NCBI GenBank assembly: GCA_964106645.2
Contig: OZ067045.1
Origin: Podarcis pityusensis
Taxonomy: Eukaryota
Reading direction: 5' to 3' (one strand)
Length of the DNA stretch: 64,000 nt
The notes under the pieces are model-generated. The model had not been told where the DNA came from. It did no database searches and saw nothing but the letters and a program-made list of their open reading frames with translations. The position numbers were made by a program, and so were the translations under genes. Positions within the stretch are counted from its first letter, which is position 1; the number at the start of each line of letters is the position of its first letter. Shown here one piece after another: positions 1-64,000 of this stretch.

Positions 1-891
1 GAGAGGGGAAGAACATCTCCCTAACTACTTTCTCAACACTATGGATAATTTTATACACATGTTCCCTCTTGCCTTAAAGCTGCAAATGTTGTAAAGGAGT
101 TGCTCCAATCCCTTCATCATCCCCCTTGAGGCATTCCCTTATTTGGGATGATAGTTGCTCTTTCTTAGCCTACATTCCAAGCCAGATCTGGGGGACCTTT
201 GACCTCCTGATGTTGCCATTGGCCATGCTTGCTGGGGCTGATGGGAGTTGTGGTTCAGCTGCATCTGGAGAGCCATGCATTCCACACACCCAAGGCAGAG
301 GTAGCGTGATGCCTTCTGTATGTTCTGGCCTACAACTCTCATTATTCCTGACTATTCATCATGCTGGTTGGGGCTGATAGAAATCAAAGTCCTAAACATC
401 TTGAGAGCACCACATTGGCTAAGCCTACCGTAAGGTCCCATGGAGACCGTTTCCAAGAGCTGGTCAAAGTCTGATCTGGGAGTTAGCCCTCATCCAAAAA
501 TCCAATTAAAAGTGGGGGAAAAGGCATCCCAGGCCCTGGAACTTCATATTTACTGAACATGACTGGAGGTAGGAAGAGAGAGCTGTAGACAATAAAAGAA
601 ACAGGGCACATTTTTGCAGAGGAATTTCACTGAGCTGTGAGGGCATGCTCTTGGTTTTGAGGGATCTGATTCTGCTTTAAAGATCAGCTGATTGTCTGTG
701 TGAAGATGGGCAACATTTGTAGAGGGGAGGGTGCCACTTAGAAACATCCTCAGTGCTTTTAATACAAATCTGCTCCCTCCTTCCTGGTTTTGCTCTGAAA
801 ACCCCATTTTGCAGCTTTTCAGAGTGCTTCAGTTTAGATGGAGCAAATAAATAAGCACAAAGGCACCATAAACCTTCTGTGTTCTCCCCGT

Positions 892-1342
892 CAGTGGCGT
901 AGCGTGGGGGGTGCAGGGGGGGCCGGCCGCACCGGGCGCAACATCTGGGGGGGGCGCTCGCACTCGCAGCTCTCTGCCCCTACCTGGCTCACTCACTCTC
1001 TCTCACTGCAGTGCTGGCTGTGCGAATCCGATCCGAGCCGCTGGGTCGCCGCCCACTGTGGAGGGGGTGGGTGCCAGGCGTGCGGTGCAGAGAGAGAGCG
1101 AGGGACTATCTGGGGGAGGGACAGTGCAGCGGCCGCCCAGCGCAGCGCTGAGCGCAGGAGAGAACCACACCAGACCAGCCCAGGCAGCAGCAAGAAGAAG
1201 CTGGCAGCGGCGGCAGGTTAGGGGGCGCAAATTACTTGCCTTGCCCCGTGTTAGGGGGCGCAAATTACTTGCCTTGCCCCGGGTTAGGGGGCGCAAATTA
1301 CTTGCCTTGCCCCGGGTGCTGACAACCCATGCTACGCCGCTG
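892..1342. mobile_element. Young non-autonomous hAT DNA transposon (MITE), 451 bp
   Basis: TIRs CAGTGGCGTAGCGTGGG (892) and CCCATGCTACGCCGCTG (ends 1342). Perfect 8-bp TSD CTCCCCGT at 884-891 and 1343-1350. CpG-rich relative to the flanks. Confidence 0.92.
1217..1315 (+). repeat. 33-bp tandem repeat x3 inside the hAT MITE
   Basis: Unit GTTAGGGGGCGCAAATTACTTGCCTTGCCCCG(T/G) repeated three times. Confidence 0.95.
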
Positions 1343-3204
1343 CTCCCCGTAGCAGAAAGCTGATGCTGTAAAAGGCTGCCCTCTCAGAACTGTCTGCTAT
1401 TTGGGGAAGTGAGGCCCACAAAATTATGACAAGCCTCCACCCTGAAAGCAAAACCAGAAGGGACAATGTTACCATGCTCCAAGTTCATGCCCTAACTTTG
1501 GGTGTCGAAAACCCTTCTTCTGCTTTTGATTTCTTGCAGACACTTCATCCAGACAGCATCAAGGGAAACTGGCTGGTCCCATCAGTTCCATAAATAACTT
1601 TTTCTCATGGCCAAGAGTCTGTGGAGAGTGCCAAGACAGGCTCAGGGTGCATCAAGATGCTACATGCCCTCTAAGCCTTGTTCAGCATTGCTGATAAACG
1701 TGGGTTCAGATCTTTGTCGTTCACCTTGATGCTGTGAAAGCCCTTGGGAGACAGTTTTTCCTAAGCAGTGACTTTCAAGCATTTTACTTCAAGGTGCACT
1801 TGAGAATCTGCCCCAGAACATACCACAACCTTTTTTATGTGCTTGCACGTTGCTGGTGTAGACTGCTAGTAGTGGTAATACACCACCCTACCACTACTGG
1901 GAAGCTGCTGAGAACTTTCCAAGAAAGTCCAAGTTCTCCAGAAAGTTCTTCCAAGTTCTTCCAAGTTCTCCAGAAAATGATTGCTCAAAAACAGCATCTA
2001 GGCACTGCTTCATGTAATACATTTCTGGGAAAGACCTATAGGTCTTGCATGCCTTCTTCTAGAGCATGGCATGCCAGCGCTGAGTGAACTAGAATAGTCT
2101 GGAGACTGATGAGCTGTTTCTGTTCTTACAGGGGTGTCACTTGCCAGTCACCGGACAATACTGGCAAACAATATTTCTGCTTTTGTTTCACTGACAAACA
2201 GGTCACATTGCCCATATGACTAGCTGGCTTGTGTATTGTGCTTTCTTTGAGCTCATTCTCCTAGCCTAGCAGCTGAGCCCAAAGGCAGATGAGTGGGAGC
2301 TGGGAGCTGGGGACCAGGAACTGAGTCTAGAATGATGCTCCACAGAGCATCATTGCATACAGGAACTAGAGCAACTTTGAAGCAAGAAGATGGACCATCC
2401 ATACCTCTGAAGCTGTCGCTTTATGGAAACATTTGTTCTTTTTTTCTCTGGAAATTTTAATCTGTGGCTCCATCATCATGGAGAATTATTTCCATGTATC
2501 ATACTGGCTGATCGAAGCTTGCACAATGCAGAAAGCAGGATTCTATGATTCATTAAATCTAATTTATTGCATGTGTAATTAGGCACCTCTTACTTGAACC
2601 AAGGTCTCCAGAGATAATAATACTTGGAACTTATATGGGTGTCTTTCATCTTCAAAGTGCTTTACAAACATTAGCTAATTAACAACATAATGAGACATGA
2701 AAGGACAGCGTCCTTTACCCACCAGGCTGCCTAACCTTGCATAATTCAGATTTTGATGTTTGGAAATGTAGTAAGTAGCTCTTTTCCCAATCAAAAGGAA
2801 AAAAAGATGCTAATATAGTTACAATATAACAATTCTCTTGCCCAGTACCATTTTCGCTCTCAATGGCAGTGAGGAAAGCACTGTGTTTCAACCATGAAAT
2901 CCATTTCAGTCAAAGGACATTTTATCTCAATAGTTCTGGCAGATTGTGTATTTTGCTTTATTCAGAGGTTTCTCATTGACTAGAAGAGGCTTGCATGCTG
3001 AGTGTGATTTACAGAGCCACAAGGTGAAAGCTGCCCTGATTTTATTGATTTACAGTGCAGCCTTATGCATGTCTACTCAGAAGTAACATGATGCCCTTCA
3101 GATGCTTTGGGCTACAGCTCCCTTCACGAAACATGGCCATTTTCAGTGCTTGCTGGGGTTGATGGGAGTTGTGGTCCAGAATATCTGGATGGCACTGGGC
3201 TTGG

Positions 3205-3335
3205 AGAGGGTTTACCTCCAGCATGGTAAAAAGCCAGAACCCACCTGGAGTACCGTGTCCAGTTCCAAGCACCACATTTTGAGAAGGATATTGACAAGCT
3301 GAAACATGTTTAGAGGAGGGCGACCAAGATGATGT
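3205..3335 (+). mobile_element. CR1 LINE ORF2 fragment, degenerate
   Basis: CCACATTTTGAGAAGGATATTGACAAGCTGAAACATGTTTAGAGGAGGGCGACCAAGATG resembles the CR1 RT C-terminal PHFKKDIDKLERVQRRATKM segment. Confidence 0.7.
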
Positions 3336-3952
3336 ATGCAGAGATAGCACACATACCACACATCTCAAACAAATGCAAAGCACTTGGCTTCTCCCAAAGA
3401 ATCCTGGGAACTGCAGTGTGTTAAGGGTGCTGCGAATTATAGCTCTGTGAGGGGCAAAACTGCAGTTCCCAGGATTCTTTCTGCAAGGGGATGGTGATTG
3501 GCTTTAAACGTATGGTGTGTACACAGTCACAAATGAGAATTAATATCAGCCCGCTAAAGAGAGAGGCCTGTACATCTGCCTGCTTGTTCCTTGTCTGCGT
3601 TCTGTATACAAGATGTACAGAAATAGCAATAACATCCTACTAGACATGTAAATAGGATTATGGGGCGGATTTCAATGTCTCTTTTGCCAATTTCACAATC
3701 CTCACCCTCGTCTTGTAGTCATTTCCCCTTTTATGAAAACTAAAAGGAGCCTTAGATATATAGATTTTTTTAAAAAAATGCCATTATTACTCACTCCCAG
3801 ACTCAGTAACTCTAATAAGCTATAAACAGGATTTTTTTTTTTTTAAGTTGCTTTTCTAAATATTTTAGGAAATGCTGCTAAACGGCTGAGGTCTACAGTA
3901 TCTTCTTTTGAATAAGGACTTTGTGACTCTGTGCAGGGTTACTTATGGGCAG

Positions 3953-4147
3953 AAACATAGGAGCCTGCCTTACACCAAATTAGACTGATGGTCCATCTGG
4001 CTCAGCAATGTCTACACTGACTGGTGGCAGCTCTCATGAGTTTCAGGGAGAAAGGCTCCCTCAGTCTTATCTGGAGATGCCTGGGACTGAACCTGGGACC
4101 TTTTGTGTGCAAAGAAGATGCTCTGCCACAGAGCTATGTCCTTTCCC
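3953..4147 (-). mobile_element. tRNA-derived squamate SINE
   Basis: The minus strand begins GGGAAAGGACATAGCTCTGTGGCAGAGCATC...GGTCCCAGGTTCAGTCCC (A/B-box-like). Related copies lie near 6090-6200, 29250-29345, 31545-31705, 35718-35902 and 45040-45590. Confidence 0.75.
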
Positions 4148-4384
4148 TTTTGGAGTCCTGCCCTTTGCCTCAGGCAACAAAACATTGTGGACTGGCCCTG
4201 CTTAAGAATATGTGAATCCCCACCCTGGTAAAAACACACCCACCCCTAGATCCTGCCCTGCCTATCTTTCCTATATTATCATACAAATCCTGGGATGCAA
4301 GGCACAATTGCACCTCTATCTTCTTAGGATTGCTATGTTCTGCCTTTACTGTTGGAGGCAGTATCCCTTACCTGAGAACCACAG

Positions 4385-4620
4385 GTAAGAACATGAGAAA
4401 CTAAGAAGCGCCTGATGGCTGAGACCACTGGCCTTCCTGATGCAGCACCCTGTTCTCACAGTGGCCACCCAGATGGCTGTGGCGAACATACACTGCAGCC
4501 ACAGATGAGGACAGTGCTGTTGCAAGTTTTCCACAGGCATCTGGGTGGCCACTGCGAGAACAGGAAGCTAGATTAGATGGGCCACTGGTCTGATCCAGGA
4601 TGCTCTGCTTATGTTCTTAC
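4385..4620. repeat. Inverted pair of a squamate interspersed repeat forming a fold-back
   Basis: Termini GTAAGAACAT / ATGTTCTTAC. Inner arms CTGTTCTCACAGTGGCCACCCAGATG / CATCTGGGTGGCCACTGCGAGAACAG. Confidence 0.8.
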
Positions 4621-7218
4621 AACAGAGCACTAAGGTGTGGGGGGAGAAGATACCTAAGAAATAAATGGAAGAGCTGAGTTTGCTTCAGCCATTGTCAGTC
4701 TCCATGAATCTGTGCATGGATTTGATCCGGCTTAGGGGACCAATCTTTTTTGTACAGAAAACAAAACAAAAGGGGAGAGGCCCTTTAATTTTCTTAAGGC
4801 AAGGATATGAGAAGGGAACCCTTTGTGGCCGTTGCAGATATATAGGAGGTGAATAATGAAAATCAGGGTGAGTAGGAGCCCCCTGCGGAGAAGAAATTCA
4901 GTTCTGCCATCCAAGTAGGAAATGTTTTATGTGTGAGTAATAATGCGGTTTATGGTTTTCTTGTAATGCATTGTCCAAACTTTAATCTCGAATCATTTAT
5001 CAAAGTTTTCTATTGTGCTGTACTAATGGATCTCTTTAGCAAAGCAGTGAAAAAGTCTGCACCTCCAGCAAAAGTAGCAAAACTGCCATTTATCTTTCTG
5101 CAGCCCCTTTGGCAGGAAGGTGAAGGGGGGAAAAAGAGAAGAGGAAGAAGAAGTAACTTACCAGTAACAGTGACCCTGCAAAGATCTAAAGTACGGATGA
5201 ACCAGACCTCATACCTTGTTCTGATTGGGAACCTGAGGAGCCCCTCTGAGAAATGTTGCTGTTGAACCCCCCCCCCCTGCCCATTTTTGCTTCCCTTGTT
5301 TGTTTGTTTTAAATGTTTTGCTTGAGCATTCAGAAGCTGGCCTGCACTAAGTCAGACCCACTGAGCCATCTTGCCTGCTACTGTCTGCATCAAAGGTGGG
5401 ACAACTTTTTCAGCCTGGGGGCAGATATCTGAGGGCAGCGGGTGGGGTTATGCACCAGAGGTGAGTGGAGCCAGAGCCAAAATGGGTGGAGCCTATTAAA
5501 AGAGTGGTGCTGGAACAAGAGATGTGACTCTTGCCTCTGTACGTTAAGCTGCCTCCGAGTCATACAGTAATCAAAGGTTTCTATGCTCAATCCCAATACC
5601 CACACTGCCTCTCCATTCATTCTCCATCCAGACAGGCGGAAGGCAAAATGACTCCAGGAGGATGTGGAGCAGAGCCAATGAGAGGCACGAGTTGGGGGAA
5701 GGTGCATGGCCTGAGGACCAAATAGATAGGCATGGAGACCCAGATTTGGACCATGGGTAGGAGAACTTTTGGGGGTCACATGCTACAGGTGGTTGGAGCC
5801 AGAGACAAAGTGAGTGGGACCTCTGTACAGTAGTTTAGTTTCTACAGTCACTTGTGGCCCTCTCTGTCCTTCATCCAGACAAGCAAGAGGCTGAGCTCAA
5901 GGCCACCTTCCAGTCTGGCCAAAACATCCAAGGGCAATAGGAAGGCAAGCTGGTTAGGTGTGAGGTGTTGCATAAAGGGAGTGTGGCCTGGGGAGGGGAG
6001 TGTGGCCTGAGGGAATTCCAAAGGGCTGCACATAGAGGTCTGGTGGGTTGCATTTGCTCCCACCTGAGTTTCTCCAGCCCTGGCTGAGAGGGGCTTTCCA
6101 TCATTTCAGGTGAGAGCCTTTCCCAGCCCTGCTGGAAGATGCTGGGCATTAAACCTGGAACCTTCTCTATGCAAGGCACACATTCTGTCACTGAACGATG
6201 GACACTTCTCCACCTAGGGGCAGTCCACTCATTAGCTTCGGTGAGGCCATCATCTCAGGTGGCAGGATGGAGCCAGCTGGGAGGAGTAGAAAATCTGGGT
6301 CCTTGATGAGTGTGCCTCCTGCTTTTGTCATCCATGGCTGCCACCTGGGAAGAGCAGGGTCCCAACTGAGGCCACTTTCCCCTCTCTGGACTCATTTTTT
6401 CTCCCCCACTGCCATCGGCACACCAGGATCTTCCTGCCTCACCCCCCTCCAGTTGTCTCAGGCAGCAACAGAGGAGGAGGAAGAAGAGGAGGCAGTGGGT
6501 GTGTGTGTGCCATTTTCTGTTTTGCCTCAAGTGGCAAAATGCCTTGGGCTGGGCCAGCCCTCCCCCCAAGGACTAGGGACATAGGAAGCTAGCGTGTGCT
6601 AATGTCTTTGCAGGGTTCATGTGTTTGCCTACACAGAAGTCAGAAAAGCCTATCTGGTTTCTCCCAGACAATTGCATCCTTTCTTTACTTGTGCCATGAA
6701 ACCTTCATGGACTGAAGAGCAAAAGCAAAAAAATCACTTTTCTCAGAAAAGCAAATGAATGAGAAACTCTTTCTTCTTTCATGGCTTAGTTACAGAGAGG
6801 TGGAAGGGGGGGGGGAGAGACATATTTTTAGCACTTGGGTTTTCATGAAAATGTATAAAACACCTCCATCTTACTCCTGATTTATTATTGTATTAGGCAA
6901 AACCAACACACAGTACATAAAACAGTGAGCATTGGCTGCTCTTAACCTGATCTAGCTTGTTATCTGTGGTTCTGAGTACATTTTATAACCCTGGCTGTCG
7001 AATTGGAAAAGGGGAAAAAAATAAATAAAAGAGGGGGGCAATACAAGCATCAATCTCCCGGATAAAAATCAGACCACTTTCTACCACAGTTTGACCTTAG
7101 TGATGCCTTTGGATAGTCTTACTTGTCTAAGTCCTCACAGCAATTACCAAGGGACAGTTTGAAAATGGAGCTTTTATGGTGAGGTCTGGAATTACCAGCT
7201 GCAGCAAAGTCTTAAGGA

Positions 7219-7235
7219 ACACACACACGCACGTG

Positions 7236-7268
<33 letters not shown>

Positions 7269-7281
7269 GGAGGGAGAGAGA
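7219..7281. repeat. Compound (AC)n/(AG)n microsatellite
   Basis: Read directly from the sequence. Confidence 0.9.
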
Positions 7282-7595
7282 GCGCAACTTCCCAGCAGTA
7301 GGAAGAATTTGATAGAATTCTCCTGCCGCCCAAAGAAAAGAAAGGGCTGACAAATCCCATATATAATTTTCTGCACATTTGAAATCTGAAGCATGAGTTG
7401 AATGCTCAGAAGGGTATTTGGGGGGAAGCAAGAAGCAGGACTGGCAACTCGGGATATTTGAGAATTCCGACATGAACAGAACTGGGAGCCTAAATTGCCA
7501 AGGTTCACTTATTGGTTCCAGGTCCGGAATAGAAATCAGTTTAGTGAACCTGATTGCTATTCACTGTTGTTATTGCTATTCACTGTTGTTATTGC

Positions 7596-7824
7596 ATGGT
7601 GTAGTGGTTAAGAGCGGTGGACTGGTAATCTGGTGAACTGGGTTCGATTCCCCGCTCCTCCACATGCAGCTGCTGGGCTAGTCTCACTTCTTTGAAGTCT
7701 CTCGGCCTCACCCACCTCACAGAGTGCTTGTTGTGGAGGAGGAAGGGAAAGGAGAATGTTAGCCGTTTTGAGACTCCTTTGGGTAGTGATAAAGCGGGAT
7801 GTGAAATCCAAACTCTTCTTCTTC
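7596..7824 (+). mobile_element. tRNA-derived SINE with CORE/MIR-like body (Squam3-like), 5'-trimmed, with an internal deletion
   Basis: TGGTGTAGTGGTTAAGAGC A-box, GGTTCGATTCCC B-box, and a (CTT)n tail. Near-identical to the copies at 58217-58450 and 59111-59326. Confidence 0.88.
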
Positions 7825-7837
7825 AGCTCACCAATGA

Positions 7838-8055
7838 TACATAAGAACAGAGCCCGCTGGATCAGGTCAATGACCCTTCTAGTCCAGCATCGTCTTCTCA
7901 TGAGGGGCCAACAAATGTTGGTGGAAACCCTCAAGCAGCACCCCAGCACAACAGCCCTCTCCCCTCCTGGGGTTTCCAGTAACTGGCATTCAGAAGCATT
8001 ACTGCCTCTAACTGTGATAGTAGCCATTGATAGCCTTCTCCTCTCAGAATTTGTC
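7838..8055. mobile_element. Squamate interspersed repeat (same family as the 4385-4620 arms and copies at 18212, 54950 and 62445)
   Basis: ACATAAGAACAGAGCCCGCTGGATCAGG...CTAGTCCAGCATC is shared among several copies in the window. Confidence 0.65.
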
Positions 8056-9556
8056 TCATCCTCTCGAATCAAAAGTGGGAGCAGGCAAGCTTCCTGCCCC
8101 AATAAAAGAAGTCAAAAGTACTTGGAACCCAATTATGGGTCTAAAGCTGAGGTAAAAAGGAAAGGACTTGCCTAGATAAAGATGGCACTTGGAAAGCCTC
8201 CCTTGAGAGAGCATTCCACAAGCAGGGAGCCACCACTGAAGAGGCCTGCTTTGATATTGCCAACCTGCAGGCCTCCCAAGGCAGGGCTGGGTGATAAATA
8301 GCACTTTGAGCCTCAGAGGAATCAGACTGTTCCACACTCTTGTTTCTGGAGATAATCTTGTACCGCTGGAGTACTGGTGCTGGCAGTCATCCCTTATCTA
8401 AATTCCTAGTAAAATATTTGAAACATTAAAAAAAATCGAAAAATGCACATGGGAGAGCTAGACCAGGGAACCATGACTATATTAAATTGCTTTAGAAAGA
8501 ATTTAACAGTTCGAAGATCTGACACAAGGAATGTTTGAAGGAAAGACAATTTCCCCTTCATTTTTTTCAAACAATTTCTTCAAAGATAGTGACTTTATTT
8601 TAGTGTTTAATTTTACGCTCTGGAAAAAAAACTTGTTTTTAAAAATCGACAGATAATAACTGTAAGGGGGGGAATGAAAAAGAAACGAGCAATTTTGAGC
8701 CCTTTTACTGTAGAGGGGATGATTATTAAGATAAATACCAGGCAAAAAGAATCTGGAGTTAATTATATTCCATATAATCAGACATTGGTTGACTTGTAAT
8801 TTATTGCTCCCTAATTTGCATTTATTATCAAAGATAATCCATTTCCAGGAAGTGCAAAATAACATGATATAAGTAGTGATCAGGAAGGCATGCTTTTAGC
8901 TAACTTCAAAACTCTGCTCTAGTCTTTTCAGAACCAATTACATACAATTTCAGGAAATAACACACCAAAGGCTCTCAGGCAGCTTGTAATTGTCAGTGCA
9001 AAAAATAAAAATAAAAATAAAAGAAGAAGTTCTTTGGGTTGGAAAATATCGTGATTTCCAACAGAAGGTATTCATTCTCTGAGTGTTATAAAAATACACC
9101 AAAGCAGGTGGACTAATGTAGCTGTCAGAAGCAGAACATTTGTAGAGTTGAGGCCTGTGCTTGGATCCTGTTCAGGCGCAAACAAGGAAAAAAAAAATCA
9201 GTAGAACTATAAGTTCTTACCAACAAAGCAAAACAAAACAAAATTGGCAAGCATCTCTGCCTTGAATTAAGACCTGCCTTCTATTGAAGACCAGCTAATT
9301 AATCTCTGCAGAACACCAAGGACTGCAGACTTTGTTATAACGTGCAAGCTGGGTTTGGCATGCAATGTACTATCACCTTTTTCCTGGAGTGAATCAAGAT
9401 AATAAAAAAGAAAAGAAAACCATTGGGGTGATTCAGTCTCTCCCAACTTTTTTCGGACTGATGCATGGGATTGCCCTTCTGCCACCGCCTTTCAAAGCTG
9501 CCATTACCTGCAGACAGCTGTGCCTGCCTGTCTGCATTTGCACTGTGAACCATGCC

Positions 9557-9557
<1 letters not shown>

Positions 9558-9593
<36 letters not shown>
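9558..9593. repeat. (TTA)n microsatellite
   Basis: Read directly from the sequence. Confidence 0.95.
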
Positions 9594-9597
<4 letters not shown>

Positions 9598-10479
9598 TTA
9601 CAGAATGACATAAGCACCGGCTGAAACCTTTTGGGTTACCCAGTGAACTACACTGATAGGTTGCAAATGAGTCACACCAGCAGGAAGAAACAGATCAAAC
9701 AGCGTCAAGCCTCTTCTTCAAAGAGCCTTACAATGTCATTCTGGTTGGAAGGTGGGGAGAAATAACAAATGGAGAGGGGCGGAGATGGGGGTCAGGAATC
9801 TGAGCCTGTACAGTTCCTGGCATTCTTAGGCACTGTGGACAAACAGGCATCAATGGCCAGGAGGAGGAACACTCCAGAGGGACTCCTGTCAATGGGTCTG
9901 CTGGGTCGTGGGCCCTCGACAAGTGCCTATGGCAGCTGGACTCAGGTAAACAGACTGCTTGATGATTGCAGCATCAACTGCATGCGCAAACAAGCCCTTA
10001 TAGGCTGTAGACCGGGGATGGGGAACCTCAGCCCTCCAGGGTCCAAACGTAACCCTCCAGGCAACTGTATTTGGCTCTGGGGATTCTTCCCAGGGCAATC
10101 CCCCTCCCCACAGACCACCCTCTTTTGAGTGTTTATCTGGCTGGAACGTACCACTGAATGGGAATAATGCATCCTCCTTCCTTGGATGGAAATATGTCTA
10201 TGTTAAAAACAAAACAAACAGAAACCTCTGACTTTTACATGACTGGAATATGATCTGTTGTGATAAGGGTAAAAGCTACATCCGTCTGCCCACATTGCAA
10301 CTGACCCATCTCCCACCCCTGTTATGGGCACCCCAGAAAGTTGCCTGTGAAGGAATGCAGCCCTTGAGGGGTGGCTATATCCAACTGTTATTCATTTATA
10401 TTCATTTATTATTGCATTTATATTCCACCTTGTTCACCAAGGAGCTTAAGGCTGCATACATGGTTCTCCCCCTCCTCAT

Positions 10480-10800
10480 TTTAAAAAAATTGTTTTTATT
10501 AAAGATTTTCTTGGGTTACAGTTCATAGAGTTCTTTCTACAGATCATTCATATTCGATGTGCGACACTGATGTTATAGACAGTATAAAGTTGAGGGAGAA
10601 GTGAGGTGGGGAGAGAGAGCAGGGTGAGGAGAAGGGGGTAGTAAAATTTCATTCTTCTACATAGTGTATGTGTAAGGTTTTCGTGTCAGCATCATTTAAT
10701 ACAATAAATCTTGGGCTGGGGTATTGTTCGGCAGTTTTGTTTGGGGGTTGCTGCTGCTGTGGGTTTGTGTATCTTTACTTTAGCTCTTTCTGTGATTTAT
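10480..10800 (-). mobile_element. Probable L1 3' UTR fragment interrupting a MIR-like SINE
   Basis: Begins TTTTTATTAAAGATTTTCTTG (AATAAA-bearing A-rich end on the minus strand) directly after MIR-like CCAAGGAGCTTAAGGCTGCATACATGGTTCTCCCCCTCCTCATTT. MIR-like sequence reappears near 11780. Confidence 0.45.
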
Positions 10801-13800
10801 GTTAGGGTTGCAATATTTCAAAAAGTAAAAACCAGGACACCCCGAAAGTTGTTGATCCAGGACAAAGTGATGCCTTTCGGAAATCCCCCCCCCCGATGTC
10901 AATTCCGCATTTGAAATCCGGTAATGTCCGGGGAAATCCAGATGTATGGAAGCCCAAGTCAGACAGCATAATGCAAATTCTTGTTGCCCCATTTAAACAG
11001 CACATACAGCCTGCATTGCACAGGATATGCCGTTTGGATAAATCTATCCAAATTTATGAATCAAAGCTAATCAGGTCTATTCAGTGGGTCTACTCTGAGC
11101 AGGACTAGCATGGGATACAATCCAATGACTTTCCCATCATGTTTCCAGACAGCAGTTCCCTTGCACTGCTGAGATGAGGTGTTGAAAATGGATATCATCC
11201 ATGGGATGAACTTCAAGCAACCAACTACCCATTCTCATAAGATTACCACCACTTTGTGACATTTATATACAATAATGCAATGTAAAAACTTAAGACCATC
11301 CAAACCTATACATTTTACTCAGTGTATATTTTTTCAATGTATTTTAATTAAAGATGTTCTTGTTTTACAAAAGTATACTCAGTGTATAATTATTGACAAA
11401 ACATAACAATCATATAGTAACTCCGAGAAAATGATATACTGTATTATACTGAAAAAGCCGGTAAATGCAGCTTAACAGCTCCACGCAATTTACAAAAATG
11501 ACATTACCAACAAACACTAAAACAAAATGGTTTCTAAATACACAAACAAAATGCGCTGCATATTGAAAGTCTGAAGAAAAAGTTGCTGGTGTACGGCAAT
11601 TTCCCTATTTATGTGGAAATTGCTCCATTTGGTTGCGTATTTTTAATGCTTTATTTATTGTTTATGAATACTTTTGTTATGTTGCAGTTATGTGTTTTTT
11701 TCATGTTGTAAGCCACCTTGAGCATGGTTTGAACTGTGGAAAGGCAGCATTCAAATAAATGGCGCATGTATTCCTGTAGGTTAGGCTGAGAGGTGGTGAT
11801 TGTGGCCTAGTTAGTGGGGATGCAAACCCTGCTTCCAGGTCTTAGTCTGACACTCTAACCACTACACCTCACTGACTCTTGGTTAACTAAGTTCTCGAAC
11901 CACTGAAATTAATGAACCCAAGTTAGTCACATCCATCACTTTCAATGGGTCTGCTCTGACTAATATTGGCCCCAACCCATCATTTCCCTCTGTAGAGGGA
12001 ATGGCCGGTTCGAACCCTGAACAGGATCACGAAGGAAGATGCACTGCTACTTTTTGTTGCAGATCTTGCTTGCCTTTCATGTTGCCACTTGCATTTCTTT
12101 TTTTAATTATGTGACATTTTGAGCAACAGTTTCTCTTGTGGAAAACTGACATCTACAAGCCTCCATCTTTTCCTGGCAATCGATCTTGGTATCATGTCCC
12201 TGGGGCCCAGGGCTCCCATGGGGAGCCATCAATTTTCCAAATGCCCGTGTTCAAATCAGCGGCTGCCGACACCACCACTTCCAACGTTTGCACTTTTGCA
12301 GAGACAAGCGTTCCTTAGAAAGCCCGCTGCTTCCTTCTTCAAATGGCCTCTCTCGACACCGCGCTGGGAACCTCTTGACTCAAATTCCCATCTGGTGTAG
12401 AAGTGGAATCACCTCCTGCAATTCCACTCCCCCCCCCCGCCCCAGCTTGTTGTTTTGTTGCTGCTGTGCTGGTTTAAGGTTAATGTTTTACTGCTTAGCT
12501 GAAGCCAGAACACCAGTTTCCTATTACAGTTCCTTTTTTGTCCCTTTGGCCTGTGATTGATTCCAGTGGGTTTTGACTAGCGTTCACTCTCCCAAAGCTA
12601 AATCATGGCAAAAAATGTGGCCCGGTGCATGTAACACGGGGAGAGAGTTTTGTTAATGTATAACAAAGCGATTCCATGAATAAATTTCTTTTGTCACCGC
12701 CGAGGTCACTGAGCTTTCATTCTGGGAAGCTGTTCACTGCTTGGCTGTATGCATCTTCCCCAAAGAGAACGCACGGATACACTGATCATGTACTTTTGAA
12801 CTAGACGAATGGAAGATTACATCTCACTTGGAGTGGGTGTGCAGTGCATAGAAGTCTGGGATTTCGGCACTAAAAAGCAAAACATTTTACAAGTCGGGGT
12901 GGGTGGGTAGGTAGAAAAACATAAGTAAATCCTGCCTTTCTCTCCGCCCCCTGCCTTGCACAATATTAGGAGATGTTTGCACTACTCATTCTCACCATAT
13001 TTGCATCTGAACATCAAGGAGCTGTTTTCTCGTGTCTGGCTCTCAATTTTGGTTTTTCCCAGTTTCTCATTTCCCCCCATCTCCAGCTCAGTTCTCTGCA
13101 CCCCCACATCAGTATGCGATTTTTAATTTTTTTAAAAAAAACCAAGTCCTTGTTATGCACACTTGCACATGTTTTTATTTGTACATTAACTGCATTGCAA
13201 AATTCAGATAAGTGTGACTTTTGGATGGTTCTGTTTCAGTTTGTGTATTGTTTCAGAAAGTGTGGATTTGCTAAATTTCTGGGCACAGTGAAATTGGATT
13301 TCTCCCTCATTCCTGGTTATAATTCATGTGCCTCTTCTAGATGTTTCAGCACAAACACAAACAAATGTTAAGTTTAGAGAAATGTCCTGCAGCCTCTGAC
13401 ATTGCCATGTCCTGTCACCTTGTTCTCTCCTTAGGACCACAGGTCACTTCCAGGTGTTCTCTGTTTATTGAGCATTAAGACTGATTGGATTGCAGAGAGG
13501 TAAGGCAATGTTGCAAGTGTTAACCCACCCTTTCCAAGGCATTTGCACAGCGTTTTTTGGTGATCTTTCAGGAAAGGGGGTTTGTTGTACAAGGGCCCCA
13601 AATCAATTTGATTTGCACATCCTGAATTTTCTGGTATGTGGTTCAATCCCACTTGAAAATAGTGACAGCTTGGAAGACCCCATAGTTGAACTTTTTTAAA
13701 AAAAAGTAGGAATGTGTACAAGATTACACATTGATTATCAGCTCTCACCAATAGGTATCTTATAGGGCTGTGCACTGGATCCACCCGAATCCCAAACTAA

Positions 13801-16800
13801 ATTGCTCTAATTCAGGTTGTCCTGTGATCTGGATTGGATTGAGCCAACCCTGACTGCACCAGGATGGATTAGATCCACCCTGAGTGAACTCCAAAAGGGG
13901 GTGGTCTGGTGGTGAGGAGAGGGAGGGAGAAGGCGACACACGGGCTACTTGGGTGTACCTTCTTCTCCCTTCCAGACTTCACGGCTTAAACCCTAAGTAA
14001 ACACTGCAAAGCTCTGAATTAGTTCAGGGCCTGGATCATGGTCAGATCAGCCCCAGCTGATCCTAGGAGAAATCAGGATGGCTCCTAAGCACTGGATTGG
14101 GTCCCAAATTACATTTGGGGTATGTGGGTGCATGCATAGGCCCAGTATTTTCTTTTCTTCCTGGCACCACAATCTCTGCTCCTTCGGCTGGTAGAAAGGA
14201 AGCAAGACTCGTTTATTTGTTTTTTTGTTAAAAAAATATTTTGAAGATGTATATAATTTATTTATTACGAGGATCTCTGCTCTGCTTTTCTAATACAGAG
14301 GTAGTAGTCATACACCCAGTTGCTCACAATTATTTAAATCACAATAATCCAAAACAGTGAGGAGGAGAAGGAAAGTTAACATGGCAGAGAAAACAGAGTG
14401 GTCCAGGAAATCATAGGCTGGCAAATCAAAAAGCTGGCAGAAGGCAATTAGAAAGGAGCCTCCAGAGTCTTGTGGGGCAATACTGGTGCAGTCACTTAGA
14501 AAGTCCAAACCCTATACTTCGCACACTGCATGGTGTACCCTTCAATCCATTGTATGCATTTTGCATCCATTACTTGGCTGGAGAACTGCCTTGCGAAAGT
14601 TGGAGAAGCTCAAATTTCAAAGGATGGTTGTGTCTCAATTCACATCTTATTTTGCAAAGTGTGAATTTGGTTGTTTTCATTTAAGTATGAGCTTACCCCT
14701 CACCTCTGCCTTGCAATCATTGGAAACCTTACTTTGGCCCCTTGTGGCTTCTGATGCACTGTCAATATACACTGATTACATTTACAAGCTTTCAGGCATA
14801 ATCTCATGTTCCCTAAATATTTATTTTTTGCTTTGTTTCATTCGTCAAAGCTGAAATTCACTTTGATGAGCTTCTGCAAAAGCTCTAACCCTAATCTAAA
14901 CTAAAAGGGCAGCATTAGAGAGAAGCTATCTGCAACGACGTTTTCATAGGAAACTGGATCCAGCCTCCAAGGAGTGCACTACAGCTGTTGCTGTTATTGT
15001 GGCAGTGGCGGCAGTGGGTGATGCATTCCTTGGAAGCCAGATCCACTGTCGCTGTACATCCTGCCACCCAAGGTGATCACCTCACCTTGCCTCATGTGTG
15101 TGCCGGCCCTGGTTACTACCATGTTAGTACCATGGAAAAGGAAGACGTGGGCTTGAGCTGTTAAGAGTTTGCTATGTTTTTGCTATGGTCATATCCGAGC
15201 ATGGTTTTGCTTTTTTGCTTTTTGCAAACAGCTTTGAGATTTTTAGGAACGAACAATGTATAAATTTTATGAAATAAAGAAAGTTTGTGGTTCTCTTTTT
15301 TAAGTCCTCATGAAAATCCACCAGCATTTCAGTGCAAATTTCTCCTAATGTACATTTTTGTGTATGCATGATTGCCTAAAATGCACAATTTTTTTTGCAA
15401 AGCATCTATTAGTTACATTCTGCCTATTTGTAGGTTACTCCCCCCAATATATGCATATTTATGTGATCTTTACCGCAGTGTATGAAATTTGGTACACAAT
15501 CCCTTGCTGGAAAACAGCATGGCAAAATTCAGAGAAGTGCGAATTTCAATTGTCAGTTCTTCGATTGTTTCAAAAATGTGAAATCGGTAGGTTCGTCTTT
15601 AAAGGTCATCTGAATAGAATTTCTCCCCCATCCCTAATGAAGACATTTTCATGTTTGGAAACAGAAGGGTAAAAGACACCAAAAAGGAATCTATGAGTGG
15701 AAGGAGCCAGCAGAGGTAGTCGCCTAATTCTCTTTGTTATCAAGTGAAATGACTCCACAAATATGACAATAAATCACTCCAGAAATCAATCCGTGTTGGA
15801 GGCAACTGCTCCATGCTGATAATGCATCAATCAATATTTAATGTTTACACTTTAATTAATCCACACGTAGGAAGCATTCTTTCAGTGACACAAAAAAGCG
15901 ATGAGAAATAAAACACCTTTGATATCAAAGAGGGGACAGCCGCCTGCCTATCTGTTAGGCTTTGATTGGGAACTCAATTGATCATTGCAGCCTTTTCTCC
16001 TCTCTTCCCCCCCACCACCTCCAGTTGCCGCAACAGCAGCATCACACAATGTGACATTTGGTTATAAAATAAACACCGTCTTGTTGCAGAGTGCAGGAGA
16101 AAAGAGACAGGAGGAACAGAGGCTTCAAAAATCTAATTTTGGGTCATTGCGACTTCTTTGAAACTAAAGTGCATCTCCAAATAATGGCTTATCTTGTAGG
16201 GGAGACATGGAGAGAAGGTAGTAAAAAAAGAGGCAATGTCCCCAAATTTGTGCCAAAGAGCTATTTTAAGCGATTTCTGATCAGCAAAAAAAATAAAAAT
16301 GGGATGATGGGAGATGTGGTCCACTATGGAGGGCACCATGTTGGTCACCCCTTCTGTTGGCAAATAGGGAAGCTCTATGCAAGTCTACTCAAGAGTCAAC
16401 CATACTGAGTGCAGCAGGGCACACTCTCAGCAGATTTGTACTGCAGATGATGTGAATGCTCATTTTAAAAGCTATTAGTAGATGATACTTTTTATCATGC
16501 TTGCCTCTGTCTTTAGTCCATGGAGGCCTTCTGAAATAATAATAATTGTTACATTTTAAGGGGCTACAGTGCTATTGAGGGGCAACCCTATACATGTCTA
16601 CTCAATATTAAGGTCAATGGAGCTAGATCAAGCGCCAGGTACTTTGGCTCTCCATATGTTGCTGAACTACATCTCCCATCAGCCCCAGCAAGCATGACCC
16701 AATGACCAGGGATAATGGGAGTAGTTGTTCAGCCAAATGCTCCCCACACTGATGGGCCAGCGGTCTGGTGCAGTACAAAGCAGCTTCTTCTGCTCTGACA

Positions 16801-17165
16801 AGCAACTGGAAAAGTATTGTTGCACAATCAGTTACACTGCAGTCCTATCCCACTTACCTGGGAGTAAGCTGGGGGATAGGGCAGCTCCATCAGGCCTTCT
16901 CTCCCCTCAACTGTCACCTGAGGGCAGTGATTCCATCAGACTGCCTCAGTGGGAGAGATAGAAAGCAAGAGATTCACTCCACCAGCTTTGCTGAAACTCC
17001 AGCTCCATCAAATACTTCCTACATCTGAACTGTGCCAGCAGGTCATTGTAGGAACAACTGTTTAGAAATTGGTGTCTGAGTTTTGATTTTTATATTCCTG
17101 TTGCCTCCCTGTCACTTTTCTCTTGTGTGTCCTGTTCTTTTAGAGTGCAAGTCTTGTTTTGATTA

Positions 17166-17388
17166 CAGTGGTACCTCAGTTTTCGAACGTCTCCATTGAC
17201 GAATGTTTCGGTTTTTGAACACCGAAAACCTGGAAGTCAATGCTTTGGTTTTTAAACACTCTTCAGAAGTCGAACATACCACATGGCTTCTGTATTGAGG
17301 CTTCCATATTGAGTTTTTGGTTTTCGAACGTTTCGGAACTCGAACAGTCTTCTGGAACGGATTATGTTCGAAAACCGAGGTACCACTG
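17166..17388. mobile_element. Tc1/mariner-superfamily (Tigger/pogo-like) MITE
   Basis: TIRs CAGTGGTACCTCAGTTTTCGAAC / GTTCGAAAACCGAGGTACCACTG. TA TSD on both sides. Repeated internal TTCGAAC motifs. Confidence 0.92.
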
Positions 17389-18647
17389 TATATGTAAGTT
17401 GCTGTGTGAGACTTTTTGGCTCAAAAGCAGGATACAAATGCTCTACGTAAGTTAAGAAGCCACACTGGAATGAATAGGTCTTACGTCTGAGTAGACATAG
17501 TTGGGATTTTGCTGTTAGCTGCACAGTTAAATTCCATTGATTTTCAGCAGAGCTGAAGCGCTACTCACTTTCTCTCTGGATTAGGACCAATGGCTTTGGA
17601 GAAGAAAATGCTGTGCCAGTTAAGAACATATGACATTTTATGCCAGTGGCTCCACTTAGCAGAGAAAGATGCCAGGAAAAGGGCTGATATTTTGGCATTC
17701 CTGACAGTAATATTTATTAGGCAATTTAGCTCCAGCAAAGTTATGTTTTCAGTTATATTTGGTTGGGTGCCCAGAGGTCTAATTTATAATAATAAAATAT
17801 TTCCAAAGCATTGGCCAAACTCAACTGGGTTCAACTTCTACTTCCTAGCTAAAAAAATTAAAAAAGGTGTACTGCTTTAAGACTGCCTGTTGCAGAAGTT
17901 GCTGATATTTGTTTTATTCAATAAAAAATGCTCCCCATTTAAACAGACAATCTATGTTTCATTCTTAAAGCACTCCCCTCAAAGGATGAGCAGTTGCAAA
18001 ACCACTTAGAATCATAGAATTGTGGAGTTGGAAGGGACTCTGAGGGTCATCTTCTCTCAGGCACTTGATGATTTCTAAACAAAAACAACAACACACACAC
18101 CAAATGTTGTTGCCTTTTCTCCAAGGGGAATTGCTCCAACCTCTTGATCATTTTGTATGGTGGGTGCGCCATCTTGTCTTTTTGCCTCAGGCAGAAAAGA
18201 GCCATCAGTTCATAAGGGTATAAGAAGAACCTGCTGGATCAGGCCACTGGCCCATCTCGTCCAGCACTGTCCTGGCTCTCATCCCAAATGCACCAAGAGA
18301 GGCTCTTACGTGTGCATAAGAAAGAAAGCTTTATTCAAAGCTTACAGTGATTCAGGTCAGACTACAGGGACGTATCACCATGACTACAGGTTCAAGAATG
18401 ACATCAGCGTGCCAATGCTGCAGTGATGCACACAAGAACTTCCTGTTCTCAGAGTGGCCAACCAGATGCCTGTGGGAAACCCGCAAGCAGTGGGTTTTGA
18501 GAAATGTGCAGTCTTGACAAATGGACCTGCAAGACATGGCACACTGACTTGCAAGACTTCCTCTCTCTACAGGACTGGTGCACTTCTCTAAATAGGGGTT
18601 TAGGTCCACTGCCAATGGTGGAGGCAGTGCTGAGAAATTGACAACAT

Positions 18648-18665
18648 ATTATTATTAATATAATA

Positions 18666-18696
<31 letters not shown>

Positions 18697-19250
18697 CTTC
18701 TTCTTCTTCCCCCCCGCCCATCTGGCTGGGTTTCCCCAGCCACTCTGCGCGGTTTACAGCACATAAAAAATTGTAAAACATTAGACATTAATAATCTCCC
18801 AATACAGGGTTTCCTTCAGAGATCTTCTAAAAGTCAGATAGTTGTTTATTTCCTTGACATCTGATGGGAGGGCGTTCCACAGGGCAGGTGCCACGACCGA
18901 GAAGACCCTCTTCCTGGTTCCCAATAACCTCACTTCTTGCAGTGAGGGAACCACCAGAAGGCCCTTAGGAGTTGGACCTCAGTGTCCGGGCTGAACGATA
19001 AGGGGTGGAGATGCTCCTTCAGGTATACTGAACTGAGGCTTTAAAGGTCAGCACCAACACTTTGAATTGTGCTCAGAAACGTACTGGGAGCCAATGCAGG
19101 TCTTTCAGGACCGGTGTTATATGGTCTTGGTGGCCACTCCCAGTCACCAGTCTAGCTGCCACATTCTGGATTAGTTGTAGTTTTCAAATCACCTTCAAAG
19201 GTAGCCCCGTGTAATACGCATTACAGTAGTCCAAGCGGGAGACAACCAGA
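18648..19250 (-). mobile_element. L2-clade LINE 3' fragment with (GAA)n tail
   Basis: The minus strand reads LVVSRLDYCNAYYTGLPLK...QNVAARLVTG...HITPVLKDLHWLPV...FKVLVLTFKA with stops. The 3' end CTGGGGAAACCCAGCCAGATGGGCGGGG is followed by (GAA)n. Confidence 0.9.
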
Positions 19251-20069
19251 ACACGAACCACTCCCCATGAACTTCCCCAGCCACTCTTGGGGGGGGGGGT
19301 TACAGCACAATGAATGTGAAGCAATGCTCATTGAGGCATTGGGAGGGAGGAGTGAGATCCAAGGCCATACAGAGAGACCTGGAGGGCTGCATTTGCCTCC
19401 TAGGCCTGAGGCACTCCACCGTAAAGTAACATTACATCCTCGTATACACCTGAGTTGAACATGATGGTGGCAAAGCCATTTGCTTACACCAGACAAACAA
19501 AACAAGCAACTATCTCCACCCCAGGAGCAAAACACCATTATTAAATGCCAAGAATATCATAGACTCATAGAATTGTAGAGTTGGAAGGGACCACAAGAGT
19601 CCACCACCCTCTAAATCTCTAAATGACCTCTAAATATGTCTCTGTGTGGAACCTAACTAAGGCTCCAATCCTAACCCCATTTACCCCGGACTAAGCCACA
19701 CAGAATTCAATAGACATGGTTATGATTCCACTGTTAATCATGCTTCAGGTAGACCCACTATAATCAATCAGACTTAAGTCAATGAGTCTACTCTAGGTGT
19801 GGCTAAGTCAGGTTCCAACACTCCCTCCCCCTAAATTCAGCTTTCAGGATATTTGTGTCCCTAGATTTGCATATATGACTCCTCCCTGTCTATCAGGTTG
19901 AACTCTCTGTGAATGCCTCTAATAATAAATGCCATCTCATGCTTGCTGAAGCAGGTGGAAGAATCATTTCACTATTAATTAAACATTGCAAATGTATTCC
20001 TGACCAGTCAAACTATACATTTTTGGAAACAAGAAATACAGAGATAAAGTTGGGTTGTTGTTTGTTTGT

Positions 20070-20262
20070 TTACTGCATTTACACCCCACCATTTTCTCCA
20101 AGGCGGAAATTTAATCCCGACAGCAACTGTGTGAAGTAGGTTAGGCTGAGAGGCAGTGACTGGCCCAAGGTCACCCAGTGAGCTTCATGATTGTGTGGGG
20201 ATTTGAACCCTGGTCTCCCAGGTCCCAGTCTGACAAGCTAACCACTACTTGACACTGGTTCT
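20070..20262 (-). mobile_element. MIR/CORE-like tRNA SINE
   Basis: GGTTAGGCTGAGAGGCAGTGACTGGCCCAAGGTCACCCAGTGAGCTTC...GGATTTGAACCC...AACCACTAC. Related copies lie at about 11780-11880, 21115-21230, 22680-22885 and 58680-58825. Confidence 0.75.
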
Positions 20263-22257
20263 CCTGGCTGCTTTTGTAAATATAAGTCATTCAAAGATTG
20301 CTCTTTGTCAGTGACAAACAGAAAGTACTTAGTGTAATTATGATAGCACCTCACTAAAGCTCGGATGATGGCCGTAGGTGATTGAAGCTATAAAATTTCC
20401 AGAATAGGAACAACGAGTCCTGTGAAACTAATGAAAACAATTGCCAACTTCCTCACTGCAAACTCTGACTTTTAACAAGGGTTGCATTTCTTTTGGACTG
20501 CCAAAAAGGAACGCTTTATTTGAATGTAAGTCAGGTCTCCAGGAAAACGTTATTAAGTAGTATTGTTTTTGAAAAAGAAAACAAGTAAAAAGAAAAATCA
20601 AGCCAGGTTGCACAAATGACTGTATAATTAAAATATTTCTATATCCAGCTGGTCTCAGACTGTCTTTTATGATGGCATAACCCAACGGTGCAAATAGAGG
20701 CATGCTCAATAGCCAGCTATGTTCCCTGGCTGGAGTCACTGCCTTGGAATCAAGTGAATGGGCAATGGAAAGGTTGCTCTGATTCAAGCTAGACATTTGC
20801 TTGTTTGCTTGTTTGTTCAAAAAGCATATTCTGCCAATTGGCCCTGCAAGGTCTCTTGAGGAAGTTAACAATACAGTGGAAAGTGCAACTGATTTATTTT
20901 TTTTAAAGCCAAAATAAATAATTTCAAAAACAAAACAACAGCAAAAAAGGTACTATCAGAAAAAGGAAGAACGAGAGATAGTGTGGTGTAGAGGTAGCAG
21001 AGGCAGCCAAAATCCTGCCCCCCATTGTCTCAGACCAATGGCCAAGCTGGTAGTGGGGCTGATAGTAGTTGTAGTCCAAAATACCAGGAGCGCATCTTTG
21101 TGGCTCCCCTAAATGGATAGACTGGAGGGACCAAGGTTCAAATTCCTGCTCAGCCACTAAGCCCACAGGGTGAGCCTGGGCCTGCCATGCCCTCAGTCTA
21201 ATCTACCCTACAGGGCTGTTGTGGTGAGTGCTATTTCATGACCCTACTCTTGTTTTGTTTTCCATCAGGCTTGCTAAAGGCATTGCCCAGAGATTATCAG
21301 ACTCCAATTCCCACCACCCCTGACCTTTGCCCTTGCTGGCTGGGGCTGATAGGAGTTAGAATCTGACAATATCCTGAGGGAATCACATTGGCTAGCCTTG
21401 CATGAGGAAAATCTGGACAACTTTGGGTACTTATTAATGGAGAACGGTGGAACCCTAATCCCAGAAAGATAATAAACTCTCTTTTTTGTTGTTGTCCTTT
21501 CGCTCTGCAAGGATGACAAATGGAAGACTTTCTCATTACTTATTAAGATGTGGATACATTCTTTGTATATTGAGTTTCTTCATAGACTTTGAACTCTTAT
21601 CCCTCATCGTTCTATTTCGGAGGCAAACATCAAAGCTATGTGGTCTTAACGGAGCTACTGACGAGAGGATGCCTTTCAGAGAATATTAATGCCCTCTTGA
21701 AGAGCCGAGCTCAGAAGGGGGTGGAATCCCCTAAAGGACCAGTCTTGGGAGTCTGAACAGTACAGAACTGCTGTAGCATGATGGATAGATCAGCTGTTCT
21801 TCTTTTTTTAATGTGCAGTTTTACTAAGGCAGAAGACTGGAAGTGCTGGTCATTTGAGTGGAACACCAACCATGCCAATTCACAAGGCACACGCTGTAGA
21901 AACAAGATTCACCAGTGATGCTGAGTCGGCAAAAATGAACATAGCATAACAGCAAAAAAAGGGGGGGTGAGTCATTATTAGATCACATGTAATATTTATA
22001 CCATGCTTTTCTATCACAATAACACTCAAAGCAGCTTACATTACAAGTCTCCTCATCCTCACATTTCCTCCCAGGAGTTCAAGGTGGTGTACATGGTTCG
22101 ACCCTCTCTCCACAGTACCCTCACAACAACCCTCCCACACCTACAATTACCAGAGTGCCTTAAGGACCAACCCTTCTTCACAAGGAACTCCAGGAACTGT
22201 AGCTCTGTGAGGGGAATAAGGATTGCCAAAAAACCTCTCAGTACACTTACAACAGTT

Positions 22258-22583
22258 CCGTGGCATAGCATGGGGGGGGGGCACAGGGGCGGTTGTCCCG
22301 GGTGCAAAATTGTTAGAGGCACAAATTTTTCACACCCAGTGCTGTCTCAATACAGCTGCATGCTTCCGTCGCTGGGTTCCATTGAAAACGGCTTCTAAAT
22401 GCAAACCAGGAAGTGACCTCTCCAGACAATAGAATGACTCTTCTTTTCTTATCTCTGTGGCTGAGATCTCCAGGGTGACACAGACATCATTAGGCAGTTG
22501 AATGTACTCTGTGCATTCCCCTTTCTCCCTGCCCCCACTCCTCTGTGTAGCCCTGGGCACTGGCAACCTGCGCTATACCACTG
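22258..22583. mobile_element. Older hAT MITE related in its termini to 892-1342, nested in a palindromic MITE
   Basis: Termini CCGTGGCATAGC / GCTATACCACTG. Degenerate 8-bp TSD CAACAGTT (22250-22257) / CAACAGCC (22584-22591). Confidence 0.7.
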
Positions 22584-23706
22584 CAACAGCCCCCAGGATT
22601 CCTTAGGGGAAGCCATGACTGTTTAAAGCAGTATCTTAGTGCATTCAATATATGGTGTGAATGTGGCCTCAGATTTATGTATTTATTGCATTTATGTCCC
22701 ACCTTTTCCTCCAAGGAGCTCAAGGTGGTGTACTTAGTTCTCTTCCTCCCCATTTTATCCTCACAATAACCCTGTGAGGTAAGTTGGGCTGAGAAGTAGT
22801 GACTGGCCCAGGGTCTCCCAGTGAAATTTGAAGCTTGGTCTCCCAGGTCCTAGTCCAACACTAACCACTACACTGCACTGTCTCTCAATGCACCTAGTGA
22901 CACCCGTCTATATCTATTTCTGCCACCACCACAATTTGCCATGCTGAGCCACTTATCATGCCTGCCTGAAATAAGTGAAGTGAACCTTCCTTTTATGTCA
23001 GCCAAATCTGGAGCGTCCACCCTGGAGACAGAAGAGCAGGAAATATGATGGTAGCTTTTGCAGAAAATGTTCAAAAGTAATGAGATGGTGCATTTTTATT
23101 CAGGACCACGGCGGCGTGCTTTATTTCAGCAGGCAGAAAACAAAACTGGGATGTGATTGATATCCTTCTGACACATCAGTCTTTCTGACTGACTCAAACA
23201 GCGTTGGAGATGTGGGGAATTGACAGCAAAATGCAGCCCAGTTTGCACTGCTGTTGTTCCCTTTTATTTGTAGCAAGACAACACACTCAGGGAAACCTTA
23301 AGAGGGAGAGGGCATATCAAGAACCAAAGCCCATCTGACACAGTTTGCCACAAGAAAAGTGAATGTCAGTATGCACAATGTTTCTTATCACACTTTCCTC
23401 CTGCGATGCTTCCTTGTGAAATTTCCATTTTTAACAACAGTCACAGGACACTTTAAAAATATGAGCGAAAATCATTCAGTTCTTTCCCTGTTTTTGAAAG
23501 GGGCTGAGGCGGCAGAGAATGAAATAACAACTCGAGTTGCCTGCTTGTGGACTTCTCATAGGCGTCTGGTAGGCTACAATGGCCACATTTACACCATATT
23601 TAAAATGCTATGACACTATGTTAAAGAGCCATAGCTTCACTCAAAGAATTCTGGGAGTGGCAGTTTGTTAAAAGTGCTGTGAATTAAATGACCCCTATTT
23701 CTCACC

Positions 23707-23947
23707 CCTTCTGCCAACCTAGCAGTTCGAAAGCATGTCAAAGTACAAGTAGATAAATAGGTACCACTCCTGTGGGAAGGTAAACGGCGTTTCCGTGTGC
23801 TGCTCTGGTTCGCCAGAAGAGGCTTAGTCATGCTGGCCACATGACCCGGAGGCTGTACACCGGCTCCCTTGGCCAATAAAGCAAGATGAGCGCAGCAACC
23901 CCAGAGTCGGTCACGACTGGACCTAATTGTCAGGGGTCCCTTTACCT
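23707..23947 (+). mobile_element. Sauria SINE (lacertid type), 5'-truncated
   Basis: CTGCCAACCTAGCAGTTCGAAAGCATG...AGATAAATAGGTACC...GCTGGCCACATGACCCGGAGG...GGGGTCCCTTTACCT tail. 11-bp TSD TATTTCTCACC at 23696-23706 and 23948-23958. Confidence 0.92.
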
Positions 23948-24284
23948 TATTTCTCACCACAGAGCTACAATTCCCTGGGAAGAGGGATTGACTGTTAAAC
24001 TACTCTTGTTTGTAGCCCTGGAAGGGGAATAGGGGTCTGCTGTCAATGGAGGCTTCTTCATTGGAGTTAGTCACTCTTATCTACTATATAGTGATGGTTC
24101 CTTTATGAATCTGCCTTAGTTCAGTAACTTACAGGTGTAAAACATTCCGGGTATTTCCAAGGATGCAACAAAGATGAACCAATCTGCCCAAAGATTGTGA
24201 AAAAGGACCAAAAGAAGAAGATGTTTTAATGTCATTTAGGTAGTTTGCTTTAAGTATGGAAACTAGGCATGTTCTATCCTTATA

Positions 24285-24502
24285 TTAGAAGAGAGGCTAT
24301 TCCAACTAAACACTAGGAAGAACTTTCTGACAGTAAGAGCTCATCCACAGTGGAACAGATTACCTTGGAAGGCAATGGACTCTCCTTCATTGAGCAGAGG
24401 TTGGATGGCCATCAGACAGGGATTCTTCAACTGTGAATCCAGCATTGCAGGGGGTTGGGCTAGATGGCATTTTGTGCCCCTTCCAATGTCACAATTCTAT
24501 AA
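24285..24502 (+). mobile_element. CR1 LINE 3' end
   Basis: CTAAACACTAGGAAGAACTTTCTGACAGTAAGAGC...GGGGGTTGGGCTAGATGG...CCCTTCCAATGTCACAATTCTAT is a typical CR1 3' terminus. Short antisense CR1 tails also occur at about 18008-18050, 19555-19600 and 55887-55950. Confidence 0.8.
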
Positions 24503-25827
24503 TCTGTGTATATGCTGTCCCTGATGTTATATGTTTAACAAACCACATATCTTATGTGTCTGATCCTCCACCCATTTTTCAAACTGCACATTCTCAGCTT
24601 TCCAACTGCATACTTTTTCCCCAATTCCAAATTTTATGTCCAGCCGCACATTAAAACAAAGAAAGACACTTTCACAGGACAGAGGCTTGTCTTTTTCTGC
24701 TGCTGTCCTTCTGCAGAGCACCCCATACTGGTCACCCACATTGCAGTCTGCATGATGACAAAACACTGATGATATGGACACCAAGCAACCTGTATGTTTT
24801 GTGGGTAAACAAACAAACAAGCAAGCAAGCAAGCTAATTTCCCCCCGTATCACAGTTTCTGTGCCCACCTTTTCTGGGGGCAGAGGAAAATAGCTGGTGC
24901 ATGTGGTTTTATTCCAATAAACACGTTGTTGTGTGCATGTAGCAGAAATGCATTCAGCGGCAACCCGGGTCACCGGATGATTTACAAAACTGTCATTGTC
25001 ATATGGTGTTAATTTGATCACTCGTTTCAAGTGACATCTGTGAGAAACAGTTGGACATGCTTCGGCTTTTGCATTAATTAACTCGAGTTTCTAATTAATT
25101 ATGCAAAGCTGAAAACAAACAAATAAAAATAGAGTGAAAAATAATAGCTAAAAATCCAAGATAAGATGCACTTCAACACCTCTCTGCGGTATGTGATACC
25201 CATCGGTTTGACTTTGGTTTCCATTGGCAATGGATTTTCTTCGAGGTTTTTTTTCTTTTAAACCAACAGAGATGTACTCTGGGAATTTTATTGGCAGGAT
25301 GGTGACTGTTCTCATAATGCCATCATGTTCCGATTTATGCAAATAACAAAGTGTATTGTTTCAACACATGAGGTGGGGAGATAGGAAGGGGCAAGGATCA
25401 TTTACAAAACTGTTCCTCCTATGTGACGTAAATGAAATTGTCACTTGATCATTGCTAGGACTGAAACAAGCTAACAGTTGAGTAGATGACTCCATGGGGA
25501 GGGAGACTGTGGCCCTCCAGAAATTGTTGACCTGCAACTCCCATCATCCCTGACTGTTAGCCATGCTGGCTGGGGCTGATGGGAATTGGAAGACCACAGG
25601 TATGCCAACCATGGTTTATTAAGAAACAGTTGATCAGCTAAAAATGTTTCTCCAATTAATTGGGCCACAGATATTTCTTTTAAAAACATATGATTGTAAA
25701 GGCAAATGCTTACAGAACCTACAAATGGCAAGCACCTTGAAATGAGACATTGCTGCTTCGTTCTCTTACAAGAGGCGCTGTTTCTTCCAAAAGGATGCCC
25801 TTGGCCAAACTTGGTTGCATCATCTAA

Positions 25828-25968
25828 AACAGGGGTAGGGAACTTGTGCCCTTCCAGGTGGTGTTGGACTTCAACTCCCATCAGCCCCAATGAGTGTAGC
25901 CAATGGTCAGGGATGATGGGAGTTGCTGTCCTGCAATATCTAGAGGGCTACAGGTTCCTGAACCCTGG
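25828..25968. mobile_element. Short hAT-like MITE of a very abundant squamate family
   Basis: CAGGGGTAGGGAAC...GTTCCTGAACCCTG termini and an internal CAACTCCCATCA...TGATGGGAGTTG hairpin. Many degenerate copies, e.g. near 190, 3095, 16640, 21290, 25495, 26785, 30285, 32210, 36035 and 54580. Confidence 0.7.
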
Positions 25969-27409
25969 TTGAAGAACAAAATAATTGCAGCTTTTGCTTC
26001 AGAATATATGTTTCTGGTCATATTCAAATGTATGCAAATATAACATAACAGATTAATCACCATGCAAGGTGGTCCGTGGGACCCACTCCCTAGCAATGCT
26101 GTTTAGGACGACAGCTGGAAACCCTTGTAGGCAATCATATAATGTCTAATCAGGAATAAATTCCAGTCAAGGGGGCTTATTCCTACGTGCTGAACTCAAT
26201 AGGAATATATGGAATCTGTGGTCCTTCAGGGCTGGACTGCAACTCCCAGAATCCCTGATTCTGGCTCATGGGAGCTAGTTCAATAGCATCAGGAGGGCCA
26301 TAAGTTCTCCATTTTGCCTTATACCAAATCAGAACATTGGGTCATTTACCAAACCTTGGACCATTGGCATACAAAGCAGGTGCTCTAATCCTGAACCCCT
26401 CATGCCAAGGCATTGTGGTATATTAAAAGAGATGCTAGGCCCAGTCCCAAGGCTTAGAGTGCCAGCCCAGAAAATTAATTGAAGAGGGATCAAGGCAGGC
26501 ATCAATGGTAGGCCTGTGTTGAAGTCTGGGATCCCTGGCAGCTGCCCAAGGATTCGACATGCCAGCGCTGGCCCTGTGAGCGATTCTGAAAGGTGCCAAA
26601 TACACTAATGCTGTGTCATGTGTAATCATGAATAGAAATGACAGTTCCATACTGCTTATGTCTCCACTGAAGTCATGGGAATGGGATTGTGCAAAGGATT
26701 TCAGCCAATATATAGTTTAAAGCACCTTACATATACAAAAAAAGAGCAGGGAAATTGGTATGCATGATGCACTGTGTTGGTAATAGGGAGCTTGCAGCTC
26801 TCCAGATATTGTTGGTCTACAACTCCCATCATCTCACAGCACTGGCCATGCTGGATAGGACTGATAAGAATTGGAGTCCACCAACAGCTTCCCCATCACA
26901 ATATGATATGAATTGTAGGATGGTCAGGTGCAATGCCTGAGTCTCCACTATAATTCTTTGTCGACCATTCCAATGGCTCTTGTTTCAATCCATGACGCTT
27001 CTCTCACCTTGGTCAAAATAAATAAGCAGGTTGTGTTATCTTTTTGACCCGCAGGAAGTATAATAATTCCTGCCCTTGCCTTGTAATCTTTGTCATCGTG
27101 TCTGGATAGAACAGTTTTAGTAACCCTTCCTATTCTTAGAGCTTCTGGCAACGCCTTCCTCTTTAATTTCATTCTGTTCTGTAGCCTCTTAATGAGAAGC
27201 CTTCATTTCAGTCATGGCTCAAAACAAAACTTTAAAAAAATGCCTGCAAAACACTGCATAGTTTATAAGCTCTTTGTGGTAGGACTTCCAATACCATCAG
27301 TTTGGACACAATTAATTTCCATCAAGCTCTTCTGATGTCGACGCTGATAAAATTAGAACAAATTATTTTGGTCCCCAGGCCTGAAGTTCCCAACCTCTGC
27401 CTTACAGGT

Positions 27410-27875
27410 TTTTTTATTATTATTATGAAAGACCAATACATTTGAAAGGCAGCATAAATACAGACAAGAACAGCACTAAATCAATAAAACCAATTGATGC
27501 CATAAAACTTTCCATTCAATACAATTTCCTGAAAACTATGTCCATGACCACCAGGGTCTCCTTGAAAGATCTTAAAGTTCAGCCTGGTCTGTACTGGGGG
27601 AGGTGGTCTGATAGGTGCCTGAGTTGGTGTGGCTTGAAATGTCAGGAACTATTACTTGAACCTGTCTCGGTAACTAATAGGCAACTGGTGCAGAGCTTAC
27701 AATGTTGGTGCAATATGTGTAAAGCTAGGTGACCCACTAAACATCCCAGCACCTGGATTTTGCAAGAGCTGCAGCTTCTGAACTCAGCACAAGCGTGGCT
27801 CCACATACACAGCTCTACAGTAGTCTAATTGTGAGGTTGCCAGTGCGTGGACCACCGTGGACAAGGCTGTCCCTG
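27410..27875 (-). mobile_element. Old L2 LINE fragment
   Basis: The minus strand reads TVVHALATSQLDYCRAVY, the L2 RT C-terminal motif. Degenerate. Confidence 0.7.
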
Positions 27876-30821
27876 AACAGCAGCAAGAGTAGTTGGCACA
27901 CCAACCAAATTTACAGCAATGGATCTTGGAGCACCTCCAACAACAACAACAACAATGAAACAACAACTGTGCACCTGCAATCCTCTCCAGAACTTGGGTT
28001 CATTTACAGACCTGCAACAAAATGCTGCAGCATGGAGGGCACCTGTTGTGCTATCTTCCAGAATACTCTGTTCCATCTCCCCTCCTTCGGTTTACTCCCC
28101 TCCCAGACAGACAGCATGCTCAGGCTTCTTTGGCTATTTTGATGGGGTACCCTGTTGCCATGTCTTCTGCTGTTTACAGAGAAACTCGCTATAAGCAGAT
28201 TTAATGACAGAAACAAATATACATATATTCTTGGATGTGGCCTGGGAGCCTGCAGAGGTTAGTAATAATTTCTCCAGCCAGGCAACACCTCCGTGTCAGC
28301 TCTGTAGGAGCTGTCCTCCTGGGATAGAGCAGTTTCCCTTAAAGAGACTATGTACCAGACATTCATTACACACACCCCTTATGGCTTCTCCCCACTAAAA
28401 CGTTTTGTACTTTGGCAAACTTTGGGGGTTCCCTGGTGCCTGATAATACCTCCTTCTTGTGCATAGATGCTGCCATCTCATCTATGTAAGGGGAACCACA
28501 CGCCAAAGAAGCAGGCCTTTAAAGCAAATCCAACATGCCTTTAAAGCACATGACTTTCCCCACAGAGTCCTGGGGATTGTAGTTTGCTTGGGATGCTTGG
28601 AATTGTAGCACCGCAAGTCAGAAAATGGTTGTCCCCAGGATTCTTTGGCGGAAGTCATGTGATTTAAATGTGTGTTGGGGAGGCTATTAGTGTATATTAT
28701 TTTGTCAAGTTTAGGGTCCCTAAACTTGGCATTTCAGCGTTGGTATTGCTGCTAGTGGAAGCAGTGGGAGTGTAATACAATTCAGCACGGTTGGAAAGGG
28801 ATGAAAGTTTCCCAAAAGATTCATTTTCACAGTTACAGTGGACTGTGATCAGATATCGTGCCAGTCCTTGCATTACCCATACAGAAATCCAAGTCCACTG
28901 GATTAACTTAGCCCATATTGCATTCTCTTACAGCAGCCCGAGGATCTGCATATTCTTCCTGATTATCTAGTAATTAAACCAAGTAAGTACATATATACAG
29001 TAATTACCATGTAACCCAGAGTGCCATCTGGTCTGGAGGACGGAATTAACTGTGTGTTTACTTTTCCATTCCGAAGGATAGCGGAAGGAACTGGTGTTGA
29101 TGCATGTTGATGCGTCTGAGCTGCGGCCTAAGACCAATGGTTTCTAGGTAGTGGAGCTTGTAGCAGGTGACCAAAAAAATCAGCTACCTATTGAGGGCCA
29201 GAGGTATTTGTTCAACAGACAGAGGCTTGTGAAAACCCAGAGGCCTCTAAGGGAAGGGAAGTCGCTCAGGGGTAGAGTGCTTGCTTTGCAGGTTTGATCA
29301 CGGATCTCTCTAGGCAGAGCTAGACTATTCACTGACATCCTGGAGAGAGGGTGGGGGACTTCAGAGCCCTCTGAACTCTCCCCATGCCCACTGGCAGTGC
29401 CAGAGCTGGGTAGGGGGGAAGCATCTCCCCAAACAAGGAGCTTGCTCCGTCACTCCCCTGCCCCATTTCTGAACTCCTGTCATTAACATATGCTCCTAAT
29501 TTTCTTTCTCACCCACCAAGAAATATACTTTCTCCATTCTGTGCCCTCCCAGATTTTTTTTTTCTGGTGCCACCGCTGCCCAGGCCACACACACCCTCCC
29601 CAAGCCCCATCCCTCACCGACACTGAGACCCACTCCTTCAACATCAGTAAATAACATATTTTCCATGGAATTATCAAAGTGACTCAGAATTCTATTGGAG
29701 GACTTTGCTCTTTGATAGGGGATGGTGTGGTGCTTTGGGGAAGCTTTGCTCCCCTTAATTAGTAGCATAGAAAGAAAATATATAGCATCTTTGTCTTTCC
29801 TTTCCTCCTCCTGAGAAGTTCAAGCGGCAAACGAAGAATGTTGTCTGCATGGCTTCAGCAGGCCGCTGTTCATGCAAGTTTCATGACCGCATTTACTTTT
29901 AATTGATCCTGCAGCTCTGTGCCCCTTATGGAGTGTTTTAAATCAATGTCAGCCATAAAGTGGTACTAAACTGTATGACATCCTTCACCCCCCCCTTCCT
30001 CCGCCTCTCCTAGCTGCAGTTAAAGATAACTTATTTATGAGGGCAGAAAGGAAACTAGGAGGGCATAAATGTAAATATGATTTTAAAAAACAATTCTTCC
30101 TGAGTCTTTTTTTATTATTATAAAAAAACACTATCTGCTTTGTAGATTAAAGAATATCAAGCACTGGCTCACAGACATATGCATGTCAGTATGAATCTCG
30201 ATCACTTGATCATTCAGGGAATGAGTTGAAATGTGTGAATGGTAGGAAAGGCATGTGGGGTGGTGAGGGCCATGGCTTAGACCACACAGTGTCCCCCAGA
30301 GGTTGCTGGACTACAACTTCCATCATCCCTAATTGTTTGCAATACTGAAGACTGATGGGTGTTGTAGTCAATAAACATCTGGAGTATTGAATATCCCCTG
30401 GCTTCAATGTTTAGCGGATGGGTGGGTTTTAACAATGTGCAACAGGAGAATCCAATGCAAAATTTGCTCTAGCAAAAACTCATTGCCTGACAGATTGCAT
30501 AATCCGTTGTGCAATGATATTACCAGCGACCTGCTGGACTATTCCCTTGTGCAACAATGTTCTAGTGGTGTGAAAGGAGTGTGGATACTGTTAAGTGACT
30601 TTGACTTTGCACCAAATTGGATATGGTTCTGTTGGAATAAAAGTTGTGTTCTGTTTCAGTTGGCGTGCTTTGTATCCATTGCTGTTTTTTTAAATAATAG
30701 AATCATAGGGTGTACTTTTTAATGTGTTTTATAATTATTGGTCATTACCTACTTTTGTTTTGTTTGTAATCATGTAAACCTCTTCATGTTGTAAGTTGCC
30801 TTGAGCATGGTTTTAACTATG

Positions 30822-30844
30822 GATGATGATGATGATGATGATGA
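30822..30844. repeat. (GAT)n microsatellite at the end of a degenerate LINE/SINE tail
   Basis: Read directly; preceded by TGTAAGTTGCCTTGAGCATGG. Confidence 0.8.
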
Positions 30845-31194
30845 AAAATATACGCATTCCTAGGTGACTTTCAGCAACACACTATATTTCACACCAGGAT
30901 ATAATCTGAAGGCACAGGAAACTACTATCTTGTTGAAAGTCAGCAAGACTGGGTCCAATTAGTGTCTGAATGGGAGTTCTCCCTGGGAACCACTTTGATC
31001 ATGGTTCCATGATCAAAGAAAGGTGGAACAGAAATCTGAGAAAAATAAATAAATAAGGAAGAAACTCTTCCATCAATAATAAGGAAATAATAGGACCACT
31101 GTACTATTACAGGGTTGTTGTGTGGAATGGCTTCCCAAGATAGAAATGCTTTGACAACAAAGTTTTCATAGCACCTTAAAGACTTAACACAGAT

Positions 31195-31531
31195 CACATT
31201 CACACCATACACATAGAGAGCTGTGATATCATTTTAACAGACAGGGCTTCTCCCAAAGCATCCTGTGAACTGTAGTTTGTTAGGCATTATGAGTGTTGTT
31301 AGGAGACCCCCATTTATCTTCACAGAGCTATAATTTCCAGAGTTCCCTGGAGAGAGGGACTGACTGTTAAACCTCTCTGGAAATTATGATTCTGTAAGGG
31401 AAATAGGGGCCTCCTAACAACTCTCAGCACCCATAACAAACTGCAGCTCCCATAATTCTTTGGTGGCGGTGGGAAGCCATAACTGTTTAAAGCAGTATGA
31501 TGCTTCTTTAAATGTATAGTATGAATGTGGC
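31195..31531. mobile_element. Long palindromic (fold-back) MITE
   Basis: Arms CACATTCACACCATAC...AACTGTAGTTTGTTA...GTTGTTAGGAGACCCC versus GGGGCCTCCTAACAAC...TAACAAACTGCAGCT...GTATAGTATGAATGTG. Partial copies near 3345-3525, 22170-22670, 23580-24040, 28515-28680 and 56545-56750. Confidence 0.78.
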
Positions 31532-32717
31532 CATACTTTTCCTGCAATAGACCCTGGGTTCAATCCCCAACATCTCCAGGTACGGCTGGGACACCATGGG
31601 ACAGAATCCTGTCTGAAACCTGAGGAGCCACAAACTGTCAGTGCAGATAGTGGTGAACTAGATAGTACAAAGGTTTGGATCAATATAAGGCAGCTTCCTA
31701 TGTTCCGATATACTAAATGCAGAAACTCAATGGAAACTAGAGCTTCCATTCCTAATCACCCAAGGTACCCCTTACCTTGATAGTGGAAGATTTGAGGGCC
31801 ATCACTAGCAATGGCTTCTTTTTCCTAAATGAGAAATAGCTCTGTTCTGACACCAAAGCGGATGGGCATCTCATCATGTCTGTGGTATTTCCATATTGCT
31901 ACCTTAGATTCATTTGTCAATTATGTGTTTAAAGACGGAATCAAGAGAGCATATGGTGGTATTAATGACATCTTGTTATGCAGCTCCAGGAAACCTGAAG
32001 CACTGGAGAACCTTCTATCTCATATTACTCAAGTATGTAAGACACCAATATATAATTCATGCATGCATGATAATGAAGTGTAGGGGAAAGCATTGCTCTG
32101 TAATCTTCTAAACATTTACATTTCCACCTGCTTTAGCTGCTCATAGGAAAGTAGTCTTGACTCTGATGGGAAGCCGTGGCCTTCAACTTAAGCTTCTGAT
32201 CCCATAGATCAGGGGTGGAGTACTGTGACCCTCCTTGTTGGGCTCCAGTTCCTATCCGCCCCAGGCAGCATGGCCAATGCTCAGGGATGATGGGAGTTGT
32301 AATCCAACAACATCTAGGCTATATATGTACATTTTGAAGATGAACCATAGCACCACCATGTTAGAGTGGATGTTTTGTGTGCAAAAGGCCACAAGGTCAA
32401 TCCCTACCAAGATCAATTACAGGACCTTAGGGAGAAAGATCTTTCTCAACATGCTTGGTGACCTGCTGCTAGCAGCAATGGATTTTGAGCAGCAATGATC
32501 TATTCAGTATACGTGGGGACAAGGTCAGGGGTCAGCATGGTTGGGAATCTGCCAAGAGCTCACATCCCAACAGGGGACCCATTGAATACAGCCTCCTGGA
32601 ATCACCACAATGGCAAGCCTGCTTCATACCACGAATTAGGAGTACAGATCCCATCATCCTTGACTGTTGGCCATGCTGACTAGGGCAGATGGGCTGATGG
32701 TTGGAGACCAACACCAC

Positions 32718-33099
32718 CTAGGAATGAAGGAGGAATTTAATTCAGTTCACACTTACAGCAATCTAAATGAATTTTCAGTTTTTGAAACAAAATGCAAACT
32801 GAAACAGACATCTTTCAAAATGTGTACTTCTCAAAATTTTGCAATGCAGTTTTTCAGTCCAACAACATGTACAAAAATGTGCATATGCTAAGGTAAAGTG
32901 TTCATATATATGCATATATTACTGAAAAGAATATACAGAAATTCACGATTTTATTTTTTTTTGAGAAATTCACACTAAAATGCCGATGGCTATTCATGAG
33001 GACTCCTCACCCCCCCCCCCATTTGCAAACCAATTTGGAAATGTGAATAACTGAACTTAAGACTGAGAAACCACAAATGGGCACATCTGTTCATCCTTA
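32718..33099. mobile_element. AT-rich non-autonomous TIR element of a common squamate family
   Basis: Termini TAGGAATGAAGGAG / CTGTTCATCCTTA. Homologous copies at about 12965-13315, 15290-15637, 52705-53030 and 63756-64000. Confidence 0.6.
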
Positions 33100-34379
33100 C
33101 CAGTTGTTGGCGAGCAAGCTCCAGAGAAGGCCATTAATTCCAAGTCCTGGTTTACAGGCTTCCCAGAGGCACCTGCTTGACTGATGTAGGAAATAGGATG
33201 GAGCCTTCATTTAATCATGCAGAGATCTTCTGCTTTGAGCCCACCACCATACTGATTTGGCAACAGAATGACAACAAGTCAACAGCACAGCAGAAAGGTC
33301 TATATATTGGATCCTTGGCCAATAACCGATCACTAACATTTAATCTCTCAGTTCTCCATGCCACATTAAAAGGGCTTTGCTGTTATGCCCCACAATGCCT
33401 TAAAGGATAAAAATTGATAGCTGGAAATATATCTTTTGGGAAGCCAACATGGAGATGAAATTCAGCTGCCAGCCTGGAAGTTTGATCTTGTTTGGGAAGC
33501 AAAAATATAGAGCTGTATCAGAGCAGCTCTTGGGGGAGGAAGGAAATATAGATGTCAGCCTGGTGACACTGAGCAATCTATTTTGCAGAGGGCTTGTATT
33601 TTCCTCCAGATTTTGTATTTCTCATGAAAGGACAATAAAAGAATTGTGCTTGCTGCTAATTAATGACAAGCTGGTAAAAGCATCTATTCATTGTTCCATT
33701 TATTTCTTCATTTCCAGACGCTAACAGCCCTGTTCTGAAATGAATCAATGTCAATTGCACAATGCTGTCACCCCTATTGTTTCTTTATCATCCCTGCATT
33801 TTCATAAATCGGAGGTGTTGATCCCTTAATGGCTTCTTTCCTTCTCCTCTGCCACCCCCCCCCATTCTGCTCCCATATGCAAAACGAGTCATCTGTCCCC
33901 TCCAAAAGAATTTGTTTTAATTCTGGCACCTCTCTTAAATATATCTACCAGCCAAAAGGAAGTCCTTGTTTGATTCTAGACTTCACAAGCTTGCTTTGCA
34001 TCAGGCAAGAAAGGTAAAGTTTCTGCTGAATTCAGATCATCACCCAGTGGTATCCCACCTCTCCCTTGCAGACAGTTCTTTGTATTTGTACTTGGGGGGC
34101 CTTCTCTCTCCCATGCCTTTTTTCGCCAAAGGCTTAGCTGCATGTACTTGGAGTTTCATCCAAGCAATTATTAAAAAAGAAGAAGTTTTGTCTGTCCTGC
34201 TTTTAAAAGTGTCTCTATCGTCATGGTAATAGCTGCAAGAACCAAGTAGACAGGTCTCTGTTCTCCAAAAGCTTACAATTGTTGATTTGCTCATTTTGTC
34301 CTCTGACTTAAACCATTACTGTCGTATGGCCCTTTGAAGGTTACCCAGAAAGGAATGTGTCTCTAGGGCTGAAAAGGGC

Positions 34380-34790
34380 CTATTTATCAAATTATTTATT
34401 TAAATATTAAGAAACCACACTTTTGCTTTGTGTGTGTGCGCGCACACACACACACACGGCACCACACAATGTTACAACAACAATAAAACATGAATAATGA
34501 AACTATAAAAATGTCACAAGAATCCATAAATGCTGGTTGGTTCAAAGGAAAACCACATTTGAAAAGCCTGTTTAAAATAACATTTTTTCAGCGAAGTCTA
34601 AAAGAAGACAGGGGCACTTTCTGCTGAACCCCTTCTGGCAGGGAGTTCCATGAGGAAGGCTTGCCACACTAAAGGCTCCGTCTGTAGTGAAGGCTGAGTG
34701 CCTCATCAGAGGATCTCAGTGATCGAGGTGGAGCATGAGGAATCAGAGACATAGGGCCCAAGTTGCTTAGTGCTTTGTGACTTGATACAG
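34380..34790 (-). mobile_element. Degenerate L2 3' fragment
   Basis: TATTTATTTA tail, CTGGCAGGGAGTTCCA, AGGATCTCAGTGATCG and GGGCCCAAGTTG pattern. Similar fragments at about 8170-8330, 46830-47230, 49300-49660, 58830-59105 and 61600-62060. Confidence 0.55.
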
Positions 34791-37700
34791 AAATGTTCTC
34801 CAGCCTGACATGGAGACAAGCCCATGTTGCTGCCTACTTCAGGATAGACTGTATGCAAAATGAACCCACAGCATGACTATTGACACTCTAGAGTAGAACT
34901 ATCTCATTCTTTGGATTTGATTTCTGGCGTGCTTGTCCAAGAAGTCAGTCACCAAAAATACCTCAAAGAATTGTGCCCCCACAGGGGATTTGTTGATCAA
35001 CGCTTGAAAAGAAGGACCCGTTCTTAGCCCAAGGCAGGCAAGTGACGGCACCATGAAGCATCTGCCATGCTTTGGGTTGTACTTGCCTTTTGTTTCGACT
35101 TTGGCTAATCACCCATTGTTCTAGTTGGGAAAGCCCAATTAAGGACCAGGCTGATCAACATCGACACCTCCCATTGATCTGACGTAAAGAGGTCATGCGA
35201 AATACCACCGCATTAGGAAGCAATAAGCAGGAATTAGAGGCATACCAAGAGACCCCCCATTAGAGGCAGGCAAAAAGGCCAAGTCACAATTAACTGGGTT
35301 TAAGGGGGAAATTATTTTGTAATCTCACCAACTGTGAAACATCTGCTGGGACCGAACAAACAACAGCGAGGGTCTGGCTAGAAAATGCCCATCTGGACAG
35401 ATTGGAAGTTAGAGATGCAACAGAAGCAGAGCTGAGTGATATATAAAGTAGAGGACAAGTGAGAAAATAGGAAACATTTTAAAAGTTTTTTTAAAATATA
35501 ATAATAAAAATCAGGAATGCAGGAAGAACCCTGTAGAATGCTGTTGTGAGGTTCTCTCAATACACGTTGAAGGCACCAATCAGTATTTTTAAATTTATTA
35601 TTATTTACCATTTCTATATTGGTTTGTTATACAAGGACTCTACATGCATTAATTTTTTCTGAAATCTTTCTCCTTCCTCTGAGACAGTGACATCCTGAAA
35701 ATGGTTAAACTATGATAGGAACATAGGAAGTTGCCTTATACTATGTCAGACAATGAGTCAGAACTTCTAGTTCGGTATTGTCTACAATGGTTCTTCAGGG
35801 TTTCAGGCAGGCATCTCTCTCAGCTGTACATGGAGATGATGGGGATTGAGCCTGGGACCTTCTGCAGGCAAAGCAGATGATCTGCCACTGACCCATGCCC
35901 CATATATTGAAACAAAATCAACTTCCATCTGTGTCTGAATTGTGCTAGTATACTCAGAGCTCAGCCCCAGCATCTCCCTCATCAGTGCTAGGCTCAGACT
36001 TTGAGTCTATAAAGAAGGCATTAGGAAGCTGTGTCCCTGTTGTTGGACTGCATCTCCCTCAGCCTCAGCCAGCATGCTCAGGGATGGAGAGAGTTGTAGT
36101 CCAAGGATGGGAAACTTGTGGCCCTCCAGAGTTGTTGGACTCCAACTCCCATGAGCCCCGCCCAGCATGGCCTAACACACATGAGGGCAGCAGGCTAGTT
36201 AAGGGTGGCACACAACTCTCCTCCAACGACTTGTCGCTGGTGAAGTCCTGGCCAGGCATCTGACCTGAATCTCATAACTCTCCTGACAGGTGATTTGGTC
36301 TGCAGCCACAGTGTGGAAATAAAGGATGAGATTGCCCACCAGATACCAGGCACTCTACTATTCAAATTAGGCCCCAGTGTTTTTGTTATAACCCCATTCT
36401 CAATTAAGTAATCAATTTAAATCTAGAATTTAAATTCTCAAAACTTTCTTCTTTGCTAATTCAAGCAAGTAAACTACTGCTCTCACTTCATTACAAACAG
36501 TATTTCTACCTGCAACACACTTGAGCAAACCTGCTTCTCTTCCTTTCACATATATTTTGTTGCCATTTGCAACTGTAGCTGCCTCTGATTAGTTATCATT
36601 TAACTCTTGGGGAAATTACTAGCATCACACATCATGTGCATGGAAGTTGTCAAACCAATTAACCAACTAGAAGAATTGCTGTTAATAGCACCAGTTTTCC
36701 TAAAACTTGATATTGCTGGATAATTTTGATGAACTGCAAAATCATTTTTAGTTTGCTTTCTGTTGCCACCCTGGAACTTTTCTTTATTAGCACCACTTTG
36801 TTTTGTACGATTCCTTGCAAATGAAGGACAACAACTTTTCTGCTTGTATATGTTGATAATATAATTTTGGTTACTGAGAACAAACAAGATTGTACAAAAA
36901 CAAGATTGGGTACAGGCCTGGCCAGGACATAGGTGTCCTGACTGTGACAAAGGTGACCTGTGTGCTTGCTTGCTTGCTTGATTAACAGCTGTTGGAAACT
37001 TCAAGGTTCCTACTCTCCCTTCTGATGGTCTTTATACTGGACCTGGAGACTCCAATAGAGAGCATTCCATGTCAAGAAGGAGGGCAAGTGGGCACCCTAT
37101 CAAATGACAGGGCAGGAGCTGCACGGAGCAGGGTCTTTTCACTGGTGGTGCCCATGTATGGCTCGCTCTTCCCAGACCTGCTCTCTTTTGGCCTGTATTT
37201 TGGAGCTTTATAATTTAGGAAGACTTTGGAAGAACTGGTTGACAAGTCTTATCAGTTGCTGATGTATGAGCAGATTTTATTTGCTGCTATTCTGGGCTTC
37301 TGCTGCACCAGGGTTTACACCAGTGTAATAGAGTTGTAATCCAAATGCAGACAGCAACAGCTGTCGGGACATAGCAGCACCAACAACCACTCCCATAGCA
37401 CCCTCTGCCATTACCTACCAACCACGATGATGCACATTGATGAGGCACATTTGCCAGGCAGGGAAGGCACCAATAGACCACTGTAGATGCTCCAGAGTCT
37501 ATGAGTGCGCACACTTGCTCGCTGCTTCCCCCGGGAGTCGTAGCGTGGCCCACACTGTAATTCCTGGAATCATTGGTAATGGCGGAGGCCCTTCTTCTGC
37601 CTTTTCTCCCAGCCCTGGACCTCTGGAAGGGGCTAAGACTGGTCATTTCCCAGCAATGCATCCTTGCACTTCGTCTTTAAGTCCACACTTGTCCCTGACA

Positions 37701-38130
37701 GGGATCTCTGGGTCTTCCTGTCTGCACACTGTCACGCCAAGTATGTCACTGAGCTTCAAACAAAACAGAGCCACTCCTTTCGATGTTTCTCCCTCTTAGC
37801 TGGCAAAACTCCAGGAAAGTGCCCCACCCTGGTGGCACCCAGGTGCATAGGTTCCTCCCCCTCCTGATCCTCTTGGGGCCAGTGGCTCACACCCTTTGCT
37901 GGTGCGTATGCTCTGGGGCTTCCTGGGCTTGCCTGTCCTCAGCGTACCCTGGCACGCTCCTGTAGTCTCAGTCTTCTCTGCAAAGAGGCTTGCCCCACTG
38001 CTTGCAGCATAGTCTGTGTGGGCTACTGGCAGTTGATAAGAGAATGACGGAGGGCGAGCCGGAGCCCTGCCAATGCTCTCGAGAAGTGCAAAATACCACA
38101 AATAGAGAAGGGAGCAGTTCATCAGGTGAT

Positions 38131-39389
38131 GATTGTTCGGACCAACTGGCAGGAATCTTTACGAAGATTTTTAACCAGTCTCTGGCCCAAGCCACTGTTC
38201 CACCCTGTCTGAAATCCACTACCATTATACCCCTGCCAAAAACATCAAAGATAGACAGTCTGAATGATTTTCGCCCTGTGGCATTGACACCCATTATAAT
38301 GAAATGTTTCGAAAAACTGGTGAGGAACTGCATCTTATCTTGTCTGCCAGTGGGACTTGACCCTTACCAGTTTGCGTACAAGGCAAAGAGATCCACAGAG
38401 GATGCTGTGGCAATGGCTTTACATGCTGTCCTGACTCATTTGGAGAAGCAAGGGAACTACGCGAGACTGTTATTTGTAGACTTTAGTTCTGCATTTAATA
38501 CTATTCTTCCGCATAGATTGGTGTCCAAATTATTAGACCTGGGACTTCCACCATGTTTGTGCAGGTGGATATTAGACTTTCTATCAAACCGTTCCCAAAG
38601 GGTCAGGTTGGGTTCCCACGTCTCTGCGGATCTCATCATGAATACGGGGACACCGCAGGGGTGTGTGTTGAGCCTGCTTTTATACACACTCTATACAGCT
38701 GACTGTGCCCCCCAAATACCCCAGTAATAAGATCATTAAGTTCACAGATGATACAACGGTGGTTGGTTTAATTACGGCTGGAGAGGGGGAGACGGCCTAT
38801 AGGAAGGAAGTTGAGCGGTTGGGGGAGTGGTGGAGGAAAAACAACTTACTGCTTAACTTAAAGAAAACAAAAGAGATCATTGTGGACTTTAGGAAATGTA
38901 AATTTAATATTCAGCCACTTATTATTGAGGGGAAGTGCGTGGAACAGGTCTCAGTGTTTCGATTTCTGGGAATGGAATTGAGAGACGACCTAACCTGGGG
39001 AGAGAACAGCAAAGACCTGGTGAAGAGAGCACAGCAGAGGTTATATTTTCGGAGAATCCTCCGGAAAAACAATCTCTCAAAGGACCTGTTGATGGCATTC
39101 TACCATTGCACTGTGGAGAGTGTACTAACTTATGGTCTGTGCGTGTGGTTTGGGAGCTGCACGGCCAGGGAAAAAACAATGCTATCCAGGGTTGTAAAGA
39201 CTGCAGAGAGAATTATTGGGTGCACTCTTCCCACCTTAGATCAAATCTATGCTGCCAGGTGCCATAAGAAAGCGGCAGAGATAGCACATGATAGTACGCA
39301 CCCCAGAAATGATCTCTTTCAGCTTCTGCCTTCTGGAAGAATGTATAGAGTTATAAAGGCCAGGACTAGCCGCCTGAAAAACAGTTTCT
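38131..39389 (+). pseudogene. Rex-Babar reverse transcriptase ORF, disrupted
   Basis: Track ORFs 37990-38727 and 38705-39415 join through a one-base frameshift in the C-run at about 38708-38713. The catalytic motif reads FTDD at 38741-38752. The endonuclease domain is absent (5' truncation). The last codons are displaced to 41606-41640. Confidence 0.9.
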
Positions 39390-39998
39390 TTTTTTTTTTT
39401 AATGATATTTATTAAGAATTTTAAAGTTACAGAAAAAACAAAAAGAAAAAGAAAAAACATAAGAAAAACAAACCACAATCAAACAATACAAATTGATAAA
39501 AATCAAAATCAAAAAAATAAGAACAAAGCACGTAATACAACACAATCAAAAAACAAAAATAAGCCACAAACATTTAAAAAACAAGTCCAATATTCTCAAA
39601 TCCTTGACTGTTATTACCTTCTTTCTTTGACCTCCTCACTCCTCCCTTTTTTTTTGTATCCTAGTTGTTAATCGTCACAGCAAATCTTTTCCATTTTTCA
39701 TAATATTCTATCATTACATTACCTTAATCTATTTTAACCTTATCTTACTATAAAAGACCCTAAAACTTGAAACTTAGATCTTATTTATACCAATTTCTCA
39801 TAACCATAACATATTCTTACATAATTCTTTTAACATTTTTGCTAAAGCCAGATGATTTCGTTCCAACATTTTTCTAACATTCATCAATTTTATAAAGCAA
39901 TCCTAATAAAAAAAAAATTTTCTTCCAATCTTCATCCAGCGTCTCTTCCTCCTGGTCCTGGGTTTTGTCAGTCCTTTCTATCCCATCAATCTAGTGCA

Positions 39999-40631
39999 TT
40001 AACCTGGTAATCTTATGTCCGAGGCCCTTAAGTCTCTTCCATGTCCCTTCCGTGGCTCTTCTTCATATTTATACCTGTACTTTACTTTGTCTCCTGCTCC
40101 TTTCACTCGTGGGAACTCCAACTTGACAGTGTTTTTGACCCTTCTCAACAAATCAGTCCCTTTTCCATATTCCACACTAAACTCCATGTGGTATTTAAAA
40201 GCATGTTTCAAAGTCCCTCCAGAATTAAGAGCCCCCACAACCCCAAACATCTCACGACCCATTGCCAGACTTGAAAAGTCCAAACATCCCTGCATAGGGG
40301 GGTCTATCCAACCCCCCATTTCCAAACCAAACCAAACTTTATCTTTCCAAATCTGGCTTTTTCCAAGTTCATTTGTCAGATCCAAGAGTTCATGTTCCTG
40401 CTGGGCCACATCTCCCTCCATCTCTGGCGCCCGAGGTTCAGCAACATCCTCTTCCCTCATCTGATCTGTCAGAGCACACTCCTGGTTTGATTCCTGGGTG
40501 GGCTCTATGTAGTTTCCCACTACCTGTCCAAAATTTCTGATCGCAGCAGTCATCAAGTCCGTCTTCTCATGTAGCTGTTCTAGTAGGGCACTTGTTTTGC
40601 AGAAAGCACGCACCAGAGCTTCTGGATACAT
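39999..40631 (-). CDS. 210-aa ORF of the L1-type insert; unknown function, in the ORF1 position
   Basis: ATG-initiated, uninterrupted, and in the sense orientation of the element. Predicted helical/acidic N-half (EQLHEK..., QQEHELLDLTNEL) and basic C-terminus. No canonical L1 ORF1 RRM motif recognised. Confidence 0.55.
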   Translation of the reverse strand: MYPEALVRAFCKTSALLEQLHEKTDLMTAAIRNFGQVVGNYIEPTQESNQECALTDQMREEDVAEPRAPEMEGDVAQQEHELLDLTNELGKSQIWKDKVWFGLEMGGWIDPPMQGCLDFSSLAMGREMFGVVGALNSGGTLKHAFKYHMEFSVEYGKGTDLLRRVKNTVKLEFPRVKGAGDKVKYRYKYEEEPRKGHGRDLRASDIRLPG

Positions 40632-41259
40632 TGTTCTGCAAGGTCAGAAGTCTATTCCCACGATCGTAATCTGTTGCAGCTGCAGAGCTCCCCGATTCAG
40701 ATTTAGTAACAGTTTCACAGGCTCCCTCTAGGGGAAAAACTTCTATTTGTTCTTTTCTTTTAAAGGCAGATCTAGCAACAAAGTTTCCTTTTTCAGATAT
40801 TTTGTCTATATTTGTTCCTTTAAAATGCGAAAGAGAACAATGGAATCACTATATTTCTCTTCTTTTAACTATCTGTCAAAGACGTTTGTCTCTGGTCAAT
40901 GAGCTTCCCAATGAACGTCAGTCCTGACACCCCGCTCCTAGGATCAAGATGGTGGAAAATTACTTTGCTTTACACTCTCTTCTGCAGGTTTAAACAGTCC
41001 GGAAAAAATCCCCCCTCTTCTCCTGCTTCCGAAGGGGGTTCAACAATTTTAAATGATGAAAGTTAATCCTTTACAAGCGATTTTCTGAACTCTAGTTTGC
41101 CATGTCTTTGCTTTAATCTATCTACAAGAAACGGAAGGCTGACTTCCTGTTTAGACCTTCCCGTTTCAGTGCCAAATTGAGATGAATTTCTTAGTCCAAT
41201 TTTCCTTTCTACTCGCAGGTCATTATTTATAGTCCAATTGTCCGAAATTAAAGTACTCA

Positions 41260-41589
41260 CGGGTGATTGTTTTAAAAGCCAAATTGTCCCAGGAAAAAGG
41301 CAGCGCTCTCCGGCAACGGCTGTGCGGCTTCGCTCCACGGAAGAAGCAGTTGACTCTCAGCACCGTGCCACTTCCCCCTCTTCGCTCCGGAGTCCATAAG
41401 TGGGTTCCTGTACGGGTTGGGGGGGCGCTAAAGGTGCCCGCCGAGTCCCATGGTCACAGGCTTCATCCGCCTGTGATTTTTGAAAGGGTCCCCGCTTCGC
41501 CATAGCGGGAAAGACCCGTTTTCCGTGGAGCTGGTCCCTCCGAATCAGAGGGAATCCGCCATTACCAATGGCACCACCCCGGAAGTCCT
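41260..41589 (-). promoter_or_regulatory. CpG-rich internal Pol II promoter (5' UTR) of the L1-type insert
   Basis: ETS-type ACTTCCGG at the very 5' end. YY1-type AATGGCGG (plus-strand CCGCCATT at 41556-41563). High CpG density versus the flanks. Confidence 0.65.
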
Positions 41590-41702
41590 CTGAAAAACAG
41601 TTTCTACACTAATGCAATTCTGGTTCTAAACGCAGCATAAGGGGTCTCTGTAGTATAGTGTATTTTAAAATGGGGTTTTAGAGTTTTTAGGGGTTTTTGA
41701 AT

Positions 41703-41801
41703 GTTTTATGTAGTTTTGTAGTAGTTTTATGTAGTTTTTATGTAGTTTTATGTAGTTTTGTGGTAGTTTTATGTAGTTTTTATGTAGTTTTATGTAGTTT
41801 T
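41703..41801 (+). repeat. (TATGTAGTTT)-type minisatellite with a ~42-bp higher-order unit in the Rex-Babar 3' UTR
   Basis: Read directly; it explains the VLCSFVVVLCSFYV repeat in the ORF track. Confidence 0.85.
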
Positions 41802-41862
41802 CAATTTTATTGTTCCGCAAGGGACAATGACAATAAAAATATTGTATTGTATCGTATCGTAT

Positions 41863-42137
41863 CCGGTGGGAAGGAGCAAAAAGATAGTCCCTCAGAAAAT
41901 GAGGAAGAGGCAGGAGCTGACCCTCTTAGTCCCAGGTCTTGGTGTATGGGAGGGCTATAGGATAGGAGGCAGGGCAAAAGATGTCAGAGGTTAAAAATCT
42001 GTTGCTTCTGCTCTTGCCTGAATGATGGTGACGGCTGTGTTAGAGCCGTCCTGAGTTATCTGTTTGTTTTGACAATAAATCATCCTTCAATGAACTATGC
42101 TCACTGTGTTACCAAGCCAGGAATTGGACTCCTGACA
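41863..42137 (+). mobile_element. Candidate 3' part of a Gypsy-like solo LTR, interrupted by Rex-Babar
   Basis: Purine-rich U3-like tract, TTAAAA at about 41991, AATAAA at 42074-42079, and a terminal ...CCTGACA at 42137. Similar-style sequence precedes the LINE at about 37960-38128. Confidence 0.4.
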
Positions 42138-43997
42138 TCCTGGTTATCAGATCAAGTTCCCAACACCTTAAGTACCCACCACCTAAAGGACAATAAAACT
42201 ATCTGTGCATATCGTTGCCTTCTGGCCTTCCCAAGAGCTGTGGGAACACCTGGCCTCAGGAAACCCATCAATGGATGTTTGTTGTTCCCCTGTATATCCC
42301 AAGGATTATGGAGGAGGGTGGTATCCAAGTTGAGTATGTGACTTGCTTAGAGGATTATGGAGGAAGGCGATGTCCAAGTCTGTCTTTCCTTTTGAAGAAA
42401 AATGTCATTGAAATGGGGAGAATTGGTTATGGCATTGATTTTATGTGATTTTTCAAAGGTCAGTAGCCCATCAGCACTGTCAAGTACAAGGGGATACAAT
42501 TTTGACACTTTCTTGCAACAAAGCAACAAGTTTTGCCAATCAAAACCAGAAGGGATACAATTTACAAGCTTTCTCCATTATCTGCACAGCAGGGGGTGTT
42601 CAGCCAACAGTGCAAAGACTGAGCTGAAGCGTTCCCTGCTGGTTACTTGCTTTCAGCAATAGGGGTCGCTGTTTGGTAGTACCCTATTGGTGGCTCTTAC
42701 ATAATTCACAAAATACAGAGTCCATTCATAAAACACAGTGTTCATTGATAAAGCAGTAACATAAATCTCCATTGGTACATATTGGGTGTATACGTACAGG
42801 TTTATGGCCATGCTGTAGTTTAGTGCTTATGCAACTGTGAATAAAAGGTGGTTGGGCTCATTGTTCAGGGGTTTGGGGGGGGGGGAGAAGTGACAAAACT
42901 GATTTCCAATAAGTGCCCCCCTTTATTTCCATAACAAGTCCTTGGGTCTGAACTCTGAGTAGTGACACCAGGGACCTAGAAGGGGCAGGGCTTGTCAGTC
43001 CAACCACTGCACAGTCTCATCAGGTCTGGCCTTAAGGCAATTGGAGTAATTTGGACAATTAGGCCCTGTGGGCCGCTCCTAACGGGGCCCCCACACCAGG
43101 GCAATCTAGATGGATTTTATTTAGTTCTCTAAGATTTTGCAGACTTTGGCTATGAACTGGGGCCCTACAAAAAAATCCAAGTTGGACCCCAATGCTTCAA
43201 ACTGGGCCCCACTGGTTAACTCTGAGTCTCATAGTTCCTGTGCCCGAGTTGCCCTGCCCTTGCACGAAGTCTTGGGTTTGCGATTTTGGGAGAGGGGAGA
43301 CTGTGGCACTGGAGAGCAGCCAAGCTGGCGGGGGGCCCTAGATTTAGAGGCCCTAGGCTTCAGCCTACTTAACCTATACATAAATCCAGCACTCACTGGT
43401 CCCCACCTTGTTCCCCCAGATTTGAAAGCAGCTGCCTCAATCTGCCTAATGATATTTATAGCCAATAATCACAAGCAGATACCTTGCTTGGAAATTATGT
43501 CCGCAATGGAAAGTGATGGTCACAGTGGAAAGTGTGGGCTGCCATAGAAAGTGAGGGTTCCAATGGAGTGATCTGGAAAGCATCCCTATCCCACCCATGA
43601 ATAGAAGGTGATGCAGTCAAATGTAGCAGTTTGTGTCATCCATATTCCCTGGAGAAACTATTGCAAAATAACAAATGCAAAAAACTTTGCTGAGCTTAAC
43701 TTTCATAAGAATTCCAATACAGATCAAAATGGAGCTTGAAAGCTTAGAACTGGCCCCTGCTTTCCAAGACATGGCTCAGATTATTAGAGCTGTGTGCAGC
43801 TCTTTCCCCAGTTTGCCCATCGGTGGCGAACCTACATTTTGGGGGCCCTGAAGCTTGAGCTGTTATGGGGGCCTCTTTGCAACCAGTAACCACTGTTATG
43901 TTCTTCAGTGGGGTTTTTCCATAACAGATCACCACTTCTTTTTTAAAAAACTACAACTTCTCACATTTTGCTTTAAATTGCTGTACTGTGACACTTC

Positions 43998-44107
43998 CAG
44001 TGTTCCCGAGGCTACTAACATTAGTTTGACCAAACTGCGGGAGGCAGTGGAAGACAGGAGTGCCTGGTGTGCTCTGGTCCATGGAGTCACGAAGAGTCAG
44101 ACATGAC

Positions 44108-44140
<33 letters not shown>
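43998..44140 (+). mobile_element. BovB/RTE LINE 3' fragment with (CAA)n tail
   Basis: AGTTTGACCAAACTGCGGGAGGCAGTGGAAGACAGGAGTGCCTGGTGTGCTCTGGTCCATGGAGTCACGAAGAGTCAGACATGACTAAAC followed by (AAC)n. 13-bp TSD ACTGTGACACTTC at 43985-43997 and 44141-44153. Confidence 0.92.
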
Positions 44141-44141
<1 letters not shown>

Positions 44142-45185
44142 CTGTGACACTTCACTTTTACAGCATCTGTGTTATTGACTCTCAAGCTTTGGGATTGTTG
44201 AAATATATACAACAACAACAAAATCTCTGAGGGGAAGCTACTTGTGAGTGATCACTCTGCACTCTGCAGGATAGATGCCCCCCACTCAACAGCTGTTGAT
44301 TGGAGGCATTTATCCTGGGGATTAGGGCATCATCCAGGAATTACAGTTGGGTAGTATTGGACTCCTAACTTCTCCAAGCAAGATGCAACAAGCGGTTAGG
44401 TAGCTCTTGGCCTTTTCATGCATTTTTCCAGTTTGCCTCTCCTTCCTGTCTGATGCCACACCCCAGGGCACCCTGAAAGGGCTCTAGGCCACCCAGCCTG
44501 ACCTGCAGCAATTAAGTGCTGTCTCCGATCCCTCAACAGAAGCCCAGATCCCTTCATGTAGGCCTGTTTTGGCTTGAACAAATCCATAAAGAATATGATA
44601 TTGCCTTTATCGAAAAGGACATGAAGGTTTCTGCAATATGCTTATCAAGGTTTATCTCCACAAGTTGTGCTTGATTAAGCTGGGACTATAACTTTTGTCA
44701 GAGCAGTCAATGTCTGGAAAAAGACATGTTTCAAAACCAAATACAGCTAGCAACCGCTGCTCTTGGTTTAATCAAAACTGGCTGCTAAATCTTTAATTCT
44801 GACCTAGCATTAAATCAGATTGAACTGGACAAGCTCAAGACAGGAGACTGAAAGAGGAGCAGCAGAAGAAAGTACACCAGGGGATTTTTCAATATCGCCT
44901 GCTGTGGCATAAAACCCAGAACCCCGTTGGCTACAGAAAATGAGTAGGGGGAGGGCAGTGTGGAAGAGAGGGCTCATGCGCTCATGAGTACCAGCCAATG
45001 GAGGAAAAGAGTGAGGAGCTTCATATCACTCATTGGAGGAAGGAGTCAGAACATAATTCAGAGGGCAGAACATCTGCTTTGCATGCAGAAGGTCCCACAT
45101 TCAATCTCCTGCATTACCAGATAGGATTGAGAGAGGTGCTTGCATGAAACCCCGGAGAGCTGCTGCCAGTCAGTGTAGACAATAC

Positions 45186-45532
45186 CAGACCCTCCTAGTG
45201 TCCCTATTTTTCAGGGACTTCCCTGATTTAGAGAAGCCATCCTGGTTTCTGATTTGATCCTGGAATGTCCCTATTCCTTAAGATGTCCTTATTTTCACTG
45301 GAGAAATGTTGGAGGTTATGGAGGTATCTGACTGCTGAGCCATCTGAAGGCAATTCTGTATAAGGAAGTTTTTTTTAAAAAAATTGTTTAATGTTTTATT
45401 ATCCTTTTATATATGTTGGAAGCAGCCCAGAGTGGCTGGGGCAACCCAGTAAGGTGTGTGGGGTATAAATAGTCAAATTATCATTATGGAATGGGACGTC
45501 CCTATTTTCTATGAAGAAATGTGGGAGGTACG
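45186..45532. mobile_element. Non-autonomous TIR element inserted in a tRNA SINE
   Basis: Termini CAGACCCTCC / GGAGGTACG. CAATAC duplicated at 45180-45185 and 45533-45538. The host SINE resumes correctly after the insert. Internal GTCCCTATTTT repeats and an L2 tail fragment at about 45410-45490. Confidence 0.7.
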
Positions 45533-47295
45533 CAATACTGAGCTAGATGAACCAATGGTGTGACTTGGTCTAAGGTATTTTCCTATATTTCCAGGGGTGA
45601 CTAACAACCTATGGCCTTCGACGGGATTCTCTGTGAGCTTCACAGCAAAGGTTCTCTTTTATATAAGAAAAACCATACCCAGGTGATTTAACGTACAGAC
45701 CTGTGCTATTATTATAGGTCTATCTACTTGCCACTCATCTTTACATCAGTGATGGTCCAATTTCATTATTAACAGCCATACAATTGTGGTTGGTGCCTAT
45801 TGGGAATGGTAGGGTGGAAGGCAGGGAGGAGGAGCCAGAGCAAATGACAAATAGAAGGCAGAAGCAGAGCCAGTGAGATGCAGAGCCAATGGGAGGCAGT
45901 GCCACAGCCAAAGCCAATGATAGGCTGAGCTGACAGAAGGTGGAGCCAGAACTGAGGGGCAGAGACAATAGGAGACAGAGCCAGAACCAATGGCAGGCAG
46001 AGTCAATAGGAGGCAGAAACCAGAACTAATGATAGGAAGAGCCAACTGGTTCAAGGTTTGTCATGATCCCTCTCCCTGTTGAGTTCTCCTGGGACTAAGG
46101 AGGAAGCTGATAGGCAGTGTGCCACCCCACCCCCCACCCCGGGCTAGTTGCAAGTAAGAAGGCAGGCAAGTGGGAGCTGACCAAAGGCAGAGACTGAACT
46201 CGACAGGCCAGTCTCCTCTGAGCCCCTCTCCTATCCTGCTTTAAACCCGTCCTTGAGTGTATTTGTCCAGCTGGAATGTGTCCTTGAACTTTTACAGTGC
46301 TTCTTGTGTGCTTGAAGGACATGCGTGTGTTTCCATGGAAAGTAGCCTATTACATTTTGGTAAATTTTTATGTTTTGCTCCACCCACGTCAGCCTCTGGT
46401 CTCCACCAGAGAATGGGAAACGTGGCCCCCAGGCTGTAAAAGTTTCCCCACTCCTGATGTAAAGTGTCATCCACTGCTGATGGATCAAAAAAGGCCACAG
46501 ATGTTTAGAATGTGACCTTAGTGTGTTTTTGAAACTCTGCAGTATAAAACATCAATCAATAGCACTATAATTTTATCTCAGTCCAGCTTGCTCCTCATAA
46601 AGAAATTCATCTGCAGAGACCCATGTCTGTAGGTTTTTGGAGAGGAAAGCTTCCATACCATTTTGCTGACACATCTATAAAACTGATTGTTCAATAATTT
46701 CCACATTTTCCTCCTTTTTTAAAACCCATGGGGACAAATAATGCTCAAATTTTACCCTTTTTGGAGCTGGACCTGTACAGTTCATCATTGTAAATGTCTG
46801 AGTGAAAATGGAAAGCCACTAGTATGCACATTTTAAAATCATTACAAAATTCATATACCACTTGTTTGTGGTAAAACTTCTAAGTGGTACATGACAAATA
46901 CTAAAATTATCAATTATGAAAATGGTTTTAAAACAGTTTAAAATATTTAAGAATAATTGAATTGAACAGTAAAAAAGATTAAAACATGTCAATATTTTAA
47001 GCGTCAGGAGAGGCTTGCCTACACAAAAAATGTTTTAAGCAGGCACTGAAAAGAGGGCAGCCAAGACACCTGCCTGATATCAATAGGCAGGGAGTTCCAA
47101 AGTGTAGGTGCTGCCACACAAAAAGGCCAGTCTCTTAGAACTCCAGAACATGGATTATGTAGCATCTCTAATGCCAGTTTTGCAGATTAAAATGACTGAG
47201 TGGGCACATGTGAAGTCAGGCAAATTGTTCTCAAGCCATTAATACTTGCTATCAGGATCATCCCAATCTTGAAAAGTTCAGATCCCCTTATTTGG

Positions 47296-47340
47296 CATCC
47301 AAGCACTGATGAGGCCCAATCCCGCTTAGCTTTGCAAATG
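47296..47340 (-). mobile_element. 5S rRNA-derived SINE head fragment (SINE3-like); second copy at about 55960-56015
   Basis: CATCCAAGCACTGATGAGGCCCAATCCCGCTTAGCTT matches the reverse complement of the 5S internal control region (AAGCTAAGCAGGGTCGGGCCTGGTTAGTACTTGGATG) with several mismatches. Confidence 0.5.
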
Positions 47341-48528
47341 GGTACTCTCAAGATGTTCACCTCTGGGTGTGAAGATCAACCATTTGGAAAATGGTTTCAT
47401 AATTAGCATGTAAAGCAGACTTTCAGGTAGATTGAGGTTCCCTTCCCGTGTTTTCTATCTGGATATGGGGGGCATACCCCATTGCCACCATCAGGTTTAT
47501 CAACTGCTCACCTGAAACTTTCCTACACCTGCAGATCAGCTCTCCACCCTCTGAGAACATCTCTTGATAAGCATCATTTCTGCTTGGACTTGAGTCTAGG
47601 CTGACTTTGTTAAGAGGGCACTCAATGGAGTCAAGCAAAGATATTGTAATGGGAGAAGGGTGATGGACCCTCATAAACATGCCAGGCTTGTTTACACCAG
47701 ATGGACTCTCTAGTTTTGAGGGACACAAAATTGATGCCTTGTTACATGGACATCTTGTGTGTTTCCATTCTGGCTCCATTTGGAGGCCTCCAAAGGAGAT
47801 GCTCCCTTCTCTTATTTCCCATCAATTAATATCATTAACCTATTAATACACTGGAGTGGTTCATAGTGCAAATGCTGCAAGCCAATTTCAGTGAGCAGCA
47901 CAAAGCAACCAGCAGCTTGGATCATCTGATAAACAGGCCCAGAGGGGCAGTTAGGATGCAGATAATATTAGGTGAGTGAAGGGGAGCCAAAAAATCCGGC
48001 GAGCCACTTGAGCAGCGAGTGTCAACATAAATATCTGAGCACATCAGGGTGCGTGTGTATATTTTATGCTGATGTGCCCATACGTTATCCACTAAGTGTT
48101 TAGTCAACCATCTTGGTCTTCCCCACAATTCATTTATCTGCATGAGGCAGAGCTGCAAACAGGACAGTTCTTTAGGAACAAGCGGCTTCTGCGTGTTTTC
48201 CGTCACTGTTTACAATCCCTCATGTTCGCATTTCTATAATTCATGAGGCAAAGCGGGTCCTCGGCGAGTGTTTTCCATAAAGGTTGGAGCGCTGCGAATG
48301 CTCAGGCTTGTCACGCACGGAATCCAAATGCGCCCACTTTCCCCCTAATACATCACCGCTCAAAGACGTTTTGGCAATGATATTATCCAAATATTATTAA
48401 AACTTTGAACCCTGTCCTCATAAATTAGGGCAAAATGGCTTCAGAGCCATTAGGCCAGGAGGATGTATGGGCTCCAGTTGCTCAGGAGTAATTATGTGCT
48501 TAAAAGGAAGCGTGGCTTAGCATTCAGC

Positions 48529-48529
<1 letters not shown>

Positions 48530-48561
<32 letters not shown>
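48530..48561. repeat. (AG)n microsatellite
   Basis: Read directly from the sequence. Confidence 0.95.
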
Positions 48562-48564
<3 letters not shown>

Positions 48565-49191
48565 GCCACAATCATTTGTTAACTGCTCTCGGCGCATCGC
48601 GCAGTACTGTTCACACACAGGTCAAACCAACCTTACAGTGGGACAATTATCTGTCCAGAGAGACCAAACATCTGTTATTGAGTTGATGTAGGCATCGCTG
48701 CCACATGCGAGAGATCTCGTCCACTTCCTTGGCTCGCCTTATGGCAACTCACTTCAAACACTTGGCGGGCTTCACGTCGCATCCCCCATTTTTATGGTTC
48801 CTTCAGCCAAAGAAACTTTGGAAATATCCAGCTCCCTCTTCCGTAACTCCTTGCTTTTTCCGTACAGCTGTTTAAAGATGCTGCTGTAATGCTCAAGAAG
48901 AAGTGCTCCCTCCACTCCCTCCCCCTGCTCAATTTGTTTTCGCTACATTCTTGTTCCTTTGTAAGCTAGCAGACGGAGGGGATGGCTGAGATAAAGTGCA
49001 GTGTGAAACCGCAAGGTCGCTCCGCTTTTGGTGTTAAGGAAACAAATCTTCCTTTCTTTCGGTTGTGCATTTCTCACATCTGTGGGGCCAATAAACCAAG
49101 GCTGCCCTGGTTTTCTTTTTCTTTTTGAGGCGCATCCAAGCAGATAGAGGAAATTGAGATGCTTTCATTGAGAAAGAAATCATATATATTT

Positions 49192-49194
<3 letters not shown>

Positions 49195-49234
<40 letters not shown>
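49195..49234. repeat. (TC)n microsatellite
   Basis: Read directly from the sequence. Confidence 0.95.
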
Positions 49235-49235
<1 letters not shown>

Positions 49236-52200
49236 TTTGTGAAATTTTCTTGAAGAAGAAGAAAATAGGATCAAGTTGAGAAAGCATTTACAAGAAAAGA
49301 GTCCCGTTTTTTAAAATAATAGGGGTGGAGGATGTGAAAAAATATAAAATATTAAGAGAGGCAATAAAAGGAGGGGGGAACCACATGAAAATCAGGAAAT
49401 ATTAAAGCAGATGCTATGACCAACACAATCAGTTAAAATATGTGGGTGAATAAAAGCATCTTAAGCCAGTGCCTAAAACTTGAACAACCTGGACAGCAGG
49501 TGAGCAGTCTTGGGGAGAGATCATTGAGAAGACACTTTGACCTCTGATGGATTAGGTGCTTGGAGCCTCCAATGGTGAACTCAGTGTATAGGTAGATTCA
49601 CAAGGGGAAATGTGGTCCTTAAGAGAACCTGGGTCTCAAATTATCACTAGCAGCAACTGTGCTTGGATCAGCAGCCATATAGCTGGAATCCTATGGAGGC
49701 TTCCTTGGTCTCCATATGGCTTAATGCTGAGAGAGCTGCATGACTGGGCTGTATGTGCTCTTGAGAATGGCACCAGAATACTGAGGATATTCAGGGATGC
49801 CAGTTTTCAGTGGCAGTGGGGCATTTTCATGCCTTCTCGGCCAAGTTCAAAGGCCTTTTCCTTTCGGTATATTCTCTTGGGTATATTTATATTTGAAAAC
49901 CACCATCTCCTAAAAAGCTTTTCTTGTAGATCCTTTCTCACACTGCACAACAACAGTTGACACGTGCTATCCAATCAGATTCCCAGCTTCCAGAATTCTC
50001 TGGGGGAAAGCAATGATTGTTTAAAGTGGTATCATAGTGCTTGAAATGTATGGAGTGAATGTGGCCCCACTTTACATAGAACAGTTCTCTCTTTGAAGGG
50101 GTCCTCTAGTTGAATTTCCCTCTTTTTTGTACATTATCCTCACTAATAGATGCATTTTATAGACACTTTACCCCAGTATATGCATTTGACCAGTACATAC
50201 TACTTAGGACTCTCATGGTCTTGGATACCACCAAACGGCCGTATAAATTTAAACTTTTAAGAGCACATTTACAAAAGCAACACTGAGTGTTTCGTGTTCC
50301 TGCCCACCCCATCCAATGCTAGGTGGATATTTTAAATCCATTGTGGGTTTATCGATCCAATGTTAGTTGTTTTCTTCTCATGATGAATGTTAGCTAACAA
50401 AATCCGCAGTGCTGTCAAAGAGGCAGAAGGCCTCCTTCCGTCACTTGAAAGAATGAGATCCTGAATTGTGTACTATTCACTCCTTTCCTAATAGATCTAA
50501 TGTTAATAGACAGTGCTGCTCCCCTCCACCTCGGATAGAAATTGCAGGTATAATTGACATCCACTGTCACAGGGCACAACTAGTGTTCTAAAACAGAGCT
50601 CTGAGCCAGTGACAGAAACATCAGGGTAGAAATTAGATCTATCTGATGTGTCTTCAGGTTTTTCTCCATCAGCTCCTGATGCTCAAGGGAACAGACACCG
50701 AATGTGAAATATTTCCAAAGATGCTTCCCACCCACCGACAGGACAATATATAGATCTGTGTAGTGGCTACCTCTCATTTTCTTTTCTTTAATTTAGTTTC
50801 CTCCATTTAATGCCCCATGTTCTTGGATTCATAAATTGCCACTAATATAGGTATATTTTTAAAAAGAGAAAAAAAATGCTTGCTGACTAGTAGTTTGATT
50901 TTGAAATGTGAATTTGGATGGTACAGAGAAATATTGATCCATATTCAAATAAAGCATCATTCAAATTCAAGTTCAGCAAGAAATTTAGAATTGTTTTTGT
51001 TGTTTTTGTTTTTTAATGTTCGTATTAAAAAAAAGTCCTAAATCTTTCCTGTATATAAGCCATCAAGATGGGTGTCTCTGAAGGTGAAAAGAATAAGATA
51101 CATTCCAATAGACCTGACACAGGTTGTTCACAGTGTGAACTTTTGCTTCCTGGCACAGTTTGCAAGATGGACAGATATTCCATCAAACCAAATACTGAAT
51201 TCTGTCATTCCCCCACCCCCACCCCAAAGAAAACTTCAGACACGCTGGCTGCGTTTAAATTTTCATAAAATGCCACATGGTCATTTATAGGTTTATTTGC
51301 TTAATCCTCTTTTAAAACACACCCACAGAGAGATGAAGGCTTCAAAAGGCTGCAAAACTGTTCCAGAATTGAGTTACGTGGAGAGTGGGGACATCACAGG
51401 CACTAGCCAGTTGGCACCATCATATTGGCTTTTGCTGTAAATTTGTGGAGCTGGTATATTTAAAATTTAAGGGGTCCACAGCATAGCAAATGTTAAATCT
51501 GAGTTCACCAGATTAGATAGGCCAGGTCAGACAGTCTAGGCTGTGATCCAAACCCCCAATCTGCTGAGCTAGAGGGAGTGTGAGTGAGGCAGAGGTGCCC
51601 CTCTGCCCAGCCTTGCCTGGCTCTGCTGGCTTCCAATGAAAGGGAGTTTCATAGATTTGGAGCCACTATACTGAAGACAGGACTCCTCGCTGACATGAAC
51701 TGTGTTTCTGGCCCATGGGGGGGGCAGTAGTATTGCTCCCTGAGTTGACCTCTGGGATCGACATGAGACATACAGGGTAAGATGATCCTTAGGGTTCGGA
51801 ACATATAATGTACACATGCAATATGCACATCATATTGCATTGCCACAGTTTGGAGTACAATGCTGCTATTTTTGAGCCGACAAACTGGGAGGAACAGGAT
51901 TAAATGTAGTTCTGGCACTGTAGTACAAAGATTGGAGCTGGTTTCCATTATCATTTCTATATGCTGACCAATTACTTTAAACTTGGATGTTGTTGATGAT
52001 GATGATAGGAATTTTAAAAATATCTCACAATAATACTGCCTTTTCTCAAAACCCCTGTGATTGAAGTTGAACCGTATCATTAATAGGATTCCCCATCCTT
52101 GAAAGGACATCTGTTAAACTGCAGGTGTCTTCTCTGTCTATCTTTTGGCTACGTGGTAATATATGATCTAATCTCTATCTCTACGATGTCTTTGTGTAAG

Positions 52201-54231
52201 TGACAGAGACAGAGCGGTGCCATCCTTCAACAAGGAGGAAAAATGACTCCCCTCTGTGCTGTGACTGTTATTTCCAATAGTGCGGAGCCATCCGTCATAA
52301 AGTTTCACAATCCTTCCCCCCTCCTTTTCTTTGCAGTGACGGGAAGACAACTCAATGCTGTATTTACTTACAGCATCTTCTCCCCGCCCCGCCCCCCTTG
52401 GGTTATCTTAACTACAAAATTCAGATTTAAAAAAAACCCCATCTTCTTCTGGATGTGCTACTTTAAATTGTGGGCTTTGAAAAGGAAGAAATCTGCCCAC
52501 ATGTTTCCAGGGCTACCACCTTTTCAATCAGCCTTGGGCAAATGCTTTGTAGTGTCATGGCATGTAGGAAAAGGTTGCTGCCTGCTCAGTGTTGCAGCCC
52601 AGCCAATGGGAAAGGCACAGGTGCAGGAGTCATTTGAGAAGTTGGCAACCATGTATCTTTCAATAAGGGAGAGGCGCTTATGAAGAAGCAGCGGAGGTTC
52701 AATTAGTAGTGATGGGAAGAAATTTGATTCAGTTCACATTTAAAGGTGAACTTGCCTAATTCACATTTCCTGAAGAGACATGTGAACTGAAGTCCAGCCA
52801 ACTTTCGAAATTTGCACTTTTTTGAATTTTGCAATGCAGCACTCCAGCCAAGTCATGTGCATAAAAATGCATATACTAGGGTGAATTTGCCTATAAATGC
52901 ACATAGTAGTGAAAATAACAGACAGAATTGCATTAGGAAAGGTTGCTTTGTAAAAATATGTGTATTAGGGAAAATTGCATGCAAACATATTAGGAGAAAT
53001 TTGCATTAAAATGCTGCTGAATTTTCATGGTATATATACATTCAGTTGAGTGGGGCCCTGGACACTGGCCCCTCAAGTCCTACCCTGATGGCACCACTGA
53101 GCAGATATTTTTATCTACCCTAAACTCCTGACTTTTGTAGTAAGCAGAATTGTTACAGACAGGGAGCTGGGCTACATGGCTCTTTGGTCTGAAAAGGAGG
53201 AAGCAGTTCTTGTGGTGATCACAGTGGTGGAATAGGAGCAGAGTGAGCATAAGAAACATTGCAGAAGACCCCAAATGGTGGTTAAAAAACAGAAACTTCA
53301 TCATGATGCTATTTAATGGGACCCCAAATACTGCCACTTGAGGCACAAATCCTCACTCTTCCTGCAGATCAGTAGACCCTGTCTTGTAGGAGGACATTGA
53401 TCTGAGCATACAGATGGGTGCATAATTCCTGGTTTATTCCACAGTCACCAACTAACCCAGCTCCCAACCACTTTCCATTTAAACAAGGCCTACTCAGCTA
53501 GGGCAACTACAGTAGAAGCCACAGGAAGAAGGGCATCATCTTGGAGGAACACCAGGGAGAAAGACTCTAGCAATTGCCATTGCAGTAAATCAAACAATTA
53601 TGATTTGGGGGGGGGGGGGCAGTGATGTAGGGTGGTTAGAAGTATATTGGCCTATTTCCTGATCCAATCTGATGGTAGCCTATTTCCCAGGATGGCAGAG
53701 GGGTTATTACACAGCCCATGAGGGTACAGCTAATCCTCTTCTTTTTTGCGTCAATCATGTGGTAACTTGTATAAGGACACCCACCCCTTTGCCCTAAAAT
53801 ACCTATTCTGCAAAGGTTCAAGCATTTGGGAATAGGATTCTGGATAGGTTTGTTTTAAATATTTATCTTTCATCCCTGCCTCTGCACAGCTTTCACATTA
53901 TGCTGATGTGATTCCGCCACTAAATTATTTGCAAATGTTCCTCTTTTAAGGGTGGGGGGTGGGGTGGGGTGAAGGGGGAGCAAAATAGATTTGGAGCCAA
54001 TTTGTAATAAGCAAGAGCAGTTTGACCCAGATTAAAAGATACAATTAGTCTGTCTGAATAGTAAACCTAAAAAGTACTACTTACCCCACTAGTTATTGTT
54101 TTATGACAAAAGAAGACATCCTGGCAGAACAATAAAGCCACAGATAAGAACCTTGCAATTTACTCCAAACAGAACGAAGGAATTTTGTGCAGCTCGGTTA
54201 CACAATACTCCCTCCAGTGTAAAAGGATTTC

Positions 54232-54236
54232 ACACA

Positions 54237-54280
<44 letters not shown>
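54232..54280. repeat. Compound (CA)n(GA)n microsatellite
   Basis: Read directly from the sequence. Confidence 0.95.
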
Positions 54281-55556
54281 ATGTACTTTTGTCTTGTCTA
54301 AATCAGTGGTGAGTGACCAGTCTTGTAGACAGGACAAGGTATCCAAAGCTATTTCATCTAGCCCCTGGCAACCTCATCAGTAATGACCTTTTGCAAGTAC
54401 AAGAGATGTCTACCTTAACTGGATCAAAACAGGCTGCAAGTTTATATGCAAGTTGTTAATTACATAACATTTCCATAGAGAATTGAGGCCTGCCATGTCA
54501 AAAGGAATGAGCTGTAGTTCACCAACTTTACCAGGGGCAAAGGTTCCTCACACCCTTCTTACTGTTAGAGAAGGGGTGAGGTAATCGGAGACTGTCGGAA
54601 GGTTGAACTACAACATCCATTTCCCCCCAGACCATTGACTTTGATGGCTGAAGTTGATAGTACCTGGAATGTTAACAACATCGGGAGGGGCACAGGCTCA
54701 TCCATTGCAGCAAAATATGAATTGTAACAGCCTGGTCCAATGGCTTGATTTTCCTTTATATGTCTCTGAAAGGACAGTCACAAAACCTCTTGGCCACCTT
54801 GAAAGTAAGGCAAGCACAGAAAACAACAACAACAACAAACCCAGCAACCTGCCCATGAGAATTTCAATATTCACCCCTCTCTTTGATAATTTTCAGTTAC
54901 CAACTAACATGATTTCCCCCTTCGTTTTACATGAGAATGTAAAAACTTAAGTACAGCCTTCCATGATCAGACCAAGGTCCATCCAGTCGCTTCCAACAGA
55001 AGCCAAACAGATGCTCATTAGCAGCCTTCCCCTCCCCTACAGCTGGCACTCCACTTCCTCTTAACATACAGCCATCAAAGCACGCCACCAACACCACATC
55101 GTATGGTGGCGAATTCCTGCCAGGGGTGGTCTGTGGGCAACAGTGTGAGGAGGGCCAGGAGATGAAAACCAGGAGCTGTGCCAGAGAACTGAGGAACAAA
55201 TCCAGGAGACAGAGAAGGAAGAACGTCAGTGCTCAGGCACTGTCACAGCCCAAACAGGAAGCTGTGCTGTAGTCCTTCCTGTCTCGGAGGGCCCAATGGC
55301 TAGCATGAGAATACTTCACAGGGAGATTCTCTGAAGTACAGCCATGTGTCTCAACACAAAGCACACCTGTGCACAAAGCTGGAGGTTTCCTGTGTTTTCT
55401 GACAATTCCATAAGTCAGTTATGCATGTTTGAAGAACAGAAATGGTGGGATATCTCATGCTCAGCTCAGATTTTGCCCATGAACTCCTACTTGATAAGAA
55501 ATGGATTTAGGCATCTCTTGTAGACCTCAAACTCATTCAACTTCTGTTTGTACCAT

Positions 55557-55592
55557 GAAGAGGAGGAGGAGGAGGAGGAGGAGGAGGAAGAG
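55557..55592. repeat. (GAG)n microsatellite
   Basis: Read directly from the sequence. Confidence 0.9.
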
Positions 55593-56236
55593 AGTAAAGA
55601 ACTGTGTGTAGAGTGGGGTCCTTTTCCCATCCTTTGGACCCCTAGGAAACTTAACTGCATCTGGAACTTGGTGTGGAGAGTGCAGCATAATGGGACACAG
55701 CTGTGAGCAGCCTTGGAAAGTACCATCCTCCTTCAGCTTGCCCATAAAAAGTCTAGATAACAGACTAGGGTGGTGTCTGCTGTTTCCAGGAACTTTACAC
55801 ATGAGAAATTTGTGGGTGAACTGAGTTTGTTTGGATCTTGGGAGAACCCAGGGTTGAAAGGGAGGCTATGTCAGGATAACAGAAAAATAGAATTGTAGAG
55901 TTGGAAGGGACCCTGAGAGTCATCTAGCCCAAATCCCTGCAATGCAGGAATCTCAGCAGGTGGTTCCCCCATCCAATCTGAAACCATACCAGACCCTCTT
56001 TAGCTTTGCAAATGTGCTAGCAGTTGAGGTTGTACAGGATGGTGCAGATCAATGAATGAATGATTGAATGAATGAATGAATGAAGATTTATAAAAATTAG
56101 TAATTTTGTATTGATGTAACATTTATGTAACTGTATTTTTGTAATATTTTCTTTGTTGTTGCTTCATTTTTTGTACACTGCTTAGAGCTATTTTTAATAC
56201 CATTAAGCAGTTTAGAAATTAAATAATAACAATAAA

Positions 56237-56482
56237 ATTTCTAGGAATAGGTCCATGATTTGTAGGCATGGGTCTGAGCAGGTTTTCTTTAACCCCACAG
56301 CTTTCCCTGGGAAAACCCGCTGTTTACTGCTGAATCAGAACAAATGTCAATGGGGTTTTCCACAAATTGATGTCTGTTCTGATTCCGCCATACATAAAAC
56401 AGGGGTTTTTCCTGAGGAAAGCAGTGGGACAAAATACCCTCTCAGATCCATGCCTACAAATTGTGGACCTGTGCCTAGAAAT
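56237..56482. mobile_element. Near-complete ~245-bp palindrome (fold-back MITE-like element)
   Basis: ATTTCTAGG..AGGTCCATGATTTGTAGGCATGGGTCTGAG...GAATCAGAACA versus TGTTCTGATTC...CTCAGATCCATGCCTACAAATTGTGGACCT..CCTAGAAAT. Both strands translate to ICRHGSE. Confidence 0.85.
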
Positions 56483-56887
56483 CAGGACACAAACAGAAGT
56501 GCGGACGGGTGCTTTGTTCATTTCACTCTGAACCATAGGCTGCATACAAACCATACATTTAAAGTACAAACACAAACAAACAAACAAACAAACAAACAAA
56601 CACACACAGAGAAAATCCTGGAAACTGTAGTTTGTTAAAAGTGCTTGGAATTGTGGCTCTGTGAGGGATAGACTACTGTTTCCAAGATTTTTTATTGGCT
56701 GGGGGGGTGGGGGGGGAGAGAATTTGCTTTAAATGTGCTTTAATGTATGATACGCACCCAACCATAGGAAATTGGAGGCCAAGGCAACATTCTCAAATAT
56801 TTTACATTTGCTAATAACTTTAGCCAAAGGAAGCCTCCGGGGCAACAAGCAGCACATCCACAGCCAGCTACAGGTAACATTCTTGTA

Positions 56888-57139
56888 CAGTGGTACCTTG
56901 GGTTAAGTACTTAATTCGTTCCAGAGGTCTGTACTTATTCGTTCTTAACCTGAAACTGTTCTTAACCTGAAGCACCACTTTAGCTAATGGGGCCTCCTGC
57001 TGCCGCCGCGCTGCCAGAGCCCGATTTCTGTTCTTATCCTGAAGCAAAGTTCTTATCCTGAAGCACTATTTCTAGGTTAGCAGAGTGTGTAACCTGAAGC
57101 GTATGTAACCTGAAGCGTATGTAACCCGAGGTACCACTG
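56888..57139. mobile_element. Tc1/mariner-superfamily MITE
   Basis: TIRs CAGTGGTACCTTGGGTTA / TAACCCGAGGTACCACTG. TA TSD. Internal TAACCTGAAGC repeats. Confidence 0.92.
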
Positions 57140-57950
57140 TAAATTGGTTGACTGTCCATAGGAAACAAAGAATACCTGAATCTTAAACATTCCCACTATC
57201 ATGGTTTTCCTTATTATTCAATTTTATTTCCCCTCCCCCCTCGTGGTGGCCTTCTAATTGCAAGCTCAAGGCAGTGCTGACAATTATCAGTCTGCAAGCA
57301 TATGAAAGAGCACATGCCAGTCAGTCTGTGTGGCTGCAGACGGGCTACGGCTGTAGAGCCTCCCCAAGCCTGTCAGTATCAGGGTTCTCCCAGTTGCTCC
57401 CTCCTTTCCAGTTTTAATGGCAGTGATTCAGAGGGTAACTCGATGAAAAATGGCCACATGTTTCCCTGTTATGATTCTTTCATGCATCTCTGTCAATGGT
57501 GGTTTACATTCTGGGATTGAGATCATTTGTTTCCTGTTTGCTCACAGCTTCAGGCTTTTTCTTGTTTGCCACCGTGGATTTACAGCCCTTTCTCCCACCC
57601 CCTCCCCCTTCTCCCCAAGAGCAAACCACATCTAAAGAGATGAAGGATTATAAGGCTTAATATTTCTGCGGCTCAGCAAAAAAACAACAACAATGAAAAA
57701 ACATGAAGAAACCCTAAAAACTAACAAAAAGTTCAAACTCCTGCAAGGCTCAATTGCCTTATGAAAATGGGGTGCATAGGCACCATGTGTCTGTCCTCTC
57801 AGAGGACAGCCTTCTACTTGAAGGTGTTTCTGTTCAGGTGGCTTTGGTACATGTCCAATTGAAAGATAATGAACTATCAGAAGGGAGATCAAGGGCCTAG
57901 AATTTGCCCATCAACAGCTAGTACCCAGGCAGCACTCTTAGCAGGTGTAC

Positions 57951-58153
57951 NNNNNNNNNNNNNNNNNNNNNNNNNNNNNNNNNNNNNNNNNNNNNNNNNN
58001 NNNNNNNNNNNNNNNNNNNNNNNNNNNNNNNNNNNNNNNNNNNNNNNNNNNNNNNNNNNNNNNNNNNNNNNNNNNNNNNNNNNNNNNNNNNNNNNNNNNN
58101 NNNNNNNNNNNNNNNNNNNNNNNNNNNNNNNNNNNNNNNNNNNNNNNNNNNNN
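57951..58153. other. Assembly gap (N run)
   Basis: Run of N bases. Confidence 1.
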
Positions 58154-58216
58154 TTCACATCATGGTGGATGTATGTATAATCCAAACTTTTTCTCCAAGG
58201 AGCTCAAGGCAGCATA

Positions 58217-58450
58217 GAAGAGTTTGGATTTGATATCCCGCTTTATCACTACCCAAAGGCGTCTCAAAGCGGCTAACATTCTCCTTTCCCTTCCTCCCCC
58301 ACAACACTCTGTGAGGTGAATGAGGCTGAGAGACTTCAGAGAAGTGTGACTAGCCCAAGGTCACCCAGCAGCTGCATGTGGAGGAGCGGAGACGCGAACC
58401 CGGTTCACCAGATTACGAGTCCACTGCTCTTAACCACTACACCACACTGG
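58217..58450 (-). mobile_element. Young full-length tRNA/CORE-like SINE (Squam3-like)
   Basis: The minus strand reads CCAGTGTGGTGTAGTGGTTAAGAGC...GGTTCGCGTCTCC...GGATATCAAATCCAAACTCTTCT. Confidence 0.9.
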
Positions 58451-58458
58451 CTCATACA

Positions 58459-58668
58459 CAGTGCCAGATTACCAAATAGGCAAAGTAGGCACTGGCCTAT
58501 GGGACCCATACCTTTTAGGGGCCCAACGACAATGGATCAAAATAATACTGATTTGGTTTATTAAAATTGTTGGTTGGTAAAATCAAAAACATATTAGGAG
58601 ATAAGTTGTGAGGGCCCCCTTGATATTCTGACCGCCTAGGGGCCTGCACAGGGTTTAATCCTGCACTG
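58459..58668. mobile_element. hAT-like MITE
   Basis: TIRs CAGTGCCAGATTA / TAATCCTGCACTG. The TSD is not cleanly resolved. Confidence 0.6.
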
Positions 58669-59110
58669 GGCTTACACAGTTCTTCTCCTCATTTATTCCT
58701 CACAGCAACCATGTGAGTTAGGCTGAGAGGCAGTGACTGCTCCCAGGGTCACCCAGTGAGCTTCATGGCCAAGCAAGGATTTGAAACCTGCCCTTCCAGG
58801 TCCTAGTTCAACACTCTAACCACTGTGTGTGTGGCCATGTTATCAATTTATTGAACACTTCACAGCCCGAGGCCATCAAAGCAATGTATACAGCAAGATA
58901 AAAGTAAGATAGGATGCACCTATCTATTATAAAAGAAATACGGGAAACAATTCATGCAGATTTTAAAAAACAAAACCGTTCTTACAGATGTACAATTAAT
59001 ATTTCCTCAATGACTGGGCGTCATGTCTCTGGGGAAGCCTTCTTAAACAAAGATCTTTTCAATAGGTGCCTAATCAGTATGATGCTGGGTGACTGTCTCG
59101 TTTTTCCTGC

Positions 59111-59326
59111 TAGTGTGGTGTAGTGGTTAAGAGCGGTAAACTCATAATCTGGGGAACCGGGTTCGTGTCTCTGCTCCTCCGCATGCAGCTGCTGGGTGAC
59201 CTTGGGCTAGTCACACTTCTCTGAAGTCTCTCAGCCCCACTCACCTCACAGAGTGTTTGTTGTGGGGGAGGAAGGGAAAGGAGAATGTTAGCCGCTTTGA
59301 GACGCCTTTGGGTAGTGATAAAGCGG
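59111..59326 (+). mobile_element. Young tRNA/CORE-like SINE (Squam3-like), 3' end lost in the gap
   Basis: AGTGTGGTGTAGTGGTTAAGAGCGG...GGTTCGTGTCTC...GCTGGGTGACCTTGGGCTAGTCAC...GATAAAGCGG. Confidence 0.9.
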
Positions 59327-59458
59327 NNNNNNNNNNNNNNNNNNNNNNNNNNNNNNNNNNNNNNNNNNNNNNNNNNNNNNNNNNNNNNNNNNNNNNNNNN
59401 NNNNNNNNNNNNNNNNNNNNNNNNNNNNNNNNNNNNNNNNNNNNNNNNNNNNNNNNNN
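59327..59458. other. Assembly gap (N run)
   Basis: Run of N bases. Confidence 1.
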
Positions 59459-62400
59459 AGACACGCTTCTATCCTCCATCCAGGTAAGCAGGAGTCATTA
59501 TTAGTGTTCAGGGCCACAGTCCAGCTAGGCAACAACACTCAAGGAGGCTGCAAGGCTGGACCAGTTAAGGATGTGGCCTGGGGGGGGGGAGTGGCTTGGG
59601 GAAAATTCAGAGAAGGCTAAGTGGCCACAGTTGACTCCCAGACCTGGAGTGAGGTTCCCAATCCCTGTCCTATTGTTTGAAGGCCAGCTAATGACTCAGA
59701 AAACCACCACAAAAATCTAGGCAAATACAACTGATCCATTTCGTGGTTATTTCGATGCCTTACATTTTAAACGGAGTTTGTCAATCCCATTTACTTTTCG
59801 AAATATTTTTGTTTACTTTGGGTAAGATAGAACCCCAAATCATTAGTGGGAGTAAAGGTATAAATATTACACAGACACCACCCTAATTGTAAACAAAGCT
59901 GAGGGAATAATTCACAGCCCATCACTTATTTGACAAGTGTCACCTCTTCTTCTGGCTGCAAATAGTTCATCAGCTGTCAATGACTTCTTTGGCTCCCAGT
60001 GCTGCTAATTTAGTGTCATTATTCAAGTGGAATGACAACCCATGAGCTGTGCTTGCCCTAAAATTACTTTTGCTCGGGTCTGGCGTAGCTGCCAGTTCAC
60101 CTGACTCCCTAGCAGGGCCTATGCCAACAAATGTCCTGGACTCCCCACTCCAAGTAGCCAAGCCTTGCCAAGTCTATGCTAGAGAGGTAGGATTTGAATG
60201 GGTGACTTCACTGCTCAGTTTTAGCCACCGTGTTCCACTAGCTTGCATACTAATGCCAGGTGTCATTTATTTATCATCGCGAGCAATAGCTTGGAATGAA
60301 TGAAACTTTATTTGCATAAAGTTGCAAATACTGGACCTTATTCTAATTGTCCCAGCTAGAAACCTTGCAATAGCTTTTATAATTGGGATTTTAAAAATAA
60401 TAATAATAATAAACCTCTTCATAAAAGGGATTACGGCTGTAATCAATTTGTGGAAGGACTGCTTTAATTAATCCAATAGGATTAACGATGAGACCCTTGT
60501 ACTGTTCCCCATGCCCCTCAGCTTTCTTGCCGTCCTATCCAAAACATCTAGTGGGTGCCCTCATTGTTTATGGCTCGTACAGAGATGCCATCGAGCGAAG
60601 CAAAATGACAGATGACAAGCTGGAAAGAGTGTATGTTTCCACAAATCTGTTGATAAACTCTCCTAGATAGTCACGAGTAAGTTGTTCCTATGCCTTGCTC
60701 TATAGGAATTAGGGTTTTCCCTACTCATCTTCCATCAGGGGAACGGGTTTGTGCCAGCGGCTGCCATCCCCTCAAGCAGATGTCTTGTGAACTGTTCTTT
60801 TCAAACTTCCTCACATGTTGCACATAAATACATCAGAGGTTGATTTATGTGCAAATGGGTGAAGATGGAGGGGCTGGGGGACAGGGTCAAATTATCCTCA
60901 CAAGGTTCATAAGAAATTCAGCACACTGGTAAAAATAGAGTATTGTTATTTTTAAAAAATGTTGGAGATTAGGCAAGGAATACAAATAATTCTCAAAACA
61001 GAACAAATTAGCAAAAGACACAATCAGACACCAAGGTTTATAAAATTGGCAGTGCCATTCTATTTTCTACTCAGAAAAAAGGCACATTAAGTTCAATGGG
61101 ACTTACTCTCAAGTAAGTGAATACAGAGTTGCAGTCTAAGAATGGTATGGTGTAATGAAATATGATTTTTTCCTCTCTCCCTCTCACACACAATACTTTA
61201 ATTTAGGAGTCATCTGAGGATTCTAGGCTGTGGTATAGTTTGAGACTGAGTTATCAGATGCCAAAGCACAATGAGCATCTTTAAAGTGTACTTCCAGTTG
61301 TGCATTGACAAGGAAAGGCAATATGCCATAGAACTGAAGCCTGCAGCCACTTTAAAGCTGAAGCCTCAGGACCACTGCATGGAACTCTTTGGAATCTCTG
61401 CATGGTGCTTTGAAGTCTTTACCTCAGGACTTCAAAGCACCTTGTCCACTGCTTTAATTGTGACCTGAGGTGATTGGTGAAAGGGTGCCCACTTTCACCT
61501 GCCAAATTTAGACCCACAAAGCTAAGATCTGAAATTTGGCCCACAGAGCCAAATAAAAGGCTCCCCATCCCTGCTTTTTTAGAGTTTACAGTCCATCCTA
61601 ATGCTCAATAAAATAAACCCACTGAATTGATCATCATCAATGAAAATAGGCCTATTTGTTTTGAATCACTTACTTCCCATAAAACATCCCAAAACAATTT
61701 AATAAAAGAAAAAATCAACAGTAAAAGCATACATTCAAAAACTATTTCAAATTCAAATGCAGATAGAGGGTGGGACAAAAATATCCACTTAAAAGATTTG
61801 ATGGAAAAGGAAGGTTTACCAATTAGTACCGAACTGATGACATAGATGAGTCTATGTCTAATATATAATGGAAGGGGGTTCCAAAGGAGAGTTGCCCACC
61901 ACCCTAAGGGCCCAATTCCTGCATCATAGGGAACAGATCTTCTGATCTGATGGTTCCTGCAGGATGCTTTCTCCTGCGGAGTATAGTAATCAGTTGGGTA
62001 TATCAGAGGATAGGACAATATTTGAGAATCCTGGTCTCAAGTTGTACAAGGCTTTTGATTGAGGGTCTCTGAGGGACAGGAAGATCCTGACTATTTCTAT
62101 TTGGTATGGTGGGATTTTATTCCACATAGTTTAGTTTCAGAGTGGCTGGAGAAATCCAGCCAGATGGGTGGGGTATAAATAATAAAAAATATTATTATTT
62201 ATATTGGGTATTACTATTTAATATGCCCTGGATATATTGTTGAATTTTTGTTACTGTTTAATTGTCTCTGTGGTTCCATAATAATTTGAAAACTAATAAA
62301 AATATTTTTAGAAAATGGGTTCTTCCATGGATGAGTCCTTCTACCTGTGGCCTTATGTATGCATTATTTCTTTGTTGAATGAGGACATTCACTAAAGACT

Positions 62401-64000
62401 TCCTGGAAGATCTGAGGGGGGTTATTGGTGTGTTATTCACACAAGAATCTGGTTGGCCACTGTGAGAACAGGATGCTGGACTAGATGGGCCATTGGTCTG
62501 ATCCAGCAGGGCTCTTTTTATGCATAGCCGTATCGTGAGGCCCATTTTCTGAGAGGATTATCAAATCCTCACGCTGAATTTCCATTTTCTCTTCACTGCA
62601 ATAAAAGCTGTCTTTTGTGTTGCTCATAAATTCCTCTGAGGGAAAACCACCAAGTCAACCTAGGTCAATGTGTGCAGAGATGGGGCCCCGGTGGAGGTGG
62701 GTCCACGCCGTCGCTTGTCGTGAGGCCTAAGATTAATACAAATGGCCTTCCGTGTGGTCCAATTGCATCACTTCCACCCCATTCCCCACCCGGGCGACTT
62801 GCTTTCGCAGCTGCTTGATATAAATTCCTCGCATACATCTTAGTCCAGTTGGTTTATTTTTACAAACAATAAATAGCCCCAACATTCCTGCAGTCTTTCC
62901 CTTTGCTCGGGCCATCTCTCCTTGGCCATTTGCCAAAGGAGGCGGTGGCTCCGATGAGGGACATTTGCACAGATGGCGGTCATCATTTTGGGTATCGTAG
63001 CAGCGGCCCAGCCTGTGGCCCTGTCCCTGCTCTCCGACCCCCTCCCCTTTTAACCCCCTCCTTCGAAAATGATCACAATATATTATTGGGAGCTACAAAT
63101 CACTACCAGATGATATTAAGTTGCTTTGATAACACTCTCGGTCCCTTCCGGTGTGATATTTTTCTTCATTAGGAAGAATGGCTCAGGCCCACCAAATCCT
63201 CTTACTCTGTTTCCCCCTCCTCAAAATTTATAGATCACAGTCTCTAAACTAATTGTTAGTTGCACAGCATGCCTAAAGCCAGGCCCAGACGGAGCAATTA
63301 TATCCCCCTGGCCCTGATTAAAGGCACAGAGGAAACAGAAGTGCAGAGAAAATGAAACACTCTCGGCCGTTTGGGCAAAATGTCACGACTCTTCTAGGCC
63401 TTATTTGACATTTGTTGATAAAAGAAAGAGAGGAGGCGAGTTATCCATCACCGGCCCTTGTTCAAAGCCCCGAGACGTGTGACTCGCTTTTCGAGGGATA
63501 CAGGCTTGGCTTATAAAACTGTAAACAGGTTGGGGGTGGGGGTGGGGTTCTGAGGCTCACACAGACAAAAATGAGGATTTCCTCCTTGTTGCTTTCCTCA
63601 AAATTACATGGCTCGCTATGACTCAGAAGCACATTTGCTTTCTCCTGCAACACCCCAATTCTAGAGGCTTGTACTTGAACACTTCCAATAAATTTTCCCA
63701 AGTTCTAAAATTTCTGCTCTTTTGCACAGCTGCTTAGGGAGTGAGGTTGTAATTAAGGATGGGGGAGAAATGGTATGCAGTTTGCATTCAAAGGCAAACC
63801 TGCCTAATTCACACTTTGCAAAACAGCATATGAACTAAAACACAGGCATCCTTCAAAATTCGCCCTTTTCCGAATTTTGCAAAGTTCTCCAGTTAAGTAA
63901 TGTATACAAAAAAGTGGGGGCACAGACTAGGGGTAAAGTGTACATATAAATGCATACATTAGCAAAAATAGTTTACAAAAACTCAATATGTTCAGGGAAA

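Follow-up and report, generated by a model that had tools for sequence, protein, structure and literature searches.

A half-L1 element of the HAL1 kind in lacertid lizards, with a pruned ORF1 and proposed mobilisation by autonomous L1

A complete polyadenylated insertion of 2,200 nt occupies positions 39390–41589 (minus strand) of the window, the whole 64,000-nt stretch of Podarcis pityusensis DNA that was analysed. We are fairly confident that it is a full-length non-autonomous L1 derivative of the HAL1 kind from a family of lacertid lizards, with an origin and a mechanism that we propose here. The element is one copy of an abundant lacertid half-L1 family. In sense order it consists of a 5′UTR, a pruned ORF1, a remnant of ORF2, a 3′UTR and a poly(A) tail.

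The boundaries of the insertion are seen directly. The 16-mer CTGAAAAACAGTTTCT is present in identical form at 39374–39389, on the 3′ side of the element, and at 41590–41605, on its 5′ side, as an exact target site duplication (TSD, to which no strand applies); the site reads GT/AGAAAC in the sense direction. On the minus strand the element starts at 41589 with GAGGACTTCCGGGG and ends with AATAAA (39414–39409), TATCATT and a poly(A) tail of 12 A (39401–39390). The initial annotation had reported a perfect 16-bp TSD, a poly(A) tail with AATAAA and a nicked-strand site 5′-TTTCT/AC (here the bottom strand); re-reading of both flanks and of the minus strand, where A12 stands 7 nt past AATAAA, agrees with it on all of these. 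Its view that the element is complete at both ends also holds, as full-length copies in Podarcis lilfordi (L001 and L003, below) have the same termini. Self-comparison found no second copy within the 64-kb window, and Rfam gave no match over 38000–43000 at E-values up to 1.

The target of the insertion was an L2-like LINE on the plus strand. Pfam recognises the upstream part of its reverse transcriptase ORF (37990–39389), with an RVT_1 match of 3e-19 at 37990–38727 and with PF09004 and the RVT_1 end at 38705–39415, and the rest of the LINE past the insertion (41590–41801) ends in a (GTTTTATGTA)n tail at 41703–41801. The status as an insertion follows from read contigs of uninterrupted LINE copies, which join both halves, passing from the duplicated 16-mer straight into the far flank. 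The loose ends of contigs at 39389 and at 41590 agree with the flank across the element, and two read joints skip 2215–2217 nt, with a short side of only 24–25 letters that makes them weak. For the window copy, lying as it does inside another LINE, there is no sign of domestication.

Three further copies were found in P. lilfordi, full-length or 5′-truncated, with the same ends and with their own 15–19-bp TSDs at A-rich sites. One (L001:7079-9173) is collinear with element positions 3–2200 at 85.6% identity and carries the TSD AAAAGTATGACTCA(C/A)GCGA; L003:7085-9249, inside a zinc-finger array, covers element positions 2–2200 at ~68% with the TSD AAATCTATGGCGTGT; and L002:7889-9385 is a 5′-truncated copy with an exact 16-bp TSD. 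The TSDs begin A-rich after T-rich or GT dinucleotides, and the target sites (TT/AAAAGT at L001, TT/AAATCT at L003 and CAAAAGC at L002) have the A-rich start typical of L1 endonuclease. In all, four independent sites that differ in their flanks and TSDs share this architecture and these ends, and the layout extends to distant subfamilies (L008).

Repetition is also evident from the reads. In four runs together, over 25,000 read-contigs fall on the stretch; run X1 supplies 15,717 and run X5 9,402, on 2,591 nt at 80–100% likeness; up to 78 distinct contigs were counted at a single variant site within the ORF, and thousands cover the part of the ORF that L1s do not share. A high copy number is inferred from these contig counts, which are not themselves copy numbers. 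Runs of six organisms contain 35–64% of the sampled words of the element; among the listed runs none is recorded as RNA, and those guessed to be RNA contain only 5%. In a search among 1.8 billion representatives, the relatives with a named organism were all lacertid, and the nearest L1 was a lizard L1. The protein-coding non-autonomous family of the HAL1 type, which had been put forward as a candidate, is thus borne out by independent same-ended copies with different TSDs, by high repetition and by L1 ancestry.

The ancestry is seen by comparison with P. lilfordi, in which a 6.2-kb autonomous L1 (L006) with ORF1, Exo_endo_phos and RVT_1 aligns collinearly with the element. The two agree in their first bases, GGACTTCCGG, over ~480 nt at the 5′ end, at the end of ORF2, in the 3′UTR and in the terminus AATAAATATCATT, which is identical in L1 and short elements. 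Within the 958-nt 5′UTR (40632–41589, minus strand) the first ~485 nt (41105–41588) are homologous to the autonomous L1 5′ terminus: blastn aligns element positions 2–336 to L006 9028–9361 at 80% and positions 5–485 to a second L1 (L011 7058–7496) at 77%, and over the terminal ~480 nt identity to lacertid L1s is 77–83%. At the other end, element positions 1612–2200 match the L1 ORF2 end and 3′UTR. The last ~34 codons of ORF2 are left as a remnant (39874–39978, minus strand) that lies outside the 210-aa ORF in a different frame and stops at the ancestral ORF2 stop codon; local alignment of element 1612–1745 to L006 14745–14878 gives z = 18 against shuffles, and the translations read ...EDWKK...KIDEC* in the element and ...EDWKKF...KIKEC* in L1. 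The AT-rich 3′UTR (39402–39873, minus strand, including the AATAAA) is L1-derived and matches that of L006 (14957–15262) at 66–70% by blastn.

While the start, the 5′ ~480 nt, ORF1 homology, the ORF2 end, the 3′UTR, the context of the poly(A) signal and the type of target site are all shared with the autonomous lacertid L1s (L006, L011), ~3.7 kb are missing in the element, and with them both endonuclease and reverse transcriptase. The reported lack of a reverse transcriptase holds in every frame: neither it nor an endonuclease is present, Pfam gives no match, and only the ~34-codon C-terminal remnant of ORF2 is left. The initial annotation had named collinearity with a 6–7 kb L1 bearing a deletion unique to this locus as evidence against its reading; collinearity with a 6.2-kb L1 is indeed found, but the deletion is common to all family members. 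Among the loci examined, none showed a partner L1 with an intact ORF2, that of L006 being frameshifted and that of L011 interrupted (a nested LINE breaks up this L1, whose 3′ end falls beyond the locus).

The 210-aa ORF (39999–40631 with the stop, minus strand) is, as had been stated, the sole long ORF of the element. It is no orphan, however, as the initial annotation called it, but a truncated and strongly diverged L1 ORF1. Profile–profile comparison shows this derivation: hhalign of the element-family ORF profile against a lacertid L1 ORF1p profile gives a probability of 98.6% and E = 8.5e-16 over 214 columns, placing family columns 1–216 onto ORF1p 50–318 with a gap of ~40 columns. A lacertid L1 ORF1p (P0015) bears the UniRef name 'L1 transposable element RRM domain-containing protein', and the lacertid profile matches the solved RRM and C-terminal domain of human ORF1p, by way of whose structures 2ykp and 2ldy the domain map was drawn. 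Compared with the 355–376 aa of lacertid L1 ORF1, to which identity is ~24%, the pruned ORF1 starts at an internal Met, so that the first ~50 ORF1p residues are gone. Its coiled coil is shortened, of the RRM just the first half is left, the C-terminal domain is kept in part, and a new conserved tail specific to the family ends in DLRASDIRLPG. The gap removes L1 ORF1p columns ~209–248, which are the second RRM half in 2ldy/2ykp; in the subfamily of P0004 and P0005 ~33 residues of the first half are missing too, and the RRM is nearly gone. Since the RRM is not intact, an RNA-chaperone role like that of ORF1p is doubtful. For the ~70 nt encoding the conserved tail, the ORF1 3′ end and an out-of-frame ORF2 end were compared as sources, and local alignments to them scored no better than shuffles (z from –1 to 2.7). 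Neither Pfam with the ORF alone and six family members nor a PDB profile search with the family gave a meaningful match at E up to 10, and the best score in the ESM Atlas searched by features, 0.78, is below any useful level. AlphaFold2 with a 6-sequence alignment reached a pLDDT of 34 and suggested only an N-terminal helix (residues 4–41).

Is this ORF maintained as a protein, or does it merely persist? Codon comparison shows it to be under purifying selection, with dN/dS of 0.25–0.47 in all 10 computable ORF pairs, including those with dS near 1; the copies compared came via a protein database and were in this way pre-selected for open frames. The frame is open at ~180–215 aa across relatives down to 26% identity, and over the same range the start, the length and the 12-residue C-terminal tail are kept. 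The short-element ORFs fall into three deep subfamilies, between which indels keep the frame, and in a tree nine of them stand apart from ten L1 ORF1p with support of 100/100. It may be argued that the half-L1 family is real and the ORF a decaying relic, so that the promoter, poly(A) and perhaps translation as such would suffice. The deleted RRM half and its near loss in one subfamily, the failure of fold prediction, the pre-selection of the copies and a DNA-level conservation of the ORF that is no higher than that of the UTRs all speak for this. Low dN/dS in every pair even at high divergence, in-frame indels and the constancy of start, length and tail speak against it, and we consider a relic improbable.

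Two further explanations would deny a transposon family altogether. If a 6-kb L1 had by accident lost an internal part just once, at this locus or during insertion, the collinearity with L006 would be accounted for, and differently deleted L1s do exist, such as L007 in P. raffonei. Yet the four sites with different TSDs, the shared architecture of distant subfamilies and the thousands of contigs over an ORF part absent from L1s do not fit a single event, and the differing flanks and TSDs exclude segmental duplicates; as the deletion is common to independent copies, we rejected this explanation as extremely improbable. Equally improbable is that the element was retrocopied from the mRNA of a lineage-specific host gene, or belongs to a host gene family, unrelated to transposons, in spite of an mRNA-like layout (5′UTR, ORF, 3′UTR, AATAAA, poly(A), TSD) and of an ORF without Pfam, PDB or Atlas match. 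Homology to autonomous L1 extends to both termini and to the ORF, every copy seen is an intronless insertion with a TSD, and repetition is very high. A processed pseudogene was likewise rejected: no parent gene was found, and the element is L1-derived and highly repeated with an ORF under purifying selection.

We return to the half-L1 reading and to the 5′ end of the element, which had been annotated as intact, CpG-rich and bearing ETS and YY1 motifs; the high CpG ratio and both cores were found. In the first 400 nt GC is 0.49–0.59 and CpG observed/expected 0.73–1.01, versus 0.1–0.5 further in. An ETS-type core CTTCCGG (sense 6–12) and an ATGGCG core (sense 29–34) are kept in all element copies and autonomous L1s. 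They belong to a conserved terminal block (41550–41589, minus strand; seven-end alignment) that contains the ETS-type CTTCCGG, an ATTGG/GCCAT box and AATGGCGG (YY1-type core) and is a putative internal promoter or start-site determinant. All seven aligned 5′ ends, of short elements and L1s, start (G)GACTTCCGG. Conservation of motifs and of the end itself points to a putative internal promoter of the element's own.

The family probably arose when an ancestral L1 lost ~3.7 kb, from near the ORF1 end to ~34 codons before the ORF2 end. What it retained was its 5′ terminus, presumed to act as the internal promoter, together with a shortened ORF1, the 3′UTR and the poly(A) signal. Pol II would start at the conserved first G under the control of the ETS and YY1-type block that lies downstream, and the RNA would be polyadenylated. 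With its copying enzyme gone, the element presumably has to borrow one from complete L1s: we infer mobilisation in trans, in which ORF2p of a complete L1 would nick A/T-rich sites and reverse-transcribe the element RNA from the poly(A), leaving 15–19-bp duplications and occasional 5′ truncation. The pruned ORF1 protein is predicted to act probably in cis on its own RNA; our best guess is that its coiled coil assembles with itself or with full-length ORF1p and so brings the RNA into an L1-type particle near ORF2p. Modelling lends some weak support to co-assembly with L1 ORF1p. Docking of residues 1–100 of a P. lilfordi short-element protein with two copies of the L1 ORF1p coiled coil of the same species gave 0.42 (best control 0.01). 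Among 78 solved complexes 51 attain this mark, as against 2 of 108 mismatched pairs; at 0.60 or below it is attained by only 5 of these 78 complexes, and by all 4 of the mismatches that passed. Between runs, at least 88% of contacts agree, and the partner pLDDT is at least 67.

More speculatively, and we think it rather unlikely, the family might be a long-lived protein-level parasite of L1, in which a minimal ORF1 no longer able to bind RNA by way of an RRM co-assembles with full-length ORF1p on the RNA of the element and so steals ORF2p, while the 5′ promoter module is exchanged or co-evolves with L1. The latter part is suggested because the element 5′ end is nearer to L1s (78–83%) than to other half-L1 subfamilies (71–75%). 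On this reading the minimal ORF1 would have been kept throughout the divergence of the subfamilies to 26% identity, with its trimerisation helix, a portion of the C-terminal domain and the new invariant tail.

In the literature examined, descriptions of half-L1 elements are confined to mammals, and the lacertid family represents the same evolutionary route outside them. It also provides a natural deletion series of ORF1, in which the coiled coil is kept, half or nearly all of the RRM is lost, a new tail is gained and selection still acts. This makes it testable what an RNA needs beyond ORF2p for efficient retrotransposition and what portion of ORF1p has to act in cis. On the practical side, Podarcis annotations call such ORFs "hypothetical proteins", and they should be masked as repeats.

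The family is HAL1-like with an independent, non-mammalian origin. The mammalian HAL1 families include Repbase HAL1, HAL1B and HAL1M8 (Smit 1999; Bao and Jurka 2010, cited in PMC5753468 and PMC4161310), and half-L1 elements arose several times in mammals (PMC5753468). Mammalian HAL1 and the lizard element both derive from L1, are non-autonomous, have L1 ends and code for no protein but one of ORF1 type; both form families of their own and are presumably mobilised by L1 ORF2p. The lizard element differs in its separate origin, from lizard L1 and in lacertid lizards, and in its heavily pruned ORF1, which lacks the ~50 first residues and the second RRM half and has a new tail. Common descent with mammalian HAL1 is not expected, since the named relatives are all lacertid and a lizard is also the source of the nearest L1. 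L1TD1, a mammalian domesticated gene (PMC4161310), similarly encodes an ORF1-derived, fast-evolving protein with the coiled coil kept, and this protein has been proposed to bind L1 ORF1p trimers or interfere with them (PMC4161310); L1TD1 is a single-copy host gene, whereas the element is high-copy and mobile, with TSDs and poly(A). Processed pseudogenes and retroposons of the SVA/Alu type share with the element poly(A), 15–19-bp TSDs, occasional 5′ truncation and, as is presumed for the element, mobilisation by ORF2p in trans. Unlike them, the element is derived neither from a small RNA nor from a host mRNA; its 5′ terminus is that of the L1 itself, and its coding gene, also of L1 origin, is under selection.

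Read directly on the minus strand, window positions 39390-41589 are a polyadenylated unit, complete and 2,200 nt long, which starts at 41589 with GAGGACTTCCGGGG and ends with AATAAA (39414-39409), seven further bases and A12 (39401-39390). A 16-bp target-site duplication, CTGAAAAACAGTTTCT, encloses it with no mismatch between its copies (39374-39389 and 41590-41605). The first 400 nt have a GC content of 0.49-0.59 and a CpG observed/expected ratio of 0.73-1.01; deeper in the element this ratio falls to 0.1-0.5. The sole long ORF, of 210 aa, lies on the minus strand at 40631-39999, and no reverse transcriptase or endonuclease is present in any of the three sense frames. The element interrupts an L2-like LINE in the C-terminal region of that LINE's reverse-transcriptase ORF, seen at 37990-38727 (RVT_1, 3e-19) and 38705-39415 (PF09004 and the end of RVT_1); this LINE resumes past the second 16-mer and is closed by a (GTTTTATGTA)n tail at 41703-41801. 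Uninterrupted copies of the LINE exist, as read contigs cross the insertion site directly: at the loose end at 39389 the next letters resemble window 41606 onward, and at 41590 the preceding letters, AGGACTAGCCGC, are those ahead of 39374. Two contig joints skipping 2215-2217 nt are weak, their shorter side being merely 24-25 letters. The initial annotation, which claimed a complete inserted unit with a single 210-aa ORF and no reverse transcriptase, is confirmed. The target LINE (37990-39389 and 41590-41801) itself retains an open RT-region frame, with ORFs of 245 and 236 aa, and is highly repeated among read contigs. Elsewhere in the window, 57951-58153 and 59327-59458 are N runs of 203 and 132 bases.

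Sequence comparison identifies the element as a derivative of L1. In the Podarcis lilfordi locus L006, the protein P0011 is encoded directly upstream of Exo_endo_phos and RVT_1 ORFs and is therefore the ORF1 product of an autonomous L1 (L006:9028-15262, 6.2 kb). Element positions 2-336 match L006 9028-9361 at 80%, with 423-481 collinear after them, and a second L1, from locus L011, matches element 5-485 at 77%. Element 1612-1745 aligns with L006 14745-14878 (z = 18 against shuffles), and the ORF2-frame translation ends alike in both (...EDWKK...K-I-(D/K)-E-C-stop), which marks this block as the last ~34 codons of ORF2; the remainder is 66-70% identical to the L1 3'UTR. L1s and short elements also have common ends, starting with (G)GACTTCCGG and ending with AATAAATATCATT(T) plus an A-run. 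The deletion runs from about ORF1 codon 325, or slightly later, to ~34 codons ahead of the ORF2 stop, removing roughly 3.7 kb. Several read contigs diverge from the window at three points inside the ORF2 remnant and shortly 3' of the ORF stop (39892, 39957 and 39989); the exact junction, or the sequence carried at 39892-39989, may differ between subfamilies.

The ORF had been described as an orphan, a status not borne out by profile comparison, in which it appears as a pruned ORF1. An alignment of eight short-element proteins was compared by hhalign with one of eight lacertid L1 ORF1 proteins (305-376 aa, one of them named "L1 transposable element RRM domain-containing protein" in UniRef), giving a probability of 98.6% and E of 8.5e-16 over 214 columns, with family columns 1-216 falling onto ORF1p columns 50-318 of 357. 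In this alignment the family start codon falls on a Met conserved inside ORF1p, the family's coiled coil is shorter, and ORF1p columns roughly 209-248 (~40) lack a family counterpart; the alignment resumes past the gap, for instance with D-L-L-R-R-V-K-N...L-E-F-P-R against D-L-V-x-L-L-R-x-N...W-E-F-P-Q. Since ORF1p columns 126-291 match solved human LINE-1 ORF1p chains (2ldy, 2ykp, 2yko), the missing block falls in the RRM's second half, and the segment that aligns again falls in the C-terminal domain. The P0004/P0005 subfamily lacks ~33 more residues, from the first half of the RRM. The last ~12 residues of the family are near-invariant (D-L-R-A-S-D-I-R-L-P-G and close variants); the profile alignment gave no clear ORF1p counterpart for this tail and a DNA-level origin search no source.

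Could the element be the product of a single deletion event at this locus? Independent copies rule this out, and the element belongs to a family. A word-based protein search with the ORF returned five relatives (identity 80, 72, 62, 35 and 33%), the named ones all Podarcis lilfordi "hypothetical proteins". L001:7079-9173 is collinear with element 3-2200 at 85.6% identity with no intron-like gaps; it starts with AAAGACTTCCGGGG, ends with AATAAATATCATTT and an A-run, and has its own duplication, AAAAGTATGACTCA(C/A)GCGA. L003:7085-9249 spans element 2-2200 at ~68%, starts with GGACTTCCGGG and is set, with duplication AAATCTATGGCGTGT, within a C2H2 zinc-finger array, while in L002:7889-9385 the 5' part is missing: this copy begins near element position 835 and has a perfect 16-bp duplication, CAAAAGCAGCAACACT. 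In a more distant member, the 1,865-nt contig L008, the layout is matching: an L1-type 5' end with a AATGGCGG box, an ORF of 215 aa behind an 810-nt leader, and a 3' part. L1 endonuclease cuts A/T-rich sites in target-primed reverse transcription, and the target sites of four copies are, by their letters, of this type: in sense orientation the duplications start with AGAAAC (window), AAAAGT (L001), AAATCT (L003) and (C)AAAAGC (L002), preceded by GT, TT and TT in the first three. When contigs of four public runs were mapped onto window 39090-41680 at 80% likeness, 15,717 were placed from run X1 and 9,402 from run X5, covering all element bins, with up to 78 distinct contigs at single variant sites within the ORF; 35-64% of the element's sampled 31-mers are present in runs of six differently labelled organisms. 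Contig depths are not copy numbers, but sequence-distinct copies amount to at least many dozens per genome and probably to hundreds or more. C2H2 zinc-finger coding arrays host two insertions, too few to set apart from chance: the half-L1 in L003 (flanks 6985-7084 and 9250-9400) and the L1 in L006 (flank 8930-9027), with motifs such as ECGKSF...H.

Searching 1.8 billion representatives with a profile built from six family proteins found eight proteins in total. P0006, P0007 and P0010 (182-215 aa, 26-28% identity) share the length class and C-terminal tail of the family; P0009 (P. raffonei) and P0011 (P. lilfordi) are longer, with a long coiled coil and then an RRM-like block. A maximum-likelihood tree of 19 rows, with none omitted (LG+C20+F+G4 by PMSF; drawn with a midpoint root, for display only), places the nine short-element proteins and the ten L1 ORF1 proteins on opposite sides of a single branch that has 100/100 support, and the short-element proteins fall into three deep groups (window/P0001/P0002/P0003; P0006/P0007; P0004/P0005/P0010). 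P0010, P0009 and P0007 have long branches and an unrooted split is no proof of one origin; the features that the short elements share (a start at the internal Met, a gapped RRM and a common tail) point in that direction too. Nei-Gojobori dN/dS is 0.25-0.47 in 10/10 computable pairs (dS 0.2 to 1.3), among copies drawn from a protein database and so pre-selected for open frames. Between-subfamily indels keep frame. Together with the dN/dS values this argues for purifying selection on the ORF in the lineages ancestral to these copies, with the caveats of that pre-selection and of a DNA identity in the ORF not above that of the UTRs.

The first 340 nt of the element (window 41250-41589) share 83% and 78% identity with the two L1s (L006:9028-9367 and L011:7054-7393) but only 71% and 75% with the short elements L003 (7085-7424) and L008, while the ORF and 3' part show the opposite grouping, short elements together. 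The seven sequences compared fit either strong common constraint on the promoter module or its exchange between L1s and half-L1s. An inverted repeat, TCCCTC-N7-GAGGGA (window 41532-41553, sense +37 to +58), lies a short way downstream of the AATGGCGG box and is conserved in every half-L1 and L1 5' end compared (window, L001, L003, L006, L008), with pairing kept in its variants (TTCCTCC...GGAGGAA in L003, TCCCTCCGAGCTCCGGAGGGA in L008); it may form a hairpin in RNA or DNA, or serve as a palindromic site for a factor.

The anatomy, L1 ancestry, family status and ORF constraint being demonstrated, the life cycle can be sketched from L1 biology. RNA polymerase II would transcribe the element from an internal promoter within its conserved 5' terminal block (the initiation site of human L1 is fixed by a YY1 site near the start), the RNA would be polyadenylated at the conserved signal, and ORF2p of complete L1s would reverse-transcribe it from a priming nick in an A/T-rich site. 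For the pruned protein, co-assembly with L1 ORF1p is our leading guess rather than a finding. Docking of residues 1-100 of P0001, a short-element protein from P. lilfordi, against a pair of L1 ORF1p coiled coils (P0015 residues 50-170, same species) scored 0.42, the best control 0.01, with contact agreement of at least 88% between runs and partner pLDDT of at least 67. The docking mark was reached by 51/78 solved complexes and 2/108 mismatched pairs; at scores of 0.60 or below, only 5 of the 78 solved complexes reached it, plus all 4 passing mismatches. The model weakly suggests a contact with the L1 ORF1p coiled coil, and the pass may mirror likeness alone, because the two helices are homologous.

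Other L1-derived sequences occur in Podarcis. L007:10001-12172 (Podarcis raffonei, CM049768.1) is a different internally deleted L1, and the RefSeq protein XP_053229072.1 (P0009, 340 aa), annotated as uncharacterised, has the ORF1 N-terminus, coiled coil and RRM start fused to a post-RT ORF2 segment; such deletion derivatives seem common in the genus and to leak into gene sets. In Podarcis muralis, two gene models for TRIM39-like E3 ligases (P0023, P0024), in which Pfam finds RING and B-box domains, match L1 ORF1p over 52-58% of it at 67-72% identity, being either L1 ORF1 sequence annotated into gene models or a real fusion.

HAL1s are among the elements likely to use L1 machinery (PMC4161310). 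The HAL1-like reading of the initial annotation is supported: the element shows those half-L1 hallmarks that were tested, with L1-derived ends, an ORF1-type ORF and independent copies. Our searches of the literature, incomplete in coverage, found no description of a HAL1-type family in lizards or squamates; judged from literature alone, an independently arisen lacertid half-L1 family is new. For transposon biology its interest lies in a minimal ORF1 still under constraint, in principle not surprising. The element appears to stand outside the mammalian HAL1 lineage, because the autonomous element closest to it is an L1 from a lizard and its named relatives are all lacertid; common descent is not expected, and a separate lacertid origin is the reading favoured by sequence.
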